NCBI GenBank assembly: GCA_036339735.1
Contig: JAYZAL010000021.1
Span: 1 to 64,000 of the forward strand
Reading direction: 5' to 3'
DNA length: 64,000 nt
From: Candidatus Poribacteria bacterium
GTDB lineage: Bacteria > Poribacteria > WGA-4E > UBA9662
The translations under genes were made by a program, and so were the position numbers. Below the pieces are notes generated by a model. That model was not told the origin of the DNA, made no database searches, and worked only from the letters and a program-made list of their open reading frames with translations. This document shows, in pieces, positions 1 to 64,000 of the stretch (position 1 is the first letter of the stretch; each line of letters opens with the position of its first letter).

Positions 1-1014
1 AAAAAAACTTACTTGACAAAAAACACACACAGACGAAGCAATATTAGCCGTAAAATCGAGAAAAGTTGAAAAATAGACTAGTCGATATTGGAACCCTCGA
101 GATAGAAGAACAACTGAAAATAAAAAAGCCGGACACTTAAAAGGTGAAAAATGTGTCCAGCAATTCACTGCAAGGAGAATCGAAAAGCCAATTTAGTCGC
201 TCTTTTAAGCTCGGGGTTTAGTTCTACGAACTGTTTTTTTGTTTGGTGAGAATTTCTATTTAACATGACGTTTGGTCTCATAACTAACTATCAGCAACAG
301 TAGAAAAACAGTAATACTAGGCGAGATCAATCTAGATAGAAGACCAATGGGTACCGAAACAAATGAAAGCGTCATTTCCCGGATGACTAAAGGAAAGGTA
401 TGGGTCATTAGTCCACGTGAATCAGTATAACCAGTCTGAAACACTATAATTTTCTCTTTGCTAGACCGTTAATTGGTGGATAGTTCGACTTTAGGATATT
501 GCCAATAATTCCCCAATAGTAGTATAAGAGCTGTCTTGCCTATGCGAATCGTAGCAATTTTGTGGACCATAAACGGCTGAATAGACATCATTATTATGAC
601 CAGTTAGAGTCAATAATTCTTGTCTTGGTAAAAATCTGTATTCGATCATTTTTTAACACATTTTCACCGGGGGTAGATGGAAGTTCATTAGAATGGAGAT
701 CTATCCAGATTTGAAGTGAAATCTGTACACATTGAAGACACAGGCTGAAAGAAATCTGAAAGATTAAACTCTTTCAGATCCTTGGGCATTGACATACATA
801 CGATTGAATACCTTGAATCCAACGTTTATAGCTGTAGACTCATCTCATTCCATTGCACTTACTCACACATAGCTAAAGAACTCAAAAAATTATGTACTTA
901 TTACCATCACACCAGATATTCTCATTAAACGCCCTTCAACACTCCGGTTTTCTGTTTGTTTCAAGGTGCGATAGGTATTACCTATCAAATTTTTGCAATT
1001 CATAGAGCCAATTT

Positions 1015-1812
1015 TTAGAGGGCCATATTTTCTTGGCTAAAGAAATTATTTGGTTTTTGATTTGTAAAATCGTGCTGCCAAACACCACGGAATAAGGTTT
1101 GCCGCTTAGGAGGCATCTTAGCAACAACCGAATATGGTAGATTCATTTTATGGTATTGGACTAAGCCAGCATTATAGCAATTCAGAATTGCCACCCGATC
1201 GTGAGTATCGGAGTTCCATGTCATACCAGCATGAGTTGTGTTTTCTGTGAAGATGACCACCGATCCTGCAGGACAAGAATAAGTTTCTAGAAGCGATGAG
1301 TCATGTTGAGTGTGAATTTCCGGCAAAGAAAAATTCATCTTGTGTGTCCCTGAAATAAAAGCAGTAGCTCCATCTCCTGGTTGAACTGGGTTCAGTTCCC
1401 AAACAACACGAGTTAAGCCGCTATAAATACGATCACGATAAACTCTATACCCATGTGGCCCATGCCAATGCCCTCCATGTGGACTAGGGCCAGTCTGATC
1501 TTTTTTTCGAATGATAGAAAAGCTATTTTCGCAACGAAATCCGTAACAATCATCGTTACGATCATTGTCCAAAATTTCCCTCAGTACACCGACCACTACC
1601 GGATGGTCAAGTAAAATTTGGGCTGGACCAGCTAGAGTATAACGATCTAATGGATCGATCGATTCAGCATTATTTTTTAAGTCAATTATGTGCTGACGGA
1701 TGGATTCGGTTTCATTTTTAGTTAACACACTAGGAATACAAATCCACCCTTTTAGATCAAATATGAAGCGTTGTTCATCTGTCATTGGAATATCAAGACC
1801 TTCAGTACTCAT
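1015..1812 (-). CDS. PhyH-family Fe(II)/2-oxoglutarate dioxygenase, HGG (HxG) variant
   Basis: N-terminal F..DL.GW motif, PHGG in place of HxD, FISGTHK, AGSVVIFTENTTH distal His, downstream Arg (DRVA). Confidence 0.85.
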   Translation of the reverse strand: MSTEGLDIPMTDEQRFIFDLKGWICIPSVLTKNETESIRQHIIDLKNNAESIDPLDRYTLAGPAQILLDHPVVVGVLREILDNDRNDDCYGFRCENSFSIIRKKDQTGPSPHGGHWHGPHGYRVYRDRIYSGLTRVVWELNPVQPGDGATAFISGTHKMNFSLPEIHTQHDSSLLETYSCPAGSVVIFTENTTHAGMTWNSDTHDRVAILNCYNAGLVQYHKMNLPYSVVAKMPPKRQTLFRGVWQHDFTNQKPNNFFSQENMAL

Positions 1813-1823
1813 GAAATTTCTCC

Positions 1824-2753
1824 CTACCAGCTAAGCTGTTCCAGATTACGTAAGTTCCCTGTGTAGATTAGTATTCGATGCTTAATAATTTCACTTTTCC
1901 CTTGCTCAATTTTCCAATCTCCCATTATCGATCTCGATGGTCCCACTCCAAATTGTCCATCTACTCGCCACGCTGTCGGTGAGTGATTATTCGTCGGATG
2001 GTCGAAAATAGCAATATGTGCAAAATCTTCTCTTTCCTCCACTTGCATACCTAGGTCAAGCCATGTGGCCCGTTTACCTTCGGCTGCTAAATCTTGGTCT
2101 CCAACTGAGTTGGTGACTTGAGCAAGCATCCCCCTACGCCAGGGCATACGCAAAAACATTCCACCATAGGGAAATTGATTGATTGTAATATCAGTTTTAG
2201 CTTCTCCTTTCCATTCTAGGTCTAATATATATTGTCCATTATCTAAACGCATAGACCAACTTTGGACTTCCACCATAATAGTTTCTCCGTCTTCGTCTAA
2301 CATATTATAGATAGTCTGCCATTCTACCTGTCGCGGGCTAGAACTAATCACTGAAGCCGATTTTAGTTGCCAGTGGTCCCCACCTGGATTATGAAAATAG
2401 TCTCGACCTACAGCCTGAGATATTTCCGTGGATTGGTGTCGAGATACGTAGAACCAATCTGATAATTTTTCTTTAGGGATAGGCGTCCCATTGACTCTAG
2501 TAAAACCCCAATAAAGACCTGTTTGGTGTTTATGGTGCCCAGGGCTGTATTCAGTTAAGCTTCCTTGCCCGTCAGGTGCAATGATGGGATGTAAGTAAGG
2601 ACGGTGATCTTTGCGAACATTTTGGGTAAGAATTGGTAAATCCCCATCTTGCCGATAAACCTTAATGGCACCAATTTTTTCGTCTTTCATTATTTTCAAG
2701 TTAGACTCTTCACTCGATCCGTACGCCACTGGATTATTTATATTGCTTGTCAA
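1824..2753 (-). CDS. PmoA-like (Methane oxygenase PmoA Pfam / DUF6807-type) beta-sandwich protein, not a true pMMO
   Basis: RPYLHP, HHKHQTGLYW, YGGMFLR, IFDHPTN, WRV motifs. Confidence 0.7.
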   Translation of the reverse strand: MTSNINNPVAYGSSEESNLKIMKDEKIGAIKVYRQDGDLPILTQNVRKDHRPYLHPIIAPDGQGSLTEYSPGHHKHQTGLYWGFTRVNGTPIPKEKLSDWFYVSRHQSTEISQAVGRDYFHNPGGDHWQLKSASVISSSPRQVEWQTIYNMLDEDGETIMVEVQSWSMRLDNGQYILDLEWKGEAKTDITINQFPYGGMFLRMPWRRGMLAQVTNSVGDQDLAAEGKRATWLDLGMQVEEREDFAHIAIFDHPTNNHSPTAWRVDGQFGVGPSRSIMGDWKIEQGKSEIIKHRILIYTGNLRNLEQLSW

Positions 2754-2867
2754 TGTAAGCTCCGTGAATTGTGAAACAATTTTTTTTACAATGTCAAATT
2801 CGTTCCTATACTTTTTTCTCTCTCATTCTTCTTGTTACTTTCAACCTTAAGCGCATTAACGACTATG

Positions 2868-4121
2868 TCAAATTGATGAAATTCGGTATCCCGGCCGGTC
2901 TGCTTTGAAAAGATCAGGATTTAGACGTACGCCGAGACCTGGTCTGATTGGTAAATCTATCATTCCGTTATGAATTTCAACTTCGACGTCTATTAATTCC
3001 TTGTAGACGGTCTCGATTTGTGCCCGTACAGTTTCCTGATAGCAATTATTTGCTACAGCTGCACCTACATGTAGCCCAGCAAATAAAGTCAGGGGGCCAG
3101 TACAGTCGTGCATACTAACAGGAATATTATAAGTTTCAGCCAAGTGAGCGATACGTTTAGTTTCAGAAATTCCTCCAACCCAAGTCGGGTCAATCATTAC
3201 ATAGTCGGTTGCTTGCTTCATAAGCACTGAATTGTAGTCAGCACGACTTAAAAGCATTTCGCTGACAGAGACTGGCATACGACTTTGGCGTCGAAAGTCC
3301 ACTAGAGTATCCAAATTATCCATTTTGATGATATCTTCTAACCACAGTGGTTGTACCTCTCTTAGGGCATCAGCTATCTGTAAAGCTACTGGTAGCTGAA
3401 AATGAGCATGTCCATCTACTAGAATATCTAATTTTGAACCTACTTTATCACGTATGTCTCGCAAAGGCTGTATTGCTGATTCGATAGCCTGTTGTGGTAC
3501 CCAAGTAGGTCCATATTCGATAGCTATCTGATCGAAAGGCCAGACTTTGAGTCCACGATAACCTAGTTCAACGAGTTCCTCAGCTAAAGCTACTGGTTCA
3601 TGAAACAACTTCCACGAATCACCTAACGGTCCTGGCTCGCCAATAGTGCCGAAACCGGGCCAACCTCTTTGACCAATTTTACTTGGTCCATATTGTGGAT
3701 TACCACAGCTATTGTAAACAGGGATTTTGTTACATACAGGACCTCCAAGTAATCGATAAATAGGTTGGTTGCAAACTTGGCCTAAAATATCCCACAGTGC
3801 TAAATCTAAAGCTGATAATGCCCGAATCTCAGTACCTCTTACTCCAAAATTAGCCGCTCGCTCATAAAGAAAACGCCAGTGAGATTCAATGGCAAGGGCG
3901 TCCTGCCCCAATAACCGGCGAGCCATCCAGTCGTGTAACATGGACTGGACAGCTTCAGCACAATAATAAGTCTCGCCGTGGCCAACTATTCCTTGATCAG
4001 TATGAACTCGAACCAATAGAAGATCAGGAAAAAATTCTAAAACCTGTACGCTCTCTATAGCAGTTACAGTCAGTCGCTGTTCGTCTAAGGGTACAGAAGG
4101 TAGGTGAGGTTTTTTACTCAT
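2868..4121 (-). CDS. Mandelate racemase/muconate lactonizing enzyme family (acid-sugar dehydratase-like)
   Basis: TDQGIVGHGE, ALSALDLALWDILG, PIYRLLGG, VDGH/WLED/VSE metal ligands, HDCTGP, PGLGV. Confidence 0.9.
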   Translation of the reverse strand: MSKKPHLPSVPLDEQRLTVTAIESVQVLEFFPDLLLVRVHTDQGIVGHGETYYCAEAVQSMLHDWMARRLLGQDALAIESHWRFLYERAANFGVRGTEIRALSALDLALWDILGQVCNQPIYRLLGGPVCNKIPVYNSCGNPQYGPSKIGQRGWPGFGTIGEPGPLGDSWKLFHEPVALAEELVELGYRGLKVWPFDQIAIEYGPTWVPQQAIESAIQPLRDIRDKVGSKLDILVDGHAHFQLPVALQIADALREVQPLWLEDIIKMDNLDTLVDFRRQSRMPVSVSEMLLSRADYNSVLMKQATDYVMIDPTWVGGISETKRIAHLAETYNIPVSMHDCTGPLTLFAGLHVGAAVANNCYQETVRAQIETVYKELIDVEVEIHNGMIDLPIRPGLGVRLNPDLFKADRPGYRISSI

Positions 4122-4168
4122 GATTTCTGGTCGTTATGGGGTAGACACTTATTCAATTTCGGTCATTA

Positions 4169-4687
4169 TCACTCTATTAGACGGCTATTAGCTTTTCTTT
4201 GTTTTTCTAATTCGATGACCCACTTATCGTGCGAAAATTGAACCGGGTTTGGTAGCCATTTGGCCAATTGACTCTGATATTCGGATGGAAAGTTGAACTC
4301 TGCAGCTGCAGCCACAATTCTATCTTGATAATTTAGCGAAGGCAAATTTTGACGGCCACTCAGGGCCTGACGATAAGATGCAATGTAAACTAGACATGAT
4401 CTTTCAGATGAGCCGGATTCTATGGTTACTATTTCTTTCCAATAAATCCCTTTAGACACACCTTCATATCCATCCAAAGAAACTTCACAAGCCTCCGTCA
4501 ATTTCCATACAACTCCCCACACTCGACTATTCTCTTCTGGTATAACTGTCGCAAAGCCACGCCCTTCGATTCTATAGCCGTAGTTATTTAACCAACCGGT
4601 TGATACCATAACGGCTGCGGGGCAACGGTAGTCCATTTGTCGCTGATCCATATTAGAACCGTAAGCGAAATATAATCTATTTGACAT
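4169..4687 (-). CDS. Gamma-glutamylcyclotransferase (AIG2-like/GGACT) family protein
   Basis: LYFAYGSNM, RCP, VWGVVW, LDGYEG. Confidence 0.9.
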   Translation of the reverse strand: MSNRLYFAYGSNMDQRQMDYRCPAAVMVSTGWLNNYGYRIEGRGFATVIPEENSRVWGVVWKLTEACEVSLDGYEGVSKGIYWKEIVTIESGSSERSCLVYIASYRQALSGRQNLPSLNYQDRIVAAAAEFNFPSEYQSQLAKWLPNPVQFSHDKWVIELEKQRKANSRLIE

Positions 4688-4695
4688 ATGATGAT

Positions 4696-5376
4696 TCAGG
4701 TCCCTCTAGTGTCTCCCCAAATGTCAACATGGAGACGTGGCGAATAACGATAACCGTACTTTTTACAAGTTTCCACGATCCAATTTTGCTTTTCTTGAAT
4801 CTGGTTGTTGGTAATTCCTTGTGGCATCAATACTATGATTGAAGCAGGAATTTGCATTTCTCTTTCTAGCTGGTGAATCTCAAATAAGTCTCTTTCAGTT
4901 TCTACAACAAACTTGAGTTGGCAACTGTAATAGTCCAAAAACTGACGTAGGACTGGTTGATTTATCCTATTTCGTTGGTGTTGCTTGAAGTGGTGGTTAA
5001 ACTCACTAGGGTTAGAATTTTCCAATTTAGGACTAATTGATAAGAGGTCAGCTTCAACTTTTTCGAACAAAGTGCCGTTAGTCTCGATGGTGATATGTTT
5101 ACCATTCTGCCTTAGACGACGACAAAGAATGGTCAAATCCTTAGATTGCATGAATGGTTCTCCACCGGTGATAACTACTTGCTTGCAGTTATGGGCCAGT
5201 ATAGCATCGACTGCATCTTCCACTGAAATATCTTTATCTTCTGGTTCCCAACTAGTGTAGGGGGTATCGCACCAAATACAGCGCAGGTTACAGTAACTAG
5301 TTCGGAAAAAGACCGAGGGATAACCAATTAATTGTCCTTCTCCTTGGATAGAGTAGAATATTTCGCTGTACTTCAT
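4696..5376 (-). CDS. queE: 7-carboxy-7-deazaguanine synthase QueE (radical SAM)
   Basis: EIFYSIQGEG, CNLRCIWCDT, ITGGEP, IETNGT, SISPK, SPRLH. Confidence 0.9.
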   Translation of the reverse strand: MKYSEIFYSIQGEGQLIGYPSVFFRTSYCNLRCIWCDTPYTSWEPEDKDISVEDAVDAILAHNCKQVVITGGEPFMQSKDLTILCRRLRQNGKHITIETNGTLFEKVEADLLSISPKLENSNPSEFNHHFKQHQRNRINQPVLRQFLDYYSCQLKFVVETERDLFEIHQLEREMQIPASIIVLMPQGITNNQIQEKQNWIVETCKKYGYRYSPRLHVDIWGDTRGT

Positions 5377-5411
5377 TACAATAATTTATTTGATATGGTT
5401 ATAACTATGGA

Positions 5412-7022
5412 CTAGGATAACATAAATCCGTGGTAGTCATCAGCTGCTACCTGCTGACACTTTTCAGCATAAGGTGGAAAACCGATCAGGGGCATAAAAG
5501 ACCTAGCTTTTCCCGGAATGTTTGACCCTAAGTACCAAGAATTACAACTAGTATACAGTGTATCCTTTGCTACTTGGTTGACGTGTTGTACCCATTCTAC
5601 TTCTGCTTGAACTGAAGCTTCGATTCGCGTATATCCTTTCAGTTCCATATACTGAAGGCAATCGCTAATCCATTCCACATGATGCTCGATGGCTACCATC
5701 ATATTCGTCAAGACTGATGGACTACCTGGTCCAGTAATAGTAAATAGGTTGGGAAATCCATTAATGCTGAGGCCTAGATAGTTATGTGGACCAGTTGACC
5801 ATTTTTCTTTTAGGCTAAGCTCACTTAGTCCAGAAATATCAATTTTCATTAACGCTCCTGTCATAGCATCAAAACCTGTAGCCATAACAATTAAATCTAA
5901 ATCATACTCTTGATTGAATAAACAAATACCGTTAGTGCTAAGTGACTGTATAGGATTGGCACTAATATCAACCAAATCGACATTTTTTCGATTGAAAGTT
6001 TGGAAATATCCATTTTCCAAAACTGGCCGTTTACAGCCCATTATATGATGAGGAGACAGGAGTCTTGCTCGTTTTGGATCTTCTACTACTTGGCTAATTT
6101 TATTCCTAATAAATTCGGCAGCAGTTTGATTCGATTGGCGGTTCGTCATCAGATCGTTAAACGTGTCGTAAAAAACAAATCCACCTTGCTGCCAGTTATC
6201 TTCGTACAAACGTTCCCGATCACTAGGGCTAACCGATAAAGCCGATCGTTGGTAAGTTTTTGTGCCGGACAGTTGCGCGCTACTTTGCTGTCGGTTTCGA
6301 TCGCGGAAACCTGAATAATCAGATTTGATTAGTTCTACTTCTTTTGGGTCTAGTGAGCAATTACCACTAGGAACAGCATATTGAGCTGTACGTTGGAAAA
6401 TAATCAATTTTTTGGCTTGCTTGGCTAACTCGGGAATAATTTGAACGCCTGAAGACCCGTTACCAATCACGCCAACTGTTTGGCCTGATAAACATACTTC
6501 ATTTTGTGGCCAACGAGAAGTATGATAAATAGGACCTTTGAAAGTAGAGAATCCTGGAATTTCGGGGATATTCGGACTAGACAAACAACCGGTGGCCATC
6601 AATAAAAATCGACAGATAAGTTGATTACCTGTATCCAAATCTAAATTCCACTGGTCTTTTTCTTCGCTGAAGTTAGCAGCTAATAAACGTGTATTGAATC
6701 TGATACTTGAACGTAATTCGAATCGATCGGCTACATGATTTAAGTATTTTAAAATCTCAGTTTGATTAGGATAACGCTCCGACCACTCCCATTCCTGTTC
6801 TAATTTAGAACAAAAGCTATAGGAATATTCCATACTATAGGTATCACAGCGAGCACCGGGATATCGATTCCAATACCAGGTTCCGCCTAGGTCTGCTCCA
6901 GCTTCAATTATCTGGCAAGACAGACCAACTTCCCTTAATTTATAAAGCATGTATAAGCCAGCAATACCAGCACCGACGACTACTGCATCGTAGAATGAGT
7001 TTTTAGGCCACAAACTATCCAT
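5412..7022 (-). CDS. Type I Baeyer-Villiger monooxygenase (CHMO/PAMO-like flavoprotein)
   Basis: GAGIAG, GGTWYWNRYPGARCD, BVMO fingerprint FKGPIYHTSRWP, GNGSSG, ATGFD. Confidence 0.93.
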   Translation of the reverse strand: MDSLWPKNSFYDAVVVGAGIAGLYMLYKLREVGLSCQIIEAGADLGGTWYWNRYPGARCDTYSMEYSYSFCSKLEQEWEWSERYPNQTEILKYLNHVADRFELRSSIRFNTRLLAANFSEEKDQWNLDLDTGNQLICRFLLMATGCLSSPNIPEIPGFSTFKGPIYHTSRWPQNEVCLSGQTVGVIGNGSSGVQIIPELAKQAKKLIIFQRTAQYAVPSGNCSLDPKEVELIKSDYSGFRDRNRQQSSAQLSGTKTYQRSALSVSPSDRERLYEDNWQQGGFVFYDTFNDLMTNRQSNQTAAEFIRNKISQVVEDPKRARLLSPHHIMGCKRPVLENGYFQTFNRKNVDLVDISANPIQSLSTNGICLFNQEYDLDLIVMATGFDAMTGALMKIDISGLSELSLKEKWSTGPHNYLGLSINGFPNLFTITGPGSPSVLTNMMVAIEHHVEWISDCLQYMELKGYTRIEASVQAEVEWVQHVNQVAKDTLYTSCNSWYLGSNIPGKARSFMPLIGFPPYAEKCQQVAADDYHGFMLS

Positions 7023-7244
7023 TTTTTACTGGATTGAGTCTAAATTGGGTTACCATTAGGTTGTATTGCTAAGCTCAAGTCAAATAACTAGAGATTATAT
7101 CAGTATAAGTTCCAAGAATTGAAAGGGAGTCTGAACACATAAAAAATTCTGATCTGCTTGGCCAACCAACCTCAGTCTATAAATGGACCTGAATATAGAA
7201 GATTAGGTTGAAATTGATAGTTGAGGCGTTAATGTTTCTTTGAC

Positions 7245-8324
7245 TCAACTCTGCAACCATATTTCAAGTGGGTGCTTCCTTTGTGTTAAAGGAACCATAA
7301 CTGGTTTTCCGAGCCTATGAGATTCATAGGTTCCCGCAATTAATTCGAGTGCTTTCAAAGCTTGTCGCCCACTGGTGGGGTGTTCTTTTCCTGTTTCAAG
7401 GCATCGAACGAATTCCTGTACAACTATTCGATATACTGAATTCCAACGATCTGAACCAAGTTCATCCGACCAGTCCGGAGATAGTTCAACCGGTTTCCAC
7501 TCATTGTCTTCTCGATTAGCTGACCAGAGAGCATCCGATCGATACATCATTGGAGCAGGTGATTCAGGTTGCCTAATAACCAAAGAGCCATCAGTTCCAA
7601 TCAGTTCGATGCCGAAATAGCTTGGGGTAGACATCCAAAATTCTGCTTGAGCAACTATTCCACTTTTTAACCCCAAAGATGTAGTAACTTTATCACCCGC
7701 GATTAATCCAAAACCACCAGAAGCACATTTAATATCTTCGGCTTCGATACCTCTACCTTCAACAGTAACATGGCCAAAAATCCAATCTACATCTCCGCCT
7801 AGTAAACGAATAATATCAAATAGATGTGTACCCAAATTGATCAAACAATGTCCAGCTGGTCGTGGGTCACGACATATGGCTCTAATTGATAGTAATTGAC
7901 CAATAAATCCATCTTCTACTAGCTCCTTAGCCCTTATGTGATATGGATCACATCTTCGCATATTGTGTATAGCCAAGTGGACGCCCGCTTTATCGCAAGC
8001 TTCGACCATCTCATCAGCTTGTTCTAACGAGATAGCGATCGGTTTCTCTCCGATTATATGGACGCCTTTTTGGGCGGCAGCTAAAACCATTTTGTAAAGC
8101 TGACTTGGGTCAGTATCAATTTCAAAAATATCCAAATTTTCGTTATCTAACATCTCGTGGTAATTTGAATAAATATTAGAAATACCATGATCTTGAAAGT
8201 GTTTCTTTTCTTCTTCTGTACTAGCTACAGCAGCAACTAGATCAATACTTGGTACTGCACTTAGAGAGTACAAATGGGAATTAATATGAGTGGAACCAGC
8301 TATGCCAGCTCGGTACTTTTTCAT
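7245..8324 (-). CDS. Gfo/Idh/MocA family oxidoreductase
   Basis: EKPIA, HNMRR, NLGTHLFD. Confidence 0.88.
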   Translation of the reverse strand: MKKYRAGIAGSTHINSHLYSLSAVPSIDLVAAVASTEEEKKHFQDHGISNIYSNYHEMLDNENLDIFEIDTDPSQLYKMVLAAAQKGVHIIGEKPIAISLEQADEMVEACDKAGVHLAIHNMRRCDPYHIRAKELVEDGFIGQLLSIRAICRDPRPAGHCLINLGTHLFDIIRLLGGDVDWIFGHVTVEGRGIEAEDIKCASGGFGLIAGDKVTTSLGLKSGIVAQAEFWMSTPSYFGIELIGTDGSLVIRQPESPAPMMYRSDALWSANREDNEWKPVELSPDWSDELGSDRWNSVYRIVVQEFVRCLETGKEHPTSGRQALKALELIAGTYESHRLGKPVMVPLTQRKHPLEIWLQS

Positions 8325-8517
8325 TGGATTCTCCCGTTCAATTTCGTTGACCAGCTACTTAATAAATAATTAGTCTAAGCTAATCCTTACACTAAATTCT
8401 CACTACCATGTATCTTAGTAACACTAATAATAAAAATGAGATTGATTTAGAATCGCTTAAGCGATCGAACTAGTAATTTGAAGATTTCAAACTATAGATA
8501 AGTCAACTAGAAATTTT

Positions 8518-9552
8518 CTATCTTGAAATTGGCAAATAAACTTTAGCGCTATTCCGCGATTGGGAAATTAACGCTGCTGAAAGGATCTCTAGTGTATTTC
8601 TAGCTCTTCTTGCCGGTGAACTACTAGGGATATCATTCCAGATCATCATTGCTAATTCCTGAACAGCAGGAATCAAAGCATCGCCGAAATGTGACGGATA
8701 GCCACCCAATTGCGGAAAAGTTGTTTCTTTCGGTGAGCCTTCAGGCTGATTAGTCTTCCAAAAAGTGCAGCCTGTATCTCTTACCTTGTAGCGTCCATTC
8801 GGTCCCAAGAGGTCAAATTCAAAGATAGATGGAGTCATCTTTGCACTGTTGACGATACCACGAATACCATTTTCAAACTCGATAATTAGTGTTGAGGCTG
8901 GGTCTAGACTAGGATCCTTACCACCTTCACCTTTGTATTCGGTACCATAATCTTCAAAACCTTTTTCGTGGGCGGCAATAACCCATACAGGATCAGAATC
9001 AGCGAAGTAACAAATACCATCAATTAGATGAGTCCCATTCCGAAAAAGCATAGACCTGCTACCACCCATATGAGCTACGACTCTTGTCAGATTGCCAATT
9101 TGGCCTTCTCTGATTGCTTGACGTACGCTTTGGTATACAGGTACCCAACTCCGAGTGTGGTCTACTGACATTTTTGTTCCATTACGCTCAATTGTTTCTA
9201 TTATTCGATCAGCATCTTTTAGGCTCGTAGTCAAAGGCTTTTCGCAGAAAATTCCTTTGACTCCCGCGTCTGAAGCATCACAGACAGGGTTGGTATGATG
9301 GTCATCAGGTGTGGCAACACTGACTACATCTAACTTTTCGATTTCCAACATTTTTTGATAGTCCATGTATTCACGGACACTACCTCGTTCAATTTTCGAA
9401 CGCTCAAAGAAAGCCTCAATGACCTCAGACTTTATATCGCAAATAGCCACCAACTCAAATTTGTCGGCTTGGCTGTAGGCATAACCATGCGAAGCACCCA
9501 AACCGCAGCCAATTACACCCGCACGTAACTTTTGACTTGTCATTTTGTTCAC
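8518..9552 (-). CDS. Gfo/Idh/MocA family oxidoreductase
   Basis: GVIGCG, VATPDDHH, FCEKP, NGTHLID. Confidence 0.9.
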   Translation of the reverse strand: MNKMTSQKLRAGVIGCGLGASHGYAYSQADKFELVAICDIKSEVIEAFFERSKIERGSVREYMDYQKMLEIEKLDVVSVATPDDHHTNPVCDASDAGVKGIFCEKPLTTSLKDADRIIETIERNGTKMSVDHTRSWVPVYQSVRQAIREGQIGNLTRVVAHMGGSRSMLFRNGTHLIDGICYFADSDPVWVIAAHEKGFEDYGTEYKGEGGKDPSLDPASTLIIEFENGIRGIVNSAKMTPSIFEFDLLGPNGRYKVRDTGCTFWKTNQPEGSPKETTFPQLGGYPSHFGDALIPAVQELAMMIWNDIPSSSPARRARNTLEILSAALISQSRNSAKVYLPISR

Positions 9553-10441
9553 CCTAGGTTTTTGATATGTCCAGATTGATATGTCCTCACTTACCTTTTT
9601 CGGGGTACCAGTTTATTTATCTTCGCTTGCAAACTGAGACTAAGGACTGATCAACAATACGCGAAAGAAATGATTTTTCGATTGTAAAGAAAATTCAGTA
9701 GATGGAGATATCGATAGATTCATTGACTAAATCTTACTTCAAATAGAAAAATCGTGGTCTAAACCTTCTCTAATCTAAGTTCTTGATAGAGTATCAACTT
9801 TTATTGGTTGTCAACATTTCTTTATGTTACCCCCGTCATCTATAACTAAAATCGAATTGGTTCGTATTTTATTTCTTTTCTCATATCAAACGAAGGTCCG
9901 TATATTCGTACCCACGGACAAAAAATAGGTTTTCTGAATGATTTTGAACTAACTTAAATTATGTGCAGACAACATTCTAGGATTAGATTAAATCAAAACA
10001 TTTACAATGGCACATAAATTTACCACATTCTTATCGGTTAAATTCAAGTCAACCAGTAAATTGCATGCCTTCATATCTAAACAGGAAGACTAGCCTGACT
10101 TTCGAACTTACCAGATTATAAAGCCGAATTCCTTAAGCCAACGAAAAAATGTAGGCTAATCTAGTATTCCATCAAAAGGGCACCTTCAGCTGACCTCGAT
10201 TTTTTTAACAATTTTTGTTGTACCTTTTCTATATTCTATGTGGGTAATAACCTAATGGTACTATCTCAGATAGTAGTATATTTTACTTACTAAACACCCG
10301 TTATTATCAAACTAATCTAATTTTGGTGAAGTCATGTGATCGCGTAATCAGTATTGGATGAATTGTTTGATAACAGGCGCTCAAATCTTTCTTCAATTTC
10401 GTTTTTGAAAATTAAGAAAGATAAACAATGGGCCAGATACA

Positions 10442-11593
10442 TCAACCAATTATTTCATCCATTTTTTGTATGGCTTGCCTGACCCAGTCCAAGTGCGTTG
10501 GTGGCATAATGCCATAATTGTAAAAAGAAACGTTCCTAACTCCGGCTTCTACAGCAGTTCCAACGGTTTGTTTGAGAGTATCGACGTCTGGCGTAGCACT
10601 ACCGTAAACTGAGTAGCCAGTCAGAATTTGGTCAGCAGATCCGATTCGCTGAACGGTCGATTCTATAGTTTTTTTTACCTGTTTAGGATCAGCCGTATAA
10701 GTCAGAATTTCTACTTTGTCACAAATGTCAGCAATGGAATCAGTATTTAGCCCACCACCCATCATAATAAAGTCTAACTCACAACTAGTAGCCTGCTTGA
10801 TTTCACCTAGTAGGCTTTCAACGATCTGTTCCTGCATCTGCATGTAGTTAGCTAAGTCAGGAATTCGGTGCAAATAATCCTGCCAGCTCAAGTTTGTTTT
10901 GCCTTGACTTAAAACGACATTGAGGTCCGATTTTACTTGCTCAGTAAGCAAACTGATGTCGATATTTGCTTCTACTCCATGTTGCTGACAAGAATAACAG
11001 AAACACAGATCCATCAAACTCTTGGCAGTGCCAAAATCAACGCCAAACTTGCTGTGATAATGGTTGTGCCCAAATCCCATATAGCTCAAAGATTCGATTT
11101 CAATAATATCTATTCCACGATTTTCTAGTTCTTTAGATAAGTTGATAACGTAGGATCTTACCTGAGGATTGGCTGGGCATAAGCCATAGCTATAGTTATC
11201 ACCATAAACGTTCTGCTGAGCGCAATCAGGGTGGTTGCTGCCAAGAAAGCTGTTGTGTAGATAAACCGTCCAAGACTTAGGTGCAATACCTTTTCGCTGG
11301 CAACTATCGATAAATTTATCTAGAATACAGTTATCTTGGACCATCGGATGAATATTAGGTGATAGTGGGCTTCTCTGACAAAAATCAACGGTTGGTTGAA
11401 AGTACAAGCTCGCGTTAGCTGAGCGAAATATTTTTTCACGAACTGCGCGTGGTCGAAGATGTTCAACACTGTGGTAAGCCGTAGCTAGCGAGATAGTATT
11501 GATACCAATTTCTTCAGCTAGGTGTGAAACGACACCGTCTATGTTGGTATCTACTAGATCCCAAGGGTAAACCCAGATCGCTTTTTGATTCAT
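10442..11593 (-). CDS. Uncharacterised TIM-barrel, glycoside-hydrolase-like protein
   Basis: WVYPWD, LATAYH, W.VYLH, LCPANP, FYNYG pattern of GH-like barrels; RBS upstream. Confidence 0.55.
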   Translation of the reverse strand: MNQKAIWVYPWDLVDTNIDGVVSHLAEEIGINTISLATAYHSVEHLRPRAVREKIFRSANASLYFQPTVDFCQRSPLSPNIHPMVQDNCILDKFIDSCQRKGIAPKSWTVYLHNSFLGSNHPDCAQQNVYGDNYSYGLCPANPQVRSYVINLSKELENRGIDIIEIESLSYMGFGHNHYHSKFGVDFGTAKSLMDLCFCYSCQQHGVEANIDISLLTEQVKSDLNVVLSQGKTNLSWQDYLHRIPDLANYMQMQEQIVESLLGEIKQATSCELDFIMMGGGLNTDSIADICDKVEILTYTADPKQVKKTIESTVQRIGSADQILTGYSVYGSATPDVDTLKQTVGTAVEAGVRNVSFYNYGIMPPTHLDWVRQAIQKMDEIIG

Positions 11594-12086
11594 TTTATGC
11601 TCCTATTCTAAATTCGTTTACGAGGTAAACACCTGTAAAATCACCCTCACTTTTGTATTCATCGGTTATAAGTAAATGAGACTCACTTAATATATTGGCG
11701 TCTGTGATCAGGAGGAAAATTTCTTCTCTCCTCCGATATTAAGAATTGGTTTCTAGATTTTGAACACCATTCTTTACAGTCTCAGTGTTATATTCATTAT
11801 AATCAATACGAATTAATGTTGATCCTACTACTCGATTTGTAACAAATTCACTATTTCCCGTCAAGGACAACTCCAATGTTACCTGTTCATATTTCTAGCA
11901 TCTGTAATTTAAGACACATATGGTTTGGATTTTTATTCAGTGTGTATGGAATTTCTAGAGTAATAAAAAAAGACCAGATTTGTTACTTTGAAAATCAGAT
12001 TGGCATGCCTCTCAATCGATTAACGTTTGTCAATCATTTCTGCGGAACGAAATAAGCCTTATACCCTATTAACCAAGGAGAAAAAT

Positions 12087-12839
12087 ATGACAGAACAAGA
12101 ACGTTACCTTTTCGATTTGCAAGGCTTTTTAGTAATACCAAACGCTCTAAGATCGGAAACAGTTAGCCTGCTTAATCAATTGATGGATGCAAAAATCTCG
12201 GAATCTTGTGTGCCAAATATGAAAACGCACCGATTTGTCGGTCTATTAGATTGGGGCTATGCTTATAGAGAACTAATTGATAATCCCAAAGTATATGACT
12301 ACTTAGAGGAACTTCTGGGGACAAATTTCCGGCTCGACCATGATTACGCGGATATTATTCGTTCGGATAAAGGACCCATAGGTACGACTTTGCATGGCGG
12401 AGGTACTCCCTTTAATCCAAGCATGTATTACCATTTTGCCAATGGACGAATGTACAATGGTCTAACAGTTGTAGCCTACAATTTACAGGACGTTAATCCT
12501 GGAGATGGTGGATTCGGTTGTGTCCCTGGTAGCCATAAGAGCAATTACGATTTTCCTGATGAATGGAGACAATTAGAAAATTGCCATCCGATTATTACTC
12601 ATGTTGTCGGACCAGCTGGAACTGCAGTTATTTTTACTGAGGCACTAACTCACGGTACACTACCGTGGACAGGTTCTAATGAAAGGCGAACGCTTTTTTA
12701 TAAATACAGCCCACATCCTGTGTCATGGGCTGCTAGTTACTATGATGAAACTTTGTTCAACGACTTGAGTAATAAGCAAAAAGACATTCTGGAGCCCCCA
12801 AATGCTCGCTACAGTAACAGGCAAAGCCGTAAGCAGTAA
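12087..12839 (+). CDS. PhyH-family dioxygenase, HGG (HxG) variant
   Basis: ATG at 12087 after AAGGAG; YLFDLQGF, LHGGG, VPGSHK, AGTAVIFTEALTHGT, ERR. Confidence 0.88.
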   Translation: MTEQERYLFDLQGFLVIPNALRSETVSLLNQLMDAKISESCVPNMKTHRFVGLLDWGYAYRELIDNPKVYDYLEELLGTNFRLDHDYADIIRSDKGPIGTTLHGGGTPFNPSMYYHFANGRMYNGLTVVAYNLQDVNPGDGGFGCVPGSHKSNYDFPDEWRQLENCHPIITHVVGPAGTAVIFTEALTHGTLPWTGSNERRTLFYKYSPHPVSWAASYYDETLFNDLSNKQKDILEPPNARYSNRQSRKQ

Positions 12840-12848
12840 GTTGGTTGT

Positions 12849-14333
12849 CTACAATAAATAGAGGCGCCTGTATTTATTCTCAATGTAGTTGAGAAATGGA
12901 TCAGGTGAAGGTGGAGATCCTGTTATTTCTTCTATCAACTCCGCAGCTGGTGATAGAGACCCCTTTTGGTGGATGTTTTCTCTTAACCATGATTGAATTT
13001 GAGACCAGTCCGCTGATTCAATCAACACGTCAATATCACCTAATTGTTCAGACATTGTTTTTAGTAACTGAGCAGCATACAGATTTCCTAGTGTATAAGT
13101 CGGGAAATAACCGAAAGCTGCCATCGACCAATGAATATCTTGTAAGCAACCATTGGCATCATTATTGACTTCAATTCCAAACCAATCTTTGAACATTTCG
13201 TTCCAAGTTTCTGGAATATTTTCGACGGGTAATTCCTGATTAAAAATAAGTTTTTCCATTTCATATCTGAGCATAATGTGAAGATTGTACGTAACTTCAT
13301 CAGACTCCACACGAATATAATCAGGTTTAACTTCATTGACCAGCAGATCGACTGTTTCGGCCTTCCAGTCTGGGAAGTTAGGAAACTCACTTTTTAGCCA
13401 AGGCAACGCTACTTTCCAAAATGATGTAGTCCGACCTATCTGGTTCTCCCATAATCTACTTTGCGACTCGTGAATACCAAGGGAGACTGACTCTCCTCTG
13501 GGAGAAAATGAATGTTCCTTGGGTAGACCTTGCTCATAAAGCCCATGCCCAGACTCATGCATCACGGCATACAGGCACGAAAAAGGATCTGTTTCGTCAA
13601 ATCTAGTGGTGAAACGTGTGTCGTTCGGCCAAAGGCCTGCGCAGAAAGGGTGTGTCGACTGGTCCATTCTTCCCGCCTCAAAATCGAATCCCATTTTACT
13701 TGATACCTTGGAACAAAATTTTTCTTGCTTGTCAGTACTAAATACGATTTCGGGTGGTAGTTTTGGCAAATCAACTTTAGAATTGGTAATCTCGTTTAAG
13801 AGAGGTACAAGCCTGGATTTCAATCCAAGAAATAGTGGATCATAATCATCCACCGTCATACCCATTTCGTAATCATCTAACAAAACATCGTAGGGGGTAG
13901 TTTGAACTCCCAAGTAGTTTATCTTTTGTCGAGTCAAGGAAATTAGTGTCTCCAAATGAGGAGAAAATAAAGAAAAGTCTGATTCTGCACGAGCGTGTTC
14001 CCATTTTACTAAGGCTACACTACGCGCTTTGGTAAATCGAGCAACAAACTCTTCTGGTAACTTAATTGCTTTATCATATTCTCTCCTCATCTCTTTTACA
14101 TTGATGGATAAATCTCTATCTAGTTCTTCTTGTTCCAATTTGGATAGTAATTCTGCAAATTCAGGATCGCACAATCTTGAATGTCTTTCTGCAGCTAACC
14201 AAGCCATCATTTCTCCACGTGATTCTGCCCCTTTAGTCGGCATAAAAGTTTTTTGGTCCCACCCCAAATGACCAAGTAGAGCAGAAAATTTATATAAGTC
14301 GTTAACCTTTCTCATAAATTTGACTGAGCTCAT
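12849..14333 (-). CDS. M32 family carboxypeptidase (carboxypeptidase Taq)
   Basis: LGWDQ, HPF, HESGH, HESQ, IRVESDE, QDIHW, GYFPTYTLG; start set to ATG 14333 (AGGA upstream). Confidence 0.93.
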   Translation of the reverse strand: MSSVKFMRKVNDLYKFSALLGHLGWDQKTFMPTKGAESRGEMMAWLAAERHSRLCDPEFAELLSKLEQEELDRDLSINVKEMRREYDKAIKLPEEFVARFTKARSVALVKWEHARAESDFSLFSPHLETLISLTRQKINYLGVQTTPYDVLLDDYEMGMTVDDYDPLFLGLKSRLVPLLNEITNSKVDLPKLPPEIVFSTDKQEKFCSKVSSKMGFDFEAGRMDQSTHPFCAGLWPNDTRFTTRFDETDPFSCLYAVMHESGHGLYEQGLPKEHSFSPRGESVSLGIHESQSRLWENQIGRTTSFWKVALPWLKSEFPNFPDWKAETVDLLVNEVKPDYIRVESDEVTYNLHIMLRYEMEKLIFNQELPVENIPETWNEMFKDWFGIEVNNDANGCLQDIHWSMAAFGYFPTYTLGNLYAAQLLKTMSEQLGDIDVLIESADWSQIQSWLRENIHQKGSLSPAAELIEEITGSPPSPDPFLNYIENKYRRLYLL

Positions 14334-14508
14334 ATTAATTCCTATAGAATATAGTACATGTTTATTACCGAAATTTATTAAAAAACATATCAGCTTATCC
14401 GAAGCGCTTGCGAATTCAGATAAACTAAATCTCAAGACCCTTTTTAATCAGAAATATAGCCTGGATAGGTGCTAAAAAGTACGCGATATTGAGCAGTTAG
14501 ATGATTTT

Positions 14509-15582
14509 CTAGATCACTTCCAAGTAATCTCGATCAGGATGAGGTGGAAATGGAACTGTAGGTAAGGTTTGATACCAATACGCCACCGATGCGATATCGT
14601 CTTGTAAAGGAAGATATCGTCGGCCGCTACGCCAACCTAATGCCTGAATAGTTATACGTAAATCTTCTTCAAAACGAATTGGATCAGTAATATGCCATCT
14701 ATACATTCCAAATCGTTGTTGGGATTGATAGACACCATCCGGTTTGATTACCTGAGGTAGACCGGCGTAAGGAGTAGTGAATTCGCGATAACCATCGACA
14801 TCAAAGTTATAAGAACCACAAAAATAGTCTTCTGTTCCTGTTCCACAAATAGTTGGAAATTCATCATCCCCATCAATATAGAACTTAATTTCGCCTTCTC
14901 CCCACCAACCAGTATTGTTTACTCCCCAAGCCATATAGGTTCCCACATATTGCCCCCAGCCTTTAACTTCATCCAGAATAGTATAAACTTCCTTGTAAGG
15001 AAGTGGATTAGTTCTTCTGAACTGAGCATGAAAGTATGCTGCATCTGATGGTATGTCGGTTAACGTGTAGTTGATTTGGTAGTAGAGCGTCATGTCATCA
15101 TTGGCAATATTTGTCATTGTCATTCGACAACGTTGTCGAAATGGCATCTCCCAGTAACAATTGAACGCACTACCAGGATTGACACAAACTGCTAATGAAC
15201 TGATTTGTGCATATTTATTCCAACCACAAGCAAAGAAGTCACCAACAGGACATTCAACTGATGGAATTTCAGCATCATCCCAGTAAATGCGTAAAATGCT
15301 ATGTCGCCAGTGTCCGGTCGGCGTCATCCAAATTTGCTGAATTGCACCAGGCCCTTCAATGCTGGCCAACTCAATAGTTTCTCCCGACTTAATCTGAATT
15401 GAAGGTGAAATTTTCCAACCTTGTCCTAACTCTCGAGCGCAACCTTCACCTGTGCCTGAAGTCGCCATACCTCCTTTACCTTTTTCTCCAGTAAAGTTTT
15501 CCGGACTGATTGATCTAGTTTTAGCAGTCGATAAGCGTGAAATGTTACCGAGATGAAGTCCTAACCCATTAAATTGAGACAT
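14509..15582 (-). CDS. DUF2961 family glycoside hydrolase (GH172-like)
   Basis: SPENFTGEKGKGG, GPGAIQQIW, PVGDFF, WWGEGE, GTGTEDYF, YRWHITDPI. Confidence 0.88.
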   Translation of the reverse strand: MSQFNGLGLHLGNISRLSTAKTRSISPENFTGEKGKGGMATSGTGEGCARELGQGWKISPSIQIKSGETIELASIEGPGAIQQIWMTPTGHWRHSILRIYWDDAEIPSVECPVGDFFACGWNKYAQISSLAVCVNPGSAFNCYWEMPFRQRCRMTMTNIANDDMTLYYQINYTLTDIPSDAAYFHAQFRRTNPLPYKEVYTILDEVKGWGQYVGTYMAWGVNNTGWWGEGEIKFYIDGDDEFPTICGTGTEDYFCGSYNFDVDGYREFTTPYAGLPQVIKPDGVYQSQQRFGMYRWHITDPIRFEEDLRITIQALGWRSGRRYLPLQDDIASVAYWYQTLPTVPFPPHPDRDYLEVI

Positions 15583-15690
15583 AACTAATACGTTTTCCTT
15601 CTAGCTTTTTCTTGTCAAGATTTTTATTCTATTTTAAGGATTGATGAATGGTACTGTATTGGAAAATTCACTGAATTTTGAAACGAATGC

Positions 15691-16809
15691 TTAATCAACA
15701 ATTATCTCCGTGTAAGGAGTACTTACATAAGCACCCCTTTGGTCTTCTATTGCTAGAAAACATACTGCTGCTCTATCTGGTATTGGGGCCTCAATACCAT
15801 CACTATTAATCAACTTAGCTGAGGCTTGTTCCCATTGTCGATTCATCCATGGGTTTGTATCCTCTGTAAAAAGTAGATAACCATCCTGAATGCTACTGAG
15901 TCCGGTAATATCTGCTTTTATAACGTTGCCTCTTGTCTCAATATTTTTGATAGTTGGTAGTGGTACCCCTTCAGATAGATGTTGATCGGCGAAAATACTT
16001 ATTTCTATTGGATTCCAACCATCCTCATGGCTATGTGGCATGTCCAACCTGATACAACGAGTTACTTCGCCTACCGGCAATTTACAACTCTTTTCTAGAC
16101 TATCAAGGGGGTAAGCAAAGTCATTGGTACCAGATACAAATAACATCGGCATTGATGCTGATGTTAAGTATACAGAAGGGTCACACTTATCATGCCACTC
16201 CTGTCTTTGCTCGGGGGACATAGCAGCGAAAATTTTCATCCAGTCATCTGCACTATTTTGTTGTAAAAAACCGCATCCGTAAACAGGAATAGCACAAGCG
16301 AATCTTGAGTCTATGCCAGATGCAATACAGGTCAGGTATCCTCCCCAACTAATGCCAGTGATCCCAACACGTAAAGGATCAACAGTTGGTATGCTACGCA
16401 ACAAACTATTTGACCGAACTACCGCTGCTATAGATTGATAAGTCCACATATCTTGCCAATCAGATGTAGTACTAAACTTGGCGCCGTGATCCTGATCGGG
16501 CCCCCCGGTTGACAACCGATTTCCACTTTCGTCTCGCCCACTTAAATCCATAGCAATAGCTGCGTAACCTCGACTAACCCAAATTTCAACCCATTCCTTG
16601 AAGGCGGTTCCACCCCCGCCATGTACACAAACCATACCAGGTATTGAGTGTCCTTGTGGAAAAGTTGGAACTCCAAGGTAGGCAAAAACCTCGGTTGGCT
16701 GACCTAGATAGGTTTCATTCTTGAACAGTATTGATTGGATCGAACCATCAGTACTGATAATCTTATGTTGGACTGGAGAAAAAAGCTCTTCGATATTCCA
16801 GTTACTCAT
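15691..16809 (-). CDS. Alpha/beta hydrolase (acetyl esterase-like)
   Basis: VHGGGG, GISWGG nucleophile elbow, GTNDF, HSH. Confidence 0.8.
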   Translation of the reverse strand: MSNWNIEELFSPVQHKIISTDGSIQSILFKNETYLGQPTEVFAYLGVPTFPQGHSIPGMVCVHGGGGTAFKEWVEIWVSRGYAAIAMDLSGRDESGNRLSTGGPDQDHGAKFSTTSDWQDMWTYQSIAAVVRSNSLLRSIPTVDPLRVGITGISWGGYLTCIASGIDSRFACAIPVYGCGFLQQNSADDWMKIFAAMSPEQRQEWHDKCDPSVYLTSASMPMLFVSGTNDFAYPLDSLEKSCKLPVGEVTRCIRLDMPHSHEDGWNPIEISIFADQHLSEGVPLPTIKNIETRGNVIKADITGLSSIQDGYLLFTEDTNPWMNRQWEQASAKLINSDGIEAPIPDRAAVCFLAIEDQRGAYVSTPYTEIIVD

Positions 16810-16850
16810 TTTTATTTTTCAGGCCTATAATTTTAGGTTAAACAAATTGT

Positions 16851-17714
16851 TCAGCTTGGCTGTTGGTAATCATATGGTTGATTGCGGAAGATATAATCTA
16901 TCGGCTCATCTATAAACTGAGCATTGGCATCTAAGTCCGAGTTCTCGAAGGCTAACTCACAGCCTTTCTGAAATTTCAACTTAGCTCCCGAGTTATACCA
17001 AGCTGTTCGATGAATCATTGCAATCATTGGCCTTGGTAAATCTGAATTGTTTGGCAAACCACGATGCCACAACCGATCATCTCTAATTAAAACATCGCCT
17101 TTTTCTGTATTTGCCCTAATTGGAGGTGCTATTTTTTCTCGTCTATCTAAATCAGATTTGTTGATTTTAATACTCGAGCTTTCAGGTGTAATAACCATTT
17201 CACGATGAGAACCGGGCCAAAGTTCAATACTTCCATTTTCTTCAGTTACTTTCACTGGAGGTACATTGATAATAAGCGCTGCCGGTGGATGAGCTGATTG
17301 TTGTTTAACCCACAGTTGCTGACCATCAGTATGGACAGGTTGTATTCCACTTCCGGGCAGATTAGTATTACCACTGAAGTATGTGTTTTTGACACCCAAT
17401 CCCAAAATTGATTGGGTAACTTGAACTACCAAAGGGTTAGCAACTAACTCAGGAAAAATATATGGGGCAAACGGAGGCGCATCTTGTTGTAAGTGTCCAG
17501 GCACAAAGTTAACCGGTAGAACTCTGTCAGAAGAATTCAGTAAAGTATCCAAATCAACCATCATTCGCTCAAATAGCATATCTAGTAGGTGGGTTGGAAT
17601 CACCTGGCCTAGAATAACGAACCCGTCCTTCTGAATAGACTGAAGAGTTTGTGATAAATGTTCAGCGGTAAGTTGACGATTATCAATCTCTGTGGAGGTG
17701 ACTTCAATTTTCAT
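16851..17714 (-). CDS. PhyH-family dioxygenase (canonical HxD)
   Basis: QPVHTD, NGSIELWPGSH, GDVLIRD.RLWHRG, RPM. Confidence 0.9.
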   Translation of the reverse strand: MKIEVTSTEIDNRQLTAEHLSQTLQSIQKDGFVILGQVIPTHLLDMLFERMMVDLDTLLNSSDRVLPVNFVPGHLQQDAPPFAPYIFPELVANPLVVQVTQSILGLGVKNTYFSGNTNLPGSGIQPVHTDGQQLWVKQQSAHPPAALIINVPPVKVTEENGSIELWPGSHREMVITPESSSIKINKSDLDRREKIAPPIRANTEKGDVLIRDDRLWHRGLPNNSDLPRPMIAMIHRTAWYNSGAKLKFQKGCELAFENSDLDANAQFIDEPIDYIFRNQPYDYQQPS

Positions 17715-17917
17715 ATTCAGTAAGACCTAATAGAATAAAAGTTAGAGTATTGAGAAGGAAATCAACCAAACTATGACACTAACCGTAAATTTTCTTTGTT
17801 TTTTCCTAAATTCATTTCAATTTGAAAGATAATTCAGAGATGTCTACACTTCTTTTTCTGAAAGAGGTTGAGCAAAGGTTCTATTAAAATTTGTCCTATT
17901 CAACACATTCTGACTAT

Positions 17918-18301
17918 TTAGCTATCACCTGATTCTACTTGCCCACCAGCTTTTTTCCAAGTTTCTATCCCTCCTAGATTTTGAACATACCTGTAACCGA
18001 TTTTTAACAATATTTTGCGTGCTTTTTCAGACCTAGCACCCGACCGGCAATAAGTATAAATCTGATCTTTTAAATCAATATCTGGTATCTTGCCACTTTG
18101 TAAATCACTAAGTGGGATATGTCGAGCACCTGTGGCTCTGATTTTCTCATATTCTCCTTTCGTTCTAACATCCAATAAAATAGCCTGACCCGAATTAACT
18201 CGCTCCACTATTTGATTTAATGAGGACGACTGTTTGCCAGTAGAACAGCCATGCATCAATATTACAAAAAAAACTAATAATCCAATTCCTTGAATTCTCA
18301 T
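17918..18301 (-). CDS. Rhodanese-domain lipoprotein
   Basis: Lipobox-like MHGC, LLDVRT..EY, active-site CRSGAR, NLGG. Confidence 0.88.
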   Translation of the reverse strand: MRIQGIGLLVFFVILMHGCSTGKQSSSLNQIVERVNSGQAILLDVRTKGEYEKIRATGARHIPLSDLQSGKIPDIDLKDQIYTYCRSGARSEKARKILLKIGYRYVQNLGGIETWKKAGGQVESGDS

Positions 18302-18723
18302 AATCCCTTGGTATCTATTGACCGACGTTGTTTTTTGATATGGCTCCTATGCTTTTTCGATTCTAGTCTCCGTAACTGAGCGGCTTGTGTCGGTTTAGTT
18401 TTTCGGCGATACTTCGGTTTTTCCAATGACTTTTTTAGAAGTTTAACTAACCTTTCCATGGCATCAGTCCTATTTCTTAGTTGACTAGAAAACCTTCTAG
18501 CATCAATGGATAGAATCCCTGATTGGCTCATTTTACTTCCAGCGATTTCTTGTAACCGTTTGAATACAATCTTGTCTATCGTAGAACATTTTGCGGCATC
18601 GAATCGAAGATGAACAGCGGTGGAAACCTTATTGATATTTTGCCCACCAGGTCCGGAAGAACGAATAAATGAAAATTCTATACATTTAGGATCTATCAAT
18701 AGATCCGGTGTGATTTCTATCAT
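18298..18723 (-). CDS. arfB: Alternative ribosome-rescue peptidyl-tRNA hydrolase ArfB (YaeJ)
   Basis: RSSGPGGQNINKVST, SQLRNR, basic C-tail RRKTKPT...RRLESKK. Confidence 0.93.
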   Translation of the reverse strand: MIEITPDLLIDPKCIEFSFIRSSGPGGQNINKVSTAVHLRFDAAKCSTIDKIVFKRLQEIAGSKMSQSGILSIDARRFSSQLRNRTDAMERLVKLLKKSLEKPKYRRKTKPTQAAQLRRLESKKHRSHIKKQRRSIDTKGL

Positions 18724-19313
18724 GGTTTATCTACAACTTTTTAACCAATTTAAACTCTTCTTTTTTACGCGACATAGCAAGCGCCGCAACAATTTTAGAT
18801 GGGCAGGAAACAAATCCGATGTGTACCTTTTTAGACTTCAATATTTCTACTCTGTGAAAATCATCATAACATCAACTCAATTGTTTTTCAAGTTTTCGGG
18901 TGTGAAATTGACGTCTTGACGAGTTAGAGATTCTAGGCAAGAATTTACTTCCATCGGTATTATCCAGAACAGAATAAGAACTAATTTATTGGTAATTTTG
19001 AGTAAGTGATTAAGAATGGATCGTGTAAATGACCGATATGAAAAACGGATGAGAGTTAAGAGAATAAGCTTGAAGCCTTAGGTTAATTGAACAGAACTTA
19101 AAAGTTATAGCAAGGAAAAGGTATCAACTATTGATAATACTCACTCGATTAACTATAAGGTAACGTAACATTACATTGGAAAAATTTAGCTACTTTCATA
19201 CTTGGAGTTATCAACCTACAACTCGATGATTTCCAATTCTTATATCTTTGTGGACTTGGTTGACAACATTTGCTAAGATGACTCAGTTCTCTCTAAGATT
19301 AATCAATTACAAC

Positions 19314-20156
19314 ATGAAATCATTATTACACATTGGTCTACTTCTATTCTTTGGTTTATATAGTCTCACAGCTCAACCCTTTTTTGAGATCCAACCTACT
19401 AATAATGCCCCCCAGGGATTTGAGCGCGTGTTCACCAAACAGGTTGAAATTTTTGGTATCTCTATCTTTGCTACAGCCAAAACACCTGATTCTAAGTTAC
19501 TACATGCGGGGGGACTTCTGGCTCAATACCTAGATAATGACAACGATGGTCAACCTGATAATCAATTAGTGATCCAAGCCATTCAACGGAGTAAAGGGGC
19601 AGTCGTAATGTCAGCCACTAGGCAAGAAGCAGATGAAATTGATGTCCATCGATATATTCCGGAAAAGATCTGGGATAACATGACCATCTTGGGACTCCAT
19701 GCTGAGGATACACACCCCCAGGGTGCTAGTCGTGCTGTGTTTGATACGGCTTACGAAGAGATCCTACACTTGATTACCTCAGCCGGATACGCCAAGGCCT
19801 ATCCGGATATTTTTGGTGAAAAACGGGGTACTGCTATTGCCTTAGCCATGGACCAAGCTAGAGGCGGTTACTTTCGGCGGGCACCGAAGAAATATCCGGA
19901 CCGAGCTTGGTATACTTACAATGAAAGAAGTTGTGATTATGGCTGTCAAATCACCGAATACATCTATTGGGGGATTACCTCGATCCTTGGGGCGCAGGAT
20001 TTTCCGGGGCGGTTGGATAATATCTCTCAAGAATGGAGATTAAACACCGCTGCTAAGGTTAAGGCAGGAGATCCAACACTTTACCAACTGTTGACAGACC
20101 CTCAGTACGCATTTCCGACTAAGTTGCCGGATGGAAAATATAAACCACAGCCTTAA
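19314..20156 (+). CDS. Secreted hypothetical protein, possible zincin-like metalloprotein (EExxH)
   Basis: Signal peptide MKSLLHIGLLLFF...TAQ, Ca-loop-like LDNDNDG, YEEILH, CDYGC, TEY. Confidence 0.6.
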   Translation: MKSLLHIGLLLFFGLYSLTAQPFFEIQPTNNAPQGFERVFTKQVEIFGISIFATAKTPDSKLLHAGGLLAQYLDNDNDGQPDNQLVIQAIQRSKGAVVMSATRQEADEIDVHRYIPEKIWDNMTILGLHAEDTHPQGASRAVFDTAYEEILHLITSAGYAKAYPDIFGEKRGTAIALAMDQARGGYFRRAPKKYPDRAWYTYNERSCDYGCQITEYIYWGITSILGAQDFPGRLDNISQEWRLNTAAKVKAGDPTLYQLLTDPQYAFPTKLPDGKYKPQP

Positions 20157-20242
20157 CCACAGATAATTACTGATTCGAAGTTTGATTCATCTGCTAAACT
20201 ATAAAAAAGCCACTATTCTAATGAACAGTGGCTATGGCTGGA

Positions 20243-20818
20243 TTATTGGTTGGTTTCTATTTCAGTTGTTGACGTTTGACCTGGTGTGGTGTAACGTCTC
20301 TTCCCTCTTCCTCTGAATCCTCGCCGTCCCCCCTTCTTCTTTTGGGGTTTTTTCAGGCCAAAGCCTTCTAACATGCTATGGACCTGATTTCGGATCTCTC
20401 GACGATCGGTGCCCGCTTCACGCATCTCTTTAACCTTAGCATCTACTTGAGATTTTTGTTCTTCTGTCAACTGATCCAATGGATTCTGTCTTTTGGCTCT
20501 TCCTTTACCTTTTCGTTGAGTAGGCTCAACACCGAAATTCTGCATCATTTGGTCGACCGTCTGTTTGATTGCCTTGGGCGTGGATTCTGCTTCTTTCATT
20601 TGACTGACTTTACTTTTAATAGTTTTCCGCTGTTCAACTGTCAGTTGGGAGTGTTGTTTATCTTTAGATATTTTAACTTTATGACGTTCGGTTCTGGTTT
20701 TCTGACCGCGAGGGTGCCCATCTCGACCTCTGGCTTGAACTAAGGGAGAAATAGTTATAATCACTGTTAACAAAGATAGGAACAAGTTGAATTTACGTAG
20801 CATGATTGAATACCTCAT
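20243..20818 (-). CDS. Secreted basic helical protein with two LTxEQ repeats (Spy/CpxP-like)
   Basis: Signal peptide; QLTVEQRK...FG and QLTEEQKS...FG internal repeat; Arg/Gly/Lys-rich linkers. Confidence 0.55.
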   Translation of the reverse strand: MRYSIMLRKFNLFLSLLTVIITISPLVQARGRDGHPRGQKTRTERHKVKISKDKQHSQLTVEQRKTIKSKVSQMKEAESTPKAIKQTVDQMMQNFGVEPTQRKGKGRAKRQNPLDQLTEEQKSQVDAKVKEMREAGTDRREIRNQVHSMLEGFGLKKPQKKKGGRRGFRGRGKRRYTTPGQTSTTEIETNQ

Positions 20819-20963
20819 AATGGTTTATTGATCTTTACTTGGTCTGCGTTAGGTAAGACATCAAGTCAATTGAAAGGTTCGGAAAAAAGATCGAATGTGT
20901 TAGTATTAAGCCACAAGATTGAATAATACCAGTTAAGGTAGAAAGGGAATTATCATCCAGAAT

Positions 20964-21707
20964 TTGGCATTATTTTTGTTTGTTTTAGCTTCTTCAGCCT
21001 TTGCTCGGAAAGATCTGCCGATCGTATATAATTTCAACCAAAACCTTGAATCCAAGACCCCTTCTTTGAATCCGGAGTACTTGGTATTTTCGTCCCTCCA
21101 AGGATCCAGCGAGAAGGTGCCTTTACTGATTTATCTCCATGGGGCTGGTGGCGTTGGAGACCAGATAGAAAAAATCAAGGGTCAAGCTATGAGGGTCTGG
21201 AAGGGACTACAAAAATTTAATAAGGGAACATGTATAGTCGTTGCACCACAGTGCCGAAAAAGATGGGTGGTTCAAGATCTCAACTTATTTCTACAAAATT
21301 TGAAAGCCAATTTTCCGGTCGATAGCCGTAGAATTTATCTGACAGGTAACAGTATGGGAGGCTACGGGACTTGGGCGTGGGCAGCTCATAGTCCAGAACA
21401 CTTTGCGGCTGTTGCACCCGTTGTTGGCGGAATTGGCCCAAAAGGGCCGAAAGATGTAACACCAGATCTAGCCAAATGGGCAGCTAAACTAACTACAGTA
21501 CCAGTTTATGCCTTTGCTGGAGCCAAAGATAAAGTGGTACCAGCCGAACGATCAGAGAGAATGATTCTAGCCATTCGAGAAGCTGGAGGAAAGAAGGCAA
21601 AACTCAAAATTTATTCCAGTCAAGGTCATGCCGCCGGGCGGGTAGTTTTTTCGACCTCCGAGTTGTACGATTGGATGTTCGATCAACAAAGAGAAAATTC
21701 GAAATGA
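20964..21707 (+). CDS. Secreted alpha/beta hydrolase (predicted esterase/peptidase)
   Basis: PLLIYLHGAG, VVAPQC, RIYLTGNSMGGYGTW, D.VVP, GH. Confidence 0.85.
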   Translation: MALFLFVLASSAFARKDLPIVYNFNQNLESKTPSLNPEYLVFSSLQGSSEKVPLLIYLHGAGGVGDQIEKIKGQAMRVWKGLQKFNKGTCIVVAPQCRKRWVVQDLNLFLQNLKANFPVDSRRIYLTGNSMGGYGTWAWAAHSPEHFAAVAPVVGGIGPKGPKDVTPDLAKWAAKLTTVPVYAFAGAKDKVVPAERSERMILAIREAGGKKAKLKIYSSQGHAAGRVVFSTSELYDWMFDQQRENSK

Positions 21708-22078
21708 TCGGATAATTAGTTGCCAGAAATTTAAAAATTAGATGGAAGAGAATCAGAGACGAAAAAATAGGTTTCTATCCTGACAGGTTGGGGGAATTAC
21801 GAAAGAACGGTTGTTAGCTTTACAAAAATAAGGCCACAGCCCAATCCTACCGAATTTGCCTCGGTTTTTTATGCTTGTATATACCTAAACAGAGCAAACG
21901 GAATAATACCGAGAACGCCCCCAAAGTCGATCTCCAGAAGTTACTTTGATCCATCTTCAATGTGTAAATTAGGCTTCAAGACAGACTTTTTTATTACTGT
22001 TTCCCACCCGCTAAAGTTTGAGCCAGAATACTATTAACATTTGAATTTTGCTTAATTACAAAGAGTTAAGAAAGATAG

Positions 22079-22330
22079 TTAGTGATGGTCAATTATTTTC
22101 AGTCTGGACCAGGTCATAACTAATCTTTCTTTGGCTTCGATCGGTAAATTCGTTTTTAACATGTTTTTCATCAACTGATTGACTCCCTCCTCAGATAGCG
22201 AGCAGTTGAAGGCTACAATGTAATCCGACGTACCGGTCATCCATTAATCATCAATATCACAACCCCCGATAATACAACTCATTCACCTAATATCGAACTG
22301 GATATTAAATTTACCTCCATCATTTCTCGT
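22079..22330 (-). pseudogene. Decayed 3' remnant of a LamG-like secreted protein carrying the C-terminal W-tail
   Basis: My translation NDGGKFNIQFDIR*MSCIIGGCDIDD*WMTGTSDYIVAFNCSLSEEGVNQLMKNMLKTNLPIEAKERLVMTWSRLKIIDHH* aligns with the C-termini of 31733..32521 and 32551..33339; two internal stops. Confidence 0.65.
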
Positions 22331-22508
22331 TGTTAGGAATCCTTCCTTTATTGTATTAGATGCGTAGTTCGGATAGTTTCACTAAACTAGGTATCTAATT
22401 GTCCATAAAAAACTGTTATTTTCTCCGTAATTTACTAATTAGCAGGTAGTTTTCCTGTAAAAATCTAAAAAACTGTAGGATAGTGATTTGGAACATTTTT
22501 TGTATTTA

Positions 22509-22541
22509 TTGACATCTATCTAATCAGTGAAGTATTAATAT
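22509..22541 (+). promoter_or_regulatory. Sigma70-like promoter candidate
   Basis: Perfect TTGACA (22509-14), then 18 nt, then TATTAA(TAT). Confidence 0.4.
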
Positions 22542-22674
22542 GCAAGCTGATAATTCATCCGTTGTTTTGAATATGAAAAAAGTATGTGAAGATTCAATAT
22601 AAATCTGATACATAATATTATATTTTATGCCTTATTATTCCGATGCCCTTATTCCTTGAGGGTAATTTTTTTAT

Positions 22675-22715
22675 AGTGCCTAGTTGGATTCGGCAGCTCC
22701 AACTAGGCATTTTTA
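22675..22715 (+). terminator. Intrinsic terminator-like hairpin (AGTGCCTAG family)
   Basis: 14-bp stem AGTGCCTAGTTGGA/TCCAACTAGGCATT with one G-U pair, followed by a T-run. Confidence 0.65.
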
Positions 22716-22809
22716 ATACCTCGGGGATAATCAAGCCATTTGTTGCAGTCTTAGGTGTAAATATTCATAAGGTAAAAGTGAAAAGATTGGTTCGTCGGAG
22801 GTTTGTTCT

Positions 22810-23013
22810 ATGCTGATAGATCGGCTGAGGCTTATAATGTTAATACTAATTCTGCCATTTGTATTAACATTGTTTTTGTATGTAAAGGGGTATTTGTCCC
22901 TTAAGCTGTTCAGGGTGTTTCTCGCGGCATTGGGTGTACTTTATGTTATAGTACGAGTGCGCTTGATGCTCACAAAATCTGCTAAAGAGTCGGATGGAGA
23001 TAAGGATATATAG
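22810..23013 (+). CDS. Small two-TM membrane peptide (67 aa)
   Basis: GGAGG RBS; two hydrophobic helices, charged C-tail. Confidence 0.65.
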   Translation: MLIDRLRLIMLILILPFVLTLFLYVKGYLSLKLFRVFLAALGVLYVIVRVRLMLTKSAKESDGDKDI

Positions 23014-23071
23014 GTAAGAGGCTATTCTTCAATCACCACTAGAAGTCGACTTTATTTTTCTCGACTAGCTT

Positions 23072-23305
23072 ATGGTAGCAATTCTCGGTTTTTTGATTCA
23101 TTATACGGTCTCAAGAAGTTAAAAACTGGGTAGATGAGATCCGAAACAACTACCCCGTACCCTGTTGCATAGGTGATCCATATGCAACGTCAATTTGTAT
23201 CTTTTTTATGTGAGTCTAAATTCATAAAAATAAGCTTATGGCTAAGAAATAGTCAAGAAACCACGAGTGCCTAATTAATCAGCAGACTAGGTACCTAGTC
23301 TTTTA
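23072..23305. repeat. Structured non-coding element, copy A
   Basis: Aligns with 30676-30925; hairpins GGGTAG/CTACCC, GTTGCATA/TATGCAAC and GTGCCTA/TAGGTAC; perfect palindrome GACTAGGTACCTAGTC at 23285-23300. Confidence 0.75.
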
Positions 23306-23494
23306 AGCCGGGGAATACAGACATGGAAAATGTAGGATTCGGCTGTTACATATTCAAATCAATTGGTTGTTGATCAGAAGTTTTTGGAGTCTTCTGGTCT
23401 TCTCATAAGCCTTGAAGTTGATTCTCCTTTTGCTTGAGGACTAAATCTGTAATTGCAAAAGCTGAACTGGTGGTAAGACAGGTAGGGATAATGA

Positions 23495-25888
23495 CTATTT
23501 TTTATCCTCGGAACTAATTTGTCTCAATGCTACTTCGGCCGAGTCTCGAATAGCCGAAAACTTATCTTCTAAGGCTTGAGTCAGCATTGGAACGGCCTGC
23601 TTAGCCTCAGCTCCTATATCTCCTAATGCCTCAATTGCATTAACACGAACAACCAGAGACTCATCATCCAACAGTTGAATCAGAGCTGGCACAGCCTGTT
23701 TGGCCTCAGCCCCAATTTCTTCTAGTATCTCGGCTGCATCTCTACGAACAACTTCGTCCTGATCCTTCAGCGCTTGGATCAAACCTGGTACGGGCTCTGA
23801 TCCCATCTCTATTAAGATTCTTTTGGCATTCCTACGAACAACTTCGTCCTGATCCTTCAAAGCTTGTATCAAATCTGGCACGGATTCTGATCCAAGCTCT
23901 CTCAATGCCATTTCTGCATCTCTACGAACAATCTCATCCTGATCCTCTAAAGCTTGAATTAGGGCTGGTACTGATGATTTGGCCTTGGCTCCAATTGTCC
24001 CTAACGTCTTGACCGCTTGGCTACGAACATAACTATTCTGATCTTCTAAAGCTTGAATTAGGAATGGAACAGCCTGTTTGGCCTCAGCCCCAATTTCTTC
24101 TAGTATCTCGGCTGCATCTATACGAACAACTTCGTCCTGATCCTCTAAAGCTTGAATTAGGAATGGAACAGCCTGTCTGGCTGCAGGTCCGATCTCTCTC
24201 AGTGTTGATATGGCATTTATACGAATATCACTATCCTGATCCTTCAAGGCTTGAATTAGGGCTGGAACTGCTTGTTTAGCTTCAGATCCTATCGCTGCTA
24301 ATGCTTGAAATGCACTGTCCCGAATTTCTTTCTCTACACATCTTAACATTTGAGTCAACTCTGGGACTGCATCTTTAACCTCAGGTCCGATCAGGCCTAA
24401 AGATTTTATCGCTCGCCTACGAATAACAGAATTTTGATCTGCCAGCAGTCGGACTAACATAGGAACTGACTGTCGGAAATTTGTCTGATCCTTGAGTTGT
24501 TGTTTGGCCTGTTGAGGGAGTGCATATGAGGGCAAAAATGCAGTCATAAAGGAACCGTCTCGCAATCTAACCGCGCCTTCAAGCCCCATCGGCCATTCGG
24601 GGTTAGATTGAGACTGATAAGTATCAAATGTCAATTCCCTAATTTTTTTATCATGGCATAAAATAGCATAGATGAATTTTGTGTGCCGTTCGAAGACTTT
24701 GCTCTCGTGGGTATAGTCAGTATAGACCTCAGTCTCCATTTCAATGATTTTGGCTTTCAGATATTGAGAGCCAAACTTGATCTTCTCTATGGCATCTTCA
24801 ATTGATTCTCGGACCCATTGATCGGTCTCATCACTCAAGGCTTGAGATAAATCACCTAGAGCCTGACGGGCCAGAACACCAAACTCACCCAAGGCCGAGA
24901 TCGCATTGGCCCGAGCCTGCCAAGACGAATCACCGATTAATAGCCTCAGGGCCAAGACAACTTCTGGGCTAGCATAACCAATCTGTCCTAGGGCTTTAGC
25001 TGAATTACTACGAACTTCTGGGATGTCATCACCCAAAGTGTCTATCAATCTATGGATGGCAGGTTTGGCTTCGGCTCCAATCTGGCCTAGGGCGGATGGA
25101 GCTTGGATTCGAATCTCCGATTCTTCAGCCTCCGACAATTGAGTCAGATCATCAACCAAATTTGTACTAATCTTCCGGATGGCCTGTCGAACGGAAATTG
25201 TCACACGTTGATCTTTTAACAACAGAACCAAAGCCGGAAGGGCTGGTTTGGCCGCTGGGCCAATTTGGCCTAATTGCTTAACTACCTGGTTACGTAGGCG
25301 CAGGCTTTTTCTCTTCAATAGCTGGGCTAGATCCAAGATCACCTTTTCGCTAGTAATTTGTTGTAATGACTGATCGGTCTGGAGCCGAACCTGAGAATCG
25401 GGATCATCTAATAGGTGGATTAGAATAGGGATAACCAGTTTGGCCTCCGACTCCATAAGCCCTAATTGCTGGGCCAGTTTGGCTTTATTGATGGGGTCGA
25501 TTCGATCTAGAAATCTGGGGCCTAGACCTGCCAGAGTTTTGGCCGATTGATGAATCAGCTGAGAATCGGCCTGAGGATGATTTAAGTGTTGAATTAATCG
25601 ACGTTGGGGTAGAAAATCCTGGGTCAAGAAAACGAAAATAAAGAATAGGATAGTAATCAGGGTCAGAGATATACGAACCCAAAAATCATTAAGCGGTCCA
25701 AGACTGAGAGGACCAGATAACTCCCAGATAATAGCGATAACTAGGAAGCCAAAGAGGCTACCGAAAGCCTGATCAATTTGTTTGGCCCGATGAGGAGGAA
25801 AGCCAAGACGAAGAACGAGAGATTGAGTTAGAAAAATAACAGCTTGTCGCGCTAGCAATCCAAAAATGGGAATAATGAGAGGATTCAT
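23495..25888 (-). CDS. Membrane-anchored HEAT (PBS-lyase-type) repeat protein
   Basis: About 3 N-terminal hydrophobic helices; many VPALIQALxDxDxxVRxxAxxxLxxIGxxAKxA repeats in two blocks around a non-repeat insert. Confidence 0.9.
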   Translation of the reverse strand: MNPLIIPIFGLLARQAVIFLTQSLVLRLGFPPHRAKQIDQAFGSLFGFLVIAIIWELSGPLSLGPLNDFWVRISLTLITILFFIFVFLTQDFLPQRRLIQHLNHPQADSQLIHQSAKTLAGLGPRFLDRIDPINKAKLAQQLGLMESEAKLVIPILIHLLDDPDSQVRLQTDQSLQQITSEKVILDLAQLLKRKSLRLRNQVVKQLGQIGPAAKPALPALVLLLKDQRVTISVRQAIRKISTNLVDDLTQLSEAEESEIRIQAPSALGQIGAEAKPAIHRLIDTLGDDIPEVRSNSAKALGQIGYASPEVVLALRLLIGDSSWQARANAISALGEFGVLARQALGDLSQALSDETDQWVRESIEDAIEKIKFGSQYLKAKIIEMETEVYTDYTHESKVFERHTKFIYAILCHDKKIRELTFDTYQSQSNPEWPMGLEGAVRLRDGSFMTAFLPSYALPQQAKQQLKDQTNFRQSVPMLVRLLADQNSVIRRRAIKSLGLIGPEVKDAVPELTQMLRCVEKEIRDSAFQALAAIGSEAKQAVPALIQALKDQDSDIRINAISTLREIGPAARQAVPFLIQALEDQDEVVRIDAAEILEEIGAEAKQAVPFLIQALEDQNSYVRSQAVKTLGTIGAKAKSSVPALIQALEDQDEIVRRDAEMALRELGSESVPDLIQALKDQDEVVRRNAKRILIEMGSEPVPGLIQALKDQDEVVRRDAAEILEEIGAEAKQAVPALIQLLDDESLVVRVNAIEALGDIGAEAKQAVPMLTQALEDKFSAIRDSAEVALRQISSEDKK

Positions 25889-26625
25889 TGAATTTTGACC
25901 TGGAAATTAAGAGAAGTAGAGATAAGATTAAGATTTGGAAAGAAAAGATAGGAAAAAAGAAATCGAAGCTGTATTTGGAAGCAAAAACGGTCAGAAAGAG
26001 TATTAATGTGCTGACATGCGAGTATCATTGTGACTTTAACCAAGTATCGAAATTTGAATGTCATCAATTTATATTTTCATATTTCCAAATTCAACTTTTT
26101 TATCACTTGTCAATTTGTACCACATACCTTTATTCAAAAGCTGACGTCAACTTCTACCAAAATGATCTCGATTTAGCTAGCGATGTTCTGCATCGCACTT
26201 CTCGGTCATCATCTGTAATCACTGTGACTGGTTTAGTGATTCTTGCAACTTTCCAATTTGTTCATCTTTTTTAGCTAGTTGATCCAATAATTTGAGCTAG
26301 ATCGTTTAGAATTCGTTGGATAGATATTATGATGTTATATTCTGCTTAACTAATTGAATCTGTGTTTGTTGATTAACCAAAATCACTGTTCATTTTAATA
26401 AGATAAATTAGGACTTCATATATCTAACTTACAGTATACTATTCAAAATTTAAGGGTAGATATTGAAAAGAATGCAGAATAGTTACTTCGTCAGGAAAGT
26501 AGCGTCGATGAGTTAATCAAACAGAAGTAGATAGAATCCCACCGTTCCTCTTTTACTAAATTGTTAGGTCTTTTTGGTATTGGAAACTTGGTTAATTCTA
26601 CTTAATCTTTTATTAAGAAATCATT

Positions 26626-27028
26626 ATGCCAAATAGAACTCTACGGATAATTGTAAGGATTATATTTGGAATAACTGCGGGAATATTCATTTGGAATTTG
26701 TTTCAATCCATCGGATATTGGTTAATTCACAAATTTACTCAATAATTCTACTGGATTAGATTTTGGTGTCAAATCAAGTTGACCTAATACTGACTGAGGT
26801 AGTATTAATCACTGGAATTTAAACTACCCAGAACACATAGGTCTGACCTTATTACTTAGTTTACTTCTTTCTGTTGTTTCAGGTGTGGTAGTTGCATTTA
26901 TCGCCTATAAATTAGTTGTTGAAAGATTTTTTTCAGGTTTTATACTGATTATTATTCTGATTGCTTTCTTCTTATTTTCTACTTTCATTTTGGTTAATTC
27001 TTCTATCAACAACCTTTCAGACTGCTGA
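26626..27028 (+). pseudogene. Decayed multi-TM membrane protein
   Basis: MPNRTLRIIVRIIFGITAGIFIWNLF...* followed, after stops and a frameshift, by ...IGLTLLLSLLLSVVSGVVVAFIAYK...FILIIILIAFFLF...*. Confidence 0.4.
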
Positions 27029-27144
27029 TACAACCGGTTAATCATACCTCGATTGTGTCATTTTACAGTCTTAGTCTTTTATCCTAAACCAAACAGGATT
27101 TTTGAGATTTCACTGAGTGAGTAGTGGTGAGTTAAAGTGAATAG

Positions 27145-27414
27145 CTAACGAATGTGGGTGGGTATATGGATACAGATTCTGTTTTGAACCGACCCCTTTA
27201 AAATCCCACAGGCATCTGCAATAAAGAAAACAACTATACACAAAAAGATTATACCCATAACCTGCCAAGCCTGTCGTTTTTGCTCTCGTTTTTCAGACTC
27301 TATTTCATTACCAAAACTGGCAATGTGGCCACAATTCGGTCAGGATTCGGCGTTTTTACTTATCTGCTTGCAACAAGCTTTACACAATCGTAATAAATCG
27401 TTTCGGAATTCCAT
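27145..27414 (-). pseudogene. Zinc-ribbon + TM small protein with in-frame TGA (pseudogene or possible selenoprotein)
   Basis: GGGAGG RBS; MEFRNDLLRLCKACCKQISKNAES(TGA)PNCGHIASFGNEIESEKREQKRQAWQVMGIIFLCIVVFF...; paralog of 28555..28806. Confidence 0.65.
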
Positions 27415-27597
27415 CACAAAGCCTCCCGAAATTAAAAGCTAATCTTTTTTGGACCTTCTAACCGTCTAAGTTAAGTCGAACAGTCAAAAATTGTATATGA
27501 TTGACTTTTAATCAGTACATAGTAAGTTCGGGTGCCAGCTATATCTTCACCACAACCAGATGAACATAGAGCAGTAGCGGATCCACCATCATCAATT

Positions 27598-28242
27598 CCT
27601 TCACCCAGAGGATCCCTATAGCAACAACGTAATATAGGAAAAGACCTAACACAGAAATTCCCGTGATTATTATTAAGCATAGTCTTTAAACCTTTTGTTT
27701 TCTTCGCCTAAATCTTAGTAAGTGTCGTCAGGCATAAACGTCTAAGAGCAACTACTTTTTCTTACTTACTGGGGAATTGGTGAGCAAATATCATTACATT
27801 CTTCGGTTTCTTCTTCGTCAATCATCTTGAATGCAGCACGGGCCGTAGCTGCTGTTACACCGCTGTTAACAGCCGACGTAACAGCAATCAGTGCGTTTAT
27901 TTCATCGTCTGTAAGACCTATACTTCGGGCTTTTTTAACGCGGTTACGAGTACAAATCTGACAACCACGAGTCATTGTCACAGCTAAACCGATTAGGTGC
28001 TTTTCTCTTTCACTTAAAAGTTCTGTGTTATGTGTTTGTTCGATGTGATCTAGAATTAACGTATTGTCATAAGCCATACTATATCTTCCTCTTGTTATTT
28101 TTGATAATCTACGGACGATATTGAGTCGGGTTACTACTACCTTCACCCAGAGTATTCCTCGCAACAACACAATATAGGAAAAGACCCAACACACAAATCC
28201 CCGTGATTATTATCAAGTAGTCTTTAAATCTTTTATTTTTCC
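27598..28242. repeat. ~105-bp imperfect direct repeats (27598-27705 and 28140-28242) flanking the CMD gene
   Basis: Shared CCTTCACCCAGAG...GCAACAAC..AATATAGGAAAAGACC.AACACA.AAAT.CCCGTGATTATTAT.AAG..TAGTCTTTAAA.CTTTT. Confidence 0.85.
27766..28077 (-). CDS. Carboxymuconolactone decarboxylase/AhpD-like (CMD) protein with CxxC
   Basis: ATG 28077 after AGAGGA; LSEREKHLIGLAV...GCQIC...ARSIGLTDDEI. Confidence 0.8.
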   Translation of the reverse strand: MAYDNTLILDHIEQTHNTELLSEREKHLIGLAVTMTRGCQICTRNRVKKARSIGLTDDEINALIAVTSAVNSGVTAATARAAFKMIDEEETEECNDICSPIPQ

Positions 28243-28554
28243 CCAAAAGCTGTTAAAAAACATTTTAACAGTATGATTGAAGTGTCCTATAAGAATTAAC
28301 AGTATGATGATAATACCAAAATAGAGATTTTGTAAATTAAATGGATTCTCAACTAATTCGCTCCATATATCATGACCTACCATATAGCTGATTAGTCCTT
28401 TATTGCAAGGGGAGAAAATTATTAATATTTATGTTCATCCGCCATTGAAATATTTTTTGTCCTGGCATATTTGAAACTATGAGTATAGAAAGAAATAACA
28501 AAAATTGTATTGGCATAAATTCTGATATTCGACTCTCTCGAATGATTCCCGCCA

Positions 28555-28806
28555 TCATCTTTTTTGAGGAAAAAGAAAACGTAAAACAAAGAAGTGAAGT
28601 AAAAAAACTATAACTGCAATAAAAGCCCATAGGAAACAACCTACAATTCTGTCAAGTCGCTTCTGTTTTTTTTCTTCCTCCTCCAACATTTTTTCCTCAT
28701 TTATTAGATGAGGGGTAGGTTCTTGACAATGAGGACAGTTTTGTTGCACATTCTTACTAAGAGTTTGACCACAAGCTCGACAATCATTAACCAAATTTAG
28801 GTTCAT
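28555..28806 (-). CDS. Zinc-ribbon + single-TM small protein
   Basis: CRAC...CPHC, charged linker, hydrophobic helix; AAGGA RBS. Confidence 0.75.
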   Translation of the reverse strand: MNLNLVNDCRACGQTLSKNVQQNCPHCQEPTPHLINEEKMLEEEEKKQKRLDRIVGCFLWAFIAVIVFLLHFFVLRFLFPQKR

Positions 28807-29354
28807 ATTATCCTTTAGTACTACCTAACGACTGGGTTTATATTGCCTTCAACCTGAAGACTCTCATAAACACCGAAACTGTAAGGGGAAACATTTAATC
28901 ATAATAAGATAGATAGATTTTGCACAAGTAATCAGCGATCGCTTTTCACAATCCAAGACAAATACATCATAGGATGCAACAGTGCTACCGAATCATATAA
29001 ATATAGTTTCAGCCGCTTCTTATCATATTCAATTCCTAGCCAAAGCGGAGAAGGCAAAAACAGTTTACCACGGAAAGAACTGACTTTAGTACTGAGTTTC
29101 TGTTAAGCCCATCCAACCCCCAAACAGGCTACTAGCCATCTAGAAGTCAATATAGAGATTATTTGGATGGACCAAACTTAATTGGTTTCCAAAGGTGCCC
29201 CGACCATTGAAAAATCTTCGTCAACGAAACCGCCTGCCACTTGTGCCGATAAAGAAGAATATAATTCAATACCCTTGTATGGGCCAAAGTCAAAAAATTT
29301 ATCCCCAATACCAAAAAGCCAGTGAAGCATAAAGAGACCAACTATTTAACTCTA

Positions 29355-29435
29355 CTACCTGAACCTCAGTTTTATGGCACAGAAAAAGACAAATAATACC
29401 AACAGAACACAAATAAAAGGCAAATATCTACTCAT
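29355..29435 (-). CDS. 26-aa hydrophobic peptide MSRYLPFICVLLVLFVFFCAIKLRFR (or the signal peptide of a frameshifted gene)
   Basis: AAAGGTGG RBS 6 nt upstream of ATG; below the ORF-track length cutoff. Confidence 0.4.
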   Translation of the reverse strand: MSRYLPFICVLLVLFVFFCAIKLRFR

Positions 29436-29504
29436 AAAAAACCACCTTTCTTTCTTTGATTATCTTGGTAAATCATGTGATTTCCATTTACAAAAAAGCA
29501 CCCA

Positions 29505-29660
29505 GAGCAATATGGTGAATTTACAGGGTTTTTTCTGTTTTTTATACAAAACGACTTAAAGAAGTTGTAACAAACCTGTAAAGATAGCAATATATTATTG
29601 CTCCACTAGACAATTACATGTAGTGCTTAGTTATTTTTATCCTTCTAACTAGGCACTTTC
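29505..29660 (+). ncRNA. Candidate structured RNA ending in an AGTGC-family terminator
   Basis: Nested inverted repeats GAGCAATA/TATTGCTC and TTTACAGG/CCTGTAAA; terminator AGTGCTTAGTTA/TAACTAGGCACT at 29622-29657 followed by Ts. Confidence 0.35.
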
Positions 29661-30245
29661 TATTTAATAATGAGGTCGTTGAATGTTCAGTTTTGTGATT
29701 CTTTCGGTTCTAGTTTTTAGTATCACGTTTAGTTATATTAAAGTTGCTAAATAGGAAAAACCTGTTTTCTCAAATTTACAGATAGTTCACTCTACACGAA
29801 TATCAATATCTGGCAGGATTCCTACCACTATACATACTGTGTAAAAACTAGTTTTCACCGATTGGCATACCGTCTAACTCTATTGATATTGGTAAATACC
29901 GAGAGCTGCCAATGAGTAGTGTCGTATATTAATCTGCTGATTGATCGGCTAAAAGAATCATTTTTCAAAAAAGGTTCATTGAGAGTTATGATGCTGAATT
30001 CATCAAAGAAAATATCTGGTTCGATATGGGGTTATTCAAAGGTTTATTTCCCTGCCGTTTTTGAAGAAAAAAAACTATAAAACCTCTGAATTGCTAGTTT
30101 TTTAAGGGGGGGGAAATGTTGAAAAAGATTTTTGTCAGTGTTTTACAATGACTGGGCTGAGAAGCGGTTAGTCTCTGGGATTCACCCCTTAGAAGCGGTC
30201 AAATCTATTAGTAGTTCACTGTTTGAAAACTAGAATGTCTGAGCT

Positions 30246-30530
30246 CTATTCGCTTTGACGATGGTTATCTTTCGGCCGAAGTGTGTTAAACCTATCAACT
30301 TCACTAATTAGTTGATTGTCTAACTTATTGCTACTATCAAGAATTTCATTTTCATCAATTCTTATCACCCATTTATTGTTTTGCTTATAACAGTTGACCT
30401 TCTTTTCCCTGATTCTGGTTCTTACAGTTGTCTCAGAGACAGAAAAGACTTTTGCATATTCTTTAATGTTCAATCCCACAATAACACTATCAGTAAGTTG
30501 ACCATCAGTTACTTGTATGTTCATAATCAA
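30246..30530 (-). CDS. Helix-turn-helix DNA-binding protein, excisionase/MerR-like
   Basis: LNIKEYAKVFSVSETTVRTRIREKKV...NNKWVI; GAGG RBS upstream of the ATG at 30524. Confidence 0.7.
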   Translation of the reverse strand: MIMNIQVTDGQLTDSVIVGLNIKEYAKVFSVSETTVRTRIREKKVNCYKQNNKWVIRIDENEILDSSNKLDNQLISEVDRFNTLRPKDNHRQSE

Positions 30531-30675
30531 ACCTCAACATATTCATCTGACAATCAAATACAACGCTATTGATTGTCAAAAGATTCCTAAAAAACATCTT
30601 CGTATATTGACATTATTTTTTTAGGGTATGTGAAAAAATAATGAGTTAAGAGATAAATCAACTAAGGAAGAAAAA

Positions 30676-31110
30676 CTGGGAATCATTATCCTGTTTTTCG
30701 TTCGGTATCTTATCTTAAGGGTTGAAAAACTGGGTAGATGAAGACCAAAACAACTACCCAGTACCCAGTTGCATAGGTAATCCGTATGCAACCCTGATTT
30801 GTACTTCTTCAATGTAGGTATAAATTCATAAAAACACGCCATTTGATCAGTTTACGGTTAAGAAATAGTCAAGGGGCGTAAAAAGTGCCTAGAAAAAGCA
30901 AGAAAACTAGGTACTTTTGCCTTAAGGGAGTAAAAAGGATGTAGCTAGGTGGATGACAAGAGGAGTTGCGATGATTGACCTAGCATATTTTATTAGTTGC
31001 ATAGATAAGGAGTAAAATATGCAACGCCAATTTTCTACCTTTTGAATGAAAACCTATAACCACCAATCAAAATCTTTTAATTAATTTATGGTTAAAAAAC
31101 GATTAACAAG
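30676..31110. repeat. Structured non-coding element, copy B (30676-30925) and diverged tandem copy C (~30930-31110)
   Basis: B aligns with copy A. C keeps GTTGCATA...TATGCAAC with a longer loop, the downstream GCCAATTT and TTATGGTTAA tracts, and a preceding GCTAGGT/ACCTAGC hairpin. Confidence 0.7.
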
Positions 31111-31329
31111 TCGTCGAAGGAAGAATCAGTCAGGTTATGTTTTAGCTGTAACATCCAACATTATATCGAGTGGAGTTATTATCAAGTCATGGATTTTGGA
31201 CTGAAGACCGTCGTTTTTTGTGGTTCGACTATACAATACAATGTTTAGTCTCATGATAGTGTTGGGGATTCTGTTTTTGGTCTTGTTCTACCCTTCGTAG
31301 TATAACTTCCAAATCACCCTTGACAGAGG

Positions 31330-31366
31330 CAAGAACAAAACTGACTCAGATTCAGTTTTGTTCTTG
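31330..31366. terminator. Strong hairpin, likely terminator
   Basis: CAAGAACAAAACTGA / TCAGTTTTGTTCTTG perfect 15-bp stem. Confidence 0.6.
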
Positions 31367-31732
31367 GGTTTGCTTAAAGGGTTGAATCAACCAATTACCC
31401 GTCGTTCCATCGTATGCCCGACGGACCTTCTCGAATCAAGTGATGTGTTAAATATATTTCCTTCCAGGATGTAGTTCATCTCCGTTGCGCAATCCTTGAA
31501 CCAAGGCTTGCTAAAACTGATAAAACATATTACAAAAGTGTTTCACACAGAGAGGAAAATAAAAGTCTAAATTGGCTACGCCACCAAACAACTAGTTGAA
31601 TATTTATTAATCTTAACTCGAGCATAGCCAATTAGAACACGTGAGTAGGCCGTGGGACCTATGAACTAGATGTTTTACAAATTTTAGTGAGGTATTCTTA
31701 GCATCTTATGCTTAGTTTGGTTTCACTATCGG

Positions 31733-32521
31733 TTAATAGTTGTTAATCCTGAGACTACCCCAAATAGTAGTCAGTTTGTTTCCAGATTCTACGCTCCAGA
31801 TTTTATCTAGACCTTCATCAATCAATGTCCGGACGTCTTTCTCTTCTAAAACGGTATCGAAAATGACAAATTCGTCAATCTGTCCTTCATAGTCTCGACC
31901 ACCTCCATCCCATGAACCAATTCGAGCTGGACCTAATGTAGCTGGCCCTACGGCTGTGTATTTGCCTTCACTTTCTAATTTCCCATTGATATAAAACTTA
32001 ACGTTTTTTTGAGGCGCACTATAAGCGATGGCAATGTGAACCCATTTGTCTTTATTTTTATCATCTATCCGGGTTTTTTCAGCCTTTACGTCTGTTGGTG
32101 TATTGGTATGAATAGACCAGCCAATTTCATTACCGGGGTATAGCTGGTGGTGGACTGCGCCTTTTTGCCAACCATCAACATTAATCCAGACTCTCCAAGC
32201 ACCGATTCGCCCCGTACACTTTGACCAATGGGCAACTGTGACTTCATCCATCTCAGGCAATTCTGGGGTAACTACTCCGTCACCTTTACCTGACAGGCTA
32301 ATCGCTTTACCAAATTTCCCGTCCACAAATTTCGGTTTTCCCATTATTTTTCCATTATGCCCATTCGCGCTCATATCTTTAAAATTTCCATCAAAAGACC
32401 AAGCGGCAACAGCAGAATCCTTCAATCCCTTAGCATAGGCAATATCGATAATTTCGGTTGACAGAAATACCAGATATAGAAACGAAACGAAGATAAAAAT
32501 TAATCGATTAAACATAATCAA
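31733..32521 (-). CDS. Secreted LamG/concanavalin A-like domain protein with C-terminal W-tail
   Basis: Signal peptide, WSFDG, GKFGKA, KWVHIA, FYING, GQIDEF; ends VESGNKLTTIWGSLR. Confidence 0.88.
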   Translation of the reverse strand: MIMFNRLIFIFVSFLYLVFLSTEIIDIAYAKGLKDSAVAAWSFDGNFKDMSANGHNGKIMGKPKFVDGKFGKAISLSGKGDGVVTPELPEMDEVTVAHWSKCTGRIGAWRVWINVDGWQKGAVHHQLYPGNEIGWSIHTNTPTDVKAEKTRIDDKNKDKWVHIAIAYSAPQKNVKFYINGKLESEGKYTAVGPATLGPARIGSWDGGGRDYEGQIDEFVIFDTVLEEKDVRTLIDEGLDKIWSVESGNKLTTIWGSLRINNY

Positions 32522-32550
32522 ACTTCCTTTTCCTTATTTCGGAGATGATA

Positions 32551-33339
32551 CTAATAAGTTAATCGGATTTTAGCCCAAATAGATGTGGCCTTACCGCTGG
32601 CATTTACACTCGTATCACTACTTAGTAGTGTGGCTATACTGTTGGTGGCCAAAGATTTGATAACCGTTGGTCCTAGAGCTGTATTGAAAATTGCGAATTC
32701 ATCCATTTCTCCTTCATAGTCTCGACCACCACCATCCCATGAGCCAATCCGAGCTGGACCTAATATAGCTGGACCAGCCTGTGTATATTTCCCTTCTTGG
32801 TTCAATTCACCATCGATATAGAACTTAACATTTTTTTGAAGTGCACTATAAACAATGGCAATATGATGCCATTTCCCTTTCCTTTTATCATCGATCAGCA
32901 ATTTAGCCTTTACGTCTGTTGGTGTATTGGTGTGAATAGACCAGCCAATTTCGTTGCTGGGGTATAGCTGGTGGTGGACTGCGCCTTTTTGCCAACCATC
33001 AACATTAATCCAGACCCTCCAGGCACCAAATCGACCTGTACACTTTGACCAATGGGAAACTGTAACTTCATCCATCGCCTCTAATTTGGGAGTGATGACA
33101 CCATCTCCCTTTCCCGAGAGAGCAATAGACTGGCCAAACTTCCCGGTGACAAATTTGGTTTTACCGAGTAATTTTCCTTGGTGCCTATTACCGGAAATAT
33201 CATTGAAATTCCCCTCAAATGGCCATGCAACGACAACGGAATCGTTCAGGTTTTTCACCTTAGCCCAGCTAAAAGATTGACAGTAGAGGGCCAGTATACA
33301 AAGAAGAAAAAAAGTTGACAGCCTTGTTTTTGTTTGCAC
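32551..33339 (-). CDS. Secreted LamG/concanavalin A-like domain protein (tandem paralog)
   Basis: Same motifs; ends VNASGKATSIWAKIR. Confidence 0.88.
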   Translation of the reverse strand: MQTKTRLSTFFLLCILALYCQSFSWAKVKNLNDSVVVAWPFEGNFNDISGNRHQGKLLGKTKFVTGKFGQSIALSGKGDGVITPKLEAMDEVTVSHWSKCTGRFGAWRVWINVDGWQKGAVHHQLYPSNEIGWSIHTNTPTDVKAKLLIDDKRKGKWHHIAIVYSALQKNVKFYIDGELNQEGKYTQAGPAILGPARIGSWDGGGRDYEGEMDEFAIFNTALGPTVIKSLATNSIATLLSSDTSVNASGKATSIWAKIRLTY

Positions 33340-34242
33340 AATACATCCCCTTGTAAAAGATTAGTTGATTTTACGAGAAGGCACAAAAAAACACAAGGGA
33401 AAGGATACGAAAAGGTTAGTTAATATGCATCTAATTGTCAAATAATGAAGCTGGCAAGCAAGCCGATCAAACCTTTAACTACCAAGAAGGATGGATGATA
33501 ATTTCAAACTCTCGTCCTGCAATTACCAAGGTGGAAGATAGTGGGTAATCCTAAAAGAATATGCAAAAGACAATCATGACAATTACCGAAGAAGAATAGG
33601 GCAGAGAACAACGTATCGAAGTTGATCAATTAGTTTCTTCTGCAAGAAAGATACATCGAGAACCAACTATACAAACATTCAGAACAGTTTGAGCAACGAA
33701 GATAAAAATCTGAAGAAAAGAAAATAGAGTAATTAACGACAAAGAAGAAAGAAATCGAAAGTAGAATTGATATCATCTTGAAATTGCTGGTGGCTAGAGG
33801 TACACCATAGGAAAACATCACCATTAAAACAAAAATAAAATGAATAGAAGTTGATAGATTTGTAGAGTTTATTGTGTCTGTTTTATAAGGTGTGACGATA
33901 CTCGTTAGTGTAGCTCTTCCTACCCTGTCCTTTTGCATACCAGAATAGAAAGAGCTGAATTTGAAAAACTAGGATTTTCTGCGTTTATGCATGGATTGTA
34001 CGCATGGATACCTACACATGGGTAAATACAACATGGATAACACTACAACCACTAACGGTGTTACGCGTAAAACCGTTACCGAAAATAACAGGACCAAATC
34101 TGCTATCGGAAGTTCAGAAACAAATAAAAAGTGAGTATGAAGAAATAAAATTTATCACAAGTGTTATTAATCAGTCGAAATTGAATTTTCGGCACCTACG
34201 ACCAATAGAAGATTTCAATGAAGTTATTATTATCAAGGAGTA

Positions 34243-36126
34243 TTAAGTAATAGCACCTTCTTGTTCAGATTTTCTCTTTTTTTCTGCTCTAATGCGCTGT
34301 TCGTGGTTCAGATCTTTTTTGCGAATTCGAAGGGCAATAGGAGTAACTTCCAGAATTTCATCAAAGCTTAGATATTCCACGGCATCATCTAGAGACAAAA
34401 TCCTAGCGGGTGCCAGTGCCTTTACGATGGATTTGGGCGTAGATCGATGGCCAGTCTGATTTTTAGTTTTACAAACGTTGATCACTAAATCCTCATAGCG
34501 AATATTTTGACCTACTACTTGTCCCGAGTAGACTTCATCACCAGGGCTTACAAAGAATGTACCTCTTTGTTGTAAGTGTTCCAAAGCATAAGCTTTAACA
34601 GTTCCTGTTTCCAATGCAATCAGAGAACCAAATTCACGATCCAGGATTTCTCCTACTTTTGGTGCATATTGGTGAAATAGACTATGGAACGTGCCGGTTC
34701 CGCGGGTGATTGTCAAAAAAGGCTGACGAAACCCCAATATCCCTCGGGTTGGTACATGATACTCTGCCAATACAGTGTTATCTTCATTGTAACGTAAGTC
34801 AACTAATCTCCCTTGCCGCTGGTTTATTAATTCACTGACTGCTCCTAGATAATCGTTTCCGACTTCAATAAAAACGTGTTCTACTGGTTCCTCAATCCCT
34901 TTTTTGCTTTGCTTGTATATCACTTCAGGCTTACTAACCGTGAATTCATATAACTCTCTTCGCATCGTCTCGATTAAAATGGCCAGATGAAGTTCGCCTC
35001 GTCCTGCAACCACAAATTCATTAGCGACCGACGTCTCTTCAACCCTCAGAGAAACATTACTTTCCAACTCACGCCACAGTCGTTCCCGAATTTGACGACT
35101 GGTTAAAAATTTTCCTGATCTGCCGGAGAAAGGACTGTCATTAACACCAAATGTCATACGTACAGTTGGTTCTTCGACTTTGATAGGTGGAAGTGGTTGC
35201 GGATTTTCTGGATCTGTTAATGTGTCTCCAATACCTACGGATTCAATCCCAGAAACGGCTACAATATTACCAGCAGTGACTACTTCTTGTTCTTCCCTTT
35301 TCAAATTACGAAATATGTAGGTTTGACCAATAGTAGCCAGGTCAGATTCGCCATTAGCTTTAGCATGGAGTATGTTTTGGCCAGCAAACATCCGTCCGCT
35401 ATTCAAACGACCAACAGCAATTTTACCCACAAAATTGCTGTATTCTATTGTTGTGACCAACATCTGCGGCGAACCTTCTGGGTTCACTTCTGGTGCAGGT
35501 AAGTGATCAATAATTTGTGTAAATAATGGCCGTAAGTCATCTTCCAGTTTTTCTGATGACAAGCCTGATTTACCCTCTAGTGCAATAGTATAAACGACTG
35601 GAAAATCTATCTGATGATCATCAGCTCCCAAATCTATGAACAAGTCGTATGTTTCTTCCACTACGATTGCCGGACGTGAAGCGGGACGATCAACTTTATT
35701 AACCACAACAATTGCTTTTAACTTACGTTGTAGGGCTTGACGTAATACAAATCGAGTCTGGGGCATAGGCCCCTCGACAGCATCAATCAACAAAACTACA
35801 CCATCCACCATGTTTAGTGCACGCTCTACTTCACCACCAAAGTCAGCATGCCCCGGAGTATCGACAATATTGATAGTAGTATTTTTATAAACAATACCAG
35901 TGTTCTTGGACAAAATGGTAATTCCACGTTCTTTTTCTAAATCATTAGAATCGAGAATTCGGTCGTCAACCTTTTGATTCTGTCGAAAAACGTTAGTCTG
36001 CCGAAGCATCGCATCAACCAAAGTGGTTTTGCCATGATCTACATGAGCGATAATGGCAATGTTACGGATTTGCGTGAATTCGTTTTGGTTCATGGGTGGT
36101 TCCTCAATAGGCGTTGGTGTAGACAA
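34243..36126 (-). CDS. typA: Translational GTPase TypA/BipA
   Basis: [42 protein letters not shown]-terminal EVTP.ALRIRK. Confidence 0.96.
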
Positions 36127-36641
36127 CTATTCCTCCAAATTAACAGTGAGATTTTTGAAATTCTTTATTGTTCTGCAGCGGGACCTTATAGTTCCTGAGA
36201 GATATGTCTGTCAATTGTACATTTATTTTGGCACTTAAGCCTGTCACTGGTTGTGCCAGACAGCCGACAATTCTACCTCCCAATGATCTCAAAGGCAAGA
36301 TATCATTATCTTTTCATCGTAGAAAAGGTAACAGAATTCGTTTGATTTGGGGGAATTGAGCAAAAATAACCGATTGACAGAGTAAGAATGAAAAACTATA
36401 AATGTGAGACTCAAACCGAATGATCAAATTGATGGGGCAAGAAAAGTTAAATGTGTTTACGGCTACTCAGATCTAGTTCCAATCTTGGGGGATTGAAAAG
36501 AAATTGATGACATTACAAAAATCATGATTCAGGTAAAACAACAAAAAAAGAAATACACCAAATAGTTCTGAACCTGATTCATAGTTATCATATGATAGTA
36601 CAACGTTTTACTTGTCTTAAACCTATTATAAGAATTTAAAA

Positions 36642-37790
36642 TCAGTATTCTAACTGGATTACGAATAGTTGGCCTTCAATTCCCGTTCTGATCGTCGTAT
36701 TGCTAATATTGAGAATATTAAATTTATTCTGTTGAGCTAGATTTCGAATATAACTTTCAGAATGAGCATAACGTCCCTGAGTTGTTAAGGAGTAGTCTAC
36801 TTCTTGCACTAACTCGGTTGAAAAGACAAAAATACCCTTTTGATTTGAAGCCTTTGATATATTTGAAAACAACATTGTCAGGTCTCCAATATAAATGAGT
36901 AAGTCTGTCGCTATAAAAAGATCATATTTTTCTGAACTCTGTTCTAAGTAAATACTAATTTCATTATTTTCAACCGTGTCATATATATTTTTTCCTTTAG
37001 CTATTTCAATCATTTTAGGAGAAAGATCAATACCCACCAACTGTTTACAAATCGGTCTAAACACCTGGCCTGATAAGCCTGTTCCACAACCAAGATCAAT
37101 CCCAACATCAAAAGTTAAGTTATGTCCCAACTGACTGGCCAATGCCTCTTTGAGAGACTGAGGAACTTTGTAATCTAAAATCTCTACTAAGTGATAATCA
37201 AACCTATTGGCGTATTCATCAAATAGGCCTTGGACGTAATGTGGTGGTGCTGTTTTTGTAGTAACCCCTACTTGACTATTCAGCAAATGAGCTGCACTTT
37301 GACGAAGTCTATATACTTCTTCATTATTTGGCTCTAGGGCCAAAGCATCATCGCATAAATCAAGAGTAACTTGATACGAATTGATAGCTTTCTCTTGCTG
37401 ACCGATCGATTGATACAAGTGGCCCAAATTATAGTGTGCTTTCATATACCTAGAATTAATTTGGATTGCATTACGATAACAAGTAATAGCTTGCTCTAAG
37501 TTGCCTAATTCTTGATATAATTTTCCCAATTCATTATGAACTTCGATTTGGTTAGGATCAATTCTAGTAACGTTACTATAAAAAAAAATTGACTGTTGAT
37601 ACTCACCAACTGATCGATATAAATGACCTAATTCGTAGTGAGCATCGACATCGTTGGAATTGATGCGGATTGCATTTTCATAGCAGGTGATGGCGGCTCC
37701 AAAGTTGCCCGACCCTTGATACAATTTCCCTTGCTTGGTGTAGAGATTTGGGTCTTCTAGGTCATCCGGTAAAATTTTTTGATAGCTCAT
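36642..37790 (-). CDS. TPR-repeat + class I SAM-dependent methyltransferase
   Basis: About 4 TPRs (AHYELG..Y), LFDEYA.RFD.HLV..L.Y..P, DLGCGTG, G.DLSPKM, GRYAHS. Confidence 0.9.
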   Translation of the reverse strand: MSYQKILPDDLEDPNLYTKQGKLYQGSGNFGAAITCYENAIRINSNDVDAHYELGHLYRSVGEYQQSIFFYSNVTRIDPNQIEVHNELGKLYQELGNLEQAITCYRNAIQINSRYMKAHYNLGHLYQSIGQQEKAINSYQVTLDLCDDALALEPNNEEVYRLRQSAAHLLNSQVGVTTKTAPPHYVQGLFDEYANRFDYHLVEILDYKVPQSLKEALASQLGHNLTFDVGIDLGCGTGLSGQVFRPICKQLVGIDLSPKMIEIAKGKNIYDTVENNEISIYLEQSSEKYDLFIATDLLIYIGDLTMLFSNISKASNQKGIFVFSTELVQEVDYSLTTQGRYAHSESYIRNLAQQNKFNILNISNTTIRTGIEGQLFVIQLEY

Positions 37791-38272
37791 AAAAGAATTT
37801 TGAAACTTGTTTCTGGCTAACGGATTCTAGGTATACGGTTGTGATTTCATAGGTCAGATTTGATTTAATAAGATTGTCTAAGGCTAATACTTTTTGACAG
37901 TTTCCGCTTCCATTTTCGTTAGCTGATATTTTGAGTTAGTTATTTAAACCAATTTTACAACAATCGACTTGTAAATTTAAACAACCCAAGACAAATTATT
38001 AGTATCTGGTAAGATTGAAGTTAGTATTATTAATCTGAACTTATCAAAAAGGGAATTTTTACTTTACTTTTCTGATGAAAATAGTCTGTCCTTGATAATT
38101 AAACTTATTGAGAGTATTTTGAGGAAACAAGCAACTGAAACGATGGTAAATAATCTGAAAGTCCAAAAATGACCAAATTTTACTGAGTTTGGAATTCAAT
38201 CAGATTAGTTTTTATTTTCTAATGTACGAAGATTTTGATCCAGTTGAAATAAATCGGATGAGGTGAAAAATA

Positions 38273-39100
38273 ATGGAAATAACTGTAACTGAAAAAGAAC
38301 AAGGAAAATTATCTGAAAAAAATCTTGATTTAGCTTGCCAGAAACTTTCAGAAATAGGTTACGTCATTTTTGAGAGCCTGTTACCACTTGGCTTTGTGGA
38401 AAAAGTGCGAAAAGAATTTGAAATCAACGAATCTCTTCCCGAGGGAGAGACTCAAAGAAACCATTTCTTTCATGGACCATTTCTTGACTCACACATCATT
38501 GATAATCCGATTGCGTTGCAGATCATTGAAGCCATGCTAGGAACGAAATTCTTTTCGTTTTTACCCTATGGATGTAACACGACCCGTCGTGAATCTAGAT
38601 ACTGGAATGATGCTGAAAAACAATGGATTCACCGAGACAGTGGTCACCTATTCCCTGAATTAGGTTTGGCATTACCTGTGACTAAGATTGTGGTTAACAT
38701 TCCACTAGTCGATTTTACGATAGAAAATGGGTCTACTGAAATCTGGCCTGGTTCTCACCTAATTGTAGATCCAGTGACCGAGCCGAAAACAGAAAATGAA
38801 GCCTTGTTCAAAGACTACCATGTTTGTAGCGAAGAAAGGGGATCAACTTTTCCATCCGTTCGAATGGTTATGCCTGCGGGGTCACTTGTTCTTCGAGACA
38901 TGCGCTGTTGGCATCGAGCCATGCCCAATTATACTGACCAAGTTCGTCCTATGACTGCTATGGTATATTTTCATCGCTTGCACAATATGACTGGTATACA
39001 AGGAGAGAATGAAAGAAGAAACTCTGGGGTTCCTGACTCAGTTTGGCACAGTTTATCCGATAGCTCTCAGCAGATCTATCGATTTTACCCAATGAGTTAG
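38273..39100 (+). CDS. PhyH-family dioxygenase (canonical HxD)
   Basis: QWIHRD, NGSTEIWPGSH, GSLVLRD.RCWHR, RPM. Confidence 0.9.
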   Translation: MEITVTEKEQGKLSEKNLDLACQKLSEIGYVIFESLLPLGFVEKVRKEFEINESLPEGETQRNHFFHGPFLDSHIIDNPIALQIIEAMLGTKFFSFLPYGCNTTRRESRYWNDAEKQWIHRDSGHLFPELGLALPVTKIVVNIPLVDFTIENGSTEIWPGSHLIVDPVTEPKTENEALFKDYHVCSEERGSTFPSVRMVMPAGSLVLRDMRCWHRAMPNYTDQVRPMTAMVYFHRLHNMTGIQGENERRNSGVPDSVWHSLSDSSQQIYRFYPMS

Positions 39101-39547
39101 CATGGAATATTCGTCGTGATGGAGTTTTTTTTAGATACGGAGTAGATAGGCAGACTGTGGTTGAATTTATATGCTAGTGGATATGATCCAATCCTGGGTC
39201 CAGCAAGTAATGTTGGAAATCTAAAGCTGGCAAAGATAAGCTTTAGTCATTCGATAGGAGAGACCACAGAAGGTGAGAGAAATCTGCTGGTACAAACAGG
39301 TCTAGTACTTTAGTTTCCCTTGATTGAGTCATTAACAGTAGAGGTGCAAGTAGGTACTTTAAATCGAACTAGGAGGGTAGGCTTACTACCTACTTGATAG
39401 ACCCGTTTGCCAACTCCACTTAAATCAAGAGTAGCTGGCGAAAACGGACCTATTATTTCTGAACTCTGACCCGAGTTTTAATTATGGGTCGCATTACTGT
39501 TGAACCATGATTTTAGATCGACTCAGGTCGATTCCTTATTTCTAAAA

Positions 39548-40279
39548 TTAACGAGCTTCCTTGATCAATCCCCAATTAGTTACCAAATTACCTTTTGCAT
39601 TAACGGGTGTAGTTGCATCTGACTCCTCAGTTGAAATAATCACATTATCCATCAAGACGTGCCCGTAGTTTCCAAAGTCGCCCTTAGTAAAATTTTTGTT
39701 ACTACCTTTCAATAGTGGTTCAAGATCACTAAATTGTGTTTCGTCTTCTAAATCTTTCATCTTAACCTCAAAATCAGCCCCTTTTACTTTCAATTGAAAG
39801 GAAAACCATTTATTGGGTTCCAAGTTTAACTTCTTAGAGCTACCAAAGTTTTTCCACTTTGTTTCTTCCCGTTTCCAAAAATCTAGCTTACTGGTATTTT
39901 CTCGTCTATCTAACAAATAGAAAGCCTCACTTCCGGAAAATCGAAAAACGACCCCCATGTAAAAAGCTTTAGGATACAACATATCCCAATGAACATAGTA
40001 ATCTGTCCAGTCTTTACCTTTGCCAGTGACATAAATGGCGCCTCCACCATCATGTCTTTCCGTAGGGGATGAAAAAACCTGATTATTCTTTCGTTTTGGG
40101 TCTTGGATAACTTTGGAATTATCCTTACCATCATGACCAATTGCCCACTTCGTAGCTGGCTTCCCAATGGCATCGTCTTCAAAATTATCAATAAATAGAA
40201 TTTCGCTCATACTAGTTGAGGTTACGAAAAATATCAGCAATACTGATGCTAGTGAAAAAATAATGGTCGATTTTTGCAT
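39548..40279 (-). CDS. Secreted beta-sandwich (lectin/DUF1080-like) protein with C-terminal W-tail
   Basis: Signal peptide, LF.DNFE, WTDY, G.VFR, NKW, DNV; ends VNAKGNLVTNWGLIK; paralog of 52221..52952. Confidence 0.75.
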   Translation of the reverse strand: MQKSTIIFSLASVLLIFFVTSTSMSEILFIDNFEDDAIGKPATKWAIGHDGKDNSKVIQDPKRKNNQVFSSPTERHDGGGAIYVTGKGKDWTDYYVHWDMLYPKAFYMGVVFRFSGSEAFYLLDRRENTSKLDFWKREETKWKNFGSSKKLNLEPNKWFSFQLKVKGADFEVKMKDLEDETQFSDLEPLLKGSNKNFTKGDFGNYGHVLMDNVIISTEESDATTPVNAKGNLVTNWGLIKEAR

Positions 40280-40304
40280 AATTATCTCCTGAATTACATT
40301 TACA

Positions 40305-40345
40305 CGATTAGTATTCGCACGTAAATACTAAGCGAATACTAATCG
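40305..40345. promoter_or_regulatory. Perfect 14-bp inverted repeat just upstream of the 40279 start
   Basis: CGATTAGTATTCGC-13 nt-GCGAATACTAATCG. Confidence 0.6.
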
Positions 40346-40609
40346 AAAAGAAATAATCAATCAAGGGGATCATACCAATAATCATGAAAATATACAGCTC
40401 TTATCTTAGCTAACTTTTGATTGTATGATCAATTATCGGAGGTCGATTATTTTTTCTCAGGTTAGTAAAATAATTAGAAATAATCTATTTTTGTTATTTG
40501 TAGGATTAAACATGGAGTAGATCCATTTTTCAACCACCACAGTATTATGTTTTAACTCGTTCTGTGTCAATTGGAAATAATTGGTAATTTAGGCACAAAG
40601 TAGATATCT

Positions 40610-41811
40610 AACAGGATTAAATCAATCGATATGCTAAGAAGCTTCGCATTACTTGGCATCCTCATGATGAATATAACTAGCTTTGCCATGCCCAGTAGAG
40701 CATACTTCAGCCCGGTTGCTTATGCACTACCTTAAATCATATAATTTTATTGCATCATTCATGTAATAGAAGATCAAAATTTATGGCAATATTTGCTATA
40801 CTTTTTGGTGCTAGTACGAAGCTGTTTGTAGAAAGATTAATTGGTCGAAGGCAAAATCCTTTTCTATTGTTTTAGAGTCGAAATTTCTGGTTGTTAATAA
40901 TCGGTTTAATCCATTCCTACCTTATTTGGTACGGAGATATATTGATTATTTATGCTTTGTGTTGTTTTATCTTACATCTATTCAAGAATTTTCCACCGAG
41001 GTTTCAATTTACCATAGGTCTATTGATTTATTGCATTCCTTCACTTATAGGTATCAATAATTACTAAAATTACCATGAATTTAACAAAACTGATGAGAAT
41101 ACGATTCAAGAACAGTCGAAACCTAATAATGATCGAATTAAAGAAGAATTATTGATCTATAGAAGTAGCTATAAAAAACAGTTGAATCATCGAATTCTCT
41201 TATACGATACTAGCTGAAAAGGAGAATTCGATTTTGTATTGGTATCATTAATTTTGAATGCTTTTTCCAGATCGTTTGGTATGATGTTGATTGGGATGTC
41301 GCTCTGCACTTGGTCAATTTTCAGTAAATTTAAGGGAAAATCGTTTTACAGAAAGATGTTATTGTGGGGATTCGGAATCGGTCTTCCCTTGTCAATGATG
41401 GGATTAGCTTTATCTTATCTGTTCGGTTGAAATTGGGGATACTCACAGTTCTTAGGTCGAATACCAAATATAATAGCCTCGCCTTTGATTGCCATTTCTT
41501 ACATGGGTATGATCATGATTTGATCTCCAAAAGAGTTTATACAATTTGTCAAAACAGGATTAGAATCAGTCGGTAGAACAACTCTCACGTGTTATCTAAT
41601 CCAATCTATCCTGTCAACTTTTGTATTTTCTACGGATTTGGCTTGGGCTTATATGGATACGTTAACAGGTTTGAGCAGGTATTGATTTTTTTATTGATGT
41701 GGATATTTCTTTACATCTAGGTGGTTACAAAAATTTCAGTATAGACCAATTGAATGGATCTGGAAGTTGCTGACACATCTAAAAATGATTCCCATTTATA
41801 AATCTGACTAA
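40610..41811 (+). pseudogene. DUF418 (YeiB-like) membrane protein pseudogene
   Basis: NRIKSIDMLRSFALLGILMMNI..., FMAIFAILFG, WYGDILIIYA, GRTTLTCYLIQS, YGFGLGLYG, PIEWIW; many stops and frameshifts. Confidence 0.85.
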
Positions 41812-42128
41812 AAGGATGAAATTTATATTTAAACTGATAAAAATTAATATCAATTGAGAAGCCTCAAGTCTAGGCCAGATGTATATAATCTAGGATTTGG
41901 CCCGAAACAAGTAGATAATTGGATTTAATATAAAATACTTTTTGTTTCTCTGAAAAAGATGTCAGATTTTAATCTGAATTTAAGATTTTGGACTTCTGTA
42001 TAAAATCTGGTAATGACACAATTTCTGAATTGCTTGGTTATGTTCAGCGCATAGGAATTTTATCCCCTGTTGTATACGTTCACTTTGGTTATTTACAATG
42101 TTCACTCCTGTTAAGATATGACAAATTT

Positions 42129-43340
42129 ATGTTGGAACTTAAAATAGATACAGATCAGCCAAACGGTATTTTTGAAAATAATCAACAGGTCCAAGTTTTT
42201 GTGTTGATTCATAATCACAGCGAAAAAAGCATCAGTGGTCAACTTATATGGCAGCTCAAAACAGATAGTAGTAACCATTTGGCAGAAAATATAGCTAATA
42301 TCAACTTACAACCTGGAAAACATCGGAATGACTACAATATAGAACCAGATCTGCTAGACGTAGGTTTTCACCAAGTCGAAGTTCTATTTCAATTTGATCA
42401 AGGGAAAGTAGTCTCCGACCAAATGACGATAGGGTACCAACCATCTTCTCTTCAAACTATTCTTACTAGAGAATCAGATTTTGATAAATTTTGGACTAAT
42501 ACAGAATCCAAACTTCAGCAAATATCTCCCGCTTATAAATTAGAACATCAACCTAATTTAGACAATGAGAAATTCACGGTACATTCGGTAGAAATGAGAA
42601 GTTTAGACAATCTCAAGGTTGGTGGTTGGCTGGAGATACCAAGGACATCCGGTAAGCATCCAGCGCTCCTGAGAGTTCCCGGTTATGGGCAAAACATGAC
42701 CCCTCTCAACCCACCGTTCGACTGCGTTACTTTTTCCTTCAACCCTCGTGGACATGGAAATTCGGATGATACTCTAGATGACGATTTGGGGTATTGGGTT
42801 AGAGGTTTAGACCAGCCTAATAGTTATTTCTACCGAGGAGCTTATATGGATGTTTTGAGAGCCATGGACTATCTGGCTAGTCTACCAGAAGTGGATGTGG
42901 GACAGACTGCCGTCTGGGGGGGCAGTCAAGGCGGTGGTTTTAGCTTGGTAGTGGCAGCATTTAGAACAAAAACCCGATATTGTATTGCGGATGTACCGTT
43001 TCTTTGTGATTGGAGAAAATATTTCCAATTAACTCAATGGGATGAAATCGACCAGTGGTTAGCACAACAACCTGAGAAGCGGAACTGGACTAAACTAATG
43101 AAGACCTTGAGCTATTTTGATACTATCAATCTCGCTTCGAGAATTAGAGCAGAAGTTCTGATGTCTGTGGGCTTACAGGATCCAGTGTGTCCGCCTGCTA
43201 CTTGTTTTTCTAGCTACAATCATATAAAAAGTGAAAAATCATATCGTGTTTATAAAACAGCTGGTCACAGATTGGACCAATCACACTACCAGTTTGTTTT
43301 AAATTGGCTTAAATCTCGATTTGGTTTGTCTCGTAATTAA
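42129..43340 (+). CDS. Acetyl xylan esterase / cephalosporin C deacetylase (CE7) with N-terminal Ig-like extension
   Basis: DFDKFW, PGYG, RGHG, GGSQGG, LSYFD..N.A, GLQDPVCPP, GH; start set to ATG 42129. Confidence 0.88.
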   Translation: MLELKIDTDQPNGIFENNQQVQVFVLIHNHSEKSISGQLIWQLKTDSSNHLAENIANINLQPGKHRNDYNIEPDLLDVGFHQVEVLFQFDQGKVVSDQMTIGYQPSSLQTILTRESDFDKFWTNTESKLQQISPAYKLEHQPNLDNEKFTVHSVEMRSLDNLKVGGWLEIPRTSGKHPALLRVPGYGQNMTPLNPPFDCVTFSFNPRGHGNSDDTLDDDLGYWVRGLDQPNSYFYRGAYMDVLRAMDYLASLPEVDVGQTAVWGGSQGGGFSLVVAAFRTKTRYCIADVPFLCDWRKYFQLTQWDEIDQWLAQQPEKRNWTKLMKTLSYFDTINLASRIRAEVLMSVGLQDPVCPPATCFSSYNHIKSEKSYRVYKTAGHRLDQSHYQFVLNWLKSRFGLSRN

Positions 43341-43358
43341 TTTAAGTAGGATTGATTA

Positions 43359-44471
43359 ATGACAATAAAACTACCACTGACAACAGCCAATGGCTATATT
43401 GTGGACCAATTGGGCCATCCGTTAAGATTACAATCCGTGAATTGGTATGGTGCGAGTGATGCCGATAATATAGTAATGGGCCTTGATTGTAACCACATTT
43501 CTCAGATTGCGGCAATGATCAAATCTATTGGGTTCAATAGTGTAAGATTGCCGTTTTCGAACCAAATGATCCATGATAAAGATCTGGCGGTAACAGATGG
43601 ATTATCAGCTAATCCTCACTTACTGGGTAAGGTTCCACTGGAAATTTTTGATTCGGTTATACAGGCTTTAGCCGCAGAAGATCTACTTGTTATACTCAAC
43701 AATCATACTACCACAAGTACTTGGTGCTGTAATTACGACAATAATGCATTGTGGTTTGACTCAGACCAAACCGAATTGAAATGGATTGACGATTGGTCTT
43801 ATCTGATTGAACGGTACCTTGATATTCCGCAGGTAGTGGGTGTCGATTTGAGAAATGAAGTAAGAAGTGGGCCAATGGGACGGGCTAACTGGGGGAATAG
43901 AGATAGTTTTGATTGGCACCGAGCCGCAGAATCAGCAGGAAATCATCTACTAAAGTTGAACCCAAACCTGTTGGTTGTGATTGAGGGAATCGATTACGCG
44001 GCTGACCTTCGGCAAGCAGCAACACATCCTATTTGTTTGGTTAAGCCGGATCAGCTAGTATACTCACCACATGTCTATGGCTGGTTTGGAGGCATAAATG
44101 GTAAATCTTTAGCCGAACACTCCTACCAAGAACTATGTCAAGCTTTGGACTCAGCGTGGGGTTACCTTGGACCAGTGAAAAAGATGAATAAGACAGAAAA
44201 ATTACTTGCCGATGTAGACCAATCATTCCCAATATGGATCAGTGAAATGGGGGCGGGGCCAGCGGATAAGCCTGATTTTTTAGAAAATCTTTGTCATTAT
44301 ATAAAAGAGAGAGATCTGAGTTGGGCCTGGTGGCCGCTTAATACAGGACTGAAGCCTGGTAGCGACGAAATGGAAACTTGGGGCTTAGTTGATCAGCAGT
44401 GGAAACATCCGATTGATGACTGGCGATTAAAGGTAATTCAACGATTGATGCGAGAGAAACTTATATGCTAG
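43359..44471 (+). CDS. Glycoside hydrolase family 5 (cellulase-like), no signal peptide
   Basis: VNWYG, GFNSVRLPFS, ILNNH, DLRNE (acid/base), YSPHVY, WISE (nucleophile), WAWW. Confidence 0.9.
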   Translation: MTIKLPLTTANGYIVDQLGHPLRLQSVNWYGASDADNIVMGLDCNHISQIAAMIKSIGFNSVRLPFSNQMIHDKDLAVTDGLSANPHLLGKVPLEIFDSVIQALAAEDLLVILNNHTTTSTWCCNYDNNALWFDSDQTELKWIDDWSYLIERYLDIPQVVGVDLRNEVRSGPMGRANWGNRDSFDWHRAAESAGNHLLKLNPNLLVVIEGIDYAADLRQAATHPICLVKPDQLVYSPHVYGWFGGINGKSLAEHSYQELCQALDSAWGYLGPVKKMNKTEKLLADVDQSFPIWISEMGAGPADKPDFLENLCHYIKERDLSWAWWPLNTGLKPGSDEMETWGLVDQQWKHPIDDWRLKVIQRLMREKLIC

Positions 44472-44519
44472 CCTCTTATCAAATAATTTGTAGAATCAGT
44501 TTTAGGCTTGGAGGAAGGC

Positions 44520-45176
44520 ATGGATATGTATTTGATTCGGCATGGTCAGTCAACTAGTAATAGGGGAGATGAAAACAATATTGACTTCCCGCCGCTAACC
44601 GACTTAGGACACAAGCAAGCTGGATTAGCAGCTGAAGCCATCAAAAATATAAATCCGGTTAAAATTTATTGCAGTCCTATGTTACGTGCTATCCAGACTG
44701 CAAAGAAGATCGGGGATCGGGTCAAATTGGTACCACATGTCATTGTTGAGCTCCATGAAGGTGGTGAAACATATTCACTGCCAACAGCAAAAAGGATGGA
44801 TGGATTAACTCGATCGGAAATTTTGGAATTCTGTCCTAATGCTGTCTTAGGTGAGAATGTTACGGAGGAGGGATGGCGTTCTCAAGAGGCCCACACAAAA
44901 GAAGAAGGCGTTCGGTTAATTCAAAGAAATATGGAAAAGGTAATGGGTTTTCTGCTGGAAAACCATTATAAACAGAATGATAATGTTGCAATTATCACCC
45001 ATGGTCGTTCAGGTTCAATTTTGATTAGTACTATTCTTGGTATGCCACCAGATCGTGATTACGCCAGATTTGGCCAAAACAACTGTGGGATTAGCTTGAT
45101 AAGAATCTCATCTGAGATGACTCGACTCGTTTTTCTGAACCGGACCGATCATCTACCAACTGAATATGTCACTTAA
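44520..45176 (+). CDS. Histidine phosphatase (phosphoglycerate mutase family)
   Basis: LIRHGQS..N, SPMLRAIQTA, ITHG, NCGIS; GGAGG RBS. Confidence 0.9.
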   Translation: MDMYLIRHGQSTSNRGDENNIDFPPLTDLGHKQAGLAAEAIKNINPVKIYCSPMLRAIQTAKKIGDRVKLVPHVIVELHEGGETYSLPTAKRMDGLTRSEILEFCPNAVLGENVTEEGWRSQEAHTKEEGVRLIQRNMEKVMGFLLENHYKQNDNVAIITHGRSGSILISTILGMPPDRDYARFGQNNCGISLIRISSEMTRLVFLNRTDHLPTEYVT

Positions 45177-45198
45177 TGGCCTTGTCTCAGTTTGATCT

Positions 45199-47619
45199 TC
45201 AATAATTTAAATGGATCAATTTCGGTTGATCTACTAAAGCTTTAATTTCTGAGATAGTTTCTCTGATGACTGAAGCTTTCTTCAGGCTCAAGCGAGGTGG
45301 GAAATTTTCTTCCTCTGTTTCGAAATAGACGGCTACTGATTCTAATCTGGATATCATAGACTTGCTATGAGTCCCATATGATTTGATCATTTCCATGACC
45401 TTAAAAATACGCTTTTCACTGCCGTGCTTCTTCTGATTACGGGAATAATCGACCAGAAGTTCCAATCCTTCCTTAATTCGGTACTTGGTAAACAATTCAA
45501 GGCCTCGCATGCGGATAACATCTGAAAACATAATACCACTAGGCGAGGGATCTTTTATAGCTTGATAGATGTCTGGTAATAATGGCTTAATCTCATCATA
45601 AGTTAAATTTTCGTACACACTACCAATACTTCCTCTGGATCGGCCATCTTGATTCAACAAGCCTGAACGGACAGCTTGAATAAGTAAATTACGATCAACA
45701 CCAGCCAAAGATTTGCCAACTAGTCCGTTTCGTCTATCAAATAGAGCGAAAGATACATAGCGTTGCTCCATATTTCTTGGATCATTCAGCTCGTCATACT
45801 GTGTGAGTCTTGTCAGCATTTCGGGGACCACGGTTTTAGCAGGATCACCTATTCCAGCAAGTGCCTCAGCAGCCAAAATTCTCAGCCATAGGTCGCTAGC
45901 ATGAAATACCTGACGTAATATAGGTACGGCTACAGATCCACGTTCACGTTGCATCTTGATTGCTTGACAAGCGCCATATCGAGTATGGAGGTCTTCTGTC
46001 TTAAGTAACCGAACTAATTGATTTGAAACTGTTTCTTTCCTACGTCCTAGTGCAATTGCTGCACGCTCTCGAACTACCGGTGACCAGCTGCTGAGACGTC
46101 GGAGAAGTTCTTTGTCTTCTAGATTATCGTAATAACTATGGCGATCCATATTATTCCAGCCATAACCATCCAAAATTAAAGACTCAGCTGATCTTAAATC
46201 TAGTTTTTTAACAATACTAGATTGTTTACCAGTTAGATAAATCTTTTTAAGAGGCATAGCGTAAGATAGGAGATACAAACCACTGCAATCCCAGCCTTGG
46301 TAACTATCTGTGTTCATTTGAGGTGGTCCTTGATAAATATAACTACCATTCCAACGGCGTGCCAAATCGAAGTACCAGGCACCGAATTCTTTCATCCAGA
46401 TACCAGTTGCATCAGGACCTAATCGAGAGATACTTGGTATTGCCCACAATATGTTGAAGAAATTACCGGTGTGTCCTGTATCCCGTTCGGCACCATGGGA
46501 GGATATACTCATATAAGAGAAGAACTCCGCACCTTTTGCTTCACCAAGTAAATTAAACATAACTGCAGCCATACCACATTTACCGTTGTCTTCATGGGTT
46601 TGAATCCAAGGTCGATGATCACCGTATGGAACCGCACCTTTCCCAATATAGAATTTTAATAAGCGAGCACTACGTTGTATGGCATTTTCTACTGAAGGAT
46701 CTGTAACTCCAGCCTTGTGAGCTAACACCAGAGATATGGTCATTGTTAGGCCGGGTGAGTTCATCATTCCATACCCACCTAGTCGACCGTCAGCCTGAGC
46801 AAAACGATGGCCCCACGAGCCGACAAGACTTTGTCCGTTGGCGGCTTCTAGTGATAGACGTTTCAACCCAGGCATAACTGATTTATCCCCGGTTGCCATG
46901 ACATATTCTGCAAGGAACATAATAACGTAACCGTAATACCAGGTTTGAAAACTATCGGCCGAATAGACTGATGCCCATCGTGCTTCTTTTCTAACTATCT
47001 GAATATACTCTCTATTTCCGCTAGCTAGAAGTGCTAAGGCATTGAGAGAGCGAGTAATTGGATTTTGTTGGTAGGAAGGTTCTTCCATACGATTAGCCAA
47101 TTCTTGGCAACCAAGTTCTAGGATACGCTTCGATTTGAGGCAATCATAAGGAGCTGTTGAACTATAGGCACCTAGGATTGGGAGTTGTAATGTAACATTG
47201 TCAGTCTTTCCTTCTCTATAACGTACGAGATTCAGGGCTCCACCACCAACTTCTGACTCTGCTTTGGTAAGTGCATTACCCATTTCAGTGCGTGGGTCGT
47301 ACGAGAAAGGTGTACCATCAACACCGATAATTATGTCGCCGATAGCCAAAATACTATCTGCAGGAGAGCCTTTTTCTACCTTTGTAATGGCAATCTGTCT
47401 GGCCTCTGTGGTGACTAGCTTTTTGCTGAACATCCATCCACGAGCTCCTGTAGCACCTAAATTCCAATCGTGTTTAGCTCCCTTCGGTATGCTTCCCCCC
47501 TTTGTGAAGTCTGGATTATTCATCTGTAATGAGGATCCGAAGACTCGTGAAACCTGATAACTGAAACAAAAAAACGAGATGAATATGATAGATACAAAAA
47601 AACGATTTCTTGGACACAT
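45199..47619 (-). CDS. Secreted PDZ + alpha-helical barrel + HEAT protein (DUF6288-type)
   Basis: Signal peptide, WNLGATGARGW, PDZ-like VEKGSPAD..L..GD.I.GV, HTGNFF, C-terminal HEAT repeats. Confidence 0.7.
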   Translation of the reverse strand: MCPRNRFFVSIIFISFFCFSYQVSRVFGSSLQMNNPDFTKGGSIPKGAKHDWNLGATGARGWMFSKKLVTTEARQIAITKVEKGSPADSILAIGDIIIGVDGTPFSYDPRTEMGNALTKAESEVGGGALNLVRYREGKTDNVTLQLPILGAYSSTAPYDCLKSKRILELGCQELANRMEEPSYQQNPITRSLNALALLASGNREYIQIVRKEARWASVYSADSFQTWYYGYVIMFLAEYVMATGDKSVMPGLKRLSLEAANGQSLVGSWGHRFAQADGRLGGYGMMNSPGLTMTISLVLAHKAGVTDPSVENAIQRSARLLKFYIGKGAVPYGDHRPWIQTHEDNGKCGMAAVMFNLLGEAKGAEFFSYMSISSHGAERDTGHTGNFFNILWAIPSISRLGPDATGIWMKEFGAWYFDLARRWNGSYIYQGPPQMNTDSYQGWDCSGLYLLSYAMPLKKIYLTGKQSSIVKKLDLRSAESLILDGYGWNNMDRHSYYDNLEDKELLRRLSSWSPVVRERAAIALGRRKETVSNQLVRLLKTEDLHTRYGACQAIKMQRERGSVAVPILRQVFHASDLWLRILAAEALAGIGDPAKTVVPEMLTRLTQYDELNDPRNMEQRYVSFALFDRRNGLVGKSLAGVDRNLLIQAVRSGLLNQDGRSRGSIGSVYENLTYDEIKPLLPDIYQAIKDPSPSGIMFSDVIRMRGLELFTKYRIKEGLELLVDYSRNQKKHGSEKRIFKVMEMIKSYGTHSKSMISRLESVAVYFETEEENFPPRLSLKKASVIRETISEIKALVDQPKLIHLNY

Positions 47620-48007
47620 AAAATCTATTAATACCCTCTGGTGCTAATCCCCAGCTTTCGTCAAAAAACTAATGATCAAGATACAGTAGTAGAATTAACG
47701 GTTCTGTAAATAAAAAATTCAGCAGAAATAAAGAATGAATATAGATCGGATGAATTAGAAAAATTGACAAAGCTGATCAAGATTGAGAACTCAAAATTCA
47801 CCCAAAGACTGGATTCAGTTTAAAAAAATCTAGTTTTTTGTTAAGATTCTTACTTAGAACAAGTAGAAGATAATTTTTTAATAAAAAGGGAAATCCATAA
47901 CAATACAAGAAACCCTTTTGAGTTATACATGTATAATTCTAGCTTACCAATCAAAAGATCTAATCACACTCGCATGTAAATTAGATTTTGCGTTCGATCT
48001 CAAAAAG

Positions 48008-49060
48008 TCAGTTAGGTTCATTACCCCAAGGGAAGGATTCAATCCGTATCGACCGATCCAGATCTGTCAGATTAATTCGTTTCCCATTAGAAAGAGAGGA
48101 TTGATGGATGGCAAATCCGATTTCGGTTGCCCGTCGAGCCTGATCGATATCGCAGGCGGTTCTTTTTCCACTGTGGATGGACGAAACCAGATCAGAAACC
48201 ATTGCTGGTCCTGCTGGCCAAGGATTGATGTCTCGAGGGGTTTCAATTTGTTTTATCTGCGATGTTTTATCTATGGTCCAGTGGAAGGTTTGTTTGGCAT
48301 CATCTAACACAAAAAGTCTACCTTTACTTCCGACCACTTCAAAGCTCATCGGTAGTCCATCACCCTGGTGTTTCCCGTCCACTGTAATGTAGAGAACGAC
48401 ACCATTGTCAAGTCCTATTTGTGCTCGACCTGAAGGATCAATTAATCGTCGACTATCATCAGGTTCGTCAGATAGATCCTCAACTAATCCACTAACCCAA
48501 ACTGGTTCTACGTCTCCGGCTAAGGCGAGTAAAGAATCATACCAATGGCAACCGTGGTTAATCAGGTTCGATAACCCATAACTGACGATACTACTGATAT
48601 CTCCTACCAATCCTTTTGTAATAAGGCTCCGAATCAATCGATACCGATCAAACCATCGACGATCCAATGCAAAGAGAAGCGGTATATCTTGACAGGCCAA
48701 TAAGATTCGGTCCATTTCGGATAAGCTAGTAACCAAAGGTTTGTCACAAAGAATGCCCTTGACACCTGATTGAACTGCCACTTCAATTTGATCGGCATGC
48801 ATTGTTTGACGAGTCGCCAATAAGAGAATATCGGGATTAACAGTTGTCATCATTTTTTGATAGTCGTCATATGCTATGACACGAGGCCAAACATCCTTCC
48901 AACAATCAATAAATTCATCTCGAGTCTTTGAATCAAAATCGAATACAGCTACAACATCAACCTCTTCGATGGAGTGTAAGGCGGCGGCAAAATTGTGACT
49001 ACCTAATTTTCTGGTTATCATTCGATGACAGCCAGAAATCGCGACGGTTAACTTGTCCAT
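48008..49060 (-). CDS. Gfo/Idh/MocA family oxidoreductase
   Basis: VAISGC, LCDKP, DRRW, NHGCHWYD. Confidence 0.85.
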   Translation of the reverse strand: MDKLTVAISGCHRMITRKLGSHNFAAALHSIEEVDVVAVFDFDSKTRDEFIDCWKDVWPRVIAYDDYQKMMTTVNPDILLLATRQTMHADQIEVAVQSGVKGILCDKPLVTSLSEMDRILLACQDIPLLFALDRRWFDRYRLIRSLITKGLVGDISSIVSYGLSNLINHGCHWYDSLLALAGDVEPVWVSGLVEDLSDEPDDSRRLIDPSGRAQIGLDNGVVLYITVDGKHQGDGLPMSFEVVGSKGRLFVLDDAKQTFHWTIDKTSQIKQIETPRDINPWPAGPAMVSDLVSSIHSGKRTACDIDQARRATEIGFAIHQSSLSNGKRINLTDLDRSIRIESFPWGNEPN

Positions 49061-49122
49061 TGACTAGATTCCTCTTATAGATAACGAGCTAATAATTTCG
49101 GATCAATACAATTTCTTTAAAA

Positions 49123-50568
49123 TCAGGGACTCTGCCAGAATCTATATGACCAATTACACTTAGCAGGATCGAAAAATAATCCCGTTAAGCTTAAGCCGAC
49201 GGCGGAAATCAAAAAAAGGAGTGCACTTGGGCTATCCCACAACGAAGGAAATCCGAAGAAAGCATAATTAAGTCCAAAGTAAATCCAAGTACAAAATATG
49301 AGTGTAATTCGAATAAAAGACGGATGTTCTTCTGAGGATTCTGCTCTGCGTATAAAAAAAACAGACAGGATTATAGCGTAAAACATCGGCAATATGAAAT
49401 AAGCTAACCAACCCACACTAAGGTTGATGGGTTTATCAACAGAATAAACCAACATGCGTAACGTTTTTCCAGCTATCGGAAGTAATGTGATAGGGAGCAA
49501 TTGTAAATATGGCCACCATAGATTACTAACACTTGCCACTAGAGGGATCAGTCCCATCATTAACCCAAGATCATAGATTCCATCAGCCCACGAAAATCGA
49601 CCAAAGTCGACTAGGGTTAGTAGGCATAGATGCAAACATAACAATCCAAAAACTGCCCATCTGGATAGTGAACTTATGTTCGGTTGAGACGAAATCCTAA
49701 TTCGGCTTCGGTTGAGCCATAACCCAAGTCCAACAGTAGCACCCATGACTGTTCCAAAGGTGGTTTCCATTATATTCCACCAGTTGAATTTCTGAGTAAA
49801 GGGGCCGATGAAGCTTTGGCGAAAGAACTCAGGATTCCATGCGTTGGTAGCTTGCAGCGTCTGGCCAATTGGAAAACCCAAGGCACCGCCAATTATTCCC
49901 CAAAAGGCCAGATTCCTAGCCATAATATCTTTCTTGGCTAATGCGGCATAGGTTACTCCTAAGATGAGAGCACACCACAGGCCTCCCCAAATTTCAGGTC
50001 GGTGTTTCAGTTGAACACCAGGTTCCCATTTCCAATGGTCAGAAAAATACAGTAAAGGTAATTTTTTGTTCTCAGGATCGTGTGGAGTATTAAATACTAA
50101 CCATCCAATAACTAGAACCGTCAGCATAGAAGTGCATAGTAATAGGATTTCAACTGGACGATAACGCTTGCCTCCTAAACCTAAGCCGAAAAAAAATCCG
50201 AAAAACCCAATCCAAACCCCACCCTTGATGGCTAGGCCAATCATACCCCAAGACAATGATGACCAGTTTCCTATCAATGGTGCGTCGTGAGTCAGACCGA
50301 CTGTTTGTCCATAAGTCATTGACCCGCCGAACCCCATGGCTATGGTTCCCAAAGCTGCTGCCCGGACCACTTGGATGGAATTATTGTTTGGGCAAAAGAG
50401 AAAAACGAGAATCAGGCTTACTAAGACACCCGCAATCATAGCCCCAGTCTCGTGCCCATATTGACCACGAATACCCCAGCCCATTCCACCGGCCATTGCA
50501 GAGGTAATCATTACCAGCCAAAGTGGCGGATTTGGCAGTAATGATCGATTTTGATTGCTATGATTCAT
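49123..50568 (-). CDS. Uncharacterised polytopic membrane protein
   Basis: About 14 hydrophobic segments; GWGIRGQYGHETGAM and GGSMTYGQT motifs. Confidence 0.7.
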   Translation of the reverse strand: MNHSNQNRSLLPNPPLWLVMITSAMAGGMGWGIRGQYGHETGAMIAGVLVSLILVFLFCPNNNSIQVVRAAALGTIAMGFGGSMTYGQTVGLTHDAPLIGNWSSLSWGMIGLAIKGGVWIGFFGFFFGLGLGGKRYRPVEILLLCTSMLTVLVIGWLVFNTPHDPENKKLPLLYFSDHWKWEPGVQLKHRPEIWGGLWCALILGVTYAALAKKDIMARNLAFWGIIGGALGFPIGQTLQATNAWNPEFFRQSFIGPFTQKFNWWNIMETTFGTVMGATVGLGLWLNRSRIRISSQPNISSLSRWAVFGLLCLHLCLLTLVDFGRFSWADGIYDLGLMMGLIPLVASVSNLWWPYLQLLPITLLPIAGKTLRMLVYSVDKPINLSVGWLAYFILPMFYAIILSVFFIRRAESSEEHPSFIRITLIFCTWIYFGLNYAFFGFPSLWDSPSALLFLISAVGLSLTGLFFDPAKCNWSYRFWQSP

Positions 50569-51110
50569 AGAGTCCTATTCCGTTTGATCAATTGTCCAGG
50601 TTGTAGAAACGATTTTTCTTTTGGGTATCAACCCAATTTCCAATTTTATAATAGTCGTTTGTGTATTATCTCTAATTCTATCTCTGGCAAAAATTTGAGA
50701 TTCTCTACTAGAATGGGCCATTATAGCAAAACTATGTTACTCCGCAAACACTAAAAGTAAGATACCATGGTTGTAAATTTTACTTTGTTTGGTTTGGGAC
50801 AGATATTTTTTACTTATCTAATATTTTGTATTTTAGAATATTAATGTTCAAGTTAATACTTAATACTAATGAAACTAGTTAACAATTCTTTCGCGAACTG
50901 TTACTCATAACCAGTTTGCAAGGCTGATCACCGGATTCATCAATCGAATTATATTTATCCCAATGGTGAAAGGGATGTATGTTATAACTATCCAAATTTG
51001 ATTGAATGAATTGACTAGGCTTATCATTTGATTTAACTGACAGTTTGTCTATTCGTGCAAATCGGTATAAATGGATAATTTTCTCTCTACTTACGAATTA
51101 ATATTTAATA

Positions 51111-51884
51111 ATGAGAAATTCAATAACACAGAACCTTTCAAAAGAACAGGTTAGGCTATACCATCAGCAAGGTTGGTTAGGTCCATTTACACTAATCTCA
51201 GAAAGTGAAATGATGAAAATTAAGCTGAGAATTGATCAAGAAATTCTAGAACCAGGAAAAACCGCTCAGTTAGAAGAAAAGGATTACCTTCACAATCGAC
51301 ATCTCGATAACCTATGCGTTTACCAATTGATAAGCCACCCCAATTTAGTCGAAAAAGCAGCTTCTATTTTGGGGAGAGATTTGGTTCTGTGGCGAACTAA
51401 TTTTCAGTTGAAGCCTGCTTTAGGCGAGCAAGTAGGATGGGATACAGAGATCCCTTGGCATCAGGACTGCGCATATTATCAGCCTTCACCCAATGTTATT
51501 CTTTCGGCGTGGATTGCAGTTGATGAATCCAACGGTGAAAATGGATGCATGCGTGTTTTGTCGGGAAGCCACAAGAAGATTTACCCTCATATCCGAATAC
51601 CCGAGGTTGATCAATTCGGTCTTGTTGCAGACCCTTCAAGCTTCGATCCTAGTGCCGCAATTGATCTTGAATTAAAAGCTGGAGAATTTGTTTTTTTCAA
51701 TGAGAGTGTCCTTCATTCTTCTCCAGCTAATCGTTCTTCAGCTCGTCGGTTAGGCATAACTCCCCGAATCACCGTTCCATTCGTCGAAGTTGGTAATCGG
51801 GAAAATATCGATGTTTTGATGCTTAAAGGTGAAGATTATATGGGAGATTACAAGGTAGTTGCCCCCCCAGAAACTAGGATTTGA
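51111..51884 (+). CDS. PhyH-family dioxygenase (canonical HxD; chlorinating-enzyme-like fold but keeps the Asp)
   Basis: PWHQD, SAWIA.D, ENGCMRVLSGSH, LKAGE..FFNE..LHSS, RRLG. Confidence 0.9.
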   Translation: MRNSITQNLSKEQVRLYHQQGWLGPFTLISESEMMKIKLRIDQEILEPGKTAQLEEKDYLHNRHLDNLCVYQLISHPNLVEKAASILGRDLVLWRTNFQLKPALGEQVGWDTEIPWHQDCAYYQPSPNVILSAWIAVDESNGENGCMRVLSGSHKKIYPHIRIPEVDQFGLVADPSSFDPSAAIDLELKAGEFVFFNESVLHSSPANRSSARRLGITPRITVPFVEVGNRENIDVLMLKGEDYMGDYKVVAPPETRI

Positions 51885-52040
51885 CATTAACCAAGATACA
51901 ATAATTGTAACGATAACCCAGAGTTAATCAAGATTATATAGACTTTCTTAATCAGTCCAAATCGATTCAGAAAATAGGTTAAGATTCCATCCGAGTGGTA
52001 GTGAGGACATCGTATCTTATCTATATCCAAATTAGGCTCT

Positions 52041-52080
52041 ACTTGTAATGAATGTACAATACTTGTAATGAATGTACAAT
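52041..52080. repeat. Perfect 20-bp tandem duplication
   Basis: ACTTGTAATGAATGTACAAT x2. Confidence 0.9.
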
Positions 52081-52220
52081 TTTGTTAGTATGCTGGCATT
52101 CTATGAGAATTTTGATTAATCTTAGCACTTTTTCGCAAATTGGTAATGGTCTGGGTGATCTTATTCGATTAATGTGAATCTTATTAAATTTTTATCCTGA
52201 ACAAAAAAGAGAGTTTTTGT

Positions 52221-52952
52221 ATGCAGTATCATAAGGGACTAATTTTCATCCTCACTATTTTTTTTATTATTTCTGCTACCAGTCAGGCAGAAATATTGTT
52301 CAAAGATAACTTTGAAGGCGATGCTATAGATAATCCCCCCAAGAATTGGGCAGTTGGACACAAAGGATTAGACGACTCTAAAGTGATTTGGGATCCTGAC
52401 AGGCCTAAGAACAGGGTGTTTTCATCGCCAACCGAAAGACATGACGCCAAGGGGGCTGTTTACGTTACAGGAAAAGGAAAAGGGTGGACCGACTATTATG
52501 TCCAGTGGGAAATGTTATATCCAAAGGATTTCTATATGGGTATAGTCTTTCGTTACACAGGAGGCGAAGCTTTTTATCTACTGGATAGGAGACAAAATAC
52601 AAAAAAATTGGATTTTTGGAAGCGACAAAAAGCGAAGTGGGAAAACTTTGGCAGCTCTGCGGTTTTGGACTTGGAGATAGAGAAATGGTGGTCATTTCAA
52701 CTCAAGGTTTCCGGTAATGACTTCGAAGTCAAAATGAAAGATAGTGAGAAAAAGACTCCGTTCGCTAAGTTGAAACCGGTGTTGGAGGGTTCTCATAACG
52801 AATTTAAAAAAGGGGACTTTGGCAACTATGGATGGGTTTTATTAGATAATGTGGTGGTGGCTACCGAACTAGCTGATTTTTCAAACCCTTGGGCAATTTC
52901 ACCGGAGAATAGCCTGTCAACTAGCTGGGCTGTTATTAAGCGAGTAGACTAG
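52221..52952 (+). CDS. Secreted beta-sandwich protein, paralog of 39548..40279, with C-terminal W-tail
   Basis: Shared FSSPTERHD, YVTGKGK.WTDYYV, GDFGNYG; ends ISPENSLSTSWAVIK. Confidence 0.75.
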   Translation: MQYHKGLIFILTIFFIISATSQAEILFKDNFEGDAIDNPPKNWAVGHKGLDDSKVIWDPDRPKNRVFSSPTERHDAKGAVYVTGKGKGWTDYYVQWEMLYPKDFYMGIVFRYTGGEAFYLLDRRQNTKKLDFWKRQKAKWENFGSSAVLDLEIEKWWSFQLKVSGNDFEVKMKDSEKKTPFAKLKPVLEGSHNEFKKGDFGNYGWVLLDNVVVATELADFSNPWAISPENSLSTSWAVIKRVD

Positions 52953-52986
52953 CCGAAACATATTTTAGGTGTAGCAGGAAATCCAT

Positions 52987-53040
52987 TTATATCGACTATG
53001 TCATATCGAATCTGATGTTTATATGACATAGTCAATATAA
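52987..53040. terminator. 20-bp inverted repeat between the 52952 stop and the sulfatase
   Basis: TTATATCGACTATGTCATAT / ATATGACATAGTCAATATAA, one mismatch. Confidence 0.55.
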
Positions 53041-53058
53041 ACCCAATCATAATGATAT

Positions 53059-54423
53059 ATGGTTAGTAATAACGAATGGAATGGAACTTGGGACTATCGT
53101 CCACGTAATATCGTGGTAATCCAGGTTGATGATCTGGCCTGGCATCAACTTGGATGTCAAAATCCAAATTCATTTTACGAGACACCTAATCTGGATAATT
53201 TGGCCCAAAGAGGGTGGCGATTTTCCCAAGCTTATAGTGCGGCACCCATTTGCTCCGCTTCTCGAGCTGGCTTAATGACTGGTGTTTCACCGGCGAAGTT
53301 GGGACTAGAGTTCGTCACTAAACCTAGTCGCGCTTCATTTCCTACTCATACCAAACTCATTCAACCTTCTTACTCTCAAGAACTTCCCTTCTCAACTCCT
53401 ACCTTAGGTGATTGTTTGTCTGAGGCTGGTTATAATACTGGGTTTGTTGGCAAATGGCACTTAACCCAAAATGGGTCATCTTACCTAGCTTACGGAGATG
53501 AAAATGGGCCCGAACAAAGAGGGTTCACTTGGAGCCAAGGCCAATTTGGGGCTCACCCGTACGCTTACAGTGATCGAGATCTGAAAGAATATGAGCCGGG
53601 GATATTTCCTGCCGATGACAGCTCACAAGCTGCAGTTCAATTTATTCGTGATAATTCTAGTCGCCCTTTTTACCTTCATTTCTCGAGTTACTTCCCGCAT
53701 GTTCCCTTACACACTCCATGCAAATGGCTGTTTGAAAAATATCAATCCAAGAATTCATCACTCACCAAAGAACAAATTTTCTATGCCGCTATGGTGGAGA
53801 GTATGGATCACTATATTGGACATATATTTCAAGAGCTTGAGTACCAAAATCTATCTTCTGAAACCATGATCATTTTTACCAGTGATCACGGAGGAGATCC
53901 TAGGCACGATACCAACTGTCCTCACCGCGGAAGCAAATGGACCTTATATGAAGGAGGGATTCGAGTTCCATTTATGATTAGCTGGCCAGAAGTCTTGAAG
54001 CCAGAAATGATCTGTAACGATCCAATCGGAGGTATTGACTTGATGTCAACCCTTTGTGATTTGGTCAATCTGGTTCCGCCAAAAGGGCAAGACGGAACCT
54101 CACTGCTTCCATTGCTGGGTGGTACAGGTGACATTGACCGATCAACCCCACTGTTTTGGCATTTTCCTTTCTACCATCCAAGCACAGGCTATCAAGGGAC
54201 GACTCCCTGTTCCGCCATCCGAGTTCAGAATTGGAAATTGATCCATTTTTTCGAAGACCAACGATCTGAACTATATAACTTGGAAGTAGATGTGATGGAG
54301 TGCGAAGATTTATCGCGCCACGAATCCAAGGTTAGTATTGACTTAGAAGGCCAATTGTTATCAATTTTACAGCGTAGAGGGGCGAGGCTTCCACGTCATA
54401 ACCCGGAGTATTTAAGTTTTTAA
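53059..54423 (+). CDS. Cys-type (formylglycine) sulfatase
   Basis: NIVVIQVDD, CSASRAGLMTG, GKWH, PHVP, SDHGG, K.TLYEGG.RVP, ELYNL..D..E. Confidence 0.92.
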   Translation: MVSNNEWNGTWDYRPRNIVVIQVDDLAWHQLGCQNPNSFYETPNLDNLAQRGWRFSQAYSAAPICSASRAGLMTGVSPAKLGLEFVTKPSRASFPTHTKLIQPSYSQELPFSTPTLGDCLSEAGYNTGFVGKWHLTQNGSSYLAYGDENGPEQRGFTWSQGQFGAHPYAYSDRDLKEYEPGIFPADDSSQAAVQFIRDNSSRPFYLHFSSYFPHVPLHTPCKWLFEKYQSKNSSLTKEQIFYAAMVESMDHYIGHIFQELEYQNLSSETMIIFTSDHGGDPRHDTNCPHRGSKWTLYEGGIRVPFMISWPEVLKPEMICNDPIGGIDLMSTLCDLVNLVPPKGQDGTSLLPLLGGTGDIDRSTPLFWHFPFYHPSTGYQGTTPCSAIRVQNWKLIHFFEDQRSELYNLEVDVMECEDLSRHESKVSIDLEGQLLSILQRRGARLPRHNPEYLSF

Positions 54424-54518
54424 TTTATATATGAGTTTTGTTTGTAATACGGATCTTTACTGACTTTATCTATTTTACTTTTTTTAGAATATAGCCACAT
54501 TATTTTTGATAACTGATA

Positions 54519-55598
54519 ATGAAACCATCTTCAATCCAGAAGCTAGATCCAAATTTCAGAACCACTGACTCTCAAACAGGTCTTGATTGGTATGATGCAC
54601 AGATACTTGGTGTTAGAGGTCAAGGTTGGTCAGAGACTCAACGGTCTTACGCTCGATTACCAGCTAAAGCTGAATCTCTGGTTCGAGAACCTGTCTGGCA
54701 ATTAGCTCAACATTCTGCTGGTCTCTACGTAGGCTTCATTACTTCTTCAAAAACTATTGATGTTCGATGGCAGCTATGGAGTGAAGACCTATCTATGCCT
54801 CACATGCCTGCGACTGGCGTCTCCGGACTCGATCTTTACATCAAAGACCCAAATCGACCTGGAGGATCATGCTACCACTGGCTTGGTTCTTGTCATCCAC
54901 AGAGTTTCCCACATAACCAAATTCAACTGGTGAGCCAACTAAATGATCAAGCCAACGAATTCCGGATATATCTTCCACTTTATAATGGAATAGAAAAGAT
55001 CGAAATCGGAGTCGAAACAGATGCGATTGTTGAAACACCACCTATAGACGTGAATCCACCAATTGTTATCTACGGTACTAGTATCGTTCAAGGTGGATGT
55101 GCTTCTCGTCCAGGCATGTCGTATCCGGCGATCATCGGTCGTTTTCTTGATAGGACTATTATTAACCTTGGTTTTTCGGGCAATGGTCAAGCAGAAGAAG
55201 AAATGGCTGATCTGTTAGCCGAGCTTAATCCATCGGTATATGTCCTAGATTATTGCCCAAATCTGGATAAGGAAAGAATCTGCCATCGGACTGAGCCATT
55301 CGTAAACATTTTGAGGAATGTTCATCCAGACATACCTATCGTATTAGTAGAGAACATTACATATCAAAATCAGCCTTATGTTTCATCTATCAATCAGACT
55401 AATATTGAGAAAAATCTGGAATTGCGAGCAGCCTATAATAGAATGCGTGCCGATGGAATCAAGCACCTACTTTATATCCGAGGTGATCAGTTGCTGGGAA
55501 GCGATGGAGAAGCTACTGTAGATGGAATCCACCCGACAGATTTGGGATTTATCAGAATAGCCGAATCTATTACTCCAATACTATCATCTTTACTTTAA
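54519..55598 (+). CDS. SGNH/GDSL hydrolase with N-terminal GxDLY domain
   Basis: SGLDLY, YGTSIVQG, NLGFSGNG, DGIHPTDLG. Confidence 0.9.
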   Translation: MKPSSIQKLDPNFRTTDSQTGLDWYDAQILGVRGQGWSETQRSYARLPAKAESLVREPVWQLAQHSAGLYVGFITSSKTIDVRWQLWSEDLSMPHMPATGVSGLDLYIKDPNRPGGSCYHWLGSCHPQSFPHNQIQLVSQLNDQANEFRIYLPLYNGIEKIEIGVETDAIVETPPIDVNPPIVIYGTSIVQGGCASRPGMSYPAIIGRFLDRTIINLGFSGNGQAEEEMADLLAELNPSVYVLDYCPNLDKERICHRTEPFVNILRNVHPDIPIVLVENITYQNQPYVSSINQTNIEKNLELRAAYNRMRADGIKHLLYIRGDQLLGSDGEATVDGIHPTDLGFIRIAESITPILSSLL

Positions 55599-55973
55599 AT
55601 CACTGATTTATTCCAGCTCACCGCCGACCTCATACTGAGTAGAAGGTAGGCTAGACGTGTGGAGTTCAGGTGTAGAATTCGCTTTCAACTGACAAGATTT
55701 CTTGACTGCTGGTTAAAGTGTCTAATTAGCAGATCAATTCCGAATTTATTTTATCAACCTTTATTTCCTGTCGCTAATAACTTACAGCTAATAATCGTAA
55801 GTTTAGTTCACTCAACAAAGTATGATATCTGGGCTAATCAGAGGCATATTCTATTTTTACTTAGTTAATAATTTTTACGATGGTCGTACCATCTTACTGT
55901 CATGAAGTTTCCCCCAAATAATCGGAGGGGTTCTAAGATGCCAATAACTTTCATCAAACTATTTACACAATAA

Positions 55974-57875
55974 ATGCATATCCGTTGGCGAGCAATATTA
56001 ACTGGACTACTTCTAATTCCACTTAACTCGTTCTGGATTATACAGATGGAAGCTGTTTATTACTCAGCTCATTCAACTACATTTTCCCTGTTCTTCAATT
56101 CTGTTTGTAGTTTGCTAATACTGTTAGTTGGAAACAGTATATTGAAAAAAACATGTTACCGGTACGCATTGAACCCTGCAGAATTGATTACGATCTTTGT
56201 GATGCTGAATCAAGGATCCGCCTTGATTGGGCATAGCATGTTGCAAATTTTACCAGCTACCATAGCTGCACCATTCGGTCTAGCTACAACAGAAAATGAA
56301 TGGATAGAATTATTTGCCTCCCGTGTACCAAGTTGGCTACTGGTCAGTGAACCGTCCGCTTTGGATAGCTATATTACAGGAGGAAAGACTGAATCATCTC
56401 TTTACCTAGAAGGTAATTTTCAGGCTTGGCTGCTTCCAGCTCTTACTTGGTCTATTTTTATCTGCTTGCTAATTTTTATCATGCTCTGCATCAACACGAT
56501 TCTTAAGAAGCACTGGATGCAAAATGAAAGGCTAAGGTTTCCCATCACTCAGTTACCGAATGAAATGATTAATCCCCAGAGTCTCTTATTCAAAAACAAA
56601 TTCTTCTGGATTAGCTGTGGCACTATTAGCCTAGTGAATATTGTTAATGGATTTCACTTTTTTGTACCAGTGGTTCCAAGCTTTCGGATTGTACCTTACG
56701 ATCTTGGTATGCTATTTACCACTAAACCATGGGATGCAATTGGCTACATGCCTTTTACTATTCGCCCATTTCTAGTTGGCCTTATCTTTCTTATTCCCTT
56801 AGATATCACTTTTTCTTGTTGGTTCTTCTTCTTTTTTTGGAAAGCTCAACTAGTTATCGGTAGCGCTTTAGGTCAAGTTCAAAGACCGGAATTTCCAGAA
56901 CAAAGTGCCGGTGCTTATATTGCGTTATGCGTTATTGCAATCTGGATGGCAAAAAAACATATTGTAATAATTTTGAAATCATTAATAGTAGGACCTGCTG
57001 GTAAGTTGGATTCATACCAGAATGCGGAGCCAATTGAATATAGAATTGCAGTTATCGGTGGAGTGATTGGTTTTATATTTATTCTATTATTTTGTTCTTG
57101 GGCAGGAATGTCAATCTGGGTCGCAGCTCTATTCTTCATCTTATACTTAATGACAGCTATAGGGGTGACACGTGTTCGAGCCGAAGTAGGTTCTCCTATC
57201 CACGATTTACATTTTGCCGGACCAGAATACCTAATTATTAATTTGTTAGGCACAAAGAGACTTGGGTTAGGTAATTTATCCATTTTCCCATTCTTTTGGT
57301 TTTTGACACGTGCTCATTATAGTGATGTGATGCCTCATCAATTGGAAGGTTTTAAACTAGCTCATGAAGCGAAAGGATACAATCAACGGTTTGTATTAGC
57401 TCTATTGAGTGCAACCGTTTTTGGTACAGTCGTAGCTTTTTGGATTATATTAGACTCTAGTTATCGACATACTGAGCCGGTAATGTCTTGGGCGGGAAAT
57501 GAATCGTTCTTGCGTTTAGCTCGATGGATTTCACACCCAGAACCGCCTAATATAAAAGGGATATTTCTCTTTTTCTATGGTTTTCTATTTGGAATCCTGA
57601 TTATGTTTATGCGGACTCAGTTTTTATGGTGGACCTTACACCCTGCAGGGTATGCAGTTTCAAGTACGTATGGAATGCGAGATTACTGGTCTATATTCGT
57701 TCTGGTTTGGCTGATTAAGTGGTTAATTTTAAAAATAGGGGGTCTTAAATTACATCGGCGACTTTTACCTATTTTTTATGGTTTAATAATCGGTGAGTTT
57801 GCTGTGGGCGGTTTTTGGGCCCTATTCGGAATTGTATTCAGAAAACAGACTTTTAATTTTACGGCATGGTGGTAG
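55974..57875 (+). CDS. DUF6785/DUF6784-type polytopic membrane protein (putative transporter)
   Basis: Many TM helices; W...ERL.FP, TR.RAE.G.P.HDLH..GP, LHPAGYA, GG.KL.RR..P.F.GL..GE. Confidence 0.7.
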   Translation: MHIRWRAILTGLLLIPLNSFWIIQMEAVYYSAHSTTFSLFFNSVCSLLILLVGNSILKKTCYRYALNPAELITIFVMLNQGSALIGHSMLQILPATIAAPFGLATTENEWIELFASRVPSWLLVSEPSALDSYITGGKTESSLYLEGNFQAWLLPALTWSIFICLLIFIMLCINTILKKHWMQNERLRFPITQLPNEMINPQSLLFKNKFFWISCGTISLVNIVNGFHFFVPVVPSFRIVPYDLGMLFTTKPWDAIGYMPFTIRPFLVGLIFLIPLDITFSCWFFFFFWKAQLVIGSALGQVQRPEFPEQSAGAYIALCVIAIWMAKKHIVIILKSLIVGPAGKLDSYQNAEPIEYRIAVIGGVIGFIFILLFCSWAGMSIWVAALFFILYLMTAIGVTRVRAEVGSPIHDLHFAGPEYLIINLLGTKRLGLGNLSIFPFFWFLTRAHYSDVMPHQLEGFKLAHEAKGYNQRFVLALLSATVFGTVVAFWIILDSSYRHTEPVMSWAGNESFLRLARWISHPEPPNIKGIFLFFYGFLFGILIMFMRTQFLWWTLHPAGYAVSSTYGMRDYWSIFVLVWLIKWLILKIGGLKLHRRLLPIFYGLIIGEFAVGGFWALFGIVFRKQTFNFTAWW

Positions 57876-58172
57876 GATTGCTTAGATGATCAAGACGAAA
57901 AAGTCTGAATTTTCTTATTTATAAAAAAACCAGTACATAACAATACTAATGATCAGTTTAAAACAGATAAGAATCAAAATTAATCCAATATTCAGGCTGT
58001 TTGTGAAATTGAGTTTCAAAGATCCGTATGCTTGCGCCGGATGTTGATATTATCAGGGTTCATCTTCCAAGATTAGGCAGTTATTTAACTTACGATAGTA
58101 GCATTAAATATAAATAATTATTTTTAGTCAGAAGCACTTGATAAATTTGAACAGATTAGAAAGGATACAAAA

Positions 58173-59156
58173 ATGACTCAATCAATTCGGTGGGGTATTT
58201 TAAGTACAGGTAGAATTGCTCATCAGTTTGCCAACGGTTTGAACGATTTACCAGATACTGAACTGGTAGCGGTAGGATCTCGTTCGGTCAAGAGTGCCAA
58301 TATCTTCGCTGACCAATTCAATATTCCCAATCGTTATGGCAGTTACGAAGAATTAGTTCGGGATCCAAATATTGATGTCATCTACATTGCTACACCCCAT
58401 AATTTGCACAAAGATAACATGATGATGTGCTTAGAATCAGGAAAAGCCGTACTTTGTGAAAAGCCGTTTACCATCAATCAACAAGAAGCAAAATCCGTGA
58501 TACAAATGGCTAGAAAGAAAAAAATATTCGTAATGGAAGCCATGTGGACTCGATTCTTACCGCATATTATTAAAGTCCAAGAAATGATCTCAGAAGGGCT
58601 CATTGGCGAACCCCGTATACTACAGGCTAGTGTTGGGTTTCAGAAACAATTTGATCCCGTAGGTCGGCACTTTAACCCTAAATTAGCGGGAGGAGCACTA
58701 ATTGATGTTGGTATTTACGCCACAACCCTTTCCTATTTAATTTTTGGACAACCAGCTCATATTAAAAGTTTTGGCAATCTATCTTCAGCCGGTGTCGATC
58801 AGGAAGGAGTCATTACATTTCAGCATGAGAATGGACAACTAACCTATTTCTCTACCACCATTTTATATCATATGCCCCGAGATGCTACCATCATCGGTAG
58901 TAAAGGAAGCATTTATATCCATCCAGACTTTTGGCATCCTTCACAGATTTCTCTTCGGTTGAATAATGAACCAGAAAGATTGATTGATGTTCCTTGTCCT
59001 CTTAATGGCTATCATTATCAAGTCTTGGAAGTTAACGATTGCATTAGGCAAAAAAAAGAGGAGTCGAAAATTATGCCCTTGGATGAGACTCTAACCGTAT
59101 TGGGTATCCTAGACGAAATTCGTAATCAATGGGGCCTAAAGTACCCGATGGAATAA
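58173..59156 (+). CDS. Gfo/Idh/MocA oxidoreductase (dihydrodiol/xylose dehydrogenase-like)
   Basis: WGILSTGRIA, YIATPH, LCEKP, EAMWTRF, GGALIDVGIY. Confidence 0.92.
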   Translation: MTQSIRWGILSTGRIAHQFANGLNDLPDTELVAVGSRSVKSANIFADQFNIPNRYGSYEELVRDPNIDVIYIATPHNLHKDNMMMCLESGKAVLCEKPFTINQQEAKSVIQMARKKKIFVMEAMWTRFLPHIIKVQEMISEGLIGEPRILQASVGFQKQFDPVGRHFNPKLAGGALIDVGIYATTLSYLIFGQPAHIKSFGNLSSAGVDQEGVITFQHENGQLTYFSTTILYHMPRDATIIGSKGSIYIHPDFWHPSQISLRLNNEPERLIDVPCPLNGYHYQVLEVNDCIRQKKEESKIMPLDETLTVLGILDEIRNQWGLKYPME

Positions 59157-59293
59157 ATGGCCAGCCTAATCTACCAATCTAGATTAGACTAATTGCAGGA
59201 TCTTTTTTTAATAAGTAACACATTCATTAACTTCAGATAAATTTTTTAGCCAGAAATAAAAAAACCTTTTAATGGTTTTTAATTAAGGTATAG

Positions 59294-60733
59294 ATGATGA
59301 ACATAATCTGCATTTGTTTGGATACGTTTCGAGCGGACATAATAGGTGAAGGGAAAAAATATAGCCACACCCACACTCCTAATCTCGATCTATTTGCATC
59401 TGAAAGCATAAATTTCACTCAGGCCTTTGGAGAAGGACAACCGACGTTACAGATTCGTCGTGGGTTATTTACCGGACAGCGTACTTTTCCCTGGAGATAT
59501 AACTTTGATCGCCGTGGGCATTGGCACCATGCGCCAGGTTGGCACAAAATTCCGCCAGAGCAAGATACAATAGCTGAAGTCTTACTGCAAAACGGGTACC
59601 TGACAGCCTGCATCTCTGATACGTATCATATGTTTAAACCCACCATGAATTTTTCACGTGGTTTTGCTCATTTAGATTTTATTCGTGGCCAGGAGTCTGA
59701 TAATTGGCGAAGTGGGAACCCTCGACTAGTTGAAGATCAATTGAGAAAAATCGTCCGCGAGCCAATCAATTGGTCAAAGCATACTGGACTAATCAACTAT
59801 TTACTGAATCAGCGTCATCGTCGTTCAGAAGATGATTATAGCTGTGCACGTGTATTTCAATCAGCTTGTGATTGGCTCATAGACAATCATCAAGTTGGTC
59901 CTTTTTTCTTGTGGATCGATAGTTTTGATCCACACGAACCTTGGGATCCTCCTCAAAAATACGCAGATTTGTACTATTCAGATTATTCAGGTAAAGATTT
60001 TATTAATCCAGGTGCGGCCAGAGAAGGTGATGGACCGACTGATGAAGAACTTCGGCGCATCGAAGCTCTGTACTTGGGTGAGGTAACATTTGTAGATCAA
60101 TGTATTGGCAGATTATTATCTCAAGTTGAAACTTTGAAATTGAAGGATGAGACCATTATTTTTGTTCTGTCAGATCATGGTACCCAGCTAAGAGATCAAG
60201 GGAATTTCGGTAAAAGTTCACGAGAACTTCACCCATTCAATACTCAAATAAATTTACTAGTGCGACATCCCGGAGGGCCTCGTAATCACTCAGTTTCATC
60301 ATTTGTCCAAAATCACGATCTAATGCCGACAATACTTGGCCAATTAGGAATTCCTTGTGCTTGGACGGATGGTCAAGATATTTGGCCTTTGGTAACGGGA
60401 CAGGTGGATTCAATTCGTGATCGGGTTATTACCTCTTGGGCCGATTTTTCAGTAGGAAATGCCCGAGGTCGTGTCAGTGTAAGAGATAAGCAATGGAATT
60501 TTTGTACATCCGTGGGTTACGAAGATGAAAATGGAGATGAACTGTTTGACCTAAATACGGATAGTGAAGAAGTCCATAATGTAGCAATTCAACATCCTGA
60601 TTTAGTAGCCAGCTATCGTTCAGAAATTGAGTCTCTGTTGGGACAACCATTACCGGGCAAATTAGTCGAGGTTTGCGATCCAGCCTCTGGCCCCATGGTA
60701 ACTTGGCTAGAAAAGAAACTCCAAGAATTTTGA
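59294..60733 (+). CDS. Sulfatase-like (alkaline phosphatase superfamily) hydrolase with Thr at the nucleophile position
   Basis: NII.ICLD..RAD, TPNLD, PTLQIRRGLFTG, FDPHEPWDPP, SDHG, ELFDL..D..E..N. Confidence 0.85.
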   Translation: MMNIICICLDTFRADIIGEGKKYSHTHTPNLDLFASESINFTQAFGEGQPTLQIRRGLFTGQRTFPWRYNFDRRGHWHHAPGWHKIPPEQDTIAEVLLQNGYLTACISDTYHMFKPTMNFSRGFAHLDFIRGQESDNWRSGNPRLVEDQLRKIVREPINWSKHTGLINYLLNQRHRRSEDDYSCARVFQSACDWLIDNHQVGPFFLWIDSFDPHEPWDPPQKYADLYYSDYSGKDFINPGAAREGDGPTDEELRRIEALYLGEVTFVDQCIGRLLSQVETLKLKDETIIFVLSDHGTQLRDQGNFGKSSRELHPFNTQINLLVRHPGGPRNHSVSSFVQNHDLMPTILGQLGIPCAWTDGQDIWPLVTGQVDSIRDRVITSWADFSVGNARGRVSVRDKQWNFCTSVGYEDENGDELFDLNTDSEEVHNVAIQHPDLVASYRSEIESLLGQPLPGKLVEVCDPASGPMVTWLEKKLQEF

Positions 60734-60842
60734 TGGCCTAAAAATTACACTATCAAGCTAAGATTTTCTCTTTAGGCGAGAGATTAATTTAGTTAAAATA
60801 AACGACACCAAGTTTCAACTTCTAGTATTTGGGTTTACACAA

Positions 60843-63800
60843 ATGCAAACTTTTACCGATTTATCAGAAGCTCTGGTAAAAAAAGATAAAGTTCAGGTTC
60901 TCGATTTAAGTAATCAGGGCTTAAATCAAGTCCCGATCGAGATTGGCCAGCTGACTAACCTGACATACTTACACTTGGGAGGCAACCAAATTGGAGAACT
61001 TCCACCTGAAATCTTTCGACTTATTAACCTGACTGAGCTTCGAGTAGGAGAAAACCGGATTAACAAGATTCCATATGAAATCGGTCAGCTGACTAATTTG
61101 ACGCACTTGCATTTGGGAGGTAACCAAATTGAAGAACTTCCACCTGAAATCTTTCGACTTATTAACCTGACTTATTTACACTTGGGACGGAACCAAATTG
61201 AAGAACTTCCATCTGGAATCAGTCAACTAGTTAATCTGACGTACTTACATTTACATACAAAGGTAGTCCCATCCGAAATTGGTCAACTAATTAATCTTAA
61301 GCACTTATACTTGGATACAGAAGTGGTTCCATCTGGAATTGGTCAACTAATTAATCTGACGTACTTACATTTACATACAAAGGTAGTCCCATCCGAAATT
61401 GGTCAATGTACTAATCTGATGCATCTGCGTTTAGGAGGCAACCAAATTGAAGAAATTCCACCTGAAATTGGTCAATTAACTAACCTAACTGAATTTAAAG
61501 CGGAAAGACACCAAATCAAGGGCATTCCATCCGAAATTGGACAATTGTCCAATCTGATGTATTTGCATTTGGGAGACAACCAAATTAAAGAGATTCCGCC
61601 TGAAATTGGTCAATTAACCAATCTAACTGAATTTAGAATACAAGGAAACCAGATTAAGGTCATACCGCCCGAAATTAGACAGTTGGCTAATCTGACTTAT
61701 TTACATTTGGGACGGAACCAAATTGAAGAAATTCCGCCTGAAATCGGCCGACTGGCAAAATTGAATATTCTTAGACTGCCATTTAATCAGATCAAAGTCA
61801 TTCCCGCTGAAATTGGTCAACTAACTAATCTAGTTGAATTTAGAATAGGACAAAATCAGATTGAGGAGCTTCCACCGGAAATCGGTCAACTAACCAGTCT
61901 GGCCATATTCGGTGCGGGATCTAACCAAATCGAGAAGATTCCGCCTGAAATCGGTCAAATAGAAAGCCTGCATGTTCTTAGATTGACGTCTAACCAAATC
62001 AAGGAGCTTCCGCCTGAAATTGGCCAACTAACCAGTTTGATGTTGATATCTTTGGAAAACAATCAAGTTCAAACGATTCCACCCGAATTTGGCCAGCTAG
62101 GTCACTTACTCGAACTAAATCTTTGGAATAATATAGTAGACGTTATTCCTTCTAAAATTGGGTGCCTGACTAAACTGACAAGTCTCGAACTAGGAAGTAA
62201 CCGAATCACATTCATTCCTTCAAATATCACTCAGCTCAAACAATTGACCGATTTACATTTGTCATTTAACCAAATTAGGGAGCTACCTAAAGACCTATTC
62301 CAAATGGCTAAACTGGAAGTCTTAAGTGTAGAATCAAATTCAATCCAATCTTTACCTGATGAAATAAAAAATCTAAAGCGACTTAGAATCTTAAATCTGA
62401 AAGATAATAACTTAACTAGTCTACCAAACGAAATCGATCAACTGACTAACTTACAGGCTCTGAATCTAAGCCAAAATCGATTGTATCAACTAACAGAAAA
62501 AATTACTGACTTGTCCAGCCTAAAACAACTTTCTTTGGACCAAAATAATATACGGTTTTTGCCTTTATCAATTGAGAATTTAGTTGACCTGAAACGACTT
62601 CACTTAGGTGGAAATCTTTTAAAACAATTACCAATTGAGTTGGGTAAATTAACATGTTTAACAGAATTGGATTTAAGTGAAAATAGAATCTACGAGTTAC
62701 CTGTGGAAATCGGAGATCTAAAAAGTCTGGTTTCGTTAAATCTGAGCCAAAACTATCTAGATGCTATACCATCATCGATTCTTGACTTACGCCAATTAGA
62801 AAATCTTAATTTAGAAGGAAATGTTAGAGATGACATTGTGACGGACTTTGGTAAATTATTGACCTACCGACAGCAAATGGAACACGCTCTGGAACAATCA
62901 AGAATTTCTCAAAAAGAGGCAGAAATTGCGAATCAAGCTAAAAGTCAATTTCTGTCTCAAATGAGTCATGAAATTAAAACTCCCATGAATGGTGTCATTG
63001 GTTCTCTAAACTTAATGAGTGAAGAAAAATTAGACACAGAAGAACAACAACATCTACAACGGGCGAAGAGGTCAGGACAACACTTACTGAGTGTAATCAA
63101 CGAAATTCTGCAGTTTTCTGCTTTAGAAGAAGGGTCAATAACTTATCAACAGTACCCATTTAACTTAGTTGAGACTTGTCAGCGAGTGTTAGACATGCTT
63201 TTGCCTCTATCTCAGCAAAAAAACTTGGACTTACAACTGAATTACCCATCTACAATAGTAGGAGACTGGATAGGAGATGAGCAAAAGATTAAACAGGTTT
63301 TGGTCAATCTTTTGGGTAATGCTATCAAGTTTACGGCTGAAGGAGAAGTCCAGCTAAAACTGAAACACGTTAATTATGGTATCAGAATAGAAGTGATTGA
63401 TACGGGAATTGGTATTGCCCAACAACAAATAGAAACTATTTTTGAATCCTTTAGACAAGTAAGTCAAGGGACAAGTCGCCGATTTAGTGGGACTGGTCTG
63501 GGCTTGACCATCAGTCAACAATTTGTCGAGGGAATGGGTGGTCAAATAGGAGTAAATAGTCAACTAAATCAAGGGTCAACGTTCTGGTTAGAGATACCTT
63601 GCAAAAAATCCGAGTCAAAATCGAAAGTATCAGAGATATCGATTAGACCCAACAAATTGGGTGTCTATACTGGTAAAAAAGTTCTGATAGTAGATGATGA
63701 GTTTATCAATCGAGAAATAGTAACCAGGTATTTAGAAAGATTGGGATTTAGTGTCGATCAGGCAGTGGAGGGAGAAGACTGCTTGAAGCAATTTAAATTA

Positions 63801-64000
63801 GGAAGATATGATCTAATTGTAATGGATTTGCAAATGCCTGTCCTAGACGGATTTCAAACGGCTCAACAGATCAGAAGATTAGAAGAACAAGAAGTCGTAG
63901 ACAAAAGAGTTCCAATTTTGGCACTATCGGCAAGTGTTACGGGAAAAGTTTGGAACAAGTGTAAAGCGGTTGGAATGAACGGATACTTGAGTAAACCTTT
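60843..64000 (+). CDS. LRR-sensor hybrid histidine kinase (about 29 LRRs - coiled coil - HisKA - HATPase_c - REC), truncated by the window end
   Basis: Open frame from ATG 60843 to the window end. LRRs LxxLxLxxNQIxxIPxEIGQLxN to ~62823; H-box AKSQFLSQMSHEIKTPMN (His709); N-box QVLVNLLGNAIKFT; DTGIGI; F-box; GTGLGL; REC VLIVDD...IVMDLQMP (Asp995)...ALSA...YLSKP. Confidence 0.95.
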   Translation, partial: MQTFTDLSEALVKKDKVQVLDLSNQGLNQVPIEIGQLTNLTYLHLGGNQIGELPPEIFRLINLTELRVGENRINKIPYEIGQLTNLTHLHLGGNQIEELPPEIFRLINLTYLHLGRNQIEELPSGISQLVNLTYLHLHTKVVPSEIGQLINLKHLYLDTEVVPSGIGQLINLTYLHLHTKVVPSEIGQCTNLMHLRLGGNQIEEIPPEIGQLTNLTEFKAERHQIKGIPSEIGQLSNLMYLHLGDNQIKEIPPEIGQLTNLTEFRIQGNQIKVIPPEIRQLANLTYLHLGRNQIEEIPPEIGRLAKLNILRLPFNQIKVIPAEIGQLTNLVEFRIGQNQIEELPPEIGQLTSLAIFGAGSNQIEKIPPEIGQIESLHVLRLTSNQIKELPPEIGQLTSLMLISLENNQVQTIPPEFGQLGHLLELNLWNNIVDVIPSKIGCLTKLTSLELGSNRITFIPSNITQLKQLTDLHLSFNQIRELPKDLFQMAKLEVLSVESNSIQSLPDEIKNLKRLRILNLKDNNLTSLPNEIDQLTNLQALNLSQNRLYQLTEKITDLSSLKQLSLDQNNIRFLPLSIENLVDLKRLHLGGNLLKQLPIELGKLTCLTELDLSENRIYELPVEIGDLKSLVSLNLSQNYLDAIPSSILDLRQLENLNLEGNVRDDIVTDFGKLLTYRQQMEHALEQSRISQKEAEIANQAKSQFLSQMSHEIKTPMNGVIGSLNLMSEEKLDTEEQQHLQRAKRSGQHLLSVINEILQFSALEEGSITYQQYPFNLVETCQRVLDMLLPLSQQKNLDLQLNYPSTIVGDWIGDEQKIKQVLVNLLGNAIKFTAEGEVQLKLKHVNYGIRIEVIDTGIGIAQQQIETIFESFRQVSQGTSRRFSGTGLGLTISQQFVEGMGGQIGVNSQLNQGSTFWLEIPCKKSESKSKVSEISIRPNKLGVYTGKKVLIVDDEFINREIVTRYLERLGFSVDQAVEGEDCLKQFKLGRYDLIVMDLQMPVLDGFQTAQQIRRLEEQEVVDKRVPILALSASVTGKVWNKCKAVGMNGYLSKP

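Follow-up and report, generated by a model that had tools for sequence, protein, structure and literature searches.

Domain organization of the LRR hybrid histidine kinase

At the end of the window (the whole stretch of 64,000 nucleotides that was analyzed) lies an open reading frame on the + strand that begins with an ATG at position 60843 and stays open through the end of the window, with 1052 amino acids encoded inside it (Table 1). The first-pass annotation had described a single uninterrupted frame from this position without a stop and had suggested extending the contig. The extension borne out by the contig sequence places the stop codon at contig positions 64074-64076, 76 bases beyond the window, and yields a full protein of 1077 amino acids that contains no HPt domain.

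Ten Pfam families match this protein, every one of them LRR, HisKA, HATPase_c or Response_reg. HisKA was detected at residues 699-764 (E 1.8e-17, above the cut-off), HATPase_c at residues 811-920 (E 1.7e-27) and Response_reg at residues 947-1052 (E 2e-22). The H box, SHEIKTP, contains H709, and the N box contains N826; these are followed by the G1 box (DTGIGI, 853-858), the F box (866-872) and the G2 box (GTGLGL, 883-888). The receiver carries the DD pair 951/952, the phospho-accepting D995, S1029 and K1051-P1052, so that all of the kinase boxes and receiver residues initially described as intact could be located. H709, N826, D853/G855/G857, G883/G885/G887, D951/D952, D995 and K1051 do not vary among the 16 aligned family members, nor do F867 and F870 of the F box in the family alignment, and the kinase motifs align to those of PDB chain 7p8e_A. 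Judged by sequence, the protein is a HisKA-type histidine kinase, with an H box in the DHp hairpin and N, G1, F and G2 boxes, and a hybrid kinase, with a receiver containing the acidic pocket, phospho-Asp, Ser/Thr and Lys.

Neither a signal peptide nor a transmembrane (TM) segment was found in the 1077-aa protein; the highest 19-residue Kyte-Doolittle window reaches 0.91, and a membrane segment is therefore not expected. No Pfam model for PAS, GAF, HAMP or HPt matched the protein. Hydropathy (19-residue window) is not above 1.36 in any of the 34 family proteins, and signal peptides and TM segments are absent across the family members examined. Thus, the lack of signal peptide, TM, PAS, GAF and HAMP noted in the first-pass annotation withstands the Pfam and Kyte-Doolittle analyses, and its description of a soluble hybrid histidine kinase with an LRR solenoid as the sole candidate input is supported by Pfam, hydropathy and the AF2 model.

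By eye, no clear ribosome-binding site precedes the ATG; a promoter and terminator scan returned 10 promoter-like sites, with 9.6 expected, and no terminators. Contigs of two RNA libraries match positions 62372-62522, 62733-62883 and 63098-63355 without mismatch, which weakly suggests that the gene is transcribed, DNA carry-over being possible; parts of the gene are left uncovered by the RNA contigs in X15 and X16.

Table 1. Features of the LRR hybrid histidine kinase gene, in window coordinates unless stated otherwise
Feature	Position	Strand	Evidence or remark
LRR hybrid histidine kinase gene	60843..64000	+	1077 aa; last 25 codons and stop at contig 64001-64076
LRR solenoid, 29 units	60891..62858	+	Pfam LRR_8/LRR_14; unit register; AF2
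DNA tandem periodicity of 69, 138 and 60 bases	60948..62036	+	Tandem Repeats Finder, 66-82% matches
Three irregular 20-residue LRR units (residues 132-191) without the Asn position	61236..61415	+	kept in the ortholog
Kinase-proximal LRR block, residues 422-651	62106..62795	+	common to all family members
Cap motif DFGKLLTY, residues 668-675	62844..62867	+	at the LRR/helix transition
Linker helix, residues 674-698	62862..62936	+	continuous with DHp helix 1 (AF2)
HisKA (DHp) domain	62937..63134	+	His709 (phospho-accepting) codon 62967-62969
HATPase_c catalytic domain	63273..63602	+	carries the N, G1, F and G2 boxes
Receiver domain	63681..64000	+	residues 947 to ~1066, continues past the window; D995 codon 63825-63827

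The LRR solenoid and its junction with the kinase

The solenoid comprises 29 LRR units at residues 17-672: one unit at 17-39, 24 regular units of 23 residues that share one register, three units of 20 residues and a terminal unit from residue 652. Tandem LxxLxLxxN units forming a curved solenoid, the hallmark of this fold, are represented by the 24 in-register units together with five irregular or end units, and the region matches LRR_8 (E 1.5e-74) and LRR_14 (E 3e-93). In the AF2 model, strand and helix alternate and pLDDT is mostly above 90 over residues 17-650. The initial estimate of about 29 repeats is therefore correct in total; its "28 full" repeats count in the three short units. The DNA-level tandem periodicity falls in the N-terminal LRR units, where the number of units differs among paralogs. 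Conservation increases toward the kinase, as seen in an entropy gradient, with invariant columns from residue 508 on (alignment A1).

All 16 aligned members have F669, L673 and T674 in the cap. The linker string quoted in the first-pass annotation was found at residues 676-700. AF2 predicts one helix spanning residues 674-724, which holds H709, and a second helix at 732-762; in the monomer model, the pLDDT of the linker helix is 42-52. The distance from the cap to the phospho-accepting His was measured in 30 of the 34 members, which represent 12 distinct linkers. In eight of these it is 28, 35, 49 or 56 residues, that is, whole heptads; in the remainder it is 31 (3/12) or 27 (1/12) residues, lengths that depart from strict heptad phase and account for 22 of the 30 measured sequences.

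The LRR/kinase fusion is genuine and the gene is intact. The junction reported in the first-pass annotation recurs in three paralogs, in a syntenic ortholog and in 30 database clusters, and a contig of a DNA run from another study (X10, contig record 2) spans positions 62679-64000 unbroken.

Paralogs, orthologs and distribution

The source genome carries three intact paralogs of 1077 aa (C21, the gene described here), 929 aa (C39) and 743 aa (C77), as well as remnants of the family; the LRR unit number across the three is 29, ~23 and ~15. A 241-residue junction query was scanned against genome contigs, and 80 loci were kept, among which only L019 and L020 match the query over its full length. 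L019, in a second genome, is an ortholog with 90% identity over the query and the same neighbors. Four other loci in which the match extends into the LRR part (L022, L039, L060 and L070) were rejected as LRR kinases, their N-termini being PAS, membrane or other regions without LRR.

The family is present in 3 of the 176 genomes of the phylum, all within one family. In one genome (G058), 41 matches with E up to 1e-15 include fragments, stop-containing frames and some ordinary kinases, and the LRR-kinase frames lie on several contigs. Two further genomes (G059 and G060) contain family copies with stops; G060 has an HPt of the stand-alone type described below and the kinase as fragments only. The source names of the family members, L019 and L020 included, are Candidatus Poribacteria bacterium, and the sequence comes from runs whose label is marine or seawater metagenome.

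Among the 120 listed database clusters, 30 have the LRR + HisKA + HATPase + REC layout. The best 150 results of an exhaustive representative search (query P0003) are giant LRR proteins or kinase-only proteins, and both LRR and kinase occur only in P0014, the query's own cluster, and P0137 (local phmmer); because the search ranking favors long repeat proteins, these 150 do not amount to a census of LRR-kinase fusions. Protein Atlas, queried with the whole protein and with residues 150-460, returned only HisKA or kinase-receiver clusters, a blank there being no proof of novelty or absence. The LRR hybrid kinase is a rare design, known from only a few marine Poribacteria-like genomes.

A quick tree was built from 57 rows, including 18 LRR-kinase rows, with the near-identical 743-aa group reduced to 3 and seven kinase-only rows left out because the receiver was missing or distant (P0032, P0042, P0053, P0054, P0056, P0066 and P0070). 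One clade, with a support of 100, unites the 18 LRR kinases with three non-LRR kinases, of which one has a PAS domain, one a multi-TM N-terminus and one no recognized input. The LRR-kinase fusion is inherited within a small clade as several paralogs.

Selection and surface variability

Comparison of C21 with its ortholog gave dN/dS values of 0.22 for the N-terminal LRR, 0.33 for the C-terminal LRR, 0.085 for the linker, 0.16 for the kinase and 0.13 for REC; for C39 and its ortholog, the values are 0.22, 0.16, 0.20 and 0.11. All parts of the protein are under purifying selection. Among 19 variants of the C77-type paralog, mean identity is 98%, and the LRR varies less than the kinase and receiver. 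Ortholog substitutions fall on 20 of the 112 positions of the concave face and on 44 of the 234 positions of the other surface; with no enrichment on the concave face, individual sites give no hint of a binding surface in a lineage. Across paralog clades, the entropy of the concave face (1.65) exceeds that of the other surface (1.34), and that of the core is 0.32.

Gene neighborhood and the phosphorelay partner

The neighboring genes encode an oxidoreductase, a sulfatase, an M24 peptidase, a ceramidase-like protein, a glucuronyl esterase and a PQQ propeller. Gene order is the same at the ortholog locus. Matches in PADLOC-DB v2 are weak throughout: the receiver-like part of SduA is hit at E 2.1e-6 and weaker, and one paralog hits PDC-M43B (E 9.7e-6); the matching pieces are receiver-like or ATPase-like. 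By PADLOC-DB v2 models and genomic context, then, the gene does not belong to a known defense system or a defense island, its neighbors being metabolic.

No response regulator or HPt adjoins the gene at any of the three paralogs. Two HPt matches were found in the source genome in total, one of them a stand-alone HPt of 131 aa on contig C1. Its gene adjoins an ABC transporter operon of the phosphonate type, and no regulator was found near it. A 1015-aa kinase on C77 also has an HPt. The relatives P0034 and P0036 have a C-terminal HPt, and in G058 an HPt of the stand-alone type is fused after the kinase; the stand-alone HPt shares 37% identity over 107 residues with that of P0034 (E 7e-22). This type of HPt occurs in 4 of the 176 genomes of the phylum, all from the two genera that hold LRR kinases.

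The predicted complex of REC (residues 940-1077) with this HPt scored 0.59, the best of three controls scoring 0.02; it passes a mark that 58 of the 80 solved complexes and 2 of the 110 mismatched pairs also pass, but only 7 of those 80 do so with a score of 0.60 or under, as do both of the passing mismatches. The prediction runs share at least 86% of contacts, with a partner pLDDT of at least 83. The model lends weak support to binding between REC and the stand-alone HPt. Solved REC-HPt complexes exist, and the pass may reflect mere likeness to them.

Relationship to known systems

The HisKA-HATPase-REC core and its motifs resemble those of TorS/BarA/ArcB/LuxQ-type kinases. In NCBIfam, TorS (E 9.5e-108), BarA and LuxQ match best, all with scores far under the curated cut-offs (for TorS, 361.6 vs 676.5 bits), and the best solved relative of the kinase is 7p8e_A (E 1.1e-63); 6qrj_A is a hybrid kinase. 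The terminal HPt of P0034 and P0036 adds to this likeness. Unlike those kinases, however, the protein has an LRR input, no TM segment, periplasmic domain, HAMP or PAS, and an HPt encoded by a separate gene; with neither an HPt in the same polypeptide nor a membrane-anchored periplasmic input, it is not an unorthodox (tripartite) kinase.

The best solved relatives of the solenoid are the Leptospira proteins LIC11098, LIC12759 and LIC10831 (4u08, 4u09 and 4u06), LRRD1 and SHOC2 (E 2.5e-75 to ~1e-56), which have the same 23-residue repeat class. None of these chains is named or matched as a histidine kinase, whereas here the solenoid leads directly into one. In ROCO proteins such as LRRK2, too, a cytoplasmic LRR precedes a kinase in a single polypeptide, but the Pfam matches include no Roc GTPase or COR and the kinase is of the histidine, not the Ser/Thr, type, so that the protein is no ROCO member. 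With plant LRR receptor kinases and NLRs the analogy is functional, an LRR recognition module coupled to a signaling enzyme, and plant LRR-RLK ectodomains match the solenoid with E 2e-52 to 1e-40. The protein departs from these receptors in that its LRR is not extracellular and that a TM helix, a Ser/Thr kinase and an NB-ARC/NACHT NTPase are all missing, and no sign of diversifying selection is seen within lineages. In the absence of a signal peptide, TM segment and protein-kinase Pfam model, the protein falls outside the plant-type LRR receptor kinases, and with no NB-ARC or NACHT among its Pfam matches, outside NLR/STAND.

The eukaryote-like repeat proteins treated in PMC3909097 come from the same phylum, by source names, with an LRR-rich proteome. 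As far as the accessible portion of that paper goes, its LRR proteins often have signal peptides or TM helices and are regarded as host-interaction factors, unlike the kinase described here, and the accessible main text makes no mention of a histidine kinase fusion. Nor is an LRR-histidine kinase fusion a subject of the accessible portions of PMC8195603, PMC10463195, PMC8638967, PMC10710014 and PMC7781564. A search of the accessible literature found no published description of an LRR hybrid kinase, in line with the first-pass remark that no characterized example was known, and nothing on the gene under the name 'Pelagiporibacteria'.

Proposed function and alternative explanations

The explanation that we favor, at a probability of roughly 0.55, is that the gene encodes a functional cytoplasmic ligand-sensing hybrid kinase in which the LRR solenoid replaced the membrane or PAS input usual in this lineage. 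A putative ligand, in all likelihood a protein or peptide, would contact the N-terminal and middle LRR units, the variable part of the solenoid, on their concave face, and each paralog would have its own putative ligand, conserved over time. The kinase-proximal units, which are conserved, and the DFGKLLTY cap, which is invariant, would hand the signal on to the helix continuous with DHp helix 1. DHp dimerization is textbook knowledge, and the linker helix probably forms a dimeric coiled coil. The signal from the LRR would then alter autophosphorylation at His709. From there the phosphoryl group would go first to Asp995 in the fused receiver, next to the stand-alone HPt of 131 aa and last to a response regulator.

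That the solenoid is a scaffold docked on a fixed partner or site, in the manner of SHOC2, or an autoinhibitory fold-back, with the input arriving via the receiver or a partner, we regard as unlikely. Sequence comparison puts the scaffold SHOC2 among the closest solved relatives of the LRR (E ~1e-63), the LRRs of ROCO/LRRK2-type proteins regulate their own kinase, and strong conservation of the LRR within lineages, with no enrichment of ortholog changes on the concave face, would suit such a role. However, the concave face is what varies most between paralog clades, and the unit number differs as well (29, ~23 and ~15), so that different ligands fit better than one fixed anchor; the LRR also sits where related kinases have PAS or membrane input modules. 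An artifact, either a chimeric assembly of LRR and kinase or a decaying pseudogene, can be given almost no credence: the assembly is a draft of 107 contigs and decayed copies of the family exist, but the same junction appears in three paralogs, a second genome, 30 database clusters and an independent run contig, the frame has no stops, the motifs are complete, and dN/dS is well under 1 in every part.

Two readings liken these proteins to immune receptors. Doubtful, in our view, is the proposal that they are the His-Asp counterpart of immune or surveillance receptors, with paralog-specific concave faces that would each recognize a different intracellular protein, foreign or indicative of cell state. 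Duplication of tandem repeats and of whole genes, together with decay, would renew their repertoire, as the G058 matches hint, and every receptor would feed the single shared stand-alone HPt. Still less probable is an innate-immunity-like sensor whose LRR detects an intracellular phage or foreign protein and whose phosphorelay triggers defense. Birth-and-death dynamics (three paralogs with remnants, the 41 matches in G058 and the stop-containing copies in G059 and G060), tandem duplication of N-terminal units at the DNA level and a concave face that is the most variable surface between paralogs all speak for it. Yet LRR dN/dS is 0.22-0.33, the 19 C77-type variants are 98% identical with an LRR less variable than the kinase and receiver, PADLOC matches are weak (E 2e-6 and weaker), the metabolic neighbors keep the same order at the ortholog locus, and a fused effector domain is absent. 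Given purifying selection on the LRR, metabolic neighbors and no defense model, the phage or foreign-protein sensing suggested in the first-pass annotation is unsupported; the ortholog substitutions (20/112 vs 44/234) likewise tell against it. We consider it highly improbable that the family consists of eukaryote-like repeat proteins acting outside the bacterium on a eukaryotic host or grazer. The source names, Candidatus Poribacteria bacterium, would agree with such a role, as would PMC3909097, in the accessible part of which LRR proteins are abundant in Poribacteria and host interaction is proposed for them. But the family members lack signal peptides and TM segments, a complete and conserved kinase-receiver module requires cytoplasmic ATP and relay partners, and the sequence occurs in runs labelled as marine or seawater metagenomes.

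Implications

The input modules of histidine kinases are nearly always of the membrane, PAS, GAF or Cache type and bind small ligands, and the eukaryotic answers to LRR-coupled recognition, LRR receptor kinases, NLRs and ROCO proteins, use other enzymes. The value of the LRR hybrid kinases is limited by an uncultivated host, a narrow distribution and a ligand that is only putative. As a family, they are natural material for learning how a rigid solenoid drives a DHp helix, with 29, ~23 and ~15 repeats on one transmission module, linkers that mostly differ by whole heptads, and relatives with the HPt fused or split off; they are also a possible chassis for engineered protein-sensing two-component systems. 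If a cytoplasmic ligand-sensing kinase is the correct reading, the LRR solenoid as sole input would tie the recognition of protein-sized ligands directly to an intracellular phosphorelay in bacteria.

Gene and domain layout

The frame that the first-pass annotation had described as uninterrupted and lacking a stop is open from its ATG to the end of the window, encoding 1052 amino acids there. The contig is 70899 bases long and continues past the window, which covers its first 64000 bases; reading onward located the stop codon, giving a full protein of 1077 residues with the receiver as the last domain and nothing after it. This ATG is likely the true start because the N-terminus agrees with the start conserved in the family, M-x-x-[YFH]-T-[DE]-L-S-[EQ].

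A Pfam scan of the 1077-residue protein detected LRR, HisKA, HATPase_c and Response_reg and no other families, in line with the earlier reading that PAS, GAF and HAMP domains are missing. The full set of kinase and receiver motifs, likewise called from the sequence at first pass, is present. The lack of a membrane segment also held: the highest 19-residue hydropathy window is 0.91, far under the level of a membrane helix. By these features, the protein appears to be a soluble LRR-input hybrid histidine kinase, an unusual domain combination. The Pfam result, negative for any other family, sets this layout apart from that of ROCO proteins, plant LRR-RLKs and NLRs. The solenoid contains 29 units, the number first estimated, three of them short. 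The short-unit block forms an irregular patch within an otherwise regular solenoid, with longer strands in the structure model.

Coordinates of the LRR kinase gene, its domains and related loci
Feature	Position	Details
Start codon	contig 60843 (+)	ATG
Stop codon	contig 64074-64076	
LRR families	N-terminal to kinase	Pfam; LRR_8 E 1.5e-74
LRR unit 1	residues 17-39	
Regular LRR units		24 x 23 residues, one register
Short LRR units	residues 132-191; window 61236-61415	three consecutive units of 20 residues, L-x-x-L-x-L-H/D-T-K/E-V-V-P..., minus the conserved Asn and three residues
Terminal LRR unit	starts at residue 652	
Linker and first DHp helix	residues 674-724	AF2 model; contains H709
HisKA	residues 699-764	Pfam
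HATPase_c	residues 811-920	Pfam
Response_reg	residues 947-1052	Pfam
1015-aa hybrid kinase carrying an HPt	G000:C77:65347-66870 (L005/L010)	downstream of the C77 paralog, at about 17 kb
Stand-alone HPt and adjacent transport genes	L099:9027-10670 (G000:C1)	same strand
Binding-protein-like gene (by eye)	L004:1533-2564 (G000:C77)	upstream of the C77 LRR kinase, at about 3.8 kb
G058 family matches (examples)	C73:8874-12203; C55:9779-11950	
Decayed copy	G059:C20:49890-51721	10 and 4 in-frame stops in two matched stretches
Remnant at contig end	G000:C104:134450-134832 (L100:2450-2832)	88-aa frame
Receiver tail at extreme contig start	G000:C47:3-209	49% identity to residues 674-742 of P0003

Authenticity of the LRR-kinase junction

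The window's own genome (G000) carries three intact genes of the same layout, encoding proteins of 1077 (C21, the window gene), 929 (C39) and 743 (C77) residues, as well as two remnants of the family. An ortholog in another public genome (L019) matches the junction query at 90% identity, retains the same three short LRR units, and shares with the window gene the neighboring 327-aa, 479-aa and convergent 416-aa genes. In a collection of 5.8 billion proteins, the LRR, HisKA, HATPase and REC combination was found in 30 of the 120 matches listed, of which 18 were near-identical variants of the 743-aa protein; the only source names given were 'ATP-binding protein' and 'hypothetical protein', both with Candidatus Poribacteria bacterium as the organism. 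The junction was also checked in independent data: a DNA contig from a public sequencing run of a different study (X10) spans 62679-64000 unbroken, with 3 differences, and therefore bridges it. An assembly artefact was rejected, given that the paralogs, the ortholog, the database layouts, the X10 contig and the dN/dS values (see below) concur; the gene is genuine and undamaged. Two RNA libraries yielded contigs that agree without differences with three stretches of it, one of which (62733-62883) crosses the end of the solenoid, but this is a weak hint of transcription, because such libraries can contain DNA.

Distribution and turnover of the family

Matches spanning both LRR and kinase were found in only three of the 176 genomes of the phylum, namely, G000, G059 of the same genus and G058 of another genus in the same family; any matches elsewhere were kinase-only, at 35-37% identity, and G060 and G061 contained only fragments. 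In G058, the 743-aa query produced 41 matches at E values up to 1e-15. Among them are an 1118-aa frame that combines LRR, kinase, receiver and HPt, frames on further contigs that join LRR to kinase, numerous fragments, stop-containing frames and some ordinary kinases; this assembly is 80% complete and comprises 530 contigs, so the copy number is uncertain. Given this narrow range and the fragments and stop-bearing copies, such as that in G059, the family appears young, narrow and turning over. No LRR kinase was found outside this clade in searches that were non-exhaustive for independent fusions.

Two contig ends of G000 carry further pieces. The C104 remnant encodes the cap at the N-terminus plus roughly 2.5 LRR units; a receiver tail (MPELDGF...) follows in a different frame and extends beyond the contig end. 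This remnant is either a deletion pseudogene or an assembly collapsed at a repeat. The C47 receiver tail may belong to a fourth paralog that the assembly truncated.

Kinase core and proposed signal transmission

The kinase core is of the TorS/BarA/LuxQ type, yet scores far under all curated equivalog cut-offs; its best matches among solved structures are 7p8e_A and 6qrj_A, both hybrid kinases. A quick maximum-likelihood tree was built from kinase-receiver sequences (57 rows, with 7 kinase-only rows left out); in it, all 18 LRR kinases used fall into one clade (support 100) along with three non-LRR kinases: P0057, which has PAS and HPt domains; P0059, which pairs an HPt with a multi-TM N-terminus; and P0048, with no recognized input. 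Because PAS and multi-TM kinases share this clade, the LRR appears to sit in the slot filled by conventional input modules in the nearest relatives. The LRR character requires two changes on the tree, either a gain plus a loss or a pair of gains. P0059 (1288 aa) is the sister of P0034 and P0036, LRR kinases that bear an HPt, and is their closest non-LRR relative; several membrane helices are predicted within its first 250 residues, followed by about 500 residues without a Pfam match and the same kinase core, and it exemplifies input-domain exchange within one kinase lineage. In its kinase core, the 1015-aa hybrid kinase encoded on C77 shares 36% identity with P0003, the 743-aa C77-type protein, and a 1015-aa frame in G059 gives a similar match at 35%.

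After the final LRR unit, the family alignment contains the cap motif DFGKLLTY, in which F669, L673 and T674 are invariant. In the AF2 model (mean pLDDT 82, solenoid mostly above 90), a single helix runs from the cap through the predicted phospho-accepting H709 and is followed by the second DHp helix, the catalytic domain and the receiver; confidence is low for the linker, as expected given that the helix would need a dimer partner. The spacing between T674 and the His, measured in 30 of 34 family sequences, is 28, 35, 49 or 56 residues in eight of the 12 distinct linkers, 31 in three and 27 in one. The whole-heptad steps suggest a coiled-coil signaling helix, in which heptad phase would not be strictly fixed, since 27- and 31-residue linkers exist.

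Variation and selection in the LRR solenoid

The number of LRR units varies among the paralogs, and DNA of the N-terminal half of the solenoid shows tandem periodicities of 69, 138 and 60 bases (66-82% matches). The ten C-terminal-most units are alignable throughout the family, with conservation increasing toward the kinase: entropy at concave positions falls from 2.1-2.3 (units 422-490) to 1.0-1.2 (units 583-651). When paralog clades are compared, variability is highest at concave positions (entropy 1.65, vs 1.34 for other surface and 0.32 for the core), the pattern that differing ligand specificities would produce. Among 19 variants of the 743-aa paralog (mean identity 98%), the LRR varies less than the kinase or receiver. 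Between orthologs, dN/dS is 0.22-0.33 for the LRR and below 0.35 for every part of the protein, and substitutions are equally frequent at concave (20/112) and other surface positions (44/234). Because concave positions vary between paralogs and the LRR is conserved within lineages, these data fit stable, paralog-specific ligands and argue against an arms race.

This bears on the initial suggestion that the receptor possibly senses phage or other foreign proteins, which was not borne out. Turnover of the family is the sole feature in its favor, whereas the selection data run contrary to an arms race, the neighboring genes are metabolic (a GFO/IDH/MocA oxidoreductase, sulfatase, M24 aminopeptidase, ceramidase-like protein, glucuronyl esterase and PQQ propeller), and PADLOC defense models gave only weak partial matches. 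On this combined evidence, phage sensing is possible but unsupported.

Candidate phosphorelay partners

The 1077-residue protein contains no HPt, so phosphotransfer beyond the predicted phospho-acceptor D995 of the receiver needs a separate one. G000 has two HPt matches, one within the 1015-aa hybrid kinase and the other a stand-alone 131-aa protein on C1, which shares 37% identity with the P0034-fused HPt across 107 residues (E 7e-22). HPts of this type are encoded in 4 of the 176 genomes; they stand alone in the genus of the window, whereas in G058 the HPt is fused after the kinase. The predicted complex of receiver and stand-alone HPt scored 0.59 (best control, 0.02), with contact agreement of at least 86% and partner pLDDT of at least 83. 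Of 80 solved complexes 58 attained the mark applied, as did 2 of 110 mismatches; at scores of 0.60 or below, it was attained by only 7 of the 80 and by both of those mismatches. The prediction lends weak support to the pairing and may reflect likeness only, because REC-HPt complexes have already been solved.

No response regulator is encoded near any of the three paralogs or near the C1 HPt. The latter is immediately followed by genes for a phosphonate-type periplasmic binding protein and an ABC transporter. Upstream of the C77 paralog, visual inspection suggests a gene resembling that for the binding protein, which may be coincidence.

Proposed mechanism and standing

PMC3909097 treats Poribacteria LRR proteins as eukaryote-like repeat proteins, and its passages on these proteins mention no kinase fusion, although its gene-listing supplementary tables might include one. 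The literature searched, by phrase among other means, yielded no account of LRRs fused to a histidine kinase, and within that literature the first-pass statement that no characterized example was known stands.

The best supported mechanism, to which we give slightly better than even odds (about 0.55), is that the LRR would sense a conserved intracellular ligand, the signal would pass from the LRR through the coiled coil to the DHp, and the split-off HPt would take the next step of the relay. The LRR-input kinases thus described appear, from their sequences, to constitute a small, dynamic, lineage-restricted family.
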